Assembly (NCBI GenBank): GCA_010015805.1
Contig: ML978127.1
Location: 1,736,001-1,800,000 of the forward strand
DNA from: Rhizodiscina lignyota
Taxonomy: Eukaryota
Direction: 5' to 3'
DNA: 64,000 nucleotides
Position numbers and translations under genes: made by a program. Below are positions 1 to 64,000 of this stretch, piece after piece. Under the pieces are notes generated by a model. That model worked only from the letters and a program-made list of their open reading frames with translations, did not search any database and was not told the origin of the DNA. The stretch's first letter is position 1. Every line of letters begins with the position of its first letter.

Positions 1-962
1 GAATACCGTATCGCTGTCTTTCGTGCAGTACTCGCCTTGCGCAGACGCATCAGTTCAGTGCTCAAAATGGCGCAGACGGGGCCCGAACTACCCATTTCGG
101 ATTTGAGACGATATCTGAAGACTCAAAAGATGACAGAGGTGCAGTCATTTCTTATTTCCTCTTGCATATGGGCTAATGGCTGGTAGTGGGTGCGGTTTTC
201 TCCTCCGTCGCAGCGTCCTACGATACAATGAACGACTTCATGTCCCTGTACATCCATCGTCTTTGGAAGGACCATTTCGTCCGATCCCTGAATCCTGGTA
301 TAAACCCCCTCACATCATCGTCCTCGGAACCGCAAGGAATGAATATCCTCGACATCGCTGGTGGAACTGGCGATATCGCCTTCCGCCTCCTCGACCACGC
401 GACAACCATCCACAATGACCAGACAACACGAGTCACTGTTGCGGACATAAACCCAGATATGCTAGCTGAGGGTAGGAAAAGGTCGTTGGAAACCCCGTAT
501 GCCAGCACCGGCCGATTAAACTTTATCGAGACGAATGCGGAGAAATTGGACGCGATACCGTCAGATAGTGTCGACTTGTACACCGTGGCGTTTGGTATCC
601 GAAACTTCACACACAAAGATACAGCAATACGAGAAGCTTTCAGGGTTCTTAAACCCGGCGGCATATTTGCCTGTCTCGAATTCAGCAAGGTGCAGAATCA
701 GTTGTTTGACGCGGTTTACAAGCGATGGAGTTTCAGCGCAATACCGCTGATTGGGCAAATTGTCGCGGGCGACAGAGATAGCTATCAGTATCTTGTGGAG
801 AGCATCGAGAAGTTTCCAAGCCAGACGGAGTTCAGAGATATGATAAGAGACGCAGGGTTTGTGATACCTGGTGAAGGGCCGGACGGGGAAGGATACGGTT
901 GGGAGAATCTGAGTGGAGGCATTGCGGCGATCCATAAAGGCATGAAGCCGATAGGAGCATAG
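1..962 (+). CDS. COQ5: Ubiquinone biosynthesis C-methyltransferase (COQ5/UbiE), 5'-truncated by window edge; intron 139-186
   Basis: THFGFETI..RVGAVFSSVAASYDTMNDFMSLYIHRLWKD, SAM motif ILDIAGGTGDIA, YTVAFGIRN, SYQYLVESIEKFP. The GT..GCTAAT..TAG intron joins the frames. Confidence 0.95.
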
Positions 963-1733
963 TCGGTTTGTACTGGAGTGAGTGTACATGATTTTCGTAC
1001 AAGAGATACCCTACTCGAAGTCATTTGTCAATACTGCCTCATTCTCATTCTATCTGCCGTGATGTCCGTGAGTATGCGTTCGATTATACGCGAAACCTCC
1101 TTTGTCAATTTGCAACGTCAGTGATGAGAATGGATTGGATACTGTTTGAAGCTTGCCTTGGATGATGTAAGATACTGGATGGCCGCATGCTATCCTTCGT
1201 TAGTTGGCTATTTCATTTCAGAAGTTAGAGCCTTAATACGCTAACTGTTTAAAGTATCAGGATGCTAGGATGGATTTGTATTTCGTAGTTAGGACGGCTT
1301 TGCAAGCCCTCAAACACGTATATCCATCTGGTCTAACTCATTTGTATTGCCGATAACCGCGGAATTGGACAGATTCGAACAGACCAGTGTGCTAGTGTTA
1401 ATACTCTATGCGAAGGACCTTACATTTCCATGGTCATTCCACGTCGTTGAATTAGGCGGCGTCGTCGAGAAAGTATCTGTTCGATTGTACCCGGAGTCTT
1501 CTCATCCACAACTTGCGAAATCACACATTCGGCTTATCAGCGGAAATTGGCGGCAAACGGGTTTACAACGCACTGTCACAATTGCTAGACCCAAGCACGT
1601 GCTTCAAACGTCACGAGCATCTTTGCCTACCACACAATTTCGTTCTTCAACCACGGCTCTTTTCAACCTCACCTTCAACCTTTACAACAAAGTCAACACC
1701 ACCGCCGTCCAACGTCCACTCCTGTGCGTCGCG

Positions 1734-3017
1734 ATGGCGAGCGGCCCTTCCTTCGAAGGTGATGCGGCGAGCTCATGGCAAAGTCAGTTACCAATACGCG
1801 CTGCCGGAACCACCCCAAACTTCCAAACACCACTTCGGTTCGGATCCGAGCCTGCGCAAGCGGAATTTGACAACGAAAACGACGCGCTCTGTTCTGATGA
1901 TGAAGACTTGTTGAAGGCATGGAGCGAGAAGCTGAACTTGGTGGAGACAACATTCCGCTCTACCACCGACACGCAGCCGATGAACGAGACTCATGGAGTG
2001 AAGCACCACAAGAGAGCATTTCAGTCTACGGCCGACACAGAGCCAATGAAGGCCGCCGATGAATTCGTTCGAAACCAAATCCGTCGGATTGAGGAAAACT
2101 GGAACATGCCACTCTCCGAATGCATTCCGGAATGCCTCTGGCCCAGATGCGTGGCTCAGCTGGACCCCCAGCGGACAGCTGAAATTCTTACCCCGGGACC
2201 CCCGCCAGAGCTCGACCTCAACGTTCTTTCCGCCCATAACTTCCCAAGAGTCTTCCTCAGCAGTGTTATGATAATTTCCGAACTCGTACAGAACGACATC
2301 AAACGAGTTCAGGAAGGCTACGTTGCGGCTGTCGCGCATTATTCGGAAGGCAAGCCACGGGAGGCCAATCAAGAAAAGCTGGGTCCGGGCCCAGCATTGC
2401 AAACTCTTACGGATAATTGGGCCAACGGAGAAGTGCATGCCCTTTTTATTGGGAAGCTCCGCAACTTGGTGATCAAACCTCTACGGAAGTCACAACGCGA
2501 ATGTGATGAGAAGAGTGCGGCTGCCTTGAAGGGAAACTTACCTTCGACCATTCGCGATTACTTTCTCGAACGTATTGACGTTCTTCGTGTTGCGCAGTTC
2601 ACCTGCGAGAATTTCTGCGTAGCGAGGCTTCAATATCTGCATTCAAAGCTTCTGCTTAGCCAGGAGAAGCAGAGGAAAGAGAAGATGGCGAAGCAAGAGA
2701 AGATAGCGACGCAACAGAAGATTTCGAAGAAAGAGAAGATGGCGAAGAAAGAGAAGATGAAGAAAGAGAAGAAGATGGCGAAGATGGCGAAGATGGCGAA
2801 GATGGCGAAGAAGGAAATGGCGAGGCAAAGGCGGGAGGAAGATCTGGGGGCAAGAGGAAGGGAGTACGCCTCGAAGGAGAACCTGGAGCAGACGCAGAAG
2901 CGGCAGGAGATGGAGTCGAAGAAGGCGGAAGGGACGGCGAGGAGGATGAAGCTGAAGGCGGAGAAGAGGAAGGCGATGCAGAAGGAAAATGGGGATAAGA
3001 TGGACGTAGAGACGTGA
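1734..3017 (+). CDS. Hypothetical protein with Lys/Glu/Met-rich coiled-coil C-terminus
   Basis: Long ORF (frame open from 1347; ATG at 1734). No recognisable domain; tail of KEKMAK-like repeats. Confidence 0.6.
   Translation: MASGPSFEGDAASSWQSQLPIRAAGTTPNFQTPLRFGSEPAQAEFDNENDALCSDDEDLLKAWSEKLNLVETTFRSTTDTQPMNETHGVKHHKRAFQSTADTEPMKAADEFVRNQIRRIEENWNMPLSECIPECLWPRCVAQLDPQRTAEILTPGPPPELDLNVLSAHNFPRVFLSSVMIISELVQNDIKRVQEGYVAAVAHYSEGKPREANQEKLGPGPALQTLTDNWANGEVHALFIGKLRNLVIKPLRKSQRECDEKSAAALKGNLPSTIRDYFLERIDVLRVAQFTCENFCVARLQYLHSKLLLSQEKQRKEKMAKQEKIATQQKISKKEKMAKKEKMKKEKKMAKMAKMAKMAKKEMARQRREEDLGARGREYASKENLEQTQKRQEMESKKAEGTARRMKLKAEKRKAMQKENGDKMDVET
2682..2822 (+). repeat. Coding minisatellite: AAGATGGCG 9-mers (KMA) and related 18-mers
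   Basis: aagatggcg x4 in tandem at about 2772-2807, flanked by degenerate copies. Confidence 0.85.
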
Positions 3018-3511
3018 GGAATGAGTAGGTGGTGTCATTGACGGTGGTAAAACCGTGTTGTGGCACAAGTGCCAAATATTTCATTGCCAGAGTGAACGGA
3101 CTCTTTAGTCAATACAGATTGTGAACGTCAAAGCATGTTCAAGCTTAAGAACAACTAAAACGAATCAAATCAAGCTTTTAAGAGGCGTATCGTTTGCATC
3201 TTTTCTTCAGTCACTACCTTATTATCCCACAGCGCCATGGATCTGCTGCTTGGCGACCCTCATTGGCTGTCGCCGCATCTTACCTCACGAATCATTGCCG
3301 GTGCTTGAGCAACTGTCTGGTCGCATGTAATCTTACTAGGTTCGGCAAGCAGGGAATGCGATAATATCGCCGCTGTCTGTGCTTACTGGCCCGCATCTCG
3401 TAACGATAGGTAAGTCAGACCTCATCCAACATCGTCTCTTCGATTCTTCTCCCAGTCAGATGTTGGGCTATTGCAGCTTGACACATACCCTCTGAAGCTA
3501 TTGATACAAAG

Positions 3512-5438
3512 ATGGCCATGCCAGAGCCCAAGGACCTCTCCCACCACTTGAGCAGGGCGACAAAGCGAAGACAGGGCTCGCAGGTCAAAAATTACTACAA
3601 ATATTTTGGCATTCCGGGTATTGGGCCGCTTGCAGCAGGTCCGTGTCGCTTAACTGAATCTATGTATTTCAATGGCGCTAACTGGGTCCCTGCATCAGGC
3701 CATCCTAATTGCTGCTATTTCCCCTTTGATACCCTCGAAGCAAAGACGGCCCTCCCAGATCGTTGGGCTCCGACGCCAAATGGTACTGTCGACTTGAAAA
3801 CATCCCTCAATGGCAGGCCTGCAACCCGGCCAGAATCCCACGTCGTCGTACCCCAAAAGTCTTCCAACTCAGAATCCGCTCATAAAATTGATCTCAAATC
3901 GGCTCTTCAATATGGTCCCTCACAGGGCTACCGTCCCCTCTATTCCTTCCTTCACCAATTCGTCCGTCAGAATCTCCATCCCCATGTGCCTTATGCCGGC
4001 GGACCCAACATCATCCTAACGTGCGGCAGCACCGATGGGCTTAGTAAGGCGCTGATTGCTCTGAACAACGAATGGTCGGAAGGCTACGATGCGACGAGCG
4101 CGAGAGAGGGTATTTTGTGCGAGGAGTATGCCTACATGGATGCTATTCAACAAGCTGTTTCGCGTGGACTGAACATAACCCCAGTCAAAGTCGATGACGA
4201 AGGTATGTGTGCTGCTGGCCCTGGGGGATTAAGAGACGTTTTAGAGAATTGGGACTTCTCTCAGGGGAAAATACCGCACTTGATGTACACCGTCACGTAC
4301 GTGCTTCTCGAGTACCAGCAACTAGCATAGTCTCGGACCGCATCATCTCCAAGTCTTGCTAATGCTGAATAGAATTGGCCAGAACCCTACTGGAGGTTCC
4401 CTGTCAGTGGAGCGTCGCAAGGCAGTTTATGAGCTCTGCGTACAGTACGACATTATTATCATCGAAGACGACCCCTATTGGCATTTGCAGTACCCATCTT
4501 CGAATAACTTTCCTCCGGTGCCAAAGCCCGTCAAGTCATCGGGATTCGAATACCTTGATTCTCTTGTTCCGTCTTATTTATCCCTCGACTACCAGGGTCG
4601 GGTCCTCCGCCTTGATACATTTAGTAAGACTATTGCTCCTGGGTGTAGAATGGGCTGGATTACCGCGCAGCCGGCACTTGTCCAACGAATCTCCCACATA
4701 ACAGATTTAGGTACGCAGCAACCAAGTGGCTTTGTACAAGGCCTGGTCGCCGAACTCATTGTAGGCCCCGGGAGCGAAGCTGGCAATGGAAGAGGCGGCG
4801 CAGAGGACGGGAGGGGCTGGGAAGTCACTGGCTGGGTGCGGTGGCTTGAAGGCCTCAGGGGAGAATATGAACGTCGAATGAACAAGATGTGCGACATCCT
4901 AGACGAGGGCCAATATGAAGTCAAGAGCAGCCAGTCGAGTATCTCTACTACGACAAAGACTGCAGTTGACGGCAAAACCCCCGCGCATCTACGAGACGGA
5001 GAGGTCGATGGATGGCAAGTTGTCGAGAAGACGGAGCTATTCTATTATATCAGGCCTCCCGGAGGTATGTTTGTGTGGCTGCGCTTCCATTTTAACACCC
5101 ATCCGTTATACGGGACCTTCTCGGGCGAAGATCTTTCCCACGCGTTGTGGCTATTCTGGACAACAGAAAAATTCCGCGTCGTAGTAGCTCCTGGCAAGCT
5201 TTTTGCCCCAACTGCGGAGATTGCGAAGAGAGACGCGTGGGAATGTTTTCGGCTGTGCTTTGTGGAGATTGAGGAGGCCGACCTTGAACCGGTGACGAAG
5301 CGTTTCGTTATGGGCATCAAGGCATACTGGCGCATCAGGACCAAGGACGTGATCCGGAAACTCCTGGATGAAGATGAAACGGTGACTGCAAATGCAAAGA
5401 ACCTGGGCATGGTAAATTTGACTGGGTTTGGATGCTGA
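3512..5438 (+). CDS. PLP-dependent class I/II aromatic amino acid aminotransferase (Aro8-like); introns 3639-3698, 4297-4372
   Basis: ALQYG, GQNPTG, IIIEDDPY and DTFSKTIAPGCRMGW (PLP lysine) motifs. Canonical introns join the two ORFs. Confidence 0.9.
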
Positions 5439-5758
5439 TTGCGATCTTGAATATCGCATACTCCTTGGCTTCGAGTATACAAATGGTTATCAAAGCTTGG
5501 TATAACAATCATCATGCTACAATGACAGTTGACATTGGGTACGGCGGCAGCGCCTTTAGCATTTTCGGGTCTGACGCAGTGTTCCAGATTGCCATTACGG
5601 ACGCATGTGGACATTGGATCGTCCCCTCACAACCATCGACCATCGTCTGTCTAAACAAAACCTTTTTGAAAGGGCAGGTCTTCTCAGTTTGATAGAACAT
5701 AAGTTTACATATGGCATACGATAATCGACGAAGTGTCAAGGGACTAATCAGCATATCC

Positions 5759-6841
5759 TCAGAAGCATATCTGCGAGAGCCAGCCGATAGCGTCGACACT
5801 ATCCTTGAAACGCTGTTTACTCATTTCTAGCCCAGGAAACACAGCCCACCACACATGCGGATAGCCACGATAAAGTGCAAGCTTCGTAGGAACACCACAC
5901 TCCTCTCTTAATACCTTCTCGTAAATCAATCCGTCGTCTCGGAGCGGATCCATGCCGCAGACTTGAAAGTAGGCAGGGGCCAATCCCATGTGGCCGTTCT
6001 TGACTTCTCCTGGGCCATCAGAGGGATGGTATTGATCAAATGGAGCCCACATAGGAGAAGTGGGGTCGGGCTTGCAGACGTCACGGACGATCTGAAGGAA
6101 CTTGCGGTTCAGAATTGGCGCATCTTTGCACTGCTCGTAGGAGAGATAGAACTTTTGGTACTTCTCTGGCACATGCTCGTGATCGATGTAATCACCTGCA
6201 ACAAGAAACTGGCCAGTCAAGGGAGGTGATAAGCGGTTATCGCGAGCAAGATGGGCGAGAACTGCCGCAATGTAGGCGCCCGACGAGCTACCTCCGATGA
6301 TGAAGCCAGCCTTTGGATCTGCTTGCTTCGGCAACAATGGTTGAGACACATTGTGAAGAGATTTCATTTCTTCTGACAGATATTGCAAGAATGCCCAGGC
6401 ATCGTCAAGCGCCGCTGGAAATGGATGCTGGGGAGCGAGGCGGAAGCTGGGGCAGAGGACTGTCGCCGAATGGTTGATTGCAAGTTGGCGGGCGAGTTCG
6501 AGCTCCGTTTCGGGATAAGCAAAGCAATTGCCTCCTCCATGATAAAGAACGATAACAGGAGATGGTACGTCGATAATAGTGGGATGGCAGATTATGACAC
6601 GAGAATGAATCTCGTCGCTGAGAGGAATCGTTCGCTCGGTCTCTGTGACATTTGAGGGTCGAGTGGAAGCAAGTTGTTTCTGAAGTTCCGGGAGAGAGGC
6701 TTGCACGATCTCCTTCAGACTCAGTAGATCATCTGGAGTAGCTGATGCTGCTGGATTCTGGCCGAGCGCCTCCGCAATAGCTGGATCGATCGTGGCAGCT
6801 GCCAGAATTTCTTCTTGTGTCGACGGAGGTTCTGTTTGCAT
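5759..6841 (-). CDS. Alpha/beta hydrolase, hormone-sensitive-lipase family esterase
   Basis: HGGG oxyanion motif, GSSSG nucleophile elbow, GMDPLRDD, GYPH. ATG at 6841. Confidence 0.9.
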   Translation of the reverse strand: MQTEPPSTQEEILAAATIDPAIAEALGQNPAASATPDDLLSLKEIVQASLPELQKQLASTRPSNVTETERTIPLSDEIHSRVIICHPTIIDVPSPVIVLYHGGGNCFAYPETELELARQLAINHSATVLCPSFRLAPQHPFPAALDDAWAFLQYLSEEMKSLHNVSQPLLPKQADPKAGFIIGGSSSGAYIAAVLAHLARDNRLSPPLTGQFLVAGDYIDHEHVPEKYQKFYLSYEQCKDAPILNRKFLQIVRDVCKPDPTSPMWAPFDQYHPSDGPGEVKNGHMGLAPAYFQVCGMDPLRDDGLIYEKVLREECGVPTKLALYRGYPHVWWAVFPGLEMSKQRFKDSVDAIGWLSQICF

Positions 6842-7179
6842 GCTTCGTGGTTTCCCACTGAATGGTTGAAATGATGCAAATACTGAATGACGAGGAAATA
6901 GAATTATCAGAAGGGGCCAAGCCAAACTTCTCTTACTGTTAGGTAACTACTGAGAATGCAACGCTCAGGCTTGAGTCATATCTCGATATGCACACTGCAT
7001 GGTACCATGTGTGAAGTCTACGGATTACGATTGCTGCCCTGCAGAATCTGCAATGGCTTCCGTATATGACAGTTCTGCGAGCCCTGCAGTTTTTAGAGCC
7101 TGCTCGATGCCGCTAGTCTAAGCTCAAAAAAATAGGTTGTTGGTCAACCGAAGTGCGGGGATTCTTCGGCCGGCGTTTG

Positions 7180-7205
7180 ACGCGTCGCGTCTACTGTGAA
7201 CGCGT
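7180..7205. promoter_or_regulatory. Paired MCB-like boxes (ACGCGT) upstream of NSE2
   Basis: ACGCGT at 7180-7185 and 7200-7205, plus an adjacent CGCGTC, 70-95 nt before the ATG. Confidence 0.5.
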
Positions 7206-7273
7206 CTTCCGAGATTCCTTTCACCATATATCCATCTCAATTCCAACCATAGCTTTCCAAAATCGCCATCGAA

Positions 7274-8680
7274 ATGTCTTCACGAGCGAGGCAGTCTGCA
7301 GCACCTCTAGGACCTGCGTCTCGCGCAGCACCCGCAAGAGTCCCGACGTACGAGCCACCTTCATTTCCTCTGAGCAGCAACCAGCAACGAGCTCTGCAAA
7401 CCCTCCTTCAGACCCACTCGCTGAATAAACTCAAAACCCATATTGCTGCGGCTGGTGAAAGGCTCACCGACGATGTTGGCAAGGTCAACGACCGTTTACA
7501 CGAACGAGAGGAGCGACTCCAGAGGAGAGGCGCCAGAAACGATCAAGATGCAGAACCGAACGACGAGCTTGAGAAGCTGGAGAAACAATTACAAGATGTG
7601 AAGGAGCGTGTCGAGAAAATGACACAAAGGATGGATGAGAGCATTCGGAAGATGATTGACGGCGAGTACAATGTTCTTTCCGTGGAGACGTCGATTGCCG
7701 CAGTATCGAATCAAGCTGTGAGTGCTAGTCAAGCAGCACGCCATTCACAGTCTCAACGCCAAAGGTGCGCTGCCAATGGTGAAGATGACGAAGATGACGA
7801 AGATGAAGAGATGCCTGATTTTGACCCTACCGACCCAGCTGCGAGTCGCGCAACTCAAAATCCCCCAGCATTTAGCCTGAGCGAAAGCTTTCGCACGCGT
7901 CTGCAAGACGAGAAGGACAAATATCAGACAAGGTCACTGTCAGAACGCTATACGAAGAACAATACTTACATTGGCTTTAAGAGGGTCGTTCATGATACGC
8001 TCCATCCTGACGACGGAATTCCATTACCGCACCCGAGAACGTGGTTTAATGAGGGAAATAGACCTGAACCAGGTGTTACAGATGCTGGCAATGCAGCTGA
8101 AGACTCAGATGATGACATTGCTATAGCGAGGGAGACAATCAGTACAAAGTGTCCACTCACGCTACGCGAGTTCAAGGATCCATTTACCAGCAAAAAATGT
8201 CCTCATACTTTTGAGAAGGAAGCCATTCTTGGTTTGATGGGTGGGCGAGGAGTACATAGACATGTACAATGTCCCGTGTCAGGCTGTGAACAGGTTCGTC
8301 ACTTCCATTGCTCTTGGTGGGCTAATACTAACAGTATCCTCAAACAGGTCCTTACCCCATCCGACCTTCATACTGACCCAATCATCATACGCAAAATTCA
8401 GAGAATACAAAGATCGCGACGCGCAGACGAGGAAGAAGAGGAGTTGGCTGGCTCTCCGCCCAGAGCCACAAAACGAAACCGCGCAGAGTCTGTGGGGTCT
8501 GATTCTGGTGAAGACATCGATGCGATGGAACGCAGGACGCAACGAGGACCGTCGGTCAAGGGCGAGCCTGTGTCCAGCAGGCCCAGACCTTCGACTGAAC
8601 AAGTTGTGGATTTAGGCGGCGATAGTGACGGTGACGAGGAAGATGAAGATGAAGATGAAGATGTCACTGATGCAGAATAA
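7274..8680 (+). CDS. NSE2: SMC5/6 SUMO E3 ligase Nse2/Mms21 (SP-RING); intron 8294-8347
   Basis: DDDIAIARETISTKCPLT...KCPHTFEKEAI...CPVSGC zf-Nse signature, N-terminal coiled coil, acidic tail. Confidence 0.88.
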   Translation: MSSRARQSAAPLGPASRAAPARVPTYEPPSFPLSSNQQRALQTLLQTHSLNKLKTHIAAAGERLTDDVGKVNDRLHEREERLQRRGARNDQDAEPNDELEKLEKQLQDVKERVEKMTQRMDESIRKMIDGEYNVLSVETSIAAVSNQAVSASQAARHSQSQRQRCAANGEDDEDDEDEEMPDFDPTDPAASRATQNPPAFSLSESFRTRLQDEKDKYQTRSLSERYTKNNTYIGFKRVVHDTLHPDDGIPLPHPRTWFNEGNRPEPGVTDAGNAAEDSDDDIAIARETISTKCPLTLREFKDPFTSKKCPHTFEKEAILGLMGGRGVHRHVQCPVSGCEQVRHFHCSWWANTNSILKQVLTPSDLHTDPIIIRKIQRIQRSRRADEEEEELAGSPPRATKRNRAESVGSDSGEDIDAMERRTQRGPSVKGEPVSSRPRPSTEQVVDLGGDSDGDEEDEDEDEDVTDAE

Positions 8681-8928
8681 GCAACGGATATAGAGGAACG
8701 GTCTTGCTGGGTTCAATTGAATGTACAAGCTACTTGTGAAATCCAGTATTCTAATTCGCGCATCAAGCCTCAACGATTCCTGACTCTATGCCTGACTGAG
8801 TTTTCGAAATGTTGCGGCAGAGGTGAAAATGGTATCGTCGTAGATCATAAACCGCTACAAAATGCTCTGAAACAAGACCAAGCCCGAAATACCGCATCTC
8901 CATATTCGCCAATCATCTCTCCTTTCCA

Positions 8929-9726
8929 TTAGGTACTACCGTGCCGTTGCATGTACTTCTCCCTAAAGCTCTTCCCGACTGGTGTCTCCGCATCGAACCC
9001 ACTCTTTCCACCCGCCGCAGGCGCACTTGACCCAACCGTCGCAGGCAGCTTGCTTGACGGTGTAGGTGGCTGAATCGCCACTGCCCTGCGCTCCTTCTTC
9101 CCACTCGGCGATGTGTCAACAGCCACAGCTTTGACCTGGATCTTCTCCCCCTTACCCTTCTCAAGGTCACGGTCTTTGGAGCGCGAGGGCGGAGAGTCCA
9201 TTCGTACGGCATTGCGAGTGGAAGCGCGACGTGCACGACTGTCGTTGAAGCGGCCGGTGAGACGGCGCGAGGCGCGAGAGATGGACTTGCGGACGTCCCA
9301 GCCACGCTTTTTGGCGAGGAACCAGAGGAGCCAGATGACGACTGTTGAGCACATACATGTCAGTTTGTGGTGACGAACAAAGATATAGGAACCCTTACAG
9401 ATTACGAGAATCAGGAGAGCGATGCCAACGCTGATACCAATAATGGCACCCGTGCTGATGCTATAGCTTCCTACGTCTGATCCGTCGTTCCCAGCGTTGC
9501 CGTCGTTTGTTGAACCAACGCCGCCTTCCGGCACGCCCAGGCCATCGTTAGGTTGTGCGAGGCCAGCAGCGCCGCCCGATGCAGTTGTAGCGAGTGCTTG
9601 AGAGGCAGCGGTGCCTGTAAGAGTTGCGAAGCCGGTAGAGGACTGGACGAGGACGACGGTCTGCGTTACGACTTTCTCGGCGGCGCCCAAGGAGAAGAGC
9701 AGTGAGACGAGGAGGATGCGGTCCAT
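8929..9726 (-). CDS. Single-pass type I membrane protein (signal peptide, short G/S/T ectodomain, TM helix, basic cytosolic tail); intron 9342-9398
   Basis: MDRILLVSLLFSLGAA signal; ISTGAIIGISVGIALLILVIFVIWLLWFLAKKRGW after splicing. Confidence 0.8.
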   Translation of the reverse strand: MDRILLVSLLFSLGAAEKVVTQTVVLVQSSTGFATLTGTAASQALATTASGGAAGLAQPNDGLGVPEGGVGSTNDGNAGNDGSDVGSYSISTGAIIGISVGIALLILVICKGSYIFVRHHKLTCMCSTVVIWLLWFLAKKRGWDVRKSISRASRRLTGRFNDSRARRASTRNAVRMDSPPSRSKDRDLEKGKGEKIQVKAVAVDTSPSGKKERRAVAIQPPTPSSKLPATVGSSAPAAGGKSGFDAETPVGKSFREKYMQRHGST

Positions 9727-11345
9727 TGTTATGATAGCGATTCTCCTCCCCTAAAACGGCGTGTGTAAAGAGTGGATCAAGAATAGAAGGACTCTTGAGG
9801 GGCGAGAATCGAATATAGAGTATGAGAAGAACAGCGCAAAGTGATGAAAGTAGACTTGCCCTACCTTCACATCATACTCTCCAGCATCGAAGGCAAAAGT
9901 AAGTCTATAAGAGCACAGAGCACACGCTTTCATGCCGGTGCGCTCGTTCCCGTCCTGCGCATCTCCAATCGCAAGCATTTCCATCGACGTCTCGGCGACT
10001 TGCCGGGCGGCTACAGAGCCAAAGCGTGTCTCGAGTGTGACGGTTTTACTGCTGGCAGCGCCCAGGAAAGGGCGCATTTGCAGGAGATGCGGGCGGGATG
10101 CCGGCACTGCGCCAGGAACAGCGTTTCGGATTGAGTCGAACATGATTGATTGGGGAAGAGGACGGCGCGTAGAGCAGTGATGAAGATGTGAAGGTCGTGG
10201 CTTCTGGGCTGTGATTGGTGTCGACCCTGAAGTGCCAAGGAGACGTGACCCTGAAGCATATCTTGACCACAGGAACGACCTCGAAAGAGACATTGATGCC
10301 TGAGACTCTCTTTGCATAGATCACTGCAGCATGCAAGGACTCTGGCTTGTCGCCCAGCAGTATGCTGTATCGGCGAGTTCTTCTTCTTGCCTGAGGCAAA
10401 CAGGAAGTCATTCGCACGGCACAGCAGGTGGTGGTCTGGTCACAGGTTGTCGGCTGCTGGCGTAGACGATAATCTCCCGAACTATTCACTATTCGCCGAG
10501 AATGCCCTCTGATGGCGAATTCTGTATCGTTCCATTCAATGTGCTGAGCTATTGGTATCAGCTGCCGACCGCCCAGCTGGAGGGCTTCCAATTTCGCTGG
10601 AACTATCTTCCTCAGGTACACGCAACTATTTCTTACCCTTTGTATGTCATGATGCCATTAATACTTTGGATTTGCTTTGCAATCAACGCCGCAATGACAG
10701 ATGGGCTGTGAAACGCCAAGGTCGACTTCCTTTCTAACCGCCCTCAATGACAGAATTGCTATATCTATCTCTGCGGCATCCTTGTGCGAATTGACGGACG
10801 GAACAACATAACACATTCGAACGTCGGGGAAACTTTCAATCGATATATCTCCAAGCTTATAAATGTTACAGTCGCCCCTAAATATCGGCATCGAAGTGAG
10901 TGATGGGATTCCACGTGACGGCGAACTACGGAATACCGAGACGGTGCTTTACAACAGAGCCCCGGCATTAGTCTTCTTAGACCCGGAGATACGTTTGCCA
11001 GCAACGGCAACATCTTACAGCTAGTCCAGATTTATTGAGCTGTTCCATATTGCAGCTCTACGTTCATCGCCATGGTCAATGCAAATGAGCCTAATTATTA
11101 ACCAGACGAACTCAGTCAGTCGGCTCGGTATCCAGCACATCCGTAGATGGATTATCTGGGGAATCTCAGGGATATATAAGTATGTTCATATGTCACTTCC
11201 TCATATTCTTCTCATATGATCAGTCGACTCTTGAGTCTTGTCGTGCAGCTCACTTTCTCGCGGCTTGTTTCTTCGACAAAACTTACTGTTATAATTCATT
11301 GGCATTTGGCAGAGAGCCTCAATTCTTCAAAAAAGCTTCAGAAAC

Positions 11346-12389
11346 ATGGCGAAAGAACATCTTGCTGTCATCCAACAAGAGAGGGGTGCTAGACCAGCTG
11401 TCGGTCACCGTCCCACTCCAAGCCCAGGTCCGAAGGACCTTCTTGTGCAGGTCAAAGCAGTATCACTCAACCCAGTCGACGTCTACATGCGCGATGTCGG
11501 CTTCATGCTCGAGCACTATCCTACTGTCGGGGGGAACGATATTGCTGGTGTTGTCGTCTCGGCTGGTTCTTCTGTCCCGGCATCCGACTTTCCAGTGGGC
11601 ACTCGCATCCTGGCCTGCGCCGCGGTATTCTTCAAAAAGGGCGATCCAGACTATGGATCCTTCCAGCAGTATGTCCTGGTACCGGCAAAGTCAGCTGTTA
11701 GATTCCCTGACGAAATGACATTCACGACCGCAGCGACACTCCCTTTGTCTGTGTTAACGGCATGGACTGGGTTGAATGGCGCGGGTATCCCGGTCAGGGC
11801 GAGTCCCCTCCCGTCGGGGAGTAAGGAGGGCTTGTTGATATGGGGCGCTGGGAGCAGCATTGGCACCGCTGCGCTGCAGGTTGCCGCAAGTTTGGGGTAC
11901 AGCGTGTACGTCACAGCGTCATCAAAGCAGCATTCGCATCTAAAGAAGCTCGGCGCAACGGCAGCATTTGACTACCGAGACGACAATGTTGTAGAGCATA
12001 TTGTCCAGGCCGCAAAGCATGACGGTGTCATCGTCCAGGGTGGCTTCAAAGCAGTGGGTGATGATGAGGTGCTGAAGAAATGCATGGAGATCTTAAACTC
12101 TACGAAGAAGCCGGATACAGTTGCGAGGTTGGCGAGCAGTCTGCCACTGATGCCCGATGCGCCGAAGGTTCCTGGCGTGGAGGCAGTATTCATCGATCCA
12201 CCTGAGAATGAAGATGAGCGACTGGCGTACATTAACTGGGTTTATGGAACATGGCTAAAAGAGAGATTTGGAACTTACGTGCCGAGTCAGGTGATTCAGC
12301 TTTTGGATGGCGGCTTGGAGGTGATCAATGACGGGTTGGACAAGCTTGCGGGCGGTGTGAGCGGCACGAAGTTTGTTGTAGAAATTTGA
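11346..12389 (+). CDS. MDR-superfamily NAD(P)H oxidoreductase (enoyl-reductase / zeta-crystallin-like)
   Basis: VKAVSLNPVD, GNDIAGVV, LLIWGAGSSIG Rossmann motif, VSGTKFVV terminus. TATA-like tatataag near 11173. Confidence 0.9.
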   Translation: MAKEHLAVIQQERGARPAVGHRPTPSPGPKDLLVQVKAVSLNPVDVYMRDVGFMLEHYPTVGGNDIAGVVVSAGSSVPASDFPVGTRILACAAVFFKKGDPDYGSFQQYVLVPAKSAVRFPDEMTFTTAATLPLSVLTAWTGLNGAGIPVRASPLPSGSKEGLLIWGAGSSIGTAALQVAASLGYSVYVTASSKQHSHLKKLGATAAFDYRDDNVVEHIVQAAKHDGVIVQGGFKAVGDDEVLKKCMEILNSTKKPDTVARLASSLPLMPDAPKVPGVEAVFIDPPENEDERLAYINWVYGTWLKERFGTYVPSQVIQLLDGGLEVINDGLDKLAGGVSGTKFVVEI

Positions 12390-13351
12390 TGTTGAGGAGT
12401 AGTATCATTATGCGCCCGCAATAATCAAGACAATTGCTTGTATAAACAGGGTTAATCTGTAACCTTTTCAGACCTCTCGTGATGCATTTAAAGTCGTTTG
12501 ATGTCCGTTGCTGAGATATTGCCCACCGTACTCTAGCTACCTCGTTTTGGACTAGTCAGGAGATTGTTTCTAACTTGAGCTCAATGCCCGTCACCTTCTA
12601 TCTAAGTTATGTGTATCTCTCTAGCATATTTGAGGCCTTTGAGTGGCTAGCTATCTTGTCAATACACAGAGGCGTATATGGCCTGATGATTCCGCCCATG
12701 ACGGTCATGACGAAGCTCGTTGGCCAACTTCAACGCCATCACACAATCATGCAGACGTTCAAAAGAAGAAGGACTCACAATCGCGGCATCTCCAGATTCA
12801 AATGGAGAGTACTGCTCAAAGGAGACCTTCATTACTCATTGTTGATCCTCTGACCTTTAGAATTTCTCCCTTCGCACGGTGAATGTGTGGGCAGAGAAGC
12901 TCCGTCATCCAGTTTTCAACATGCATTCCCACGATTATGTAGATGATCGAAAGCTCAACTTGTTACTCGAGCTCCCTCAACTTATCACTTAAGCTCCCTC
13001 AACTCTGTGGTGAGGTTGGTGCGAGATTGCCTCCGGTCGGCGGACAGGCAGTCGCGACTTCCCTACTTGGAGCGCCCATGGCATTTGCCACCAAGCGAAC
13101 CTTAATCTTATCCCTTCGCCCTCTTTCTCTGGCTTTCTTCATCTTTTCTCATCCCTTTTCATCAAAAGTACAACTCCGCATGCACTCTTCATCGTAGTGC
13201 GCGTGCGTTCGGTTCTTCCCACGTGTTCCAAAGACGGCTCCGTCGAAGGAGTCACGCCTCGGATTGAGGCTGAGGCATTTCCCTGAAACATCACACCTGC
13301 TCTATATATTTCATCGTCCTTTCCTTTCCCTGCTACGCAGCCATCTGCGAT

Positions 13352-16300
13352 ATGGCGGACGACCAAATCTCCGTCATTCTGGAAGAATATGACGAGGATG
13401 GCGACCAAATCATTGAAGATATCGCTCAATATGGCCAGATCAATGTGCCAGATCAGTCTATACAGGGCATTGATGAAGGCTACTCCTTTGATGATAATTT
13501 AGTCCGCCCTATGACGCCGAATGATCGCCCAGAACTGAACGCTTCCGTCACTCCGCAAACTCGAGCGAACTCGGAGAATGTAGTACATCAGGCCAGTAAC
13601 AACCCCACAGGAGCCAAAACTTTTCATCTTCGCCCGGCTTCTTCAGGAAGTGATGCTCAAGGATTTGTTTTTGGCAAGGCGCCGGTGCCGACGGACCTGT
13701 ACGGCCGAAAGAAAGACACAGGCTCCGGGGATGGCAATCGACGTAATAGCGTCATACTCAATGAGAGAGATGCTGCCCTGTTACGTATCCCAGCTCGCGA
13801 AACTCCCTCTCAAATTGCCTCCGCCGGTGCTACCGAGACTACAACGGCGAATCCTCCCCAGATCGAACCAGCCGGCTCACGTGTGAATCAGCAGCGTGCA
13901 CCGACCGCAGTCCATTCAAAACAAAACAAGGCACGAGTAGCAAAGGTGCAGCATGTCCAGTCACGCGGCACCAAGCATCAGGAGTAAGCACGAGGCATTC
14001 TCTCCGTATGTCGTGGGCTAACACCTTCAGTGGGGAGAGCAATCAACAGGGGACGTCTCATCGACGTCAAGATCACGAAGATGAGAGGTTATCTAAAATG
14101 ATAACGGAGGATAGCCCAACCACCAGCAGTGCGATCCAAGATGCAGTTGGCAGCCCTGCGCCCTCCAGAACTGGCGTGCAGAAAATCAAGGTCTCGAAAA
14201 TGGAGCTCCGAACGATTCCAAAAATTACACCTCAGCGACGAAGCAAAGAAAATGCGTCTCGATTGCCTCACACAAACGTAGCTGTTGCGACTCCAAATAT
14301 CATTCAGCAGCCATTTTCCATCCCGCCGACGCCGCAGCCAACTTCACCAGCCAAGCCACCAAATATGCATGAGCAAGAAGATGCTGGAGATATCCTCGAC
14401 ATATTTGGAAGTTCCAATTCACCACACAATCCACCCATCGAATTTGATCATACGGCAGAATCTCGTGAAGGCAAAGAGAATTTGGAGGCGATATCTGGCG
14501 ACCATAATTATGCAGAAATGCATCGAGATGGCCCTTCAATTACGTCTAATGAAGAAATTCTAGATTCAGATCTGGCGACAGGGCAACACTGTGTTGAAAT
14601 GATCGACGATGAAGATCAACAGGCTCCCCATGATGCCTGTGAAAGTGGACCAACCCTTCCTGGATCTGAATCCGGCCCGTCTAACCCCAGTTGTGAAATT
14701 CCAGGTACTCCACAAGAGCCAGAAGCCATTCCAGCGGATTTAGTCTTCCAAGATCGCTTATCTTTGGATCGTGTAACTTCAACAGCTCGGGAGTCACCAG
14801 ACGAAATACTTGAGTCCATTACGCCTGGTCCTCGACAGGAACACCGAAACCTCATTAGACAGACCCCAAGGCCACAGCATCATGTGCCACAGACTCTGTC
14901 TCCGACGAAGCAACCAGCTATTCTGCATCGTCCTTCTGATCGGGAAGGGCCAGTAAAAGTAACGAAGTCACGATCCAAATCAAGGCTGAAGCCAGTTAGT
15001 GTACCATCTCAAACCCCTGCGACTGCAACACCATCTGTAGGAGATGTCTTTCGGATTTTACAGTGGACTATGGAGCAGGAACAGCAACGCTCCGCTGTCG
15101 AAACAGAAGATCGCTATCGAGCTTACCACTCCGACATTGCCAATCTGAAAGCATCTGAGGCGAACAAGGAAGCTCAGCTGGAAGCTGCGCGCAAGGAAAA
15201 TTCCGCCCTTATCGAGCAATTGCGCGACGCTAAGGCAAAGCTCGGCAACTACGGCGAGAGACTCTCCCAACTCACGAAGTTCGTCAATGGCCTCGGATCC
15301 GACCTTGACAAGGTACGAGAACATGGCAGAAGTTTCGGAAAGCATTGCGAGGATCTGGTACTTGAGTCCAAGACGCGACATGAGGAGCGGAAGCAACTTC
15401 AGGAATATTTTCAGACATGTGTGACTACCTCGAGCAAGATCAAAGATCTTGTTTCAAAGGCTTGTCGAGCAGCCCAAGTTGAGCGTCAAGACATCGAAAG
15501 GCGAAGTGAGGAAGTGCAAAAGAGCATCGAAGCGAAGACAAATCTGCTGCAAGGAGAGAAGGCAAGAACTGCCGAACTGCAGGATCAGTTGAAAAAGGCC
15601 GTGGAAGTACAAGGCACATTGAAAGATCTCTTAGAAGAGAAGTTCGGAGGCATGTCGCAGAAACTGGCCTCGATGCACCAAGATATCGCGACCATCATGG
15701 GAGCTGGCACGGCGGAACCGGAGTTGGGGGTCCTTGGAGATCAAGTCAAAGAGCTCTGTTCCAAACCTATTTGCTCTCCTGCAGACTTTGAGAAGGTTGA
15801 GAATGCTGTTCAGCAACTGTCGGACAAGTACTCCCCCCTTGAGAGTTTTATTCCCTGTCGAAGTTATTAACTTGAAACAGGATGTCATCTCATTTTCAAA
15901 CTTTCACGATTGCGGGCACTGACAGAGCGAGCACTGAGAAAGCCATCGAAACCCAACTCAAGGAGCAACTCGTCGAGATCAAAATTGACATGTTGAATTG
16001 TCAGACTTTGCAAAATGAAATTGTGGAAGTCCGAGCATCAAAAGTTGCATTTGAGGAACGATGCGCAGCCAAGGACGCTTCAATTTCCGGGCTTGAAGGA
16101 CAGCTCGCAGCTCTTCATGAGAAGGAGGCAGCCTTCTCAGAGAAGCTCAGCCAAGCAGAGCTAGAGATCAGCCAACTAAAGCTTGCCGCAGAGACTCACC
16201 AGCGAACCGCAACACGTCTCCATGAGCTCGAATTGCAGAACTCGTACATAAACCAGCAGCTTAGCAGTGCGAAAGAGGGATTACATGTCGAAGTCGAGAA

Positions 16301-18583
16301 AGCCTCGTCGCTTCAAGAGAGCGAGGCGTTATTGAAGACGCGCGTAGAAGAATTGGAGCAGCAACTGGCCAGCTCTTCGAAGGACTCGGCAGATATCGAA
16401 GCTATAAAAGCTGAGGCTACTCGTTTGGTATACATGATCACATGATACTTGATACGTATTTCACTGACTGCCTCTAGGCTGAACAACGGATCAACGAGAG
16501 ATGTAGCGAGATCACTCGTGATGCCAACAAATTCCATTCCGAGAAGACTGCCGAATTCGACAACAAGCTGCATCAAGAAAAGCAAAAGAGCCTAAAGACG
16601 GAAGATTTGCTGAAACGGATTCAGAATGAACTGTCAGAAGCAAAAGCGAAACTTGATGCAAATCACCAGGCTTCCGTAGCAGCTCAAACTACCCGAACGG
16701 AGATGAATGTCTTGCAGGATCGCATCAAATCTCTGCAAAAGGGTCTAGATGAGAAGGAAAATGAGCTTTGTGAATCCAAGGAGGAGAACAAGAAAGTATC
16801 TGAGGAGCAGGCACGCCAAAAGCGAGCTGAGATTGCAGAAATGGAAAATCAGCTCAAGGCAGAGGCTGCCGCTCGGAAGACGGCAGAATCAAATTATGAT
16901 CGATTGCAGAAGCATATCGATAACCATGTGAAGGAACAGGAAGAGAAGAGTACTCGACAAATTGAAGGATTACACCAACAGATCGCTGAGACCGAGAGGG
17001 AAAAGAATGAGATACACAACAAGCTCCAGAAGGCGATGAAGGATGCCGAGCATGCTATTAAAGCTGCGAGCGACAAGCATAAAGCGGAAGTTGGTGACCT
17101 CCAACGTCGACTTCAGGAAAGTGAAGGGAGTCGGAATCAGGCTGAGCAAGATTTACGAAGGCTCAAGGACTCCGTTCGAGGGCAACTTAAAGAAGGACCA
17201 ACTTCCCAGGCCATCACTGAAACAATCAAAGCATCGGAGTCTCAGAATGTCGACAGTCAACTCAGACATCCGCGAAAGAAAGTGAATCGACAGAACCAGT
17301 CTATCATCGAGGTGCCAAGATCGTCCTACGGCATTCAGCAGCTGTCTTCACGGACCAATGCGCCGAGAGATGAGTTCAGCCAAGGACAGTATCAAGATGT
17401 CTTCGATACGTTCATTGATGCCGGAGATGAAACTATCGGACAGAGCCAATTCGCTTCGAATCCTATTCCCTTCTCGCAATTCAACAACTCAAAACCCCTT
17501 CCAGCAACTCAAGAAGGTGCTAGCAGCTCTTCGCCATTGTCCGACGCTCGATCCATCTCAGATCCTGATGCGTCAAAAGAGAACCAGCGGACCCACACAC
17601 CTGCAGCTCTTCGTGGCCGCAGTGAGAAAAGGGTGTTGCGCGAATTAACTGTAAATGCAACCACGCCTGATCGTCCGGAAGGAACGCCGGTACCAATGCC
17701 TCCTCAGCGAGAGTCAAGCAGCCTCGGACGCACTCAGCCTTTAGCGAACCCTTTTGATATGTACGATTCTCCAGGCGCGGGCTTAGAGGGACTAGAGGTT
17801 CCGTCACTGTTTCGTCCCCAATCCAACAGCGCTTCCCAAATCATCCATGAGCACTCAAGGCCAACTATCTACGAGGATAAGATGCCTCATCCCCAATCAC
17901 AGCATGGGTTGGGCGAGCGTGGAGCACATGATATGAATACAAGCCTTCTGCAGCGTCATGAACCTATGAGGAGAAGCCTAATCACGATGCCGGCCGACGC
18001 ACGCAAAGTGCCCGCCACGAACAATTCCAGCACACCCGATTACATGCAGGACAGCCCACTTCTAAGTCAGAAGAAAGCCACGACATATGGCCACCACTCA
18101 TCTAGCCGCCCGAATTCTGGACCCTCACGTCGGGGCTCGACTGTCGCTAGAGCGACGCCTGCCACAGAGCAGCACGTTGAGCAGACCTTGCGGCACTCTG
18201 CGTCTAAGGAACGCAAGCGACGAGCAACCGCAGAGACCGTGCCAGCACAGTTCAGTCCGCCTGCCAAGCGTCTAAGGACAAGAGAAGAACGTGACTACGC
18301 AGAGTTGAGCTCTCAGGGTTCCCAGGCGGGATCACAGTATGCTGCTTCTACCCAAACGCCGTCGCGCAGCGTCTCCATGAAGGCGTCGCAGACCCAGCAG
18401 CCGAAATTCAAGACGTCACAATCGCAATCGCAGCAGAAGCAGCTCCATGATGTTCCGCTTTCAACACGAGCGCGAATTGGTTCATCTAATGGGCCTAAGC
18501 AATCTGCTGGAAGGGGTGGAAGTAACAGAGGTAAGAAGGGTACCGGAAACGAGAGGTACAGTGCGAGATTTTCACAGAAATGA
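13352..18583 (+). CDS. Large (~1,690 aa) coiled-coil protein; introns 13984-14030, 15828-15880, 16428-16477
   Basis: Three canonical introns fuse four ORFs in frame. Disordered N-terminus, long central heptad region, S/T/Q/R-rich C-terminus. Confidence 0.8.
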
Positions 18584-20636
18584 AATACTGCATGAGAATG
18601 TGGGGAATCAGGTCGAGACTATATCACACGGATTGATGTCACAAGCTTTGCTTGACTGAAGACGATGGGATGGCTGTGGATGGCTTGCAACCTTGGCTTC
18701 ATCCATTTTCACGGTATTTTCTGTCTTTGCATTATGTCTGGCAATTTGCTGTCATGCCACCAGTACGGTGCTCTTCTGATTGATTGTTTTTCTGTTGCTT
18801 TCTGATCGTGCGTTTGCGATGTAGCTTCCATATGGGTCGAAATGGACTATATTCCAATCGATAGATATCTTACAGCTCGGCTTTTGTTTCCGTGCGCATC
18901 GCCACTCATGTACAATATTTTCATCCAAATAATTGAACTCTCTTGCTATAACTCCTTGCGCCATCGCCATAGATATTATGCTTGCCTCGCGACCAATACT
19001 CCCTGAGGATTCCGAAGCCCAGTAGAACGTCGACTTGTATCGGGCCGGATGAACGAGAAGAGTGGAATAGATTTGAGGATGTAACATAATCTCGATCGTA
19101 GAAAGGAATTGGTATTATCGTCTTGATGCTGTGTCATCGTGCGCCGCCGCCGCGCTTCTGCTCGAGGAAGAGGACCTTTCGCTTCACTGCAATGAGCTCG
19201 CAATTAGCCTGTCGCCCAGTTCACGATAACATCCAGTCCCTCAGGATCTTCACAAGGGTACAATTGAAGCAATTGAGACATACCAACAGGATCGTACTTT
19301 AGCATGCTCAATGGCCGACTCGTCCGCGGCCGAACCAATGTGCGGAAGTAGCCAGTCATGGCCATGGAGATGAGGCGGACGGATATTGTCCGTGATTTTG
19401 CTGCAAGAAAGCGTTAGCTGTGGTGTTAGGGAAAGGTTGAGAGGTACTTGAGCTACCTTTCTTTGCCATTTTGTGTGAGGTGAGCTATTCAAGAGATGGT
19501 CTGAAAGATTGACACTTAGGACGAATTCCATTTGGCGTTGCGGCTCTGCTTGCCAGGCTTGGCGCTCTGGACAAGGGTACGCGCGGGTGAGAGCAGGGGT
19601 GTGATATCTAGACGCGTCGGATAGGTCCTCGTCGTTCACTTCAACTGCTTCGTCTGTCCATAACTGACGCCTCTAGAAAGTCTCAATACTTGTCTGTTCC
19701 TGTTACACATGTGTCGCAACTAAGCCAAATCATGTTTTGTCAATTATATCAGTGGGGATCTACCGTCAACGGCGTCATTCCTCAACATGTGCGGGGAACC
19801 CATAGGACCATCGAGGAGATGAGAACGACTTCAAGCCATGACGGCTGTCAGATGGGATGCCTCAATCATGGCGATGAATGTTGTTGAAGATTGCAAACTG
19901 TGATCGGATCAATGGCTCATCCACTGCACGCTTCTGCACATATTCATATCACGACGTTGACTTTCACAGGGTGCTTTTGTCACAATGCAATGCTCAAGCA
20001 ACCCGTCATTCCTAGAGAGGATAGGGGCTCATCAATCTGGAGATGGGATCCGTAAAGCATCACACTCAACGAAGGCGAACATGCTGTACACATCGTCTGA
20101 TGGGCATCTCCAGCAATGTCAGCACTTTCCAGGAGGTCGGTCAAGACCATACCGCCGTTATCACAAATTTACTAGCTGCACTTTGATGAGATCTTTTCCA
20201 TTCATTGCGTTTACACTGGCCGAGAAGTCTGCTCTACTCAGAAATTGTGGTCAATGTGTATCGCAGATGTTGGGCGTCATCACATTGAGATATTGATCGT
20301 CGGCGTGACGATAACCAGGAGCCCTGGGCCGTTCTGCTCATGTGATTCAGTTTGTCGGGTGTTATATGGGGCCAGGGTATTAAGTCCCGAGCTCTTTGAT
20401 AGCTACGTACAGAAATGTTGTCGTTTCTTGAAATGTCTCGAGGAAAGCCCACTCAAGATCCTGCCTCTTTGACCTCCGATGGATCTAACCTAGATCACTC
20501 GTCTGATGCACAACCATCTTCACAGCCATCACACACGGGTGATCATCAGCACTCTTTCATAGTTTCGACTCCCCCAAAAGCAATCAAAGATCATATCCGA
20601 AGGCATTCCATTTTCGTCCATCGATCACGCCAACAT

Positions 20637-23600
20637 ATGAAGGCGCGCACGACGAAAAGGTCGCGACAGGCCCCAGAGAAGATTCCAATCAGCATTGGGA
20701 CACGCCTCCTCTACTACTGGGTCATTCTCGTTCAGATACTCGGTCCCTTTGTAGCTTCTGCACACCCCCGGGTCTTCAATTACCGGCCACGCGGAGCTGT
20801 AAAAGAACTTTTCAAAACCGTGTGCGATGAAAGGCATAATTGTCACCTGGTGGTGAGTAGTCTGGCCTCGTGTCGGTCAGCAAAGGATCATGCTGATGCT
20901 CAATATTAGCCTATCATTGGTCGTATTGCCGAACCACGAAGTGACGTGCGGACTGCAGAAGTACCTGCCGAGACCGACTTGAAGAGCAAGCCCATGAAAG
21001 AGACTGAGGAAGCTGCTGCGAAAAAGGCTGCTCAGCAGAATTATCGGCCATCAAGCAACGAAAACCAGGCCAACGGCGGACAAAGTTCAACGAACATGAA
21101 AACACAGAAGTTCACAAAAGAAAAAGTGAAATTGGTCGACTCTTTGATTCAGAGCGGTTTCCAAGCCATCCAAACGTGGATAAACACTACACATCCGGCT
21201 CCCTCCGCAAACCACGAGATTGCTTTCCTTCGTCATAGCTTCCCAAATTACAACGGTGGCCTCCCGTGTGGCCCTTCTGGATGCAGTATCCCATCTCTTA
21301 CAGCCCTTCTCGGAATAAGTAAGTCACCAACGCCGGAAGACATTGCAAATCACATGGCTCTCTATCTAATGTCAAGTGGCTACGCGTTCAAAGGACTCAT
21401 CACTGAAACATCCGAACAAGTTGCGAACGGTGCCCGGCCGTACTGCGAACAGTTGAGCGAATACTTCCTGCACAATGAAGACAAGCCCATTGCTTGTGAA
21501 ATATTTTTGCAAATCCTGCTATGGACTTTGACTGGTGCTGCGGCTTTTGAAGGAGGCTTTGCTTTGGCAGCTCCATTGGCGGAATTCACCGCAGCATCAG
21601 CAGTCACAGCAGAGGTAGAGGGGAGTGCCTTTACGGCCACGCTGCTCCGAGGCACGTCGAGTTTATTCACAGGAATATCCAGAGTGGGCGTAGCTTTGAA
21701 TATGGGCCGGGCAGTAACAGTTCCCATTACTTTAACTCTAGCAGCAGAGGCGGAGGTGGCAGGTCTGGATGGGGCAGGCATGGCTGCTGTGGACTGGGCA
21801 GTGGATATTTTTATAGAAGACACTCTGTCTTCAACCCTTTCAGAAGAGATTGCTGGGTCTGTTACGGAATCCATTGCGGGGTCTATTGCAGAAGGGAGCC
21901 TCAGCTGGGTGGCTGCAGAGCCCGGTTACGGGGTTGTCGTCCTCGCCGCTGCCATCACTGGAAATCGGTTGGGCACATCATTTCAGGAGCTCATGGAACA
22001 ATGGCGGGCCGCTGAGCGGCCAAAGGCGCCTCAGCCCCCACCAAGACCTCCACGCAATGAGTCAAAAGAGCAAAAGCCAACCCCAGGTCACTCTCATATC
22101 GTGCTGGACCCAGACAACCCTTCCAGATTTCATGTACATGAATGGAATCGACCTGGGTATCAGGAATATCGTTACCACTGGAGGGAGAGTCATCCTGCAA
22201 ACCACAATCCGGAAGGCCAACGGCCGACGCGACCCACACACCATGACAACGAGGAACATCAACAAAATCAACAGACTCATGAGACTCAAGAAGACCAAGA
22301 GCATCAAAGCGATGAAGGGGATGGCGTTCCATCGACAGAAGACACACCTCAACCGGATCCAGAAGAGAGCGTAGAGGTGCTGGAAGATCTCGAGGAAGAT
22401 CTCGATGAACTCCTTGAGGAACTTGGCGTGCCAGAGAGCGAGGAACCGGATCTGGACGATCGACATGACAGCGAGGAGGACGAGCAGGGGGACAATCAAG
22501 AGAATCAAGAGGATGAAACTCCATCAAGAGAGGATACATCGCAACCAGATTCAGAAGTTAGAATAGAGCCGTGGGATGAAATCGTCAAAAACATCGAAGA
22601 AGAGGAAGATATCGAAGAAGATATTCCAGAAGAGGAAGAGAGCGAGGAAACTGACGAGGAAGAGAGTGAGGAAGAGATTCCAGAGAGTAAAGAAGAGCCT
22701 CCAGAGGGCGAGGAAGAACCTCCGGAGAGTAAAGAAGAGACTCCCGAGAGCGAGGAAGAGACTCCAGAGAGTAAGGAAGAGGCTCCTGAGGAAGAGACTC
22801 CCGAGGAAGAGGCTCCCAAGGAAGAGGCTCCTGAGGAAGAGGCTCCTGAGGAAGAGACTCCTGAGGAAGAGACTCCTGAGAGCGAGGAAGAGACTCCTGA
22901 GAGCGAGGAAGAGAGTAAGGAGAATAACGAGAACGAGGAGCAAGACACCGAACAACAGAACGAACAAGGTGGGGAGCCAGGCACTCCACCGGGCTCGCCT
23001 CCCGGTTCTCCTTTCACCATCTTCGAATCGAAGAACGGGACGCTGATACCAATGGATCCAAAGAAAATCAGGAAACTTTTCAACAGTGGTGAGTTGTACC
23101 ATTGATGCTCCGATTTTGTTGGCGCTGGACCTGAAGTGCCCCAAGCTAAATGTGTTTTCTCGGCTTAGGATTATTCAACCTCACCGAGAACAATACTGAT
23201 GAGGGCAAGACGAAACGTGCGGTAGATTATTCAGGAGCATTAGTTGATGGCATGCTCATTCTTGCCAACAGTGGGCCTGTAAGTTGCCAAATTAGTCAAA
23301 CGTGAGTTCCTCACTAGTTGCTTACCCGGACAACAGGTCTATGAGAAGGAGTTGCAGACGACTATGTGCGGAGAAAGGATGTACCTTGCCCCCGAGAAGG
23401 CACAGGCAGCTTGCGAAGAAGCTGTCGGAGCAATAAAAGAGGAAGTGCAAAAATTAGTTGCGAGCCCTGAGGATCCACAAGAGTATCTGGAATGGCTGCG
23501 TGGCATTTTTGGTGGTGACGATGGCCATGGCACGAGAAATCTTCTCGGGCTGCACCATTGGCAGAAAAAGCCTCAAGAGCTGGTGCATAAATGGGAAGGC

Positions 23601-24595
23601 ATGGAGCTCAGCGGAATGTTGGCTCAGCTGTGGGCTGATCAGCAGTGTTACGTGAGTACAATCATTCCAGAGACTAAGAGTTGTTGCCTAGAAAGCTAAC
23701 ACAGTCGAACAAGGTTACTGCGGGGCCGAAAGATATTGCTGAAGAAGTCGATTGTGAAAACGAAAACATCTACTGCGATCCTGACGGATGGATGGCGCAA
23801 GCACTCTGCTATGACGGCGAGGACCAAGACAACACTAGGCTCTGGGGTCACAAACACCTGGATGAATCTCCGTGGGAAATGACACTGAAGAGAATCGCCG
23901 AGGTGTCATACAAGGCCTACAAAGCTGGGGCTAAACCAGGCATATCTCATCCCGGAGCGCTTGTTCTTGACATTGGTAATATCTCGCAGGGCAAATTCGT
24001 ACCAGAACCTGCCTTGCCAGTATGCGCCAGCGAGACCACCGTCATCGAGGATTGGGATCAAGATGCAGACCACTTTTTCCCAAGCCACTGCGGCAATCGA
24101 TTTGGTAACGAGACCGAGGCTTTTTGGAATGCCAGCAACTTTCAGAATTCAGAACACAAAAAATTGGTTTTCGAGTTGATTGTTGACGAGTGGAAGGATA
24201 AGAGTGATCGCGTAGCTACCTTCGCAAAGAGATCTTGCACAGCTTACTACATTTTGATATGGCCAGAGAACAGGACGTACGACAAGGAACACCTCTACGA
24301 GCAGGGCAAGAGATTGTGTCAAGAGATGACACCAATTTTCGACAAGTTACAAGAACCCTGTGACGAGCCCACAATCAACCAGGAGTTCTGCGACAAGCTC
24401 AACTTCTATCACGCCAACAACTATTTAGATCTCAATTCACACGATGACAGCCATCGTGGTGAGAACAAGCGCTTCCTCACCGCAGTTCATCATATGATCA
24501 CGATGTGCAATGACAGATGGGGGACTGACATGGAGAAGGAAAAAGAGGGCAATTGCGCTATATGGCGAGATAGAGAGGAGCCGGATGAGTGTTAG
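20637..24595 (+). CDS. Large (~1,230 aa) putative secreted or membrane-anchored protein with Glu-rich repeat linker and Cys-rich C-terminal domain; introns 20853-20909, 23089-23168, 23279-23336, 23652-23713
   Basis: Four GT-AG introns join the ORFs in frame. Hydrophobic LLYYWVILVQILGPFVASA near the N-terminus. Start codon uncertain. Confidence 0.7.
22620..22925 (+). repeat. Coding tandem repeats of 21-nt (PESEEET-type) and 15-nt (PEEEA/T) units
   Basis: Repeated gaggaagagactcc / gaggaagaggctcct / gagagcgaggaagag units. Confidence 0.9.
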
Positions 24596-25721
24596 CATGA
24601 ATCAATCATCAATTTAACATCGTTTCCGTTCGGCAGCTGTATGAAGTAGCTAGCATAGACACAGCGAGGACTGCTTAATCGCACTTGGTGTAGATAAGTC
24701 TGATAAGCACATAATTGACCCTTTACTTTAGTGAGTGTGTCAAAAGGCTCTGCCTTTGTCGTATTATTGCATCAGTCACTCGTACATAAGAAACGAGGCT
24801 CTTGACGCGAGTTGGCAGGTCGACTGGGACATGCCGGGGACATGAGTTAATGTTAAGCGGTAATAAAATTGCATATGACTGGATTCTACGCTGTGGGGGA
24901 GCATGAATTTAGGGGCGGTGAGATGCGCTGATACACTGTTCATCAGAATTGAGCTTGACTTTGCCCGCATGTTCTGTTCTCGCTTCAGTGGACTCCGTGC
25001 AACGCCGAACATGGCTTCAGCTTCTCGCAGCTTGACAGGGAAATATACTTTCTGAAGGGTTGGTAATACTCTTTACCAAATGTACCTATGGCATAAATTA
25101 CTCTATCAATGCAACTACAATGAAAATGAGCGAGACGTTACCATCGGCACACGCAGAGAAGAAACAGATTCTATGTTCTCTCACACATGGGAAGATCCGT
25201 GTAATGTGAAACTGTAGAAAATGATACTGAGGGGTCTGCGAGGGATGTCACTATTGAATGTCCGCAAGTTCGGCAACTGTGGAATGTACTATTTCGTGTA
25301 TCTTCAGAGTGTGTGCACCCATGCTACTTGGAAATAGCTGAATCCCAGCTTCCATGGGTCTGAATATGACCGTTTCAAATCGACAAAGTGAGAACTCCGC
25401 GGAAGAATGTATTATCATGCAATCCGTTGACAGGAAGTCATATGAGCGGAGGCCATTTCCCCACCAACTGAGAGATGTGTATCCTGAAACGCCATCGTTA
25501 ATGTATTATTTGAAGGGAGTGAAGATATATTACGTAGGTTTTCCCTTGGATGATGTTGAAAGCCGGCTCCGAGTACGCAAGTTCGACTAGTGCTGCAGTG
25601 ATCCTCGAGACAATGGAGAAGTGGCGGTGCTTTACGTCCTCACTCAAAATGGGAATGTTTGGCTCGACGTTTGGAGCTTGAGTGAAAGACTTCGCCTTCG
25701 GCCCAGCTCCTACGTGGAAGC

Positions 25722-26786
25722 TCATTCGAGATTGCAGCCCATTTTTATGGAACGATAGATATTTATAAGCCCTCCATGCGGACAATGACGAAGAAAGCTG
25801 TGAAGGTATTGAGCAAACTCAATCGACGGACCTGGCGGCATTTCCCCTTGACCAAAGCCATCATCTCGCTTCATGACGTGGGGAAACAGTTTGAAAACCC
25901 GCGTATGGGTGTCATGCCATTCTGAGGCTGCCGCATGGAGCTTATGGTAATGCTCTGACCTACAATACTCGAGGAGGCTAGTCACAAACTGGATTAGGGC
26001 CTCGCGCGCTACTGCTAGGCTCTGCAGGTTGGTGTGAGAGGTTGTGACTGTTGTGAGTGTGCTCCAGTAAGCATCCGTTTCTACAGCTCTCAAAAAAGCT
26101 TTGTTAAAATCCGACGATAAGTGGTAACTGACGCCAAGTCTCTGAACGAGAGTGCGAGCCCGTGGGGAGAGGAGGTCGTGAAACATATCAAGCTGGCCAC
26201 CGTTACCAATGATCTCGAAGGCACACCTGTCGTAAAGAAACGGCAACGCTTCCTCATAGACTTGTCGGCATGTTCGCAATAAGGCCGTATATCTTCCATT
26301 ATTCGGCGGCCACGCGGAGTACCGCAACGTCTCAGAGTGCTCAGCAACAAGCCGACGTTCGGGTTGAGGCATAGCGCAGGCATCAAGGGTGACTCCTCTC
26401 ATGATGTAGTATTCGCATAGATTCTCATCGTTATCCCAATCCCAATCACAGCTGTGAACCCTAAGCTTGAAGTATTCCGCGTAGATTTGGTTGCGGAGCT
26501 CACCGGAGAGATCCAGGAAGGAGATGCGGCGAGAGTCGAGCATTTCAACACCCACCGAAGAAGAAGTATTTGACTGTTGCGCTGACAAGGTTCCTAGGTC
26601 TTCCGAATGTTGTTGAGAAGCTTGATAGGAATCGATGGAGCTGCCTGCCGCCATGAGATCTTGAGCTGCCGGCCTTGAAGACTCCGAAGGCCACAGGGGT
26701 AATTCGGAGCGTACTCTCGCGTAACGCAGACGCGGAAAGTTGTCAGATGACGCTGGGGGAAAGTCAGGCGTCATGTCGTCTTCCAT
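25722..26786 (-). CDS. Hypothetical protein with F-box-like motif
   Basis: SFLDLSGELRNQIY and ALLRTCRQVYEEALPFLY, typical of the widespread Pezizomycotina F-box-like proteins. Confidence 0.75.
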   Translation of the reverse strand: MEDDMTPDFPPASSDNFPRLRYARVRSELPLWPSESSRPAAQDLMAAGSSIDSYQASQQHSEDLGTLSAQQSNTSSSVGVEMLDSRRISFLDLSGELRNQIYAEYFKLRVHSCDWDWDNDENLCEYYIMRGVTLDACAMPQPERRLVAEHSETLRYSAWPPNNGRYTALLRTCRQVYEEALPFLYDRCAFEIIGNGGQLDMFHDLLSPRARTLVQRLGVSYHLSSDFNKAFLRAVETDAYWSTLTTVTTSHTNLQSLAVAREALIQFVTSLLEYCRSEHYHKLHAAASEWHDTHTRVFKLFPHVMKRDDGFGQGEMPPGPSIEFAQYLHSFLRHCPHGGLINIYRSIKMGCNLE

Positions 26787-26889
26787 TGTGAGTTTGGACG
26801 GCGAGGTTCGTAACCCGACGCGGGAAGAAAGATTTTGAGCACTTGTTGTTTGTGGTGAATTGGAGATTTCAAGGTTCGAGGTTTAAGAG

Positions 26890-26965
26890 TTTAAGCTTAA
26901 ATTGTGGCGTCGACGCCACACCCGCTAAACATCATAGTTAGGGTTAGGGTTGTCGACCCCTATCC
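26890..26965. promoter_or_regulatory. Palindrome cluster plus telomere-type repeat in divergent promoter
   Basis: TTTAAGCTTAAA (26890-26901), TGTGGCGTCGACGCCACA (26903-26920), GTTAGGGTTAGGGTT (26937-26951). Confidence 0.55.
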
Positions 26966-27300
26966 TTGCCCTTTAAATTATTGATCCCCTCTCCCCTCTT
27001 TGCCCCCTTGCTCCAGATCGTCAAACTCCAGGCGGAGAATGGCCATCGACTACAGGCACAATGCAGCCGGAAAACTATTGCGGCAACACTGCGGAGACTG
27101 GTGCGCTTGGTTCCTGTCAATCAAATGGCTGGAATTACCATCCATGACGTGGAGAAAGCTTGATTCCATGACGTTCACAACGGCAATTGCTCCGTTGCTT
27201 GATGGTTGGATATTGGTTAAGTATAGCGGTGTCCTCGAGTTTCCCAACAATTTCCTGGAGTCTTCTCTTGATCTCCTTTCGTCAGAATCCGAAAGGCACA

Positions 27301-28619
27301 ATGTCGCGTTTCTTAGCAGTTGCTTTAGCCGCGCTTCTCCAATTATGCACCAGCCAGAGTCTTACAACTGACCCTGGAGTTTACGGACCAGAGCTCGAAA
27401 TTGCGCATCTATACTACGATGAATGGCCTACTGGAATAGCCGTCTCTTCAACTGGTCGCATGTTCTCCAATTATCCGCCTGGTCTCGATGCCGCCAACCT
27501 CAACGACGGTAAGAATGGCAAGTACACTGTCGCAGAACTCGTCTCAAACACAACCGAACGTCCATATCCGTCTGCCGAGTGGAATAATCCTCCTGGTGGA
27601 AGCATCAATTATACCACCAACCCGCCATCTGGAGCTAATTATCCTAATTATCTTATTGGTGTGCAGTCCGTAGTCGTCGATCCGGCAGATAGGCTCTGGA
27701 TCCTCGACACTGGGCGTGCACTGCTCCCAGACTCGTCTGCGCTAGTTCCATCCTCTCCTGGAGGGCCAAAGCTCATCGGCGTCGACCTGCACGACAACAA
27801 GATTTTCAAGACCATTCTGTTTCCGCCGACGGTCGCATACGCGGACTCATATCTCAACGACATCCGCTTCGACTTGCGCTCTTCCCTGACCTCTTCCGGG
27901 AAAGGCATTGGATACATCACTGACAGCAGCACGGAAGGCCGGAACGGTCTCATCGTCGTGGACCTTGGCTCCGGCGAATCCTGGCGCTATCTCGACACTA
28001 ATCCGACTGTGCGACCCGAAGGCCAGTTCCTCGCATTCTTGTGGGGAACATCATTGTACTCTCTGCCCAGTCCGAATGCCTCGCTCGCGCATATCAACTT
28101 CGGCTCCGACGGAATCGCGCTGGGTGCGGACGGCGAGGACTTGTATTGGGGCGCTGTGGGATCACGGTACATGTACTCGATCCCGACAAGCGCGTTGAGA
28201 GCGCATGGCGGGCCAACCGATGAGATTATGGCTCAATCTGCTGTGCGGAATCGCGGCCAGAAAGGTGTGAGCGATGGCTTCGAGACCGATAGCAATGGCC
28301 GCATCTACGTCGGGAACTTTGAGCAAAACGCGGTTAATTTCTACGACCCCAAGAATGGGACGGTGGAGACATTTGTTCGAGACCCAAGACTCAATTGGAT
28401 CGATACGAGTAGGTCCCCTTTTGTATTGTGAACCGATTAGATTTTTGCTGACGATTGTGTCCAGTGTCCGTTGCGACAGACGGGTATCTGTACTTCACTA
28501 ATAATCAACTAGCTTTTAGTGCGGCATACTGGCCGGGAACGGATCGTAGGAAGAAGCCTTACACGCTGTTCAGAGCGAAGCTACCTGAAGGCGGAACAAA
28601 AGTAACTCAATCATCTTAG
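27301..28619 (+). CDS. Secreted major royal jelly / yellow family beta-propeller protein; intron 28409-28464
   Basis: Signal peptide; WPTGIAVS, VQSVVVDPADRLWILDTG, YLNDIRFD, SDGFETDSNG, DPRLNWIDT motifs. Confidence 0.92.
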
Positions 28620-29256
28620 TTCCGACGAGAAGCTCATGAGGCGGCTGTACATATTCAGTTTGATCAGTCAAGGGAACGAGGAGAGAGCTGATGAACGATG
28701 GGTGTAATGTGTCTCAGAGTAATACCATTTCAGAATTCCGCTGTATGAAACTAATAATCCCAAGTCAATAGTATAACCGCCCAAACAGCAATCTTGTGAA
28801 ACCAAGCAGCCATTTCAACAAGCCATTCAGAACAGCCATGTGCAGAGAACACTTCTCCCACGGTCGCTGTGCGCAAAGCCAACTCTATCCGCAAGGAGAG
28901 TCGAAGCCAAGCGCTCAAGAGGCTGTGAAAGAGTAACATGCTCTACAAGTGTGAACACTACCCCGCTCGAAGTCTAAAAGATTCTTGACAGCGAAGCCAA
29001 CTCAACCCGAGAGGAGTCAAAGCTTCAAGCCCAAAGAGAATCTATCGATCGACGAGGAGGCAAGGGCAAGAACCGTACGTGAAAGGAAGTCGCAATTGAA
29101 AGCGGAACAGAAATCAAACAAGACCCCAATCCCAAACGCCATGCTGAATGCCCAACAGAACCCAAAACAACCAACAGTCAATACCAATGCTTTCAAACGT
29201 AAAAGGTGAGCTCATCGAGATCCACGCACGGCAACTCCCTAGCGCATCTCTAGTTT

Positions 29257-32200
29257 TCAATATCTTCCAAACCTCCCACTGCGTCCGCTCTCCGAGTCAC
29301 TGATTCCCTCCCACGGCAACTCTTCCTCGCTGTCGCTCTCATTCTCTCTATTCCGTGCGCCCTCAGCCTCACTGCTCTCCTCATGAAAACTCTGCACCAC
29401 AACTCTCTTTCCACTCCTTGCCCTCTCCTTCGCCTCTTTCGGCTCCACACCAACACTCATGAGCGTCTCTTCGACCTCGCGTGTCACTTCCTCACCACCT
29501 TTCCCATCATCCTGGTTTTCACTGCGCAACTGCCCCGCCTCCTTCTGCCCCTCAAGCACATCCATGAGCGCATAGATCTGCACACTCCTCTTCCCAATCT
29601 CCTCGTTCAGATCATTTATGCGTTTCTGAACTCTCTCCCTCTTTCGGCGTCCCAGGCCCGGATCCATCTTCTCCAGCGCTCGTGTGGCGGCGAGGAGTTC
29701 GAGTTTCGCATGTGCGACTTCGTCTTGCATCTCCTTGAGCACGAGGGCCAATGCATCCACGGGAGATTGCGCCGGCCGCATTGTGGCGTCTGGATCTGTC
29801 TGAGGGCCATCTGTGACTGGCACTGGAGTAGGGATAGTTGGCTCAGCTGGAGTGGGGTGGCCAGCGGGGATAGAAGAGGAGGCGGCACGGTGGCATATGG
29901 TGCAGTTCGCTGCGTCATGGGGAGCAATCTCATTGAGGAGATCTTGAGCAGCAGCGGAGAGCGTTGGACGTCCGTCTGCGTCTAGGATGGCTGGGGGGAC
30001 GCGCATCGTGATATCGGGTAAAATAAAAGCAGATGTCATTTCCGTAGGTCCGCTGCGACGATGCCTTTGGATATGGCTGAGCGCTGAGCGTGAGGTATGA
30101 TGCGTGGAATCTGCGACTTCATTCGCATCTTTCGCACTGGTAAATGTGACATTGCCAGTGATGTCCTTCAGGGAAGATTTGCGCGGAAGAGGATTCGATG
30201 CTGATGTAGTTGAGCGCACAGTCTCGTTTTGCTTCTCAGCGTTCTGCATGGCAAGCCTGGCGGCTCTGCGGTTTGCGATGTGCTCTTCTTCGAGTCTCTT
30301 TCTGATATTGGCAATCTCTTTGGGATCCATCCAGCTCAATAGAGTCTGGTCAAGAGGTGGCGGCTCGAGAATCGATGGGACAGCCAGTGCTCCGCTGCCA
30401 TTTGCGCCATGCATGTATGCCGAACGAGTGCCAGGTGGAGAGAGATCAAGATCCGTCGTGGATTCGTTGTCATTAAGCTCGGTATCTTTTGTATGATTCG
30501 CAGAGAGGAGGGGAGCAGAAGAACGACGCTCATGGTTCGAAAATGTGGTCGTATCGCCTCTTGATTTGTTCTTTGAACCTGAACGGAGGCGCTGGTTGTT
30601 TTGATGTGCACCATCCAGATTTCCGCTCGTTACGCGAGACTTGCGAGGGCGCTCTTCCTGAGTATCAGCAGCTGAAAATATGGTTTTCGTTCGAGACTTG
30701 GACGGGTTAGATCTTGGAGCGAAGGGTTGTGTATCCTTCGTAGGACCTTGCATTTCCGGCTGTGTCGGTCCTATGTTCTGCTCGTCGTTGGGAGATCTTT
30801 TCTCAAGTCTCTCTAATTTTGCACGGAGGCGGGCTTCCTTTCGTGACCATCTCAGTGATTCTTCCTCGTGCCTTGCCATGAGCTCCGCAAGCTGTTCGTG
30901 CAGCTGTGTCTCTTCGTCCGTGCCGATTCCAGAGTCTTTCCTGCTCAGGTTCTTGCTGCGTGCCAACTGCCCCTTCAGTTGCTCATTCTCACGTCTGAGG
31001 GTATCACTAGCCTGACCGAAAGACAGGACTTGAATTTGGCGGGTAGTCTCGTCGAGCTTCTGGATGCGATCCTTCATTTCCGTTTCTCTATTATTCCATC
31101 TGCGCAATTCCTCTTCGCGGTTACTCTTCGCCTCAGCTAATTGAGTCTTGAGCTCGGTATTCTCGGATTGCAATTTCGCATGCTCAGATTGAGCCTTCTT
31201 CTCCGCCCTACGGCGAACTTCGACTTCGCGGAGTTGAATTTGCTGCGTCTCTTCCATGTACTGAGTGCGAATGTTCGTCAATTGGTCCTTCAGATGTTGG
31301 TTCTCTGTGACAATAGCACGTTCAGACTTGCCAGCATTGCGACGAAGCTCGTCATTCTCCTGCATGAGGGCTTCATTTTCTGCGCGTACGGCATCGACTT
31401 CGCCACGGAGAGTCTCATTCTCTTTCTGCAATGCCTCCTTCTCGCCTTTGAGCTCTTCTGTATTATAAAAGGCGACGCCAAGCTGTGTGACCAAACCATC
31501 ACGCTCCTCGGTGATCCGCTTCGTTGCGATTTCGCTAACCGAGATTTTGCGCTCCGCACGGTCGAGTCGATTTTGCAGAGACTGGACGGTTGCTTCGAGT
31601 TTGGCCTTTTCGACTTGTAGATTCTTCTGTGCCTTCCCCTCATCGCCAGACGACCCAAGCGCGCTGTCGCTGCGTCGATGCTTCTCCTGGGCTTCCAACT
31701 CAGCCTTGAGCTCTATAATCTCATTCTCGTATTCCTCAACGCGACGATCAGAGTCTGCTTTATCCTGCTCCAGCTGCGCAATCTTCTCTTTCAACAACTG
31801 AAGAGATGCGAAGATAGCTTTCTCATCTTCTGGAACAGGAACATTCTCGACTGGGAGGTGGTGAGGCGCAGTATCGTTCTGCAGGTGAGAACTCGAAGGG
31901 CGCAGGAAGCGAGAGCGAGGTCTGGAGGTGCGCGAGAAGACTGGTGTGCCATCTTTGTAGACTCCTGACATTAGTTCGGTGAGATTGGGTAGGTCTGGAA
32001 GCATGAATGACTGTTGGGTAGCGCCAGGCGCTGAGCGAGGTGTGCTGATGCGCGAGCGCTGAGGCGTTGCTGAGGCGACTTGTGTTTGACCTATGGCTTG
32101 TTTATTGGGTGTGGTGGAAGCTGTAGCAGGTCTATGACGAGATTGAACGGTACCAAATCGCGTGTTTCTGGCCGTTAAAGTGACTGTCTGCGGACGCTGT

Positions 32201-32913
32201 TCGCCCAAGAATGATTCTTCATCCTCAGCAGAGACCTTGGCGTGCAGATCCGTCAGCCGCGTTCGTCGCCTTTCGAGGCCGTTGGTCTTGCTGGGTGAGG
32301 ATTTGTTGGATCGCGGTGCATTGTAGGAGTCTGTCTGGAGAAGTGTCGATGCGCGTCGAATCTGCGCGTCTTTCCGTAGAGTTGCTCGCTCCTGCCCGTC
32401 GACTTTCCGTGCGGTTGCACGCTCTATGGGCGGCGTTGCTGTGACCTCGTAGAGACTGTCATTGTTTATGCTGAGGTACGCTTGAGGTGACATGTCGGAG
32501 TGTGTGAGTCTGCTCGGAGTGTTTTTCGTGCTCCGCTTGGGGCCTCGACCAAGCTCAATAGACATGCTACTGTCGTCGGATGTCGCGTCTCTATCGAACC
32601 CAGAAAACGGTTCGCGTTTCACCGCGGATGTGTTGATGCGTGATTGAGGCTCTGGAGGATTGTAGTAGCGGAATTTCTGAGCTGTAGAGCGGAGGGCAGG
32701 ATATGGGAGCGAGGTCTCGTCCAAGTGACGCGTCGATTCGAGTATCTCTTGCGAGTTGAGACCAAAGCTTGAGGCGGTGGCATGCTCATTGCTGAGATTG
32801 ATTGAAGGAGGTCGTCCAATTGAACTCTGTAATTGTTCAAGGTCGTGGTTGAGGTCTCTTATTGACTGCTTGTTGGATCGGCCATGCGACGAACTGGATG
32901 AAGAGGTTGACAT
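29257..32913 (-). CDS. ppc89: Spindle pole body protein of the Ppc89/Cep57 family
   Basis: SFMLPDLPNLTEL, EDEKAIFASLQLLKEKIAQLE coiled-coil start, TSAFILPDIT, HDAANCTIC, and the C-terminal TMRPAQSPVDALALVLKEMQDEVAH microtubule-binding-like region. Confidence 0.8.
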   Translation of the reverse strand: MSTSSSSSSHGRSNKQSIRDLNHDLEQLQSSIGRPPSINLSNEHATASSFGLNSQEILESTRHLDETSLPYPALRSTAQKFRYYNPPEPQSRINTSAVKREPFSGFDRDATSDDSSMSIELGRGPKRSTKNTPSRLTHSDMSPQAYLSINNDSLYEVTATPPIERATARKVDGQERATLRKDAQIRRASTLLQTDSYNAPRSNKSSPSKTNGLERRRTRLTDLHAKVSAEDEESFLGEQRPQTVTLTARNTRFGTVQSRHRPATASTTPNKQAIGQTQVASATPQRSRISTPRSAPGATQQSFMLPDLPNLTELMSGVYKDGTPVFSRTSRPRSRFLRPSSSHLQNDTAPHHLPVENVPVPEDEKAIFASLQLLKEKIAQLEQDKADSDRRVEEYENEIIELKAELEAQEKHRRSDSALGSSGDEGKAQKNLQVEKAKLEATVQSLQNRLDRAERKISVSEIATKRITEERDGLVTQLGVAFYNTEELKGEKEALQKENETLRGEVDAVRAENEALMQENDELRRNAGKSERAIVTENQHLKDQLTNIRTQYMEETQQIQLREVEVRRRAEKKAQSEHAKLQSENTELKTQLAEAKSNREEELRRWNNRETEMKDRIQKLDETTRQIQVLSFGQASDTLRRENEQLKGQLARSKNLSRKDSGIGTDEETQLHEQLAELMARHEEESLRWSRKEARLRAKLERLEKRSPNDEQNIGPTQPEMQGPTKDTQPFAPRSNPSKSRTKTIFSAADTQEERPRKSRVTSGNLDGAHQNNQRLRSGSKNKSRGDTTTFSNHERRSSAPLLSANHTKDTELNDNESTTDLDLSPPGTRSAYMHGANGSGALAVPSILEPPPLDQTLLSWMDPKEIANIRKRLEEEHIANRRAARLAMQNAEKQNETVRSTTSASNPLPRKSSLKDITGNVTFTSAKDANEVADSTHHTSRSALSHIQRHRRSGPTEMTSAFILPDITMRVPPAILDADGRPTLSAAAQDLLNEIAPHDAANCTICHRAASSSIPAGHPTPAEPTIPTPVPVTDGPQTDPDATMRPAQSPVDALALVLKEMQDEVAHAKLELLAATRALEKMDPGLGRRKRERVQKRINDLNEEIGKRSVQIYALMDVLEGQKEAGQLRSENQDDGKGGEEVTREVEETLMSVGVEPKEAKERARSGKRVVVQSFHEESSEAEGARNRENESDSEEELPWEGISDSESGRSGRFGRY

Positions 32914-32980
32914 GCTGAGCTAGAGCGCGGAGGCGAGATGCTGCAGCGAAACGATGCTGTCTCTAGGAATTTAAAAGTCC

Positions 32981-33194
32981 ACGCGTCCTTCTTGCACGTC
33001 AGCAAATCCAAAATGAAGTGCAATTGAAGGTCGCGTTGAGCGTGCAAGAGTTGGGGAAGGGAAGACGGGCGTCGAGCTCGCGATTGTTTGTTGTTTGGGT
33101 TTCACGCTTTTGGGACTAGCGCAGTCAGGGGTGCGTTTACCGAATTTTAGCCCTCTCTCCAGTTGGGCGACGAAACGTTTTCACTTCTACGCGT
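32981..33194. promoter_or_regulatory. MCB-like boxes upstream of the PPC89-like gene
   Basis: ACGCGT at 32981-32986 and 33189-33194. Confidence 0.4.
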
Positions 33195-34130
33195 CAGAAT
33201 TCGATTGAGCCGAACAGCTCGTGCGATTGCCGGTTGACTGCCTTTAACCTGAAGCAGACATTGGTTGTACTGGCAGTTTGGACGTGGGAAATCCATCTCC
33301 TGTCGAAAGGTAACCCATTACATCCATCCCATCCGAGGGCACGCCTCTTCTGCTCCAAGTACACGTATCCATTGGTTGTACAAGCCAGCCAAACTCGGGG
33401 CATCACTCCTCTATCGAAATGCGATCTATTCTCTAGCATTGATTAAATTCAGCGGGTCGCGTCTTCTGCTCCGGAGGAGATATTTGTATCGATCGTTTGG
33501 ATTTGCGAAGGCCTCTTCCGGTGAAAAGCTGAGCACGCTCCAGTAGTAGATTCTGTGAGTGATTCCAGTTTCCAGATTACGAAGATAATTCAGAAAACGA
33601 TGTCATTGCACATTATGGGTCTACCAAGGATCCACGGAGAACTCTAAGCCGAGAGAAAGAGAGAAAATTCAAATACGAAAACAATACTACATGAACAACA
33701 TTCCGAACTCCATAACTCCAAGAAGCAGCTCTTTTTTTAATCCTTTCTCAATTTCCATGTTCACCTTTTCCCTTTGGCCACCTCGAGTTCCATTGAGACT
33801 TCCGAAAGCAAACCCAATCTTGTGCTCGCACCTCTGAATGTCTCTTAGATAGTTGTCTGATCAGGCCATGAAACTATCAACGCTTCATCTTCTCAAATGC
33901 CATATTCCCTTCCTCCGATTTCTTCTCCCCGTATTTATCCTCGTTAGCAGCCATGGTAAAGGCGATCTGATTAACCAGATCATTTTTAGCGGAAATGACG
34001 GCAAGGATAATTGCGTTTGTCTTTGATGTAATCTTTCACAAGACTTTGACAGATCTAAGGATCGCGGCTCAAGTTATGGGTCATGCCAGGAAGGTCATGA
34101 ACGTCCTGCCGGCCGTGACTGTTGGCAGTA

Positions 34131-34963
34131 CTACAGCAGTCCACTAGGAAGAAGGATGCCAAAGGGCTTCTTGCTCCCTACGCCTTTCCCGCTTTGCAGG
34201 ATTCGAATGACTAGACTCGTCAGCACTCCATTCACCACCAGCGTCTCCGACTTACCGTCTTTGAATTTGATATCCTGCGCATGAGCGTCCTTCCCGATAT
34301 CCCAGACAATACCGACCCACGCCGCGACCAGCAAATTCAGCATCTTCTCATCCAGCTCCACCAGCAGCTCCAGACGCGGCGTCGACGTCGGCTGCGCATC
34401 GTCGCTGTCGTCGAAAGTCGGCCTCGTCTCGACCGCGACGGCGTTCCCTTTCATATCCCGCCACTCCAGCGTCGGGCCATTCTTGAGCAGCTTCTCGTAG
34501 CGCACCCACCTCCGTCCATATCCATCGCTTACCCTCCACCGTCTTCCAAGGCAGCCGAGCGCAGTGGGCTTGCCGAGGCAGATGCGCAGGTCTTGAATGC
34601 ATATGACGGTCCAACCTGGCCTACCAACTCGTAAACTGGCGTGGTAATCGCTGCCGGGAGATACGAAGGCTTCTTCACGTCGTAGAGGTGGCGCTTTCGT
34701 CTTTTGATGGCTTGGTTTTTCGTGCCTGGCTTTGGCGTCGTGTAAACAACCTGCTGGACTCCGAGGATCTTGTCCTTGCCGGTGAGCGGCTCCTGCGTGA
34801 GCTCGTACAGAGCATTGGAGGAAGGCGTCTGATGGTAAACTGAATTTCCGTGTATGATCAGATTGAGCTTCTCCCCGGCCGGTAGATGAGTTCTGAGGTC
34901 GGCATTGGCGCTGTCCTCGTAAGTTGGAGGTTTTTGATCGTTTGCAGTCTGGTCAGTGGACAT
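34131..34963 (-). pseudogene. Hypothetical-protein gene with apparent -1 frameshift (pseudogene or sequence error); 3' intron 34211-34255
   Basis: The N-terminal frame (MSTDQ..PPTYE..YAFK) stops at 34529. The C-terminal frame (..RYEKLLKNGPTLEWRD..LLVAAWVGIVW) is offset by one base and open across the overlap. Confidence 0.55.
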
Positions 34964-35369
34964 TGTGAAAACGAATTATCGCATTTCAGGCCACAAAGGC
35001 CTTGTAGCCGGCATAAATACTTTAGGTACCATCACAGCCACGAACGTTGTACGAATTGGGAAATTGGATAACTTCAGATATTTTCTTACTACGGGCTGTG
35101 TCTCAGCCAGCTTCTCAAGAGGCCCCCATCGTCGATCTTCAATTCGCATCATCCCACCTATTTTGTACTTTGACAGCATGCCAGTCATAGCCTGCGCATC
35201 TTGCTGGCTTTGCCACGGAATCTCCGCAAACACTCCTAATTCCTACTTTGATTTCACCAGCTTTAGCTGCTGACACGTGTGAATGCCTACGCACTTCTGT
35301 GCCTGTGCCATGCAAAGTCATGCAAAGTGTGAGCTGGATTTTAGTTGAGCGTCTTCTACGGTTGCAGCA

Positions 35370-35856
35370 CTATCTGCCAAGCTTCGATATGACTATCTTC
35401 GGAGTCTATTTGCAATTAGGACTTTGAGTTCACTTAAGTTTCAACTATCCAATCGAATGTCTACGTGTTCCTGTGTTCATGCTATGTAAAGTATGCCTGT
35501 GCTTGTTATCGACGCTGTATTATTTTTAGCACAGCCTGTCAAGCTTCGATATAGTTACTATCGGGGGTCTAGTTGCAATTTTGGCTCTAATTTGGTCAGC
35601 TTCAAGTATCTATCTACTCGCATGTCTGTGTCCGAATCCACCAAAGGAAGCCTGTCTACATTCGAATCACTCACTTACATTTTCTCCAAGTGGCTTCCAG
35701 TATTTCCTTGAGCCCGTGGGGTACGTAGTCTGTCTAAGTCCGTCGTTGATCGTCACCTATCGTTTCAGTACGATCTGCTAAGCTTCAATTTGGTTATTAT
35801 TCAGAGTGTGTTTGCAAGTTTGACTTCATTTCGGCAGCTTTGATCATCTATCTGCT
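35370..35856 (+). repeat. Three degenerate ~85-bp direct repeats in intergenic DNA
   Basis: Each copy reads ctg..AAGCTTC.AT...TA.T.T...g.GT.T..TTGCAA.T...; AAGCTT anchors at 35379, 35541 and 35780. Confidence 0.7.
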
Positions 35857-35926
35857 GGCTATCTACCTCACCTGCCCGCCAACGAACGCACGTCTGCATG
35901 TAAAATGCGAAATCTCCATCCTACAT

Positions 35927-38530
35927 TCACTTCTTCACGCGGAGACCGCCCGTTGCGCGCCGGAATGTGTCTTGTCCGTCCTCCAACATCTTCTTGCGCG
36001 CCTCCAAGAAGGTGCGCTTCTGAGTCACGTCTGCGGGCTCCGCCGCAATGTACGAGATCTCATCATCTGTCATCTGGGCAATGATGATGGGAGACAGGAC
36101 GTTCTCTGGAAGGGTATCGACAAGGTGACGCTCGATCACTTGTTTAGTTATGACGTCAGTGAAGTACTTCCGCTCGCTCTTGTAGTACGCCAACATGGCA
36201 TCAAGCGCTTCCTCGGCGGAGAACTTGTCCATATCAAGCTCGACCTGATTGTCAATCTTGCCCTGCAGCGTGGTAACATCGACCATGCTAACGTACGCGC
36301 CGGTGTTGTGCTCCCTGACCGAGCGTCTGCTCTGATCGGTCAACTTCTTGAGCGCATTGTCCCGTTTCGCGCGTCTCATCTTCTGGATCGTCATGGTGTA
36401 GTAGTGATTGTAGGTAATCGGATGGCGTTGCTTATCAGCAATGACCTTCTTGAGTTCCGCTCGAGCCTCCTTGAGTGCTTCCTTGAGTGCTGATTCGACC
36501 CGAACATCTTGAAGACGGGCCTCGATGTCGTTGGACGTAACTTTCTGAAGGACCTTACAAACAAACTCTTGGCATGCGTCCGCCACATTGTTAATGTGTT
36601 CCATGGCCATGGTTTCCCAAGGAGACGACTGCTCCCAAAAGAGCTCGCTGATCAGCATAGGGTTGAAATTTCCAGGAAGTTCACGGCCACGAGTGCGCCG
36701 AAGGATATCCACAACCCAATTCACTGCCTCTTCCTTAGTGATCTTCTTTGGCACATGGGACACAACATCCATAGGTGCCTCAATATGGGATAGACCACTA
36801 GAATCATTCTCGTCTTCATCATCCAGTTCTTCGTTGTCAATGATGCACCCATTTTGGTTAGTGATGACGTATTTGCCGCCGGTCAGACGCATGCGTTCTG
36901 CAAACTGGAGATTGAGATGCTGAACAACGGCGCGAAGTCTCTTGATATTGTCTCCAGTGTCAATGCTCTGGTCTCTGGTAATACCGCCGAAAAAGGTTCC
37001 TTCGTAGTGACCTTGCACTGCAGACTTGAAGATATCGTGAGTAGCCAATCCAAGCGTTATGAGATACTGCTTTTGCTCCGCAACTGTGGCCCGACTCTTA
37101 CCCATCCGAGAGAGCAGGCACAGGTCTCTTCGAGCTTCTTCTCTAGCTCTTTCTTCAGCCCAGGGAGCTCCGTCTTTAGATGATCACTCAAAGTTCGGCT
37201 GAGTCTCGTGCGAAGAGATGCGATGCCGACAATGTTACGATCGAGCTCATTGTAACTGCCCTTGCTGAAGAAGTCAGCCTCGGCCGCATTTCGCTTCTCG
37301 AAACTCTACTCCTCCTTTTCATCGCCACGATTCTTAAGCATGTGCCAACCCAGCTTGAAGAAGACCTCCTTGTTCTGGGCCAGATCGATCCAGTTGAGCT
37401 CGTTTTCGGACCCAGCACGGAGGAAATCTGGTTTCGTGATAATGCCCATTGTGCGATTGTAGTCCGGATCCGCCTTCTTGGCCTTATTCGTTATGGCTTG
37501 GTTCGCATAGTCGTTCTTTGCTGATACAACGGCGAGGATAATGGTACGTGGGTTCGAAATGTACTCCTCCACAAGACTGTGGATGAGCTCCACGTCACGG
37601 GTACTCTGTGATTTGCTCTCGGCGTGAATTAGACCAGGCAGGTCGACAAGGGTCCTGTGTGTAACTTGATTAGCTCTGAAATGGCCGAAGAGAAATGAGG
37701 ACTAACAGTTGAGGACGGCTAGGGCCTGTGATCTCAATGCTAAGTACATCTCGCGAAAATGCTCGTGGTGCTCCAATGTCTGTCGCGTTCAGGCCCATGA
37801 GCTCAGTGGCTTCTTCGATCAGGCCGGGTAGTTCAGAAAAGTCTTCGATTTTCCTGCTGAACTCGCGAAGACTTTTCTGCTCCGACTGCAGTCTGCTTTT
37901 ATCGGGCGTGATTTTGGTAGAGATTGTAGACGCGTGATCCCGACGAAGAACGATCTCGGTTGCGAAACGCGTACAGAGGTTCTCTTTACGCGGAAAGGGA
38001 ATTTCGGTGATTGCTTCAAGGACCTATCCACGCGTCGAGTTGATTAGCAGGCGTTGTTGTTATGCATCATAGCAAGAGATACTCACCGAGCTCTTTCCAG
38101 AAGACTGATCGCCGCAGACAACGATTTGCGGGAGCTCAAGGACAGTGCTCAGACCTGTACGTCGAAGCTTATCGACAATGTCCATGATCTTGCGCTGTTC
38201 GGTGCCCTGAAGTGCCTCAAGTGATACGTTGGAAAGCAACTTACCGTCTACATTACGAATCTCCGGCTTGTGTGCCGCCTCATTGTTTGCGTCAGTCATG
38301 ATTTCTGGCGCTTCAGTTGGCGTGGAGGCCAGAGTTGGTGCGAGAAAGCGTTTGGAAGAAGGAGAAGAAGTGAGAATTCTGAGTTCCGGAAGAGACTCTG
38401 AGAGCAGGGTGTTGGTGTTAGGCGATGTTGGCTCTGGGCCAAACAAAAAATGGAAAGCGTCTTCCCACTCAGAGTCGGAATTCGCAAGGTGAGGTGCTTC
38501 AGGACGAGCCCGTCTGTTGGAGCGTGACAT
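35927..38530 (-). pseudogene. Dynamin-superfamily (Mx-like fungal) GTPase gene with in-frame stop and frameshift; introns 38024-38086, 37655-37706
   Basis: LPQIVVCGDQSSGKSSVLEAITEIPFPR, CTRFATE, LTLVDLPG, TKPD and PITYNHYY motifs. TAG at 37306-37308 inside coding-like sequence; 1-nt frame change near 37115-37120. Confidence 0.85.
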
Positions 38531-39609
38531 TCTTATGTGTCCGGGTCAATCCAGTATGCTTGCTTCAGCTGTTTTGACTTTGCTAGAAATTCAGGGAAAT
38601 TGAAGAATGCTGTTGGCCGTGCCGGCAAGTTCCAGAACAACTGATGGGGAAGGTGCAAGCATGGAAAGTGCTTGTGGCTCCGCCCAGATACTTGTCACCT
38701 CACAGGTGAGAACATTCATTTGGAATTACTGGTGCAGTTCCCGTCAAACGCGTTTGCACGGAGAGCATCACAAACGAACGCACTGTAGTGTCGATTGGGG
38801 CGCATGGGAAGCCGGCAGCGTGCATGTAGGCGTTGTCTTACGACGAACCATAGTGTGAATGGCCTCAGGTGAGGACCAGTACGATAGTAAATACCTCTAT
38901 CAGTTTGAGACTGGCGATTGAGCCGCCGAGATGCGAAGTTAAGTTGCCCGCGAGTGAACAGCGTCTTAAGCCACTCTATTACAGTCACCTTTGGACTCTT
39001 CCAAGAAGCTTCCGCATATTGGTGAGTTTACATTCGAGGCTGTCCGGGAGTAGCTTGCAAGGCCTGCCTTAGAAGATTTGCTTCTCGTTGTCGTGTAAAA
39101 GCGACGCCGTTGCGGGAAACTCGCTCCTTTGTACAGTGTCTCATGCCGGCTCTCTTTTCGCAATCCACCAGCATCAAGTTTCTTAAGTGGGATGGCGTGA
39201 GCCAGAAGCATGCTGAAAGAGAGCGTGAATTGCTGAAGGCGCAGAGTGAAAAGGAGTGACGTTGAAGGATTGCCGGGCAGGGGTGCTCGTTCGGGGCTAG
39301 CCTCGCGCCGCTCCGCGGGTGTTCTTCTCGAAGACCCTCGACGCCTCAGAGCATTCGAGAAAGGCGTTCCGCACCGCAACACCGTTACATAACTCTCCCC
39401 ATCGCCTCCCCTTCCACCCTTTTCCATTTCCCCTTCGTAACCCATCTCCTCATCCTAAACCCGTATCGCCAATCGTACTCCGTTTTGAGCATGGCGTGAC
39501 CTCGTCGTGTGCCTCTCCTCCCCGAATCTCGTTATCCAGAAATTCTCCCGGTTCCCACGAATTTGGCCTCCAACCTGTTCCCTCCGAGAACAACGCCGTA
39601 CTTGCAGCA

Positions 39610-42600
39610 ATGGCTACTGAAACATCCACTAATGGTGGTAATTCCATCATTGACCCTCTGGCTCCCGAGCAGACCTACACTGTCGACGCTTCCAAGAAGG
39701 ACACCTCGCATAAACCGACCATCGAGGATGTGATCGACGAAGAAGATCTTGAGCATCCACCACCTTCTATGCATCTCGAACCCGGCAAAACAAACAATGA
39801 TAGTGCTTCTGGTGCAGAGACTGTCCTTTCTGAGAAGGCTGCTGGCAAGCAAAAGGCGGTTGATGAGCCAGCTGCGGAGGCACCCAAGCCCGCTCCAAAG
39901 CTCGATGTCACCTCCGAGGAGGCATTCCCAGCTCTCGGAGCGCCAAAGGGAAAGGCGGCTGCATCTGTCTCTTCGGCATGGGGCAAGAAGCCAACAGCTG
40001 CCGGCGCTAATGGAATCAATGGCGGTGTCAACGGCAAAACACCCACCAGCGGCATCTCGTCTCGATCCTCCACGCCAGCATCGGGCATGCGTACGCCTGC
40101 ATCGATGGTACCACCTCAGATGGGCGCTGGACGAGGTCCGCAAGGCATCAGTCTTCCCGGCCGTCACTCCGACTACATTCAATTCGCTCCATCCGAACTG
40201 ATCCCGCCGAACCAGCTGAAGTCATCGAGACAGGAGGTCATCAGGGATATCAATCGCAAGTCAAAGGCCAAAATTGAGATGAAGCCTGGCTTGACAGGAA
40301 ATACCATCATGTTCTCTGGAACTGGACCCCAAGAATCTGTTCGGGAAGCTCTCCGCGAGGTCGCGTCAAAACTCGGCTCCAAGGTAAGGGACTGCTCTGA
40401 CTCCCACACTTCATATAGGATACTGACCATGTGTAGCAAACGGTCAAAGTCCCAATCCCAGCCTCTGTCCGTCCTCACATCATCGGCCGTGGTGGTGCAA
40501 CGATCCAGGGTATCAATAAGCGAACTGGTGCAAGAATCCAGGTGCCAAAGCAAGACGAAGGCCCCGATACCATGGAAGATGACAGCGCAACCATTGATGT
40601 GATCGTTGAAGGCGATGCGATTGCTTGTGGATTGGCGAGGCGTGATATCGAGAGCATTGTCAATGAGAAGACCTCCACCGTCAATCTGCGCCTGAAGGAG
40701 ATTCCACCAGAGTACTACCCATTCATTGTGGGACCATCCAATGCAGGAATAAACGCATTGGAGGATGGTCGCGATGTTCGCGTTCAGGTTCCGAACTACT
40801 ACCAATGGGCAGATCAGGCTCCGACGCCGCCCCCTGGCCAAGGTCAGCCTGCAACATTCACTCCTCAAGCGCGCCATCCGATCTCTATTTCGGGCGACCG
40901 CCAGCATGCTCAGGAAGTACAAGCAGAGTTGGAGCGTCAGGTAGAGCAGTTGCGCCGCCAGCTCACTATGGATCAGATGGATGTGGAGCGTGGTCGACAT
41001 CAGTTCATCGTTGGCAACCGAGGACCGTCCCTGCAGGACTTCCTTGAAGAAACTGGATGCTCGGTTATCTTGCCACCGCCTGGAGATGACAGTGAGGTTC
41101 TTACCATTGTTGGGCCTGCAGACAAGATTGAAGCTGGTATGAACAAGGTCATGGATCTCGCTACAAGCATGTCTATGGCGAGTGTGGATATTGCTCGCCA
41201 ACATGCGCAAACTGCTCCAGACCCGCAGATGCATGCTCGCAACCTTACGCGATACTTACAGCAACGACAAGCACTCGAGCAACTGGAGCGCATGCACAAC
41301 ACTAGCATCGTATGTCCCGAATGCCGCTCTGGTGGCCCGACGGCTTGGGAAGTCTTCGCACAGGATGGCAAGAATACCATGCGCGCACGCAATGATATCA
41401 TGCAATTGATCAACGCTCATCCCCCATCAAGGACAAGGAACCTAAACGTTGATCCCTTCTTCCACGAACATCTTCAGCAGCAATACGCTCAACAGCTTCG
41501 TCGAGAATTTGGTGTGCACGCTTTGTTCCCCCAGCCAGAAGAAGTGGATGACTTCCCGCACATCGTTCTAGTCTATGAAGCCCCTGGAACTCCGTCAGAC
41601 TATGAATTGCCTCGTCGCCAAGGCCAACCATCTGCCGCTGAAGTTAAGGAGTTCGAGAAAGCCCTTGCTCAAGCCGAACAGCAGATCATGGAGCTTATCC
41701 AATCGCAGCAAGACGTTGCATTGCGCCAGGTTGATGCGAATCCCAAATTCCATGACAAAGTTAAGAGATACGTCGATCGTGAGCAAGCTACTCTCTCTCC
41801 GGATCAATTCCCTGTACAACTCCTCTTCAATCCTTCGCCTCCTTCGGGCCCTCAACAGCAACGACGACCTAGTGGAGTCCAAGTACGGGGTCCAAGCCCT
41901 GCAGTTGACGATCTTACTGCTAAGATCTTGGCATTCCTGGAACAAGAGGAGAAGGACGAACTGGAGCGTGGCTACACGATGTCGTTCGAATTCCCAAGCA
42001 AGTTTGCCAACTTCTTGATCGGCAAGCGCGGCGAGAACATCAAAAAGCTGCGCGACGAGTTCGATGTCGACATCCAGGTCGCAGATGGCAAGGTCGATCT
42101 CAAGGGTCCGCAGGCCAAGTGTGAAGCTTGCAAGAAGGATATTCTGAAGAACTTGCAGAAGTGGCAGGATGAGACAACACACGTTCTCAAGATCAAGCCG
42201 CAGTACCATCGCGATCTCATTGGTGCCCGTGGTAGCCAAGTCAATCGCCTTCAGGACCGCTACAGCGTGCGCATTAATTTCCCTCGCTCGGTACAGATCA
42301 ATGACGATGCTACGGATGCTGGTACCGAGGTTGGTAGTGTTCGTAATGCCGGCAGACCCATGCAGGGTCCGGACGAGGTTGTCATCAAAGGTCCTAAGAA
42401 GGGCGCTGATGAGGCTCGCGAAGAGCTGCTCAACCTATTGCAGTACACCATCGACAACTCCAATATCGCGACAGTCTCCGTTTCCCCGGAGCAGATTCCC
42501 AAGCTCATTGGCCAAGGTGGTCGTGAGATGGACAATCTGCGTGTGACCACGGGTTGCCAGATCGATGTTCCTTCCGCTCGTGACCCGACTGGGCCCGATG

Positions 42601-43821
42601 GAAGGGCAGAGATTAGGCTCAAGGGTAGCAAGAAGCAGGTTGAAGAGGCCAAGAAGCTCCTGCAAGAGCGTGTCAAGGTATTCGACGAGACAGTCACGAA
42701 GACTATTGAAGTCGACAAGAAACATCACAAGTCGCTCATTGGCTCTGGTGGTAAGCTGAACAAAGTACATTTTCTCGTTCTTATTTTACTAACTCATAGC
42801 AGGCTCGAACATCCGCGACATCGTCATCCGCGCTGGCGGCCCATCCGACTCCCGCTCGCTTGCGCGCACCGTCCGCTTCCCGCCTCCCAACTCCGATGAG
42901 TCGACTATCCGCGTTGAAGGTTCTGCAGCAGTTGTCGATAAGATTGTTGCTGAACTCACGTCCTATGCTGAGCAGCGTGCCACGCAAGTCACGGACTCTA
43001 TTGCCGTACCCCCAGAGAAGCACCGTCTCCTCATCGGCCGTGGAGGTGAGACACGCCGCGCACTGGAATCGCAATTCAACGTCAGCCTAGACATCCCGAA
43101 GCAAGGCACACAAGGTGAAGCTGCTGGACAAGTCAAAGTCACCGGTCAGCCTTCTGATGTCGAGAAGGCCAAAGCGCATATCGAGTCCCTCGTCAAGGGA
43201 CAGGAAGGCGTTACGGTGAACGTACCCAAACCTCTTCATCACCACATCGCGGATGGTGGCCAGTTCTTCCGTCGTCTGCGCAACGACCACCGTGTCACTG
43301 TCGACCATGCCGGCGCACAGCTCCCTCCCAGGCCTACTGGAGGTGCTGAAGCACGCGGTCGCGTCAACGGCGGCGCTCTCCCGCTCATCACTGATGATCC
43401 GGGTAAGGCTGCCGACGCACATAGCTGGGAGGTTGTTGAAACGCATTCTGGTCTTCCTGACGATTCTACTGAGACAATCCCATGGGTTCTGCGCGGCCCA
43501 ACCGAGGGCGTCGAGAAGGCACAGAAGCAACTTGAGAAGGCGATCGAGGAGGCAAAGAAGCCTTCTGTGACGGGCTACTTGATCTTGCCGGATCCGAGGA
43601 GCTACCGTTTTGTTGTCGGCCCCGGCGGTAGTGGCGTCAACGGGGTGAGGAGAAAGACCAGTACGCAGGTTAAGGTGCCGAGGGGTGGTCCCGGCGCTGG
43701 TAACGGCGGTGGCGAGGCTATTGAGGTCGTGGGTGGGAAAGATGATGTGGAGAAGGCAAAGGAGATGATTCTCGAGCTTGTCAAGGAGGGTGAGGCCAAC
43801 AATGGTGGGCGCAGAGGCTAG
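39610..43821 (+). CDS. SCP160: Vigilin / Scp160 multi-KH-domain RNA-binding protein (~1,370 aa); introns 40384-40436, 42751-42802
   Basis: SEEAFPALG N-terminal motif and many GxxG KH loops (IIGRGG, LIGKRG, LIGARG, LIGQGG, LIGRGG, VVGPGG). Confidence 0.93.
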
Positions 43822-44405
43822 GCATATTGGAGGTTAGAGAAAGTTGTTCGACTTGGTGTGATGGGGAAGACAGTCTTGGGTGTGAGTTGGTACGATGCAG
43901 AGGGTGATTCTGAGTGCGTGGGGGTAGACGGGCTGCCCGAAAAGTTTGTTGCATGTTGGTGACTGAATCATTTCGACGGCGTTTGACAATGGGCACTGAC
44001 TGGGCTTTGCAAACCCGTGTTTCCTGAGGTCGATCTCACTCGAACTCACTCTCCTGCTTGCTTGCTCGCGACTCTATTGACTTTCTTATCGTGTAGTTCC
44101 ATGATCAAATAAGACTATTTTCTAAATTGAGTTTGTCATGAAGTGTTGTCGATGGGAGTACGGTCTGTAGTAGAGTTTTCATTCCTACATTTGGAATTCT
44201 AGACACTATTTCACAAGGCTATCAAAACAACCAGATTGCGCGCAAGGCATCTCAGAACGTCCATTAAAATTCCTAACTGCACATCATAGAGCGTTGCTCG
44301 TATTCCAGCGTGTGCTGTACGAAGGCCACCAAGTCATTCACATCCAAGCTCCCACGAGCCCAATTAAAGGTCATCGCACTCGTAATCATGCTTTTCCAAA
44401 GTGCA

Positions 44406-45827
44406 CTACGACGGCTCCGAGACCTTCTCGGACACACGCCGAATCGACCTCGACCTCCGCGGCCTTCCTTTCGCAATGCGACTCTTTCCGGCCGCGCCAG
44501 GCGCATTGACGCCGTCAGGAAGTTCGGTGCCCAGCATAGAATAGTCTTCCGGGTACATCTGCAGGCGTTGCTTCTCCTCTGGGTACAGGCTCTTCTGTAC
44601 GAAGCGCAAGGTGATGGGGAACAGCCATACGAATACAGCGCTAATGAAGAAGACCGGAACGGCGGCGTAGACGTATTCTAACGGAGTGCCTGTAAAAGTC
44701 GTGATGCCCCATATGGATGCGAGGAAGGATATCGGTAAGAACAACGTCGCGATGGCAGACAGGAATCGCGAATCGTCTGATTGCTTTGCGTTTTCGATGT
44801 TGAACTCCAGGTCTGTTAGATTGCTGAATCGTTCCTTCAGAGCGTTGAGTTCGTAATCTGCTTGGTCGAGCTCTTCTGTCAGGTCATCCAGCTCCGAGAA
44901 GACTGGATCGTCATCATCACCGGATTGCGTCGACTGATTGTCCTTGTCCTTATCGTCCGGCTTGAGCTTGGATAATTTCTTTACGCAGTTGGAATGGAAA
45001 CGTAAGTACAAGAGCAGCTCGTAAATACGATCGATTTGGTGATGCATCGTCCGCGTCCGGAACTTTACTGGTGCGTATGCGTCTCGGCTGTTCTTCTCTG
45101 CTGCAGCCAGATGGCCTTCGAATTCTCGGATGACATTCTCCCAATCCGACAGAAGGTCAAAGAGTCGTAGGAATATGTAAGAGACATATTGCTCGTCTGA
45201 CCGGGGCGTGTTATAGTCGTGGTCCGAATACAGGAATGGGAAGAGAATCTGCGTCGCAACGTTGTGTGATACATCCGTTGGCTGGGTGAAGAGCATAGTC
45301 ACTGGTAGTCGTCGATTATATACGTATGCACCCTTTGAGCAGGTCCAGACGCCCAGTCTGAAGCGATAGGAATCCACCGGTGGTGTGTCTCCATGTTCTA
45401 CGGGTCGTTCATGAAACGACCAATAGAAGACATCGGGGACATTGACATAATCAACAATGAAGGTCCAGGGGAGCGCGAGCTTCTTCTGAAGCCGTCGATA
45501 CGTGTTCTCAGGAAATTTTAACGTGTCTGCAAAATGAGCCTCGCGATTCAATTCCTGTCGGTCGGACCAGACATTGTCGAAGCAGCGCTGGAGTACGTGC
45601 TCGAGCCATGGTTGATATGCATTGGCAATCAGCACGATCGGGTCGTCCGGATTGTTTTCCACAACGCGCCTTATGAGACCTTCGAACCGCTGGTCATCAT
45701 TCGGACCGGTAACGCGCAGATACAGATATTGGTCGGGACTCGAGCGACTGCCTACGCGGATGTCGATGGGATATTCGGGAAACTCGCGAGGACGATGTTT
45801 CAAGCGGCGGCCAGCTCGTCGGGACAT
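44406..45827 (-). CDS. CorA-like membrane protein with two C-terminal TM helices
   Basis: Helical region, then RFLSAIATLFLPISFLASIWGI and YVYAAVPVFFISAVFVWLF. ATG at 45827 assumed. Confidence 0.75.
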   Translation of the reverse strand: MSRRAGRRLKHRPREFPEYPIDIRVGSRSSPDQYLYLRVTGPNDDQRFEGLIRRVVENNPDDPIVLIANAYQPWLEHVLQRCFDNVWSDRQELNREAHFADTLKFPENTYRRLQKKLALPWTFIVDYVNVPDVFYWSFHERPVEHGDTPPVDSYRFRLGVWTCSKGAYVYNRRLPVTMLFTQPTDVSHNVATQILFPFLYSDHDYNTPRSDEQYVSYIFLRLFDLLSDWENVIREFEGHLAAAEKNSRDAYAPVKFRTRTMHHQIDRIYELLLYLRFHSNCVKKLSKLKPDDKDKDNQSTQSGDDDDPVFSELDDLTEELDQADYELNALKERFSNLTDLEFNIENAKQSDDSRFLSAIATLFLPISFLASIWGITTFTGTPLEYVYAAVPVFFISAVFVWLFPITLRFVQKSLYPEEKQRLQMYPEDYSMLGTELPDGVNAPGAAGKSRIAKGRPRRSRSIRRVSEKVSEPS

Positions 45828-46337
45828 GGAAGCGAGATCCCTCGGCCAAGAGATCAGTGCTTGGCGGATGAATAAGATGCGGCTAATGCGTGTGCAGATG
45901 CATAAAAATACTTGTGCTTGGCCTATTCCGAGCCGATTAAATGGCTTGGGAGCATCAAAACATTGCCAGGTAAATATTGACGCGTGTTTGGAGGATGAGG
46001 CTGGCGAGCGCTTGCGACAATGCTTACAGAGCTCAGCCCGAACGGCCGATATAAAAGCCACTCACGTGATAGTCAACAAACAACTGAGTTGGAGTTTATC
46101 CTCCGGCGAGGTAGAAGAGCAGCGCAGAATGTGTATGTTACAGCACCTGCTCAGGCGCTTTACGTGATCAGCTAAGGAAAGAGACTTATTGATCCCAGGT
46201 CGCCCAATGTTAGGACAGACCCGACGCAGCGCCCATATCTTACGCAATTTTCAACTTTTGCCCGCAATGCAATCAGTTTCTCGGTTCCAGCATGTGCAGA
46301 ATTGAACCGAGCATGACGATGCCCCATGGGGAGTGCT

Positions 46338-47133
46338 CTACTCCACGTCTGCTTCCTTGCCCTTGTCGAAGTTCTCGCCCTCCACAAGATCCGGAATATC
46401 GTCATCGTCATCATCGTCCTTCTTCTCTTCGCCGTTCTCGCCGCCCTTCTCCTTCTGCATGCTCTGGTAGCTTTCCGCAAGCTTGCGCAGCGAAGCCAGC
46501 GAGTCAGGACCGAGCTGGTTGAGGATACCCGGAACAAGCTCGGTGAGCTCCTTATCCTCGCCATTGCCGTAGATCGCGAAGGTGTTGGCAGGAACAGATG
46601 CATGGACTGCTCGATACGACTATATTAGCAAGACAGAATTCTCTTACGAACATTGCGCAGCCTGAGAAATTCTCATGACTGTTCACCTTAGCAAATGAAG
46701 GCTTCCGAAGACGTACCCTTTGGTGCCGAGAAGTGTATGACATTTCCGTCAGACTTGAACATGTTGACCTCCTCAATTGCCTGGATAGGCTGCACGTTGA
46801 GCTTCTTCAACGACGTCTGAAGCTTTTTGTCGTCGGTGCCGCTGCTCTTGTGGACCTTCTTGACTTTTCGCCTAGGAGTGCCCTTGCCGCTGTCGGGAGT
46901 AGTGAACGCGTCAATAAGTGCTTGCAACATTTTGACTGTAGAGCAAAGGCGAGGAATGAGGCGTAGAAGAGAGGTATGGTCATTTGTGGAGGAAGCCGTG
47001 GAGGTAGAGTGAAGAAATAGTTTGCTTACCCTGCAACACATTAGCAAAACATTACACTGGAGACTGTGAGGTACCAATTCTACTTACCAATGCGCACTTG
47101 CGCTTGCATCCGCGCGAGCTTTGCCTGATCCAT
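46338..47133 (-). CDS. EGD1: Nascent polypeptide-associated complex beta subunit (162 aa); exons 47133-47088, 47030, 46889-46717, 46606-46338
   Basis: [79 protein letters not shown]. Exon lengths sum to 489 nt. Confidence 0.95.
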
Positions 47134-48347
47134 GATGGCAGAGAAAGAGTGGAAGGTGGAGGTGAAGAGGAAATCTCGGTGTGGGTCTAAAGAAGCTAAA
47201 TCGCACTGACATATTAGCATTGACGAAAGGCAGAAGGGCCCAGGAAAATTACATACGGTTAATGGAAGATGCTTAGCAAGACATCACTGCCCGGAGTTGG
47301 ATTTGGGAGAGCTGGACGTTGCTTGTGCGTCGAGGCGTGTGATGCCCAGAAGATTGCAGCCACTGGAGGTGGTTTTACTCCGGCGCTGTCGTCTAAACTT
47401 CGGCTGTGGGGCAGGTACTCGCTTAGAGTAAATAATACTCGAGTGAAGATCCCTTCATGTCTCAACATGCAGACTGCTTCAACGTCTAGCTATTGCTTCT
47501 ATGTATCCGTCGGACACATCTAATGTCATTGGAACCCGACATATTCCAGCTCCGCAGTGTATCACACAGACACCTTCAAGTCAAAACTGAATCCCTACGC
47601 GCAAAGTACCTTCGGAGATCCGAACGCCGACCACGAACCCGTACAAAGGCAAAGACTCGAACGCTCGAGTGGACTCAGTTGAAAGTTGAACGTGCTGATA
47701 TCTATCAGCATACTTGTGGCGGAATTGAGCTCACCTGCAAAGCGAGCTAGACTTTGCATTAACATATATCTGTCATGGGCTTTGCTCATCTTGCCAGCGC
47801 CCATGTGGTGATAGACGTAATCGAAATAGCATTATTTTACGCCTCCATCGTGGATAAGTAGAGCAGTGCCTCTATAACTCCGATTCAGCTTGGACTTGGC
47901 GGAGCATGTAACAAGCACCCCTCTGCTAGGGAGAATTTGCTTGTGGTCCATTTTCAACACAGCATCCCATAGCCAATCCTCACCACTCAGCCGCCGTTCC
48001 AAATTGTCGTCCTGATGCATGTGCCCCGTTGAAGGATCATTCAAGCCCGCAAGTCATCTCGGCCGCCCGTTTCTACCGTGCTTGCTCTTTTTTCAGTCCT
48101 TTCGATTTCGATATGTATGTTCCCTCGTCCGTTCGTCTCTCCTATCAGCGATGAATTGCCCGCTGAGCTTTGAGTTGGTTGCTTCGAAGCTCATTTCCGT
48201 ACGGCCATGAATACTCCCCCCAGCCGCAGCTGTGAGGGGAGAGCCACAAAGAACCTACGACAAGACACTGGGAGTCAATTGGCCCCGGACGGTGATATGT
48301 AACTGTTGTTGATGGATGAATCATGATCGGTTGTTGAATGTTGTCGT

Positions 48348-48365
48348 AAACCCTAACCCTAACCC
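48348..48365 (+). repeat. Interstitial telomere-type repeat AAACCCTAACCCTAACCC
   Basis: About 3 units of the TTAGGG complement in the EGD1 / mannosidase intergenic region. Confidence 0.7.
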
Positions 48366-48994
48366 ATGTTACTCCGCAGTGACTTTTAACCCCCATGTTT
48401 CGAACATCGGCCCAGTCCCAGCGACCTCCTCTCTTCAACTATGCCACCACTCGCAAACCTTCCTCAAGAAGAAAAGCCACTACACCTCTCTACACCTGCA
48501 GATCCTTTATCGATGTAACCTGAAAAGCTTCCACGGTACGGAATCGAAGTATCCCGAGTACGAGGCCCCGCGTTGTCGGAAAAGTAGCACTTTTCTCCAT
48601 CCCCTCATTGATGCCGATCAGTTTGTTCGCAAACGGAGATTGTTAATCATCTTGAGAGGAGAGGAGCGGAGTTTTTCGCACTTTTCTTGCTAGTTTCATT
48701 TCGATTTTGGCAATTCTACTCCTTCGACCTTCGCCAATTCAACCGCATGAGGCAGTTCACAATGTCCTTTCCCAGAAGCGTGGATTCCGCCAGGAATATA
48801 CGGGGCGGAGGAAGTCCTTAAATGGACTTTTCTATATTTCGATAGGCTATTGATTCAGTAATCATAATTTCTTGCAAGCCCACTTTGTATATTCTCTGCT
48901 ATGGCGCCGTATATGTACTTGGCAGCATCCTCTTGCTCGGCCTCAACCGAAGCCCTGATATCCACGGCACTCCAGCGGTATCACTGTAATTACC

Positions 48995-51900
48995 ATGTGG
49001 GTTGCTACTATTCTGCTGTCTTTCTTGACTGCCCGCGCTGCGGCGCTGAGCATCGTGGAGTTGGGAAATTTTGATTGGACGATCACAAGTCAAAATAAGA
49101 GTGTTTCTGTTCCTGCCAAATTTCCTTCCCTCGTAGGTACCATTATTCCGAATTTACGTTACACCTCCATAAAACTAATAGTAAACAGAGCCATTTAGAC
49201 CTCTATGCTGCTGGCGTGATAGACAATCCACTCCATAATCTCAATGAATTCATTCAGCGATGGGTAGCATATCAGAACTGGACGTATAGTGCGCCAGTTA
49301 TCGGGTTGTGAGTGTATTCAAATATCTTGTCTAGAATTTCATGCTTAATCATTGACAGGAAGTCTGATGCCGCGTCGACCTGGCTTGTATTCGACGGGCT
49401 AGACACGTTCACTGATATCACCTTATGTGGGAAGCACGTGGGCAATACAGACAACATGTTCCGCCAATGGTACTTTGACGTCACCGACATTGTATCGGCT
49501 TGCAAAGCAAAATCTAAGCTTAGCATCAACTTTGGAAGTGCACCTCTGGTCGCGCAGGCCATCGCAAATACACCTGGAGTTGAGAAGTGGCCTGTAGTGC
49601 CAAATAACATCCAGTATCCGTTCGAAATTCCAAACCGAGAGTACATCAGGAAAGAGCAGAGTGACTTTGGGTGGGACTGGGGCCCAGCATTTGCCTCACA
49701 GGGGCCCTGGAAGCCCGGCTATCTGGTTCAATTCAAATCCAAGGATGTCTACGTTCGCAACACTGCGGTCGATGTCCGCAAGCAGGACCAGCTTCCCCTA
49801 GTGATACCTGATCAATCCAAGCCGTGGGTCATAAATGCTAGCATTGATCTTATCGGCAACGTCCCCAGCGGCGCGAAGATGAACTACCGACTTCTGGATT
49901 TGACTAACAAAACTGTGTGTTCTGGTGCACTGTCTGATGTAAACGTCACTTCAGTTAGTGTCGCGGGTCTAGCAACCATTGAAGAGGGAACAGTCGATCG
50001 CTGGTGGCCGAACGGATATGGCTCTCAAACGTTATACTACCTTGACTACGATCTAGTTGACAGCAGTGGATCAACACTTGCGAGCGTTAGCAAGAGAATC
50101 GGCTTTCGAACGATCGTGCTCAATTCGTATCCCGTATCTGATGCGGATATAGCTAAGGGAATTGCTCCCGGAAACAATTGGCATTTTGAAGTCAATGGTC
50201 ACGAGATGTATATGAAAGGATCGAACTTCATCCCAGCAGACTGCTTCTGGCCGCGAGTAACGCCTGACTTCATTCGAATGATCCTGGAATCCGTAAAGGC
50301 CGGACATCAAACCATGGTTCGCGTTTGGGCATCCGGCGCATACTCTCCCGACTTTATGCACGATATAGCAGACGAGCTAGGCATTTTCCTGTGGTCTGAA
50401 TTCGAATTCGGCGATGCACTGTATCCCGTTGCGAAAAGCTTCCTAGACAATGTCAGAGAAGAAGTCATCTATAACAGCCGGAGACTGAGCCACCATCCAT
50501 CGCTCGCGTTTTGGGCCGGAGGCAATGAATTGGAAAACCTCATGCTTCCTCAGATTCAACAAGACGACCCAGACCATTTCGATCGCTGGATCGGCGAGTA
50601 TGAAACGTTGTTCTTCGATACAATCTTCCCAGCACTCTTTGAAAACCAGCGGAGTATATCGTACATGCCAAGCAGTACGAGCAATGGTTGGGAGATGCTC
50701 GACTATTCAAAGCCCATCCCAATAGTTCCTCGGCTTTACAACACGACAGCGGGATCCATATATGGCGAAACTGGTATGTCGGCTACTCTTTCAAAATATC
50801 ATGTGACTGACGCGGCAATAGACTTTTACAACTATGACTCTACTCAGTCGTTCAACCTTTCCGCGTATCCAGTCGGTCGCTTCTCGAACGAATTCGGCTT
50901 CCATTCGATGCCGTCAAGGCAGTCATGGCAGCAGCAGGTCGATCCGGAATATCTGAACTTCAACTCATCTGTCGTTGTGCTTCGAAACCACCATTATCCG
51001 TCAGGAAGTTTGAATACGTCAAACTTCCACAATTCATCTCTTGGTTAGTGATACCTCTTAGAATACCTACTTTGCAAACCAATAATTATATTCCAGGCAT
51101 GGTTGAGATGACACTCGGTATTGAGCGCTGGCTTCCCACCCCCATGAAGGAGGATTCCCTGAAGAATTTCACTGCTTGGTGTCACGCCACACAGGTATTC
51201 CAAGGAGCATTCATCAAGTCCCAAATTGAATTCTATCGGCGCGGCAGTGGCATGCCAGAACGACAGCTTGGATGCTTGTACTGGCAATTGAATGACCAAT
51301 GGGTCGCTTCGACATGGGCATCGATGGAGTATGACGGACGATGGAAAGTCCTTCACGTAAGACTCTGACGTTGTTTCTCTGGTCTTCCACTAACATGTAT
51401 AAGTATCTCGGTATAGACATCTACTCACCCGTCATCATCGCACCGTACTTCGACTTCACGAATTCGAGCCTAGAAGTCTACGTAACGTCCGACCTCTGGT
51501 CCGAAGCAAAGGGTAACGCTAAGTTCACGTGGTACGATTGGTCTGGCAATCCTCTGAAGGTGTCTTCCAAGTCTTTGTCTTCTTTCAGTGTTGGAGCCAT
51601 CAATACCACCAAAGTGCTCGAGCTGAATGCAAAGGATACATTACCTGATTTAGCGGATGCGGTCCTCTTCATGGAGCATTCAACTCAAGGTCAAGCACCG
51701 AACACAGATACGACAACCACTTTCACGCACGAGAACTATTTCGCGCCTATTTCGCTTGCGGATGCCAAGTTGGTCGACCCGGGGCTTAAGATATCGTATT
51801 CGGCTGAGAAGGGGTGTTTCTCAGTGACAGCGACAAAGGGTGTTGCAGCGTACGTGTGGCTCGATTATCCTAATGGTGCCGTTGTACATTTCGATGCGAA

Positions 51901-52027
51901 TGCCTTCTGGCTGCGAAAGGGACAGACGAGAGAAGTAGGATATACCGTCGTGTCTGATACAACTGGCGGCAAATGGACCGACGAAGTGACTGTCGAGAGT
52001 GTGTGGGACCTGACGACTCGTGATTAA
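48995..52027 (+). CDS. Secreted GH2 beta-mannosidase (MndA-like, ~925 aa); introns 49133-49188, 49308-49358, 50774-50821, 51044-51096, 51357-51403
   Basis: Signal peptide; IRKEQSDFGWDWGPAF, KGSNFIP, VRVWASG, WAGGNELE (acid/base), RFSNEFGFHSMP (nucleophile), LYWQLND. Confidence 0.93.
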
Positions 52028-52258
52028 TTGTCAATGGACATCAAAGGCCCGTGGATCTTCTATATTACAGCGCAACAGGTGCTGCTCTCTATGAATATAC
52101 AAACAGTTAGCGTGCCAGCCTCGTAGTGTCACAATAACACAAATCGAAAGAGTAGAGAAGCTTCTGCTCAAATGCCCAATCTCCACAAACGCCATGCAAA
52201 TGCCGCAGAAACGCACTCCGCTTCCCATCCTTATCCGCACATCGTCCGGCTCCCTGTC

Positions 52259-53053
52259 TTACGCCAAAGCCTTTGCCCCTGCAGCATCTGGTGGCGGAGG
52301 CGGCAGTTCCAACTTTGTGCTTGTTTCTGCCATCATCCTCTGGAATCCGATGCCCACACCCTCTATGACGGCCAGTAGTATGGCGCATCCAATCGCACCG
52401 TTTCGCATCGCTCGAGCACCACCACGGACCGCGAGAGAGCCACCAGTGAAGAATCCGGCGATAATGGCGTTCCAGGGGTCTTCTTTCCGACGGATACCTT
52501 TTACGGCACAGTCTGCATTGGATCGCATCAGTATATGGTTCGGTTGAAAACTTAAAAGCATTTTGAGTAGTGGACATACCGAATGTTGAAAAGAGGCCGC
52601 CCCAGACACCGAAGTTACCACCGAGTACAGGCGCGCGAGCTTTTATTGCGGTAATAGCTAGAGTTCCTTCATCAGCATCTAGGCTCCTCAAAATGTTGTT
52701 TGCGTGTGGATATCCGTACCACCTATTCTTCGCTCGCCATACGGACTGTTCCTGAAGCCTTTCACGCCATGCCATACTGTATACTCGTCAGGATCCTGTT
52801 GAACTAGCGATGACATTTCGAGTGCCAGTGATCGTACCTGCTCCACCTATTGCCTATAACAAACGTAAGCGCTGCCCCCCAGCGTATATCTCCGTTTTCC
52901 AGAGATTGATAGGTATCGACTTACCCCCATACAGAATGCGCCGCCAAAGTCATTGAGTGCTACCCATGCTATTACACCTCGTCAGCCTACATTCTAACTT
53001 ATTCATCCAAACCGAAATAGCGACATACGGCAAGGGTCGCGTGTGTGATCCAT
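52259..53053 (-). CDS. TIM17: Mitochondrial inner-membrane translocase Tim17 (157 aa); exons 53053-53029, 52968-52925, 52853-52838, 52776-52720, 52657-52580, 52512-52259
   Basis: [79 protein letters not shown] after splicing. Confidence 0.95.
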
Positions 53054-53847
53054 AGTGATCGAGGGTTCGGGGGAGAGGAGGCGACAGGTCGAGGCGGTGG
53101 TGCGGTCAGAGACGAGGTCAGGGCGAACTGTCTGTCCAGATTATACAAGGATAGAAGAAGGCACCGTCGTAGAATATGAGGATATGGAAAGAGCGGAGCG
53201 GTGGTCAATAGACTTCGTGATATGATGCGCTTTTCGTGAAGACATCCGATCCATCTTTTTCTTCAAGAGCCGAAGAATTCCCGAAGACATCAAGATCACG
53301 TGCGAGACTCTGAAACCTGAAGACCGACGACAACTATCGCCTTAAGATGCCTACCTTCAATAATCTACATCGGTCATTGCGGTTTATCGCCCTGTTTCTT
53401 TCAAGTGTCTAAAAGTCTGCTCATCAATAGTCTTGTGCCGTCTCCATTCCGAGCTCGTGAATCAATGCTGTCCCTCCTCATGTGTCATCCTGAACCTGCG
53501 CCACGTTTCTCCAGGCTGAGTCCAATCAAGCACAGCCATGAAGGCAGCAGAGACGGGCAATGGCCACAAGGTTGCTGCTTGACGCACTGATAGCTTTGAT
53601 AGCTTTGCTTGTTTTGCTCATACCATTTGCTAGCAATCATTGGGCAATGGCAGTGGAGAGTCCGGATTGGGATACCGCCCCTGGTGCGGTCGCTCCAATC
53701 GCCCTGATGGTCTCAGAGTGAGTCACGGGTCAGACATGGCATAAGTATTTCAGGCGTCCCCAATTCCCCAGCATTTATCTTCCTCTGTACTACTTCTTTT
53801 CATCTCCACCACTCTCCTAATATCAATCAATCCTGTCAAACCAATCC

Positions 53848-54825
53848 ATGCCCAAAGCAGACATCAACTATAAGCCATTTCCAAATACTCTCAAGCCAGC
53901 CTCACGTCACAATCATCACGTCCAACTCTCTGATCTCGTAGGAGACCACCCGTCCACCATGGATGCTTCTACCGCCTCCCTCCCAACCAACATCGGTGAA
54001 TACGCCGACTCACGCGCTCGGGCCCGCTCGCCCGATCGAGCTCGTACCGCACGAAAGAAGTACGCCTCTGCACACTACTTCGAGCCAATCCGACCATGGT
54101 CGCATCGTTCAGGGGAGTCTCTGGATCTGTTTCCCCGCTTTGACCCCACCACGGGTAATCGAAGACAAGTATCATCGGCTATGTTCCCTGACGAGGCGCC
54201 GGTGGTCAAGCCCACGAAACGGGACCTGTTCGAGGAGGCGAAATGGCAGAAGGTTCCACAGCGATGTGGATATGACAAGCGAGCCTTTGCAAGGGAAGCG
54301 ACGCGAGACAGGAACGCGAATATTCGCCTGGGGATGTCTGGGGACTTTGAGTTCAAAGGCCAAGGTATCGGCAAGAAGGGCAAGAGAAAGGGAAATCGAC
54401 GAGTTGGATGGACAGAAGGGGAGATGACTGCCGCGGGTGCAGTGCAGGCCGCAGTCTGGAACGAGGATTATGTATGCCGGGAAGATGGTTGTTATGGGTG
54501 CATGGTTAGTGACAGGGTGGATATGGGGTTGAATGGTATTGACGATGAGGGACGAGTGGATCTGCTTGACGTGGTCTTGAGAGAGGAGGACACCAGAGCT
54601 TGGAAGGAGATGGAGGAGCACACGACGGCCAACAAGGACGATGCTGATGCTTTGATGGATCGCGCGACGATGAAGTACGAGACACTAAATCGTGCAAGGA
54701 CAAAGAAATTGGAAAAGGAAGGCTGGGATTACGTGGAGAAGGATATGGTGTTGAGCCCTGAGCCAGCATGGGTAGACATGGTGGAGGGAGATGAGTGGGA
54801 GAAAGATGGATTTGAACTTTTGTGA
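53848..54825 (+). CDS. Hypothetical protein (basic N-terminal half, acidic C-terminal half)
   Basis: 325-aa intronless ORF preceded by a CT-rich leader. No recognisable domain. Confidence 0.65.
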   Translation: MPKADINYKPFPNTLKPASRHNHHVQLSDLVGDHPSTMDASTASLPTNIGEYADSRARARSPDRARTARKKYASAHYFEPIRPWSHRSGESLDLFPRFDPTTGNRRQVSSAMFPDEAPVVKPTKRDLFEEAKWQKVPQRCGYDKRAFAREATRDRNANIRLGMSGDFEFKGQGIGKKGKRKGNRRVGWTEGEMTAAGAVQAAVWNEDYVCREDGCYGCMVSDRVDMGLNGIDDEGRVDLLDVVLREEDTRAWKEMEEHTTANKDDADALMDRATMKYETLNRARTKKLEKEGWDYVEKDMVLSPEPAWVDMVEGDEWEKDGFELL

Positions 54826-55179
54826 TTATTAGATGCTTGACTCCGAAAGATCAGGCAACGTCAATGGAAGCCTTCAGTTCCAAACTTGGCCTTAACTGGC
54901 AAGCCCGACGTTGCCTGGTAGTCAAAAGCTACCATGCGATCCCAAAAGGTATCGCCAGAGCCGGTTTCCCTTGTAGGATTCGCTGTACATTACTTCGTCA
55001 GTTCCCAGTAGAGGGCGGTAAACCGCAGTAGGCTCCCGCAGCATTCCAGATTGCAGGAGCCCGAATACCAATTTGTGGTCGTAGATCGTGAGATCCATGC
55101 CAACTTTTTTAACCAAAACTTACATTGCCGAAACTCCTCAACGCTTAGCTTGCTTCAGTCTCCAAGATTATGAATCATC

Positions 55180-57291
55180 TCAATTCGGTCCCGGAGGAAC
55201 GTCAAAAGTCACGGTCTCCCAATCGGGCCACCCTGGTTCCAGAGAATTCAGGTCCACACTCTCAAGGAAGGTGTCAAAGTTTGTAGCAGTCAGCTGCTGC
55301 TCAAGTGCAAATTGCCATTCGTTCGGCGAAAGTGGAGTTGAAAGAGGCTGTTGCTCTTCCGTTGAAGTATTATTAACGACGGTTGTGCCAAACCCAGTGA
55401 CGCTCGAATTTGCCTCTTCACTTATATTAACACGGTCCTGTTCAGCGTTCGCAGGCAGAGCTTCAGTCTTTGATCGTTTAGTGGACGAAGGGTCTGAGAG
55501 AGGAACCTCCTCATCCAGCACGTTAAGGGCGTTCACAAGCTTGGCAAGAAAGCCGTATGATATTGCACCAATCTTGGTGATCTTTCCGAGCTCACTGAGT
55601 GTATCAAGCGCAACTTTGATGGTATCAAGAATCTCTTCGCGTCGAGGCAAGGTTTTGTCTTTGTCGTGTGCCAGAGCCGAGCAGAGAATGGTTGCGACGT
55701 CGAAATGAGAGAATGCAAACAGATGTGCCTTTGCATTCGTTGCACGCTCCAACTCGAAGCTCTTCCGTGCCGCCACATTAATCTTGAAGCAGCAATCGAG
55801 TGCGAGCTCGCGGAAATCAACTGCAGTCTTGTCCTTGCTGACATCGATATACTTTGTAAGATACGACCTCACTGGATCGAGTTTGAGCATGTAGCCGATG
55901 GAGTGAAGCTGGTATCGCTGGGAAGCAACATAAGGAAAGTCGTTGTCCCACTTTGTGTCGGGCTCCACAAAGGCATGAGGTGGAAGAAATTCAATAATCC
56001 ACCGGTCAATCTTATTTTGGATGTTGTAGATCTCCTCCTCAGCGTAAACTGCACCGATTCTCTTGACCTCAGAATCAAGGATACGGACGAGCTGACCCTG
56101 CCGACGAACGTGCTCGAATGGAGATGGTAGGCCTGGAGTCGCGTCGGACTGGTCTATGCGGAGATTAGGTAGATGAAACGCGCATCCATTGTAGTCGACA
56201 ATGCGGGGCCGAGAGAGCCATTTCGACATTTGCCTGAAACATGTCATCAGCCAACATCTTCTTCTCAAGCTTGTTAACACTAACCAGTCCCACACGTAAA
56301 GGAGGCACCAGATGCGCTCCCGCATCTCCAGGTCGAATTCGGTGGCAGCTCCTGGCGGGAGCTCCTTGTGCAAACCTACAATGACATTTGTTAGTCTGAT
56401 AAAGTGTCCAGGATGAGGAAACCAAGCAAATCTGGTACCTATTTCTTGTGCCTCGCGGATTGCATTGCACAGTGCATGCCAGCTCTCAACCAAGAGACCC
56501 TCAGATTTCATCCATGATGCCACCAGGAATAATTGCTGGACCTGAACCAGCCCTCCGGTCCCCGGTATGATCGTCCCGCTCAATTTCACTGCAGCCTTGT
56601 CATATTTCTCAGTGAGATCCTGAGGACTCGCCACGAGCTCATACACGAGCTTTTCTTTGATGCTGGGATTAAGGTACTGTGCAGAGCACGCGCAGACTCG
56701 GAGCAATAGACAGGTGAATGCCGGAGAGAGTTCCTCGCCACTGGCCCGATCTTTCCACCATTGCGAGTAATCTTCGAGAAATGTCGGGGCGTATATGGGA
56801 TTATAGTGGTAGATTTGGATTCGAACATAGTTCTGGACCAGAGCGTCTGTCAGGAATCTTGGAGGGAAAGCCTTCAAAGCCTCCGTGATTGCAGCTGTAT
56901 AGTGACCCGGAGCGGTCGTAGCACCCTGGAGCGTCATTTCGCTGACAAGAGTCCCAAGATTGTAATTATAATGGCTAGGGTCGTATCCCCAGGCCTTGAG
57001 CCCATCACCTTGATCGCCGATGCCACCTAGAGGCGCAATTCCCGCCTTTTGCTCTTCCTCTGTTTCATCCGCATCCCGCTTTCGAGTTTTAGCATCCAGA
57101 GTAATATCAGCGGGAGCTTTTTCAGATCCACCAGCTTTCTTCGGTCCGAAATGACAGAGATGGGCGACCTTCCTAGCCTGACAATGGTTGCAAGGCCACT
57201 CGCGGCTGCACTTCTGTTTTCGTCGTTGACACTCGGTGCAGGACACGGTGGGCCGTCCAGAGTCCCCGTTGGCCTTGCTTTCCGTGGCCAT
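55180..57291 (-). CDS. Zn(II)2Cys6 transcription factor with fungal-specific TF middle domain (~665 aa); introns 56376-56438, 56234-56284
   Basis: CTECQRRKQKCSREWPCNHCQARKVAHLC; AIREAQEIGLHK..EMRERIWCLLYVWDWQMS..LSRP after splicing. Confidence 0.92.
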   Translation of the reverse strand: MATESKANGDSGRPTVSCTECQRRKQKCSREWPCNHCQARKVAHLCHFGPKKAGGSEKAPADITLDAKTRKRDADETEEEQKAGIAPLGGIGDQGDGLKAWGYDPSHYNYNLGTLVSEMTLQGATTAPGHYTAAITEALKAFPPRFLTDALVQNYVRIQIYHYNPIYAPTFLEDYSQWWKDRASGEELSPAFTCLLLRVCACSAQYLNPSIKEKLVYELVASPQDLTEKYDKAAVKLSGTIIPGTGGLVQVQQLFLVASWMKSEGLLVESWHALCNAIREAQEIGTRFAWFPHPGHFIRLTNVIVGLHKELPPGAATEFDLEMRERIWCLLYVWDWLVLTSLRRRCWLMTCFRQMSKWLSRPRIVDYNGCAFHLPNLRIDQSDATPGLPSPFEHVRRQGQLVRILDSEVKRIGAVYAEEEIYNIQNKIDRWIIEFLPPHAFVEPDTKWDNDFPYVASQRYQLHSIGYMLKLDPVRSYLTKYIDVSKDKTAVDFRELALDCCFKINVAARKSFELERATNAKAHLFAFSHFDVATILCSALAHDKDKTLPRREEILDTIKVALDTLSELGKITKIGAISYGFLAKLVNALNVLDEEVPLSDPSSTKRSKTEALPANAEQDRVNISEEANSSVTGFGTTVVNNTSTEEQQPLSTPLSPNEWQFALEQQLTATNFDTFLESVDLNSLEPGWPDWETVTFDVPPGPN

Positions 57292-57649
57292 GGCTCTACA
57301 AGGCTTTGAGGTTCGGAAGGGAGATTTCTAAGATATTTCTTAAGGAGCAAACTTGTGGAAATGCGGGACGGCGCCAAGATTTGACCGTCCGTAATCCTGG
57401 GTCTTTGCGGTTGCCACACATGCACGAATGTGATCGGTCACACAATTGGGGGAGAGAACAATTTCTTGATCCGGATGCTCTGGACTTTTAAAGATCAAAA
57501 TATATACAAGAATAGTCACACAGGATATGTGCTGTAGCCTCCGCAACATTATCCATCACATCCATTTTCAAACATTTCTTTTTTCTCATCCCTGTACATA
57601 ATGTAGCACGAAAGGTTCAGCTGTCCCTTTCCGTACCCGCAGTTCAAGT

Positions 57650-58462
57650 CTAGTACTCCTTCGCTGGTCTTGTGCTCGTCACGAAGCCAGTCGGAGCGGC
57701 GACAAAGCCAGTAAAGCTACCCGCGCCAGTTCCATCGGCTCCACCATGGTGGTTGTGATGATGAAGTCCTCCAAAGCCAGAGCCGGTTGGTCGAGCAAAA
57801 CCCTCTCCGGTTCCAGCAGCAGCAGCGAGCTCATTGCCGAAGCCTCCAGTTGGTGCTGCGAAGCCGCTTGCATCGCCGGAGCCGTGATGATGGTGGTGGC
57901 CGCCACCACGACCGCTTGGGAAGGCGAAGCCCTTGAATCCAGTGGGAAGAGCAGAGCCATCGGCGCCTCCAAAGCCGCTTGGGAAGCCAGATGGGAGACT
58001 AGTAGGTAGCGAGAAGCCTTCCCCACCTGTAGGTTGTGCAGCACCGGATGGGAAGTGTGGAAAGCTTGTCATCGAAGGGAGTCCGGTCTCAGAAGGCAAC
58101 TGGCGCTTCTCATATAATGCGTGGTCCGTAGGGAGGGAGATAGAAGACAGTCCCGAACCGAAGGCGGCACCAGTGCCGAACGCCCCCTGGTCACAGCCGA
58201 AGCCGTGAGGATGATGGCGGTGGTGACCGCTGGGTGCTGCAAAGCCGCTGAGCGCCGCGAAACCGCTAGATGCTGCGAATCCCTTTACGCCCGATGGCAG
58301 TCCAGTGCCAAATGAACCGCATCCTTCGCCGAACCCTTCGAAACCACCTGTGCCTGTGGGCCTGACGCGGGAAGGGTGGGAGTGGATGAGAGGGTCGCCG
58401 GTCTGAGCAGCGACTGCCAGAACATTGAGGGCCAGGGCCACAGAAGGAAGGATCTTGCCCAT
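57650..58462 (-). CDS. Secreted Gly/Phe/Ser/His-rich low-complexity protein (270 aa)
   Basis: MGKILPSVALALNVLAVAA signal peptide, GFAAP(S/T)G repeats, three His tracts, EKR site. TATA-like element near 58625. Confidence 0.75.
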   Translation of the reverse strand: MGKILPSVALALNVLAVAAQTGDPLIHSHPSRVRPTGTGGFEGFGEGCGSFGTGLPSGVKGFAASSGFAALSGFAAPSGHHRHHPHGFGCDQGAFGTGAAFGSGLSSISLPTDHALYEKRQLPSETGLPSMTSFPHFPSGAAQPTGGEGFSLPTSLPSGFPSGFGGADGSALPTGFKGFAFPSGRGGGHHHHHGSGDASGFAAPTGGFGNELAAAAGTGEGFARPTGSGFGGLHHHNHHGGADGTGAGSFTGFVAAPTGFVTSTRPAKEY

Positions 58463-60332
58463 TGTGAAGAAATTGGTTGACGCTGATTGGAGAAAAAAGA
58501 GCGTGCGGTCAACGCAGCAACGAATGTGATGAAGCAAGAAACAGGGCAAGAGGGAGCGACTGGTCTCAAGTGAGCGGACTGAAGCACCGTTGAAACTCAA
58601 AAGTGTGAAGGCATCTGGAAGATAATATATATGTTTATCTGCGAATTGCTGTGGAGCCAGTTGCTCTGGCACTGACGCCTCCGCCTTAGGGGCCATCCCG
58701 TCCGGCATGCAATCTATTCCACTGACATGTCCATCCGTCTTCATGAATATCACGTTTCAGCGGGATCTACGGGGCGAGAGCGTACGTAGGATGGAAAGGC
58801 GTGCTGTCGCACCAAGATGAGCGGTTGCTCGAGGCCCTTGGGCACATCAGCTTGTACCTGCATCTGTTCCGATGAGATGGAAGATGCCAGCCAATTGGGG
58901 CGGCGTTGGGGACCCGGAAGTGATCCACTCCCTTTCATCAGAAAACCCACGTCCTCTTCCGAATGCTATAGGTCCCATAAGGAAAAGTCGGCGGTAGGTG
59001 ATTGCGCGGTTAATGGTGGAGAAGAAGCCGTCGTCAGCTTAAGGAGAGGAACGTGCCAATGGCCTTCGTTCGGCTAGCGGGCGCTATCCCTTTTCCACAC
59101 TTCCTGCCTTTCATTTTTCCTCTTCCTCCTGGCAGATGCAGCAAGGCTCCGCTAAACTTCTCATGAGACGCCCGGTTCCGTTATGGATATCATGTTCGAG
59201 AGTCTGCATAGTGGATCATTGACGTTCGGCCCTTCCGATGCACGTTTCCTATGGTCGTGCCACGCCACGCGTCCAGACCTCCAGGAGCGGCTACGAAGAG
59301 CTGCTCCTGGTAAGGTCAGACGCGGCTCCGAACGGGAAAATGGAGCGGAAATACAGAGAGTGGCGTGAAACAAAACTTGAAACAGGTGGAGCATGGGCTG
59401 CGCTCAACAATCGGGGTCCGATTTTCTGTGAGCGTGCAGATTCCATCTCGGCCCCCTTGCGCATGCTTCCCGATCCTCATCCAGTGTCATGGACATGGAA
59501 AGTTAAGTGAACATTTCCTACCGATCGTGGTCGCTGTCCTCAATCCACTCATAATGATTCCTATACATTTCTTCAACTGCCAAACCCTTTCATTTAATAA
59601 TATCTCCGACTTTGAAGATCCCGCTCTTTATCTCGAACTTTCCGTATTGAACCAATTTAATATGGCACCAATCGCCTGAACCCTACCTCTAGTTCCGACT
59701 TCCGATTGCCCTAGATTTCTATTAATGAGAACCTGCCGACATGCTCTATCTCTTCCCTCCTACTCGTCCGATTGAACGTTCACAGCGAGCTCAGATTTCG
59801 GCTACGCAAAACTCTGGCTAGAATGGCTTACTTGGCTCTCCTTGTTCGCTCCGCCTTCTGCAATAGTACCTGGTGACGTCGGCCGAGTAGTCTGGTCGAA
59901 AGCTGACGGGCTTCCTTGCACCTTTCGCGGAGGGAGCATAGCAATCAAGAATGAGCAAATGCATAGGTGAAGGAACCCATCTCAAGACGAGTGTGTGAAA
60001 TGCTATGAAAGGAACGATCAAGTGATGGAGACGCACGACCTGGGGTGTTAGCGAGAACAGCATATGGGACTCTCTTCTTGAGATTTTGACATATATGTAC
60101 CAAGTCCCTCGAGGCCACCTAGCTAATGACATGACATATTGTGTAGAGTAGTGATTCAGAGGCCAATTTAAACGGACTCACTTCGACACACGGTGTCCGA
60201 CTTGGCGATTGTACTGTAACACCGCTCACACGATCGATATATCGCCGCGACTCAATTTCAGTCATGGAAGCACGCAATTCTGCTTCAATTCCTCTACGAA
60301 ACTCACACCATCACCTATCTCGCTACATTCCT

Positions 60333-62022
60333 CTAGAGCTCATCCCTCTTCTTCTTGCCAGCACCCACCTGCCTCAGCCTGAACATTCCTACGTCCCGAC
60401 CTTTCACATCCGCCCAAAGTGTGCCGCCCGGCTGTATCGTTCCAACTTTCGTGCCCATGAGGGCCTTCTCAGTGCTGCTCGGCAGTCCTGCGTATCCGCC
60501 GTTTGCCGTTGCATTCCACCTCGCGTCACTCGGGACCGTACCATTGCCGTTAATGATCGCATTTGCGGTGGCGTTGTCCATCCGGTTTGCCCAAAGGTCA
60601 TACACTTCCCACGACTCCTTGATCTGCGGGGCGCTTCCTTCTGGCCCAGAGTCAAAGAAGATCGTGGCCAAACTTGCGTTCATCCTCCGGTCTTGCGTGC
60701 CGGTGTTCGTGAACAACACAAGCTGGTCTCCATACTGTCCAGGTCCGTTCAACCCGCCAACCCACAGGGCAATTTCTCCCTGTCCGTACTTGTCCTGATC
60801 TGGCACGAAGTACCGCCAGCTGCGCTCCGCGCCACTGCCCTTGACATCCTGGCTGACAGACAGCACGGCAGTATTCTGCAGGATGCTCAACGTATTCGCA
60901 TCCATTTTACGCAGATCATTACCCATGATCATTGGGCTCTTCGCAGCGGCCCACACGCTCATCTGAATCTTATATTCGCTGTCCTGCATGCCTCCGTTGC
61001 CGATCTGCAACATGTCCATGTCATTCCAGTTTCCTGGACCGCCCTTCGATATGATCTGAGCGACCTTATTGACAACATTCATGACGGAGCAATAAAAGCC
61101 GCTCTCCGTGCACGTGAGGTAAGTGTATTCATCGCAGGGGCAGCGCGGGTCAGGGCGATCGAACATGTCAAAGACATCGCCTGCCATGCGCCACGAGTTG
61201 GCAACAGTGGAGCCCCAAACCCAGACGGCGTCGTCGCCCCTGCACAAGTACTCGTCAGCATTCTATCTCTTGCGCTCCTGTGAGCAGATTATATTACCAG
61301 TTGCACATCGAGTACAGTATTGGCCGACCGGTCGCGTTGAGAGCCCGTTGCATCACCTTGTATCGAGATGCGGTGGCTTGAGCGGTGCCCATTTGTCCGT
61401 CATTGTTGCAGTTGTCATATTTCAGATAATCGACCTGATTCTCGATTAGCATCACGCGTATGTCTCCACCAGCAACATAGATGAAACCTACACCCCAGCT
61501 GGCCCAGGTTTGTGCGTCAATCTCCTCGTGGCCCAAGCTACCCTCATAGCCACCACACGTGAAATTTCCTGCATCGGAGTAGATCCCCAACTTTAGACCC
61601 ATGGCGTGGACCTTACTTGCGACGTCCGCGATGCCGTTGGGAAATTTGGTGCTATTTGCTTGGAGATGGCCCGTTGAGTTGCGGCCAGCAGACCAGCAGT
61701 CTTATTTGATCAGCAGTTTGCACGATCAACACCGGGACTGGTTCTGAGCTCACCATCAATGATGACGTATTCGTAACCAAGGTCTTTGAAGCCCCATTTC
61801 ACAATGAGCTCGGCGGAGGAGAGAACGATATCTTCGGAGATGGCGCAACCGAAGGAATTCCACGTGTTCTAATTCTTGTCAGGAAATGTTCGAGGGCGCA
61901 GCGATCGAGCAAGAGCTTACCCAGCCCATCTGAGGAGTAATTGCGAGACCATTTCTTAATGCTAATACTGTGGTCAAGATTGAAGCTGCAATTAGCAGCG
62001 TGCGCATCAGATGAGGAGCCAT
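60333..62022 (-). CDS. GH27 alpha-galactosidase (489 aa); exons 62022-61921, 61868-61754, 61700-61492, 61434-61298, 61239-60333
   Basis: Signal peptide, then [61 protein letters not shown]. Ends KKKRDEL. Confidence 0.94.
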
Positions 62023-63923
62023 GACGAGTCGGACGCAACGTATACCCGAGAGGGTGCCAATTCGAAGGAAAAGCTCGTCGACCTGAGCATCCTCATGGTG
62101 AGTATATTCATTTTATAAGCTGATTTGCCTTGCGGGGTCGTAGGAGCTGTCGTAATAGCTATCGGCCGCTCGGTGCGCAATGCTCTGGAAAAATTGAGCT
62201 CGTAGCGACGATGAGCATGCACGGTCAGTAAATCTAATGCTACCATGGACGGATGTCCGGAGCTATGATGCAACGGAGAGCTCTCGAGTACATGGGTAGG
62301 AGCTCAGTATAGCCTGTACCTGCAGATCGTTGATGCGGGGAGGTTGCAATGTTCGGGGAAGTTGAAGAGCAAAAACCTGGAGAAGCGGCGGGATTTTCCT
62401 CATTGAGCGCAAGCAAAGTAACTACCTCTTGTAGACAATTTTCCGCGACAACGAGGCTCTTCGCAATATAATAGAGAGAAGACTGATGAGGAAGAATTGT
62501 TCCGATAATGGAGAAGGCGTAGAGCGGAAAATATGGGGCTATGATTGAGACGGTGCGAGAAAGTCATGAAGCTACGGAGTAGAAGCGGAGTCTAGTTGAA
62601 AAACAACAGGCGTGAGAACCGATTTCCAACAAGCCCGAATAGCCCTATTTTCTGTTGATCAAATTGCACTCCATACCGCTAACCTGGTGAATGGTCCAAA
62701 CCTCGAGATCAACCGACGGGTCGATGGAAGTTCGTTATTTACATACGGTTTGGTTGCTTGTCGCCCTTACATATTTTCTATCGCGAACAGACAAGTGCAG
62801 ATTATATAGAATATGCAAGTTCTTCGAAGCGGGCGACATCATGCTGAACACAGAGAACTCAATTGACAAATCGCAAAAAGACGATGATTCGAGAATCTAG
62901 CTGTGGTGCGTGGGACATAGAGACGGCAGTAATAAGGCCGTAGGTTGTCTGAGCTAATGTCGACAGGTGCAATTACACACGGAACACAAGACAATGGTAG
63001 ACTTGATTAGGTTGGTGACTCGAACGAGGAGTCTCCAGCCCGAAGCATACTGATAAGTGTGAACAGTTCGAGGAAATGGCCGCAAGAGCCTCAAAGCGTT
63101 GGCATCGCAACCGCCAGCCAGGGTCTGGGGGTCCAGCCACATGGCCGCACAGACCATGCTTTCATGTCCCTATCTTCTTCAGAACCGGAACCCACCCCCA
63201 GGTTTCACTTTCATAGCCGTCACAGCTCGAGCGCCGCGCTATGGACCAATATTTTGCATCCACGCCTGTCATGATCGGTGCTGCAGCAGGGTAGAGTCCC
63301 TGCAGCGGGCGGGTCGGCGAGAGGTGGGTTGTGATGCGGCTGTTGCTAGCCACTACAAATAATAATTGGGGTGGCAGCGTCGACACCCAACCACCACCAT
63401 GATTCGCTTTAAGAGACGCCGCGCACTTGCGCTGCATCTGTTTTCTTTACTTCCACACTATTCCTGACTTTGTGCTCACTCAACAATTTCTATCGCTGCA
63501 ATTGAGCCTTTCGCTAGCTTAACATCGGACGAGAGTCGCTGAGACCACCGCTATCAACTACAACCTTGTCAAGCGTACAACCAATTGTAAGTTTTATTCG
63601 CACGCCAACTTGATTGCAGCCCACTGACCGGATGCAAGGTTACTTGAAGAGTTCCATTACTATCGACTGATCCACCGCTAGACGAAACGCTCTTCGACCC
63701 ATCTAGCAACCCACTACAGCACCGCATCAATTGATCGCTCGTGGAACGCTCTGCTTCTTGCATAGAGAATCTCAGAGACACTTTAGAGCCACGACTCGTT
63801 CCCCTCGCAGCATATACAACCAGTGCTGTCCTTCTGGCACCGTAGCCGTCGCTCTCTTCCACGAAGCTACCCCCCGAGACCTCGCACCAAAGGCCTCGAC
63901 ATCCCAGTCCTCCCACCGCCACC

Positions 63924-64000
63924 ATGAAGCGCAATCTCGTCATCTTCGTCATCGTCCTCGTCCTCTTCATCGTCATCGCGCTCGTCGGCTACCTCATATT
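63924..64000 (+). CDS. Start of a membrane-anchored protein, truncated by window end
   Basis: Good context CCACCATG, then MKRNLVIFVIVLVLFIVIALVGYLI (basic residues followed by a hydrophobic helix). Confidence 0.5.
   Translation, partial: MKRNLVIFVIVLVLFIVIALVGYLI

Follow-up and report, generated by a model that had tools for sequence, protein, structure and literature searches.

A very likely one-nucleotide exon in the NAC-beta gene of Rhizodiscina lignyota and its conservation in related fungal loci

How can a gene yield a conserved protein when the two exons that flank the conserved stretch are out of phase by a single base? We addressed this question for a gene on the minus strand of a 64,000-nt stretch of DNA from Rhizodiscina lignyota, the whole of which is called the window here. 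Judged by its translation, the locus is the NAC-beta (EGD1/BTF3) gene of a Dothideomycete, encoding the beta subunit of the ribosome-associated NAC chaperone. Exon 3 alone scored 57.3 bits (E 1.4e-15) against the Pfam NAC family (PF01849; cut-off 21.3 bits), while P0011, the public gene model for this species, reached 75.2 bits. The exon 3 translation additionally contains the motif RRK-(X)2-KK, described as the ribosome-binding motif of yeast beta-NAC (PMC4664479), so that it carries the marks of a beta subunit as well as of a NAC-domain protein, and the nearest named proteins are annotated as NAC subunit beta. The gene could be read from the sequence as four exons, one of them a single base long, with boundaries and lengths confirmed by script:

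47088..47133, minus strand: exon 1, coding part, from the ATG at 47133 to the G at 47088; 15 codons plus the first base of a Gly codon
47031..47087, minus strand: intron 1, 57 nt, phase 1; GTAAGT donor, branch-like GCTAAT at 47045-47040, TTGCAG acceptor
47030..47030, minus strand: putative one-nucleotide exon, G; middle base of the first Gly codon in RIGGKGT
46890..47029, minus strand: intron 2, 140 nt, phase 2; GTAAGC donor, branch-like TTGAC at 46914-46910, GACAG acceptor
46717..46889, minus strand: exon 3; begins with C, the third base of the Gly codon, followed by the ribosome-binding RRK-(X)2-KK motif and the start of the NAC domain
46607..46716, minus strand: intron 3, 110 nt; GTACGT...GAGCAG with a tandem GAG/CAG acceptor
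46338..46606, minus strand: exon 4, coding part, ending with the stop TAG at 46340-46338

The Gly codon that follows Arg-Ile is split three ways, with its first G at the end of exon 1, its second G at 47030 and its C at the start of exon 3. Two complete GT-AG introns are found on either side of position 47030, each with its own donor, branch-like sequence and acceptor, and exactly one base lies between them; in intron 1, the branch-like GCTAAT is located 10 nt before the intron end. A preliminary description of this DNA had reported the same coordinates, lengths and motifs for both introns and for the G, all of which proved correct against the sequence and by script. Since the flanking exons are out of phase by one base, the conserved protein is restored solely by including this G. 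The product of exon 1, the G, exon 3 and exon 4 is an open reading frame of 162 aa with the junction RIGGKGT. Skipping of the G leads to a frameshift with a stop after residue 42, at a TGA within exon 3. Retention of intron 1 gives RIGK followed by a stop two codons past the Ile codon, and retention of intron 2 gives RIG followed by a stop one codon past it. The two earlier statements that the single base is needed for the conserved RIGGKGT and that its omission produces a premature TGA could thereby be confirmed in silico. We consider it very likely, on the evidence of the sequences compared here, that the G at 47030 is a constitutive one-nucleotide exon between two ordinary U2-type GT-AG introns of NAC-beta.

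This reading depends on the genomic letters being right and on the internal signals not being there by coincidence. One public run (X1), which is not on record as RNA, contains this DNA, and its contig with a word depth of 147 is identical to the window from 46600 to 47300, with 0 differing letters and 0 gaps. An extra base at an outer splice junction, named in the preliminary description as an observation that would speak against the exon, is accordingly absent from this contig, although the match alone is a weak check, since X1 may be the source of the assembly. To describe the internal signals we used a strict motif, in which a branch-like CTRAY is followed within 40 nt by YAG-G-GTRN[GA]. 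On both strands of the 64-kb window, this motif has one match, at 47030. It was found in 48 of 13,200 shuffled interiors and in none of 63 matched stretches that directly follow exon 3 in the related loci described below, and a total of 495,522 nt (78 distinct loci) held 85 matches, a number that includes the NAC-beta site of each gene. A chance origin of the combined branch and YAG-G-GT motif is excluded.

Related loci were collected by searching metagenome contigs with the peptide encoded by exon 3, which returned 298 confirmed loci. The analysis covers the best 80 of these 298, that is, the ones most similar to the query, so that lineages with intron loss could sit among the remaining 218. 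In all 80 loci, exon 3 is preceded by AG and one variable base, followed by GGN-AAR. Over the 66 distinct sequences (window included), the variable base in front of the first codon of GKGT takes all four values (A 23, C 22, T 19, G 2), which is the pattern of a wobble position and therefore places the acceptor in phase 2 throughout. On the other side, exon 1 ends with the Ile codon plus G, followed by GT and never by GG and then GT, in 79/79 loci matched by the exon-1 peptide pattern, and the donor is therefore in phase 1 throughout. The last of the 80 loci (L009), read by eye, has the same exon-1 end and escaped the pattern because an additional intron splits its exon 1. From a donor in phase 1 and an acceptor in phase 2 everywhere, it follows that the one-base deficit is common to every one of the best 80 of 298 loci. 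The additional intron in L009, a Mycosphaerellales-like locus, was noted in the region 160-360 of that sequence, runs from GTACGT to CTACAG and follows the codons for MDHEKLA; the one-base exon of this locus looks as usual.

The internal signals are conserved to the same extent. The internal branch and YAG-G-GTRN[GA] are present in 67/67 distinct intervening sequences (the 66 and L009), and in the 66 sequences checked for number the strict motif occurs exactly once. An alignment of orthologous loci for a conserved AG-N-GT, suggested in the preliminary description, consequently gives AG-G-GT in 67/67 distinct sequences: the exon base is G without exception. Some of the invariance that a position table of these sequences displays is imposed by the search pattern itself; what carries information is that no sequence lacks the pattern. 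The positions flanking the internal signals vary freely. Intron 1 is present in 80/80 loci with a length of 57-487 nt (median 97), intron 2 spans 68-252 nt, and 63/63 distinct downstream stretches begin with GT at the same place, marking the start of intron 3. Three Lecanoromycete-like loci (L005, L030 and L043) stand out by an intron 1 that, at 475-487 nt, is approximately five times as long as the median intron 1 (97 nt), next to an intron 2 of just 82 nt. The donor of intron 2 is GTAAGC in 31/66 sequences and position +6 is C in 40/67, which could reflect shared ancestry or constraint; for the donor of intron 1, 15 different hexamers were observed.

If the single base is kept constitutively, spliced products of relatives should read RIGGKGT. 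We examined 121 unnamed ORFs, which had been called without splicing on environmental and run-assembled contigs. Sixty-one of them are open across all three intron positions, comprising exon 1, the junction and PKVH or PKVQ after intron 3, and represent 50 distinct sequences. RIGGKGT is found in 61/61 of these relatives' ORFs, and an extra or missing residue in 0/61. In the remaining 60, the frame does not stay open through intron 3; 59 of them look like unspliced genomic ORFs and one lacks the GKGT motif. We infer that the 61 ORFs derive from cDNA, because of their continuity, because of in-frame 5' read-through of at least 5 residues upstream of the start, which was seen in 19 of the 61 and is typical of ORF calls on cDNA contigs, and because most of the spliced ORFs that were checked lie on contigs of about 0.6-2.5 kb. 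At 9 loci, exon 1, Gly and exon 3 match an ORF or a named model exactly. Since the 5'-UTR translations differ in 6/6 pairs tested, such matching loci and ORFs would belong to close relatives rather than to the same genomes. Partly spliced products were not seen among the 121 unnamed ORFs; these products end in early stops and would therefore mostly escape protein searches. As the mRNA alone cannot tell which of the neighbouring G residues is kept, the assignment of the exon to one position rests on the conserved internal arrangement of acceptor, G and donor.

The preliminary description had further expected gene predictors to miss the exon, and public gene models bear this out. P0011 differs from its orthologues by two one-residue insertions and was reproduced letter for letter by a script from two splice choices. 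In one, exon 1 is extended by 4 nt to a weak donor, GTAGAA at 47083, resulting in RIG-N-GKGT with an extra Asn. In the other, intron 3 ends 3 nt early, at the GAG acceptor instead of the CAG, resulting in PK-A-VHAS with an extra Ala. At this tandem acceptor (46607-46612, minus strand), PKVH or PKVQ is found in those of the compared orthologue models that have a splice at this site, and in each of the 61 cDNA-like ORFs. For a wider comparison, we took 41 named models found by a query with exon 3 only, a sample that is unbiased by the junction for this reason. Only 4/41 read RIGGKGT, and the 37/41 discordant ones comprise 8 with one extra residue, 2 with one Gly fewer, 19 with longer inserts and 8 with a different N-terminus.

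Some of the ways in which the models fail can be read from the splice sites. One extra residue occurs in 16/89 named models of other species (8/41 in the above sample and 8/48), a class that is explained by donors of the form GTNNGT, which hold a second GT at +5/+6, so that a donor shift of 4 nt restores the frame. This shift was computed for the window; in other species the extra residues are N, T, E, D, I, H and K, and here the same shift may likewise be the source, with the residue formed from the +3/+4 donor bases and the exon-3 base. If exon 3 starts with A (23/66 distinct sequences, for instance L004, L011 and L024), a second AG follows 2 nt downstream, and a form with one Gly fewer is therefore possible, in which the G is skipped, the second AG is used and the frame is kept. 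A form with one Gly fewer appears in two NCBI models, P0091 (Orbilia) and P0096 (Ophidiomyces), and in 0/61 spliced ORFs. A third kind of predictor work-around is seen in P0116 (Dactylellina haptotyla), which reads RIG, 16 further residues and then GGKGT; this fits a translation of intron 1 in frame together with removal of intron 2 at the correct G/GT and AG/N boundaries. The junction errors lie four residues upstream of the RRK motif and propagate into alignments, structure predictions and orthology sets.

Three other readings of the junction have to be weighed against the one-base exon. The public model could be right, with exon 1 extending to 47084 and a single intron running from the GTAGAA donor at 47083 to 46890, so that the protein would indeed read RIG-N-GKGT. 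This reproduces P0011 exactly and keeps the frame with one GT-AG intron, and one extra residue is also annotated in the 16/89 named models of other species mentioned above. Its donor is weak, however, and the GT on which it relies is the +5/+6 position of the consensus donor GTNNGT, by which a frame-saving shift is on offer in every species. Moreover, the extra residue is absent from all 61 spliced ORFs of relatives, and the conserved internal branch and YAG-G-GT, present in 67/67 sequences, would be left without explanation. We therefore judge this model to be very unlikely. A single intron of 198 nt with non-canonical ends, for instance starting at GG/TA or ending in CA, would be a more elusive alternative, since its mRNA is identical to the product of the one-base exon and the spliced ORFs cannot tell the two apart. 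It would, however, demand a non-GT or non-AG end in 80/80 loci despite the conserved outer G/GT and AG/N, and it offers no reason why branch, YAG, G and GTRNG should be maintained in 67/67 intervening sequences amid drifting sequence and length, which renders it highly improbable. As a third reading, a G could be missing from the assembly at an outer junction, with GGG read as GG and one ordinary intron in place of two. Homopolymer errors are common in some technologies, but the X1 contig agrees over the stretch, even if it may represent the source data, and the same one-base deficit recurs in 80/80 independent loci from other organisms. Because these 80 loci all share this deficit, an assembly error is untenable, and we assign it next to no probability.

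A further proposal does not replace the constitutive reading but would be placed on top of it. The preliminary description had suggested that inclusion versus skipping acts as an NMD-coupled switch, in which a regulated cassette with a frameshift targeted to NMD would tune the dosage of NAC-beta. In the skipped form, roughly 90 nt separate the stop from the last exon junction downstream of it, making this form a plausible NMD substrate, and an artificial one-nucleotide exon in potato invertase is described as skipped in 33% of transcripts (PMC4674806). The long conservation of so awkward a layout also invites a functional reason. Against this, 61/61 spliced ORFs of relatives correspond to the inclusion product, a count to be read with the fact that frameshifted products would escape these protein searches, and no regulation was seen in them. 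The stop itself is no evidence of design, because any frameshift gives a stop, and the conservation may just reflect how difficult it is to lose two 5' introns precisely. The switch is thus unsupported by the present data, and we regard a regulated cassette as unlikely.

For the favoured reading, a constitutive one-base exon, we propose a model in which the G serves three roles: it occupies position +1 relative to the acceptor of intron 1 and position -1 relative to the donor of intron 2, and it is the middle base of the Gly codon. Both introns would be recognised through intron definition and spliced out in succession; the ordered or recursive splicing proposed in the preliminary description is plausible in this sense. 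Sequential removal is suggested by the geometry of the site, since U1 paired with donor 2 would extend over the acceptor AG of intron 1; with donor 2 only 5-32 nt (median 15) from branch site 1 and U1 over the AG, two early complexes would hardly fit together. We tentatively favour an order in which intron 1 is removed first and co-transcriptionally, because intron 1 is available in full before transcription of intron 2 has ended. After this step, exon 1 plus the G would constitute a normal 5' exon for intron 2, and the one-base exon would function in the manner of a recursive splice site, except that a single base is retained.

Several systems described previously share parts of this arrangement. 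The preliminary description had called it akin to fungal stwintrons, in which one intron is inserted into a splice signal (donor, branch site or acceptor) of another, this signal working only once the inner intron has been excised, and in which the two are not separated by any exon base. The present case resembles the stwintrons of Pezizomycotina in that two adjoining U2-type introns of a fungal nuclear gene would be removed consecutively. As worded, however, the comparison is not supported, since neither NAC-beta intron interrupts a splice signal of the other: the signals of both are intact beforehand, in-silico removal of either intron leaves the other unchanged, and one base is kept. Ratchet points of recursive splicing, as in the Drosophila and human cases, operate in very long introns and contribute no base to the mRNA. 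They are zero-length exons at which AG abuts GT (PMC4674806), and they share with NAC-beta that the acceptor adjoins a donor and that the first reaction leaves the upstream exon abutting a regenerated 5' splice site. In NAC-beta, in contrast, one base is kept and the introns are short (57 and 140 nt); a recursive splice site in the form of a zero-length exon was thus rejected, because the mRNA requires the G that separates AG from GT.

Closer counterparts are found among one-base exons proper. In the CYP621A P450 genes of Fusarium, a one-nucleotide exon was described and claimed to be the first fungal case (Nelson & Syed 2026, PMC12940212), a claim made without mention of NAC-beta. As in NAC-beta, the host is a fungal nuclear gene, the exon lies in an AG-G-GT pentamer, its G takes the second position of a Gly codon belonging to a conserved motif, and the exon was deduced from a phase mismatch together with orthologue conservation after having been missed by annotation; the triple role of the G in AG-G-GT had already been pointed out there (PMC12940212). 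CYP621A, however, is a rarely expressed accessory gene, for which 20 orthologues from one genus are given and SRA reads serve as RNA proof (PMC12940212), whereas NAC-beta is a core housekeeping gene, whose exon spans at least five classes of Pezizomycotina and is known from DNA and from the ORFs of relatives. In Arabidopsis APC11, a constitutive one-nucleotide exon likewise lies between canonical introns and the cDNA had been mis-annotated (Guo & Liu 2015, PMC4674806). Intron definition and removal of one intron after the other were argued for that exon as well, and the authors refer to a 9-nt exon from potato for which the intron on the downstream side is spliced out first (PMC4674806). The plant gene was tested with GFP fusions, and the identity of the base is reported to be immaterial for splicing (PMC4674806), in contrast to NAC-beta, where the base is fixed as G, although the Gly codon alone would also demand this. 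A long-read annotation of Coprinopsis cinerea lists 13 one-base exons (PMC12230235). Here, too, one-base exons recur in fungal nuclear genes and their omission breaks gene models, while the organism is a basidiomycete and the passages on these exons give genome-wide counts without naming genes or depth of conservation (PMC12230235). A search of the full-text literature, which included the text of PMC5639578 and covers few subscription journals, returned no paper on a one-base exon in NAC-beta, EGD1 or BTF3. One-base exons as such are already published, and the NAC-beta case is notable for its breadth, for its host gene and for the scale of mis-annotation.

To estimate how widely the layout is distributed, we labelled the loci by their best-matching named protein, where labels below about 90% identity are rough. 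The closest assignments, with the identity of the named protein to a locus, were the following:

Ophiobolus, Dothideomycetes: 159/160
Exophiala, Eurotiomycetes: 155/157
Hyaloscypha, Leotiomycetes: 156/158
Wilcoxina, Pezizomycetes: 155/158
Lepraria, Lecanoromycetes: 148/158

Weaker matches were obtained to truffle relatives (Choiromyces, 147/167) and to Orbilia (142/163). Among the best 80 of 298 loci, neither Sordariomycetes nor Eurotiales appeared as nearest named relative, and a search for contaminating fungal loci in contigs of prokaryote genomes gave 198 pattern matches, 0 of which were confirmed. Since the nearest named relatives span five classes of Pezizomycotina, the exon is probably ancient. 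The Pezizomycetes branch near the base of Pezizomycotina, and a single origin at or before this base is consequently the simplest reading. The one-base-exon layout, as far as can be told from the compared loci, probably dates to the base of Pezizomycotina or earlier. A much bolder version would hold that the NAC-beta exon is the oldest and most widespread one-nucleotide exon known, fixed ahead of the Pezizomycotina radiation and perhaps even of the divergence from budding yeasts, and that it persists not by inertia but because obligatory two-step splicing with occasional NMD-targeted skipping sets chaperone dosage to ribosome numbers; this is speculative, and we think it quite improbable.

The conservation over at least five classes indicates that a one-base exon can stay stable for a very long time, which bears on models of intron gain, sliding and loss. 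NAC-beta is a highly expressed gene, present universally, in fungi that are genetically tractable; its natural one-base exon offers a test bed for how two introns only one base apart are handled, on which the order of intron removal, steric exclusion between the two sites and the rate of skipping can be tested.
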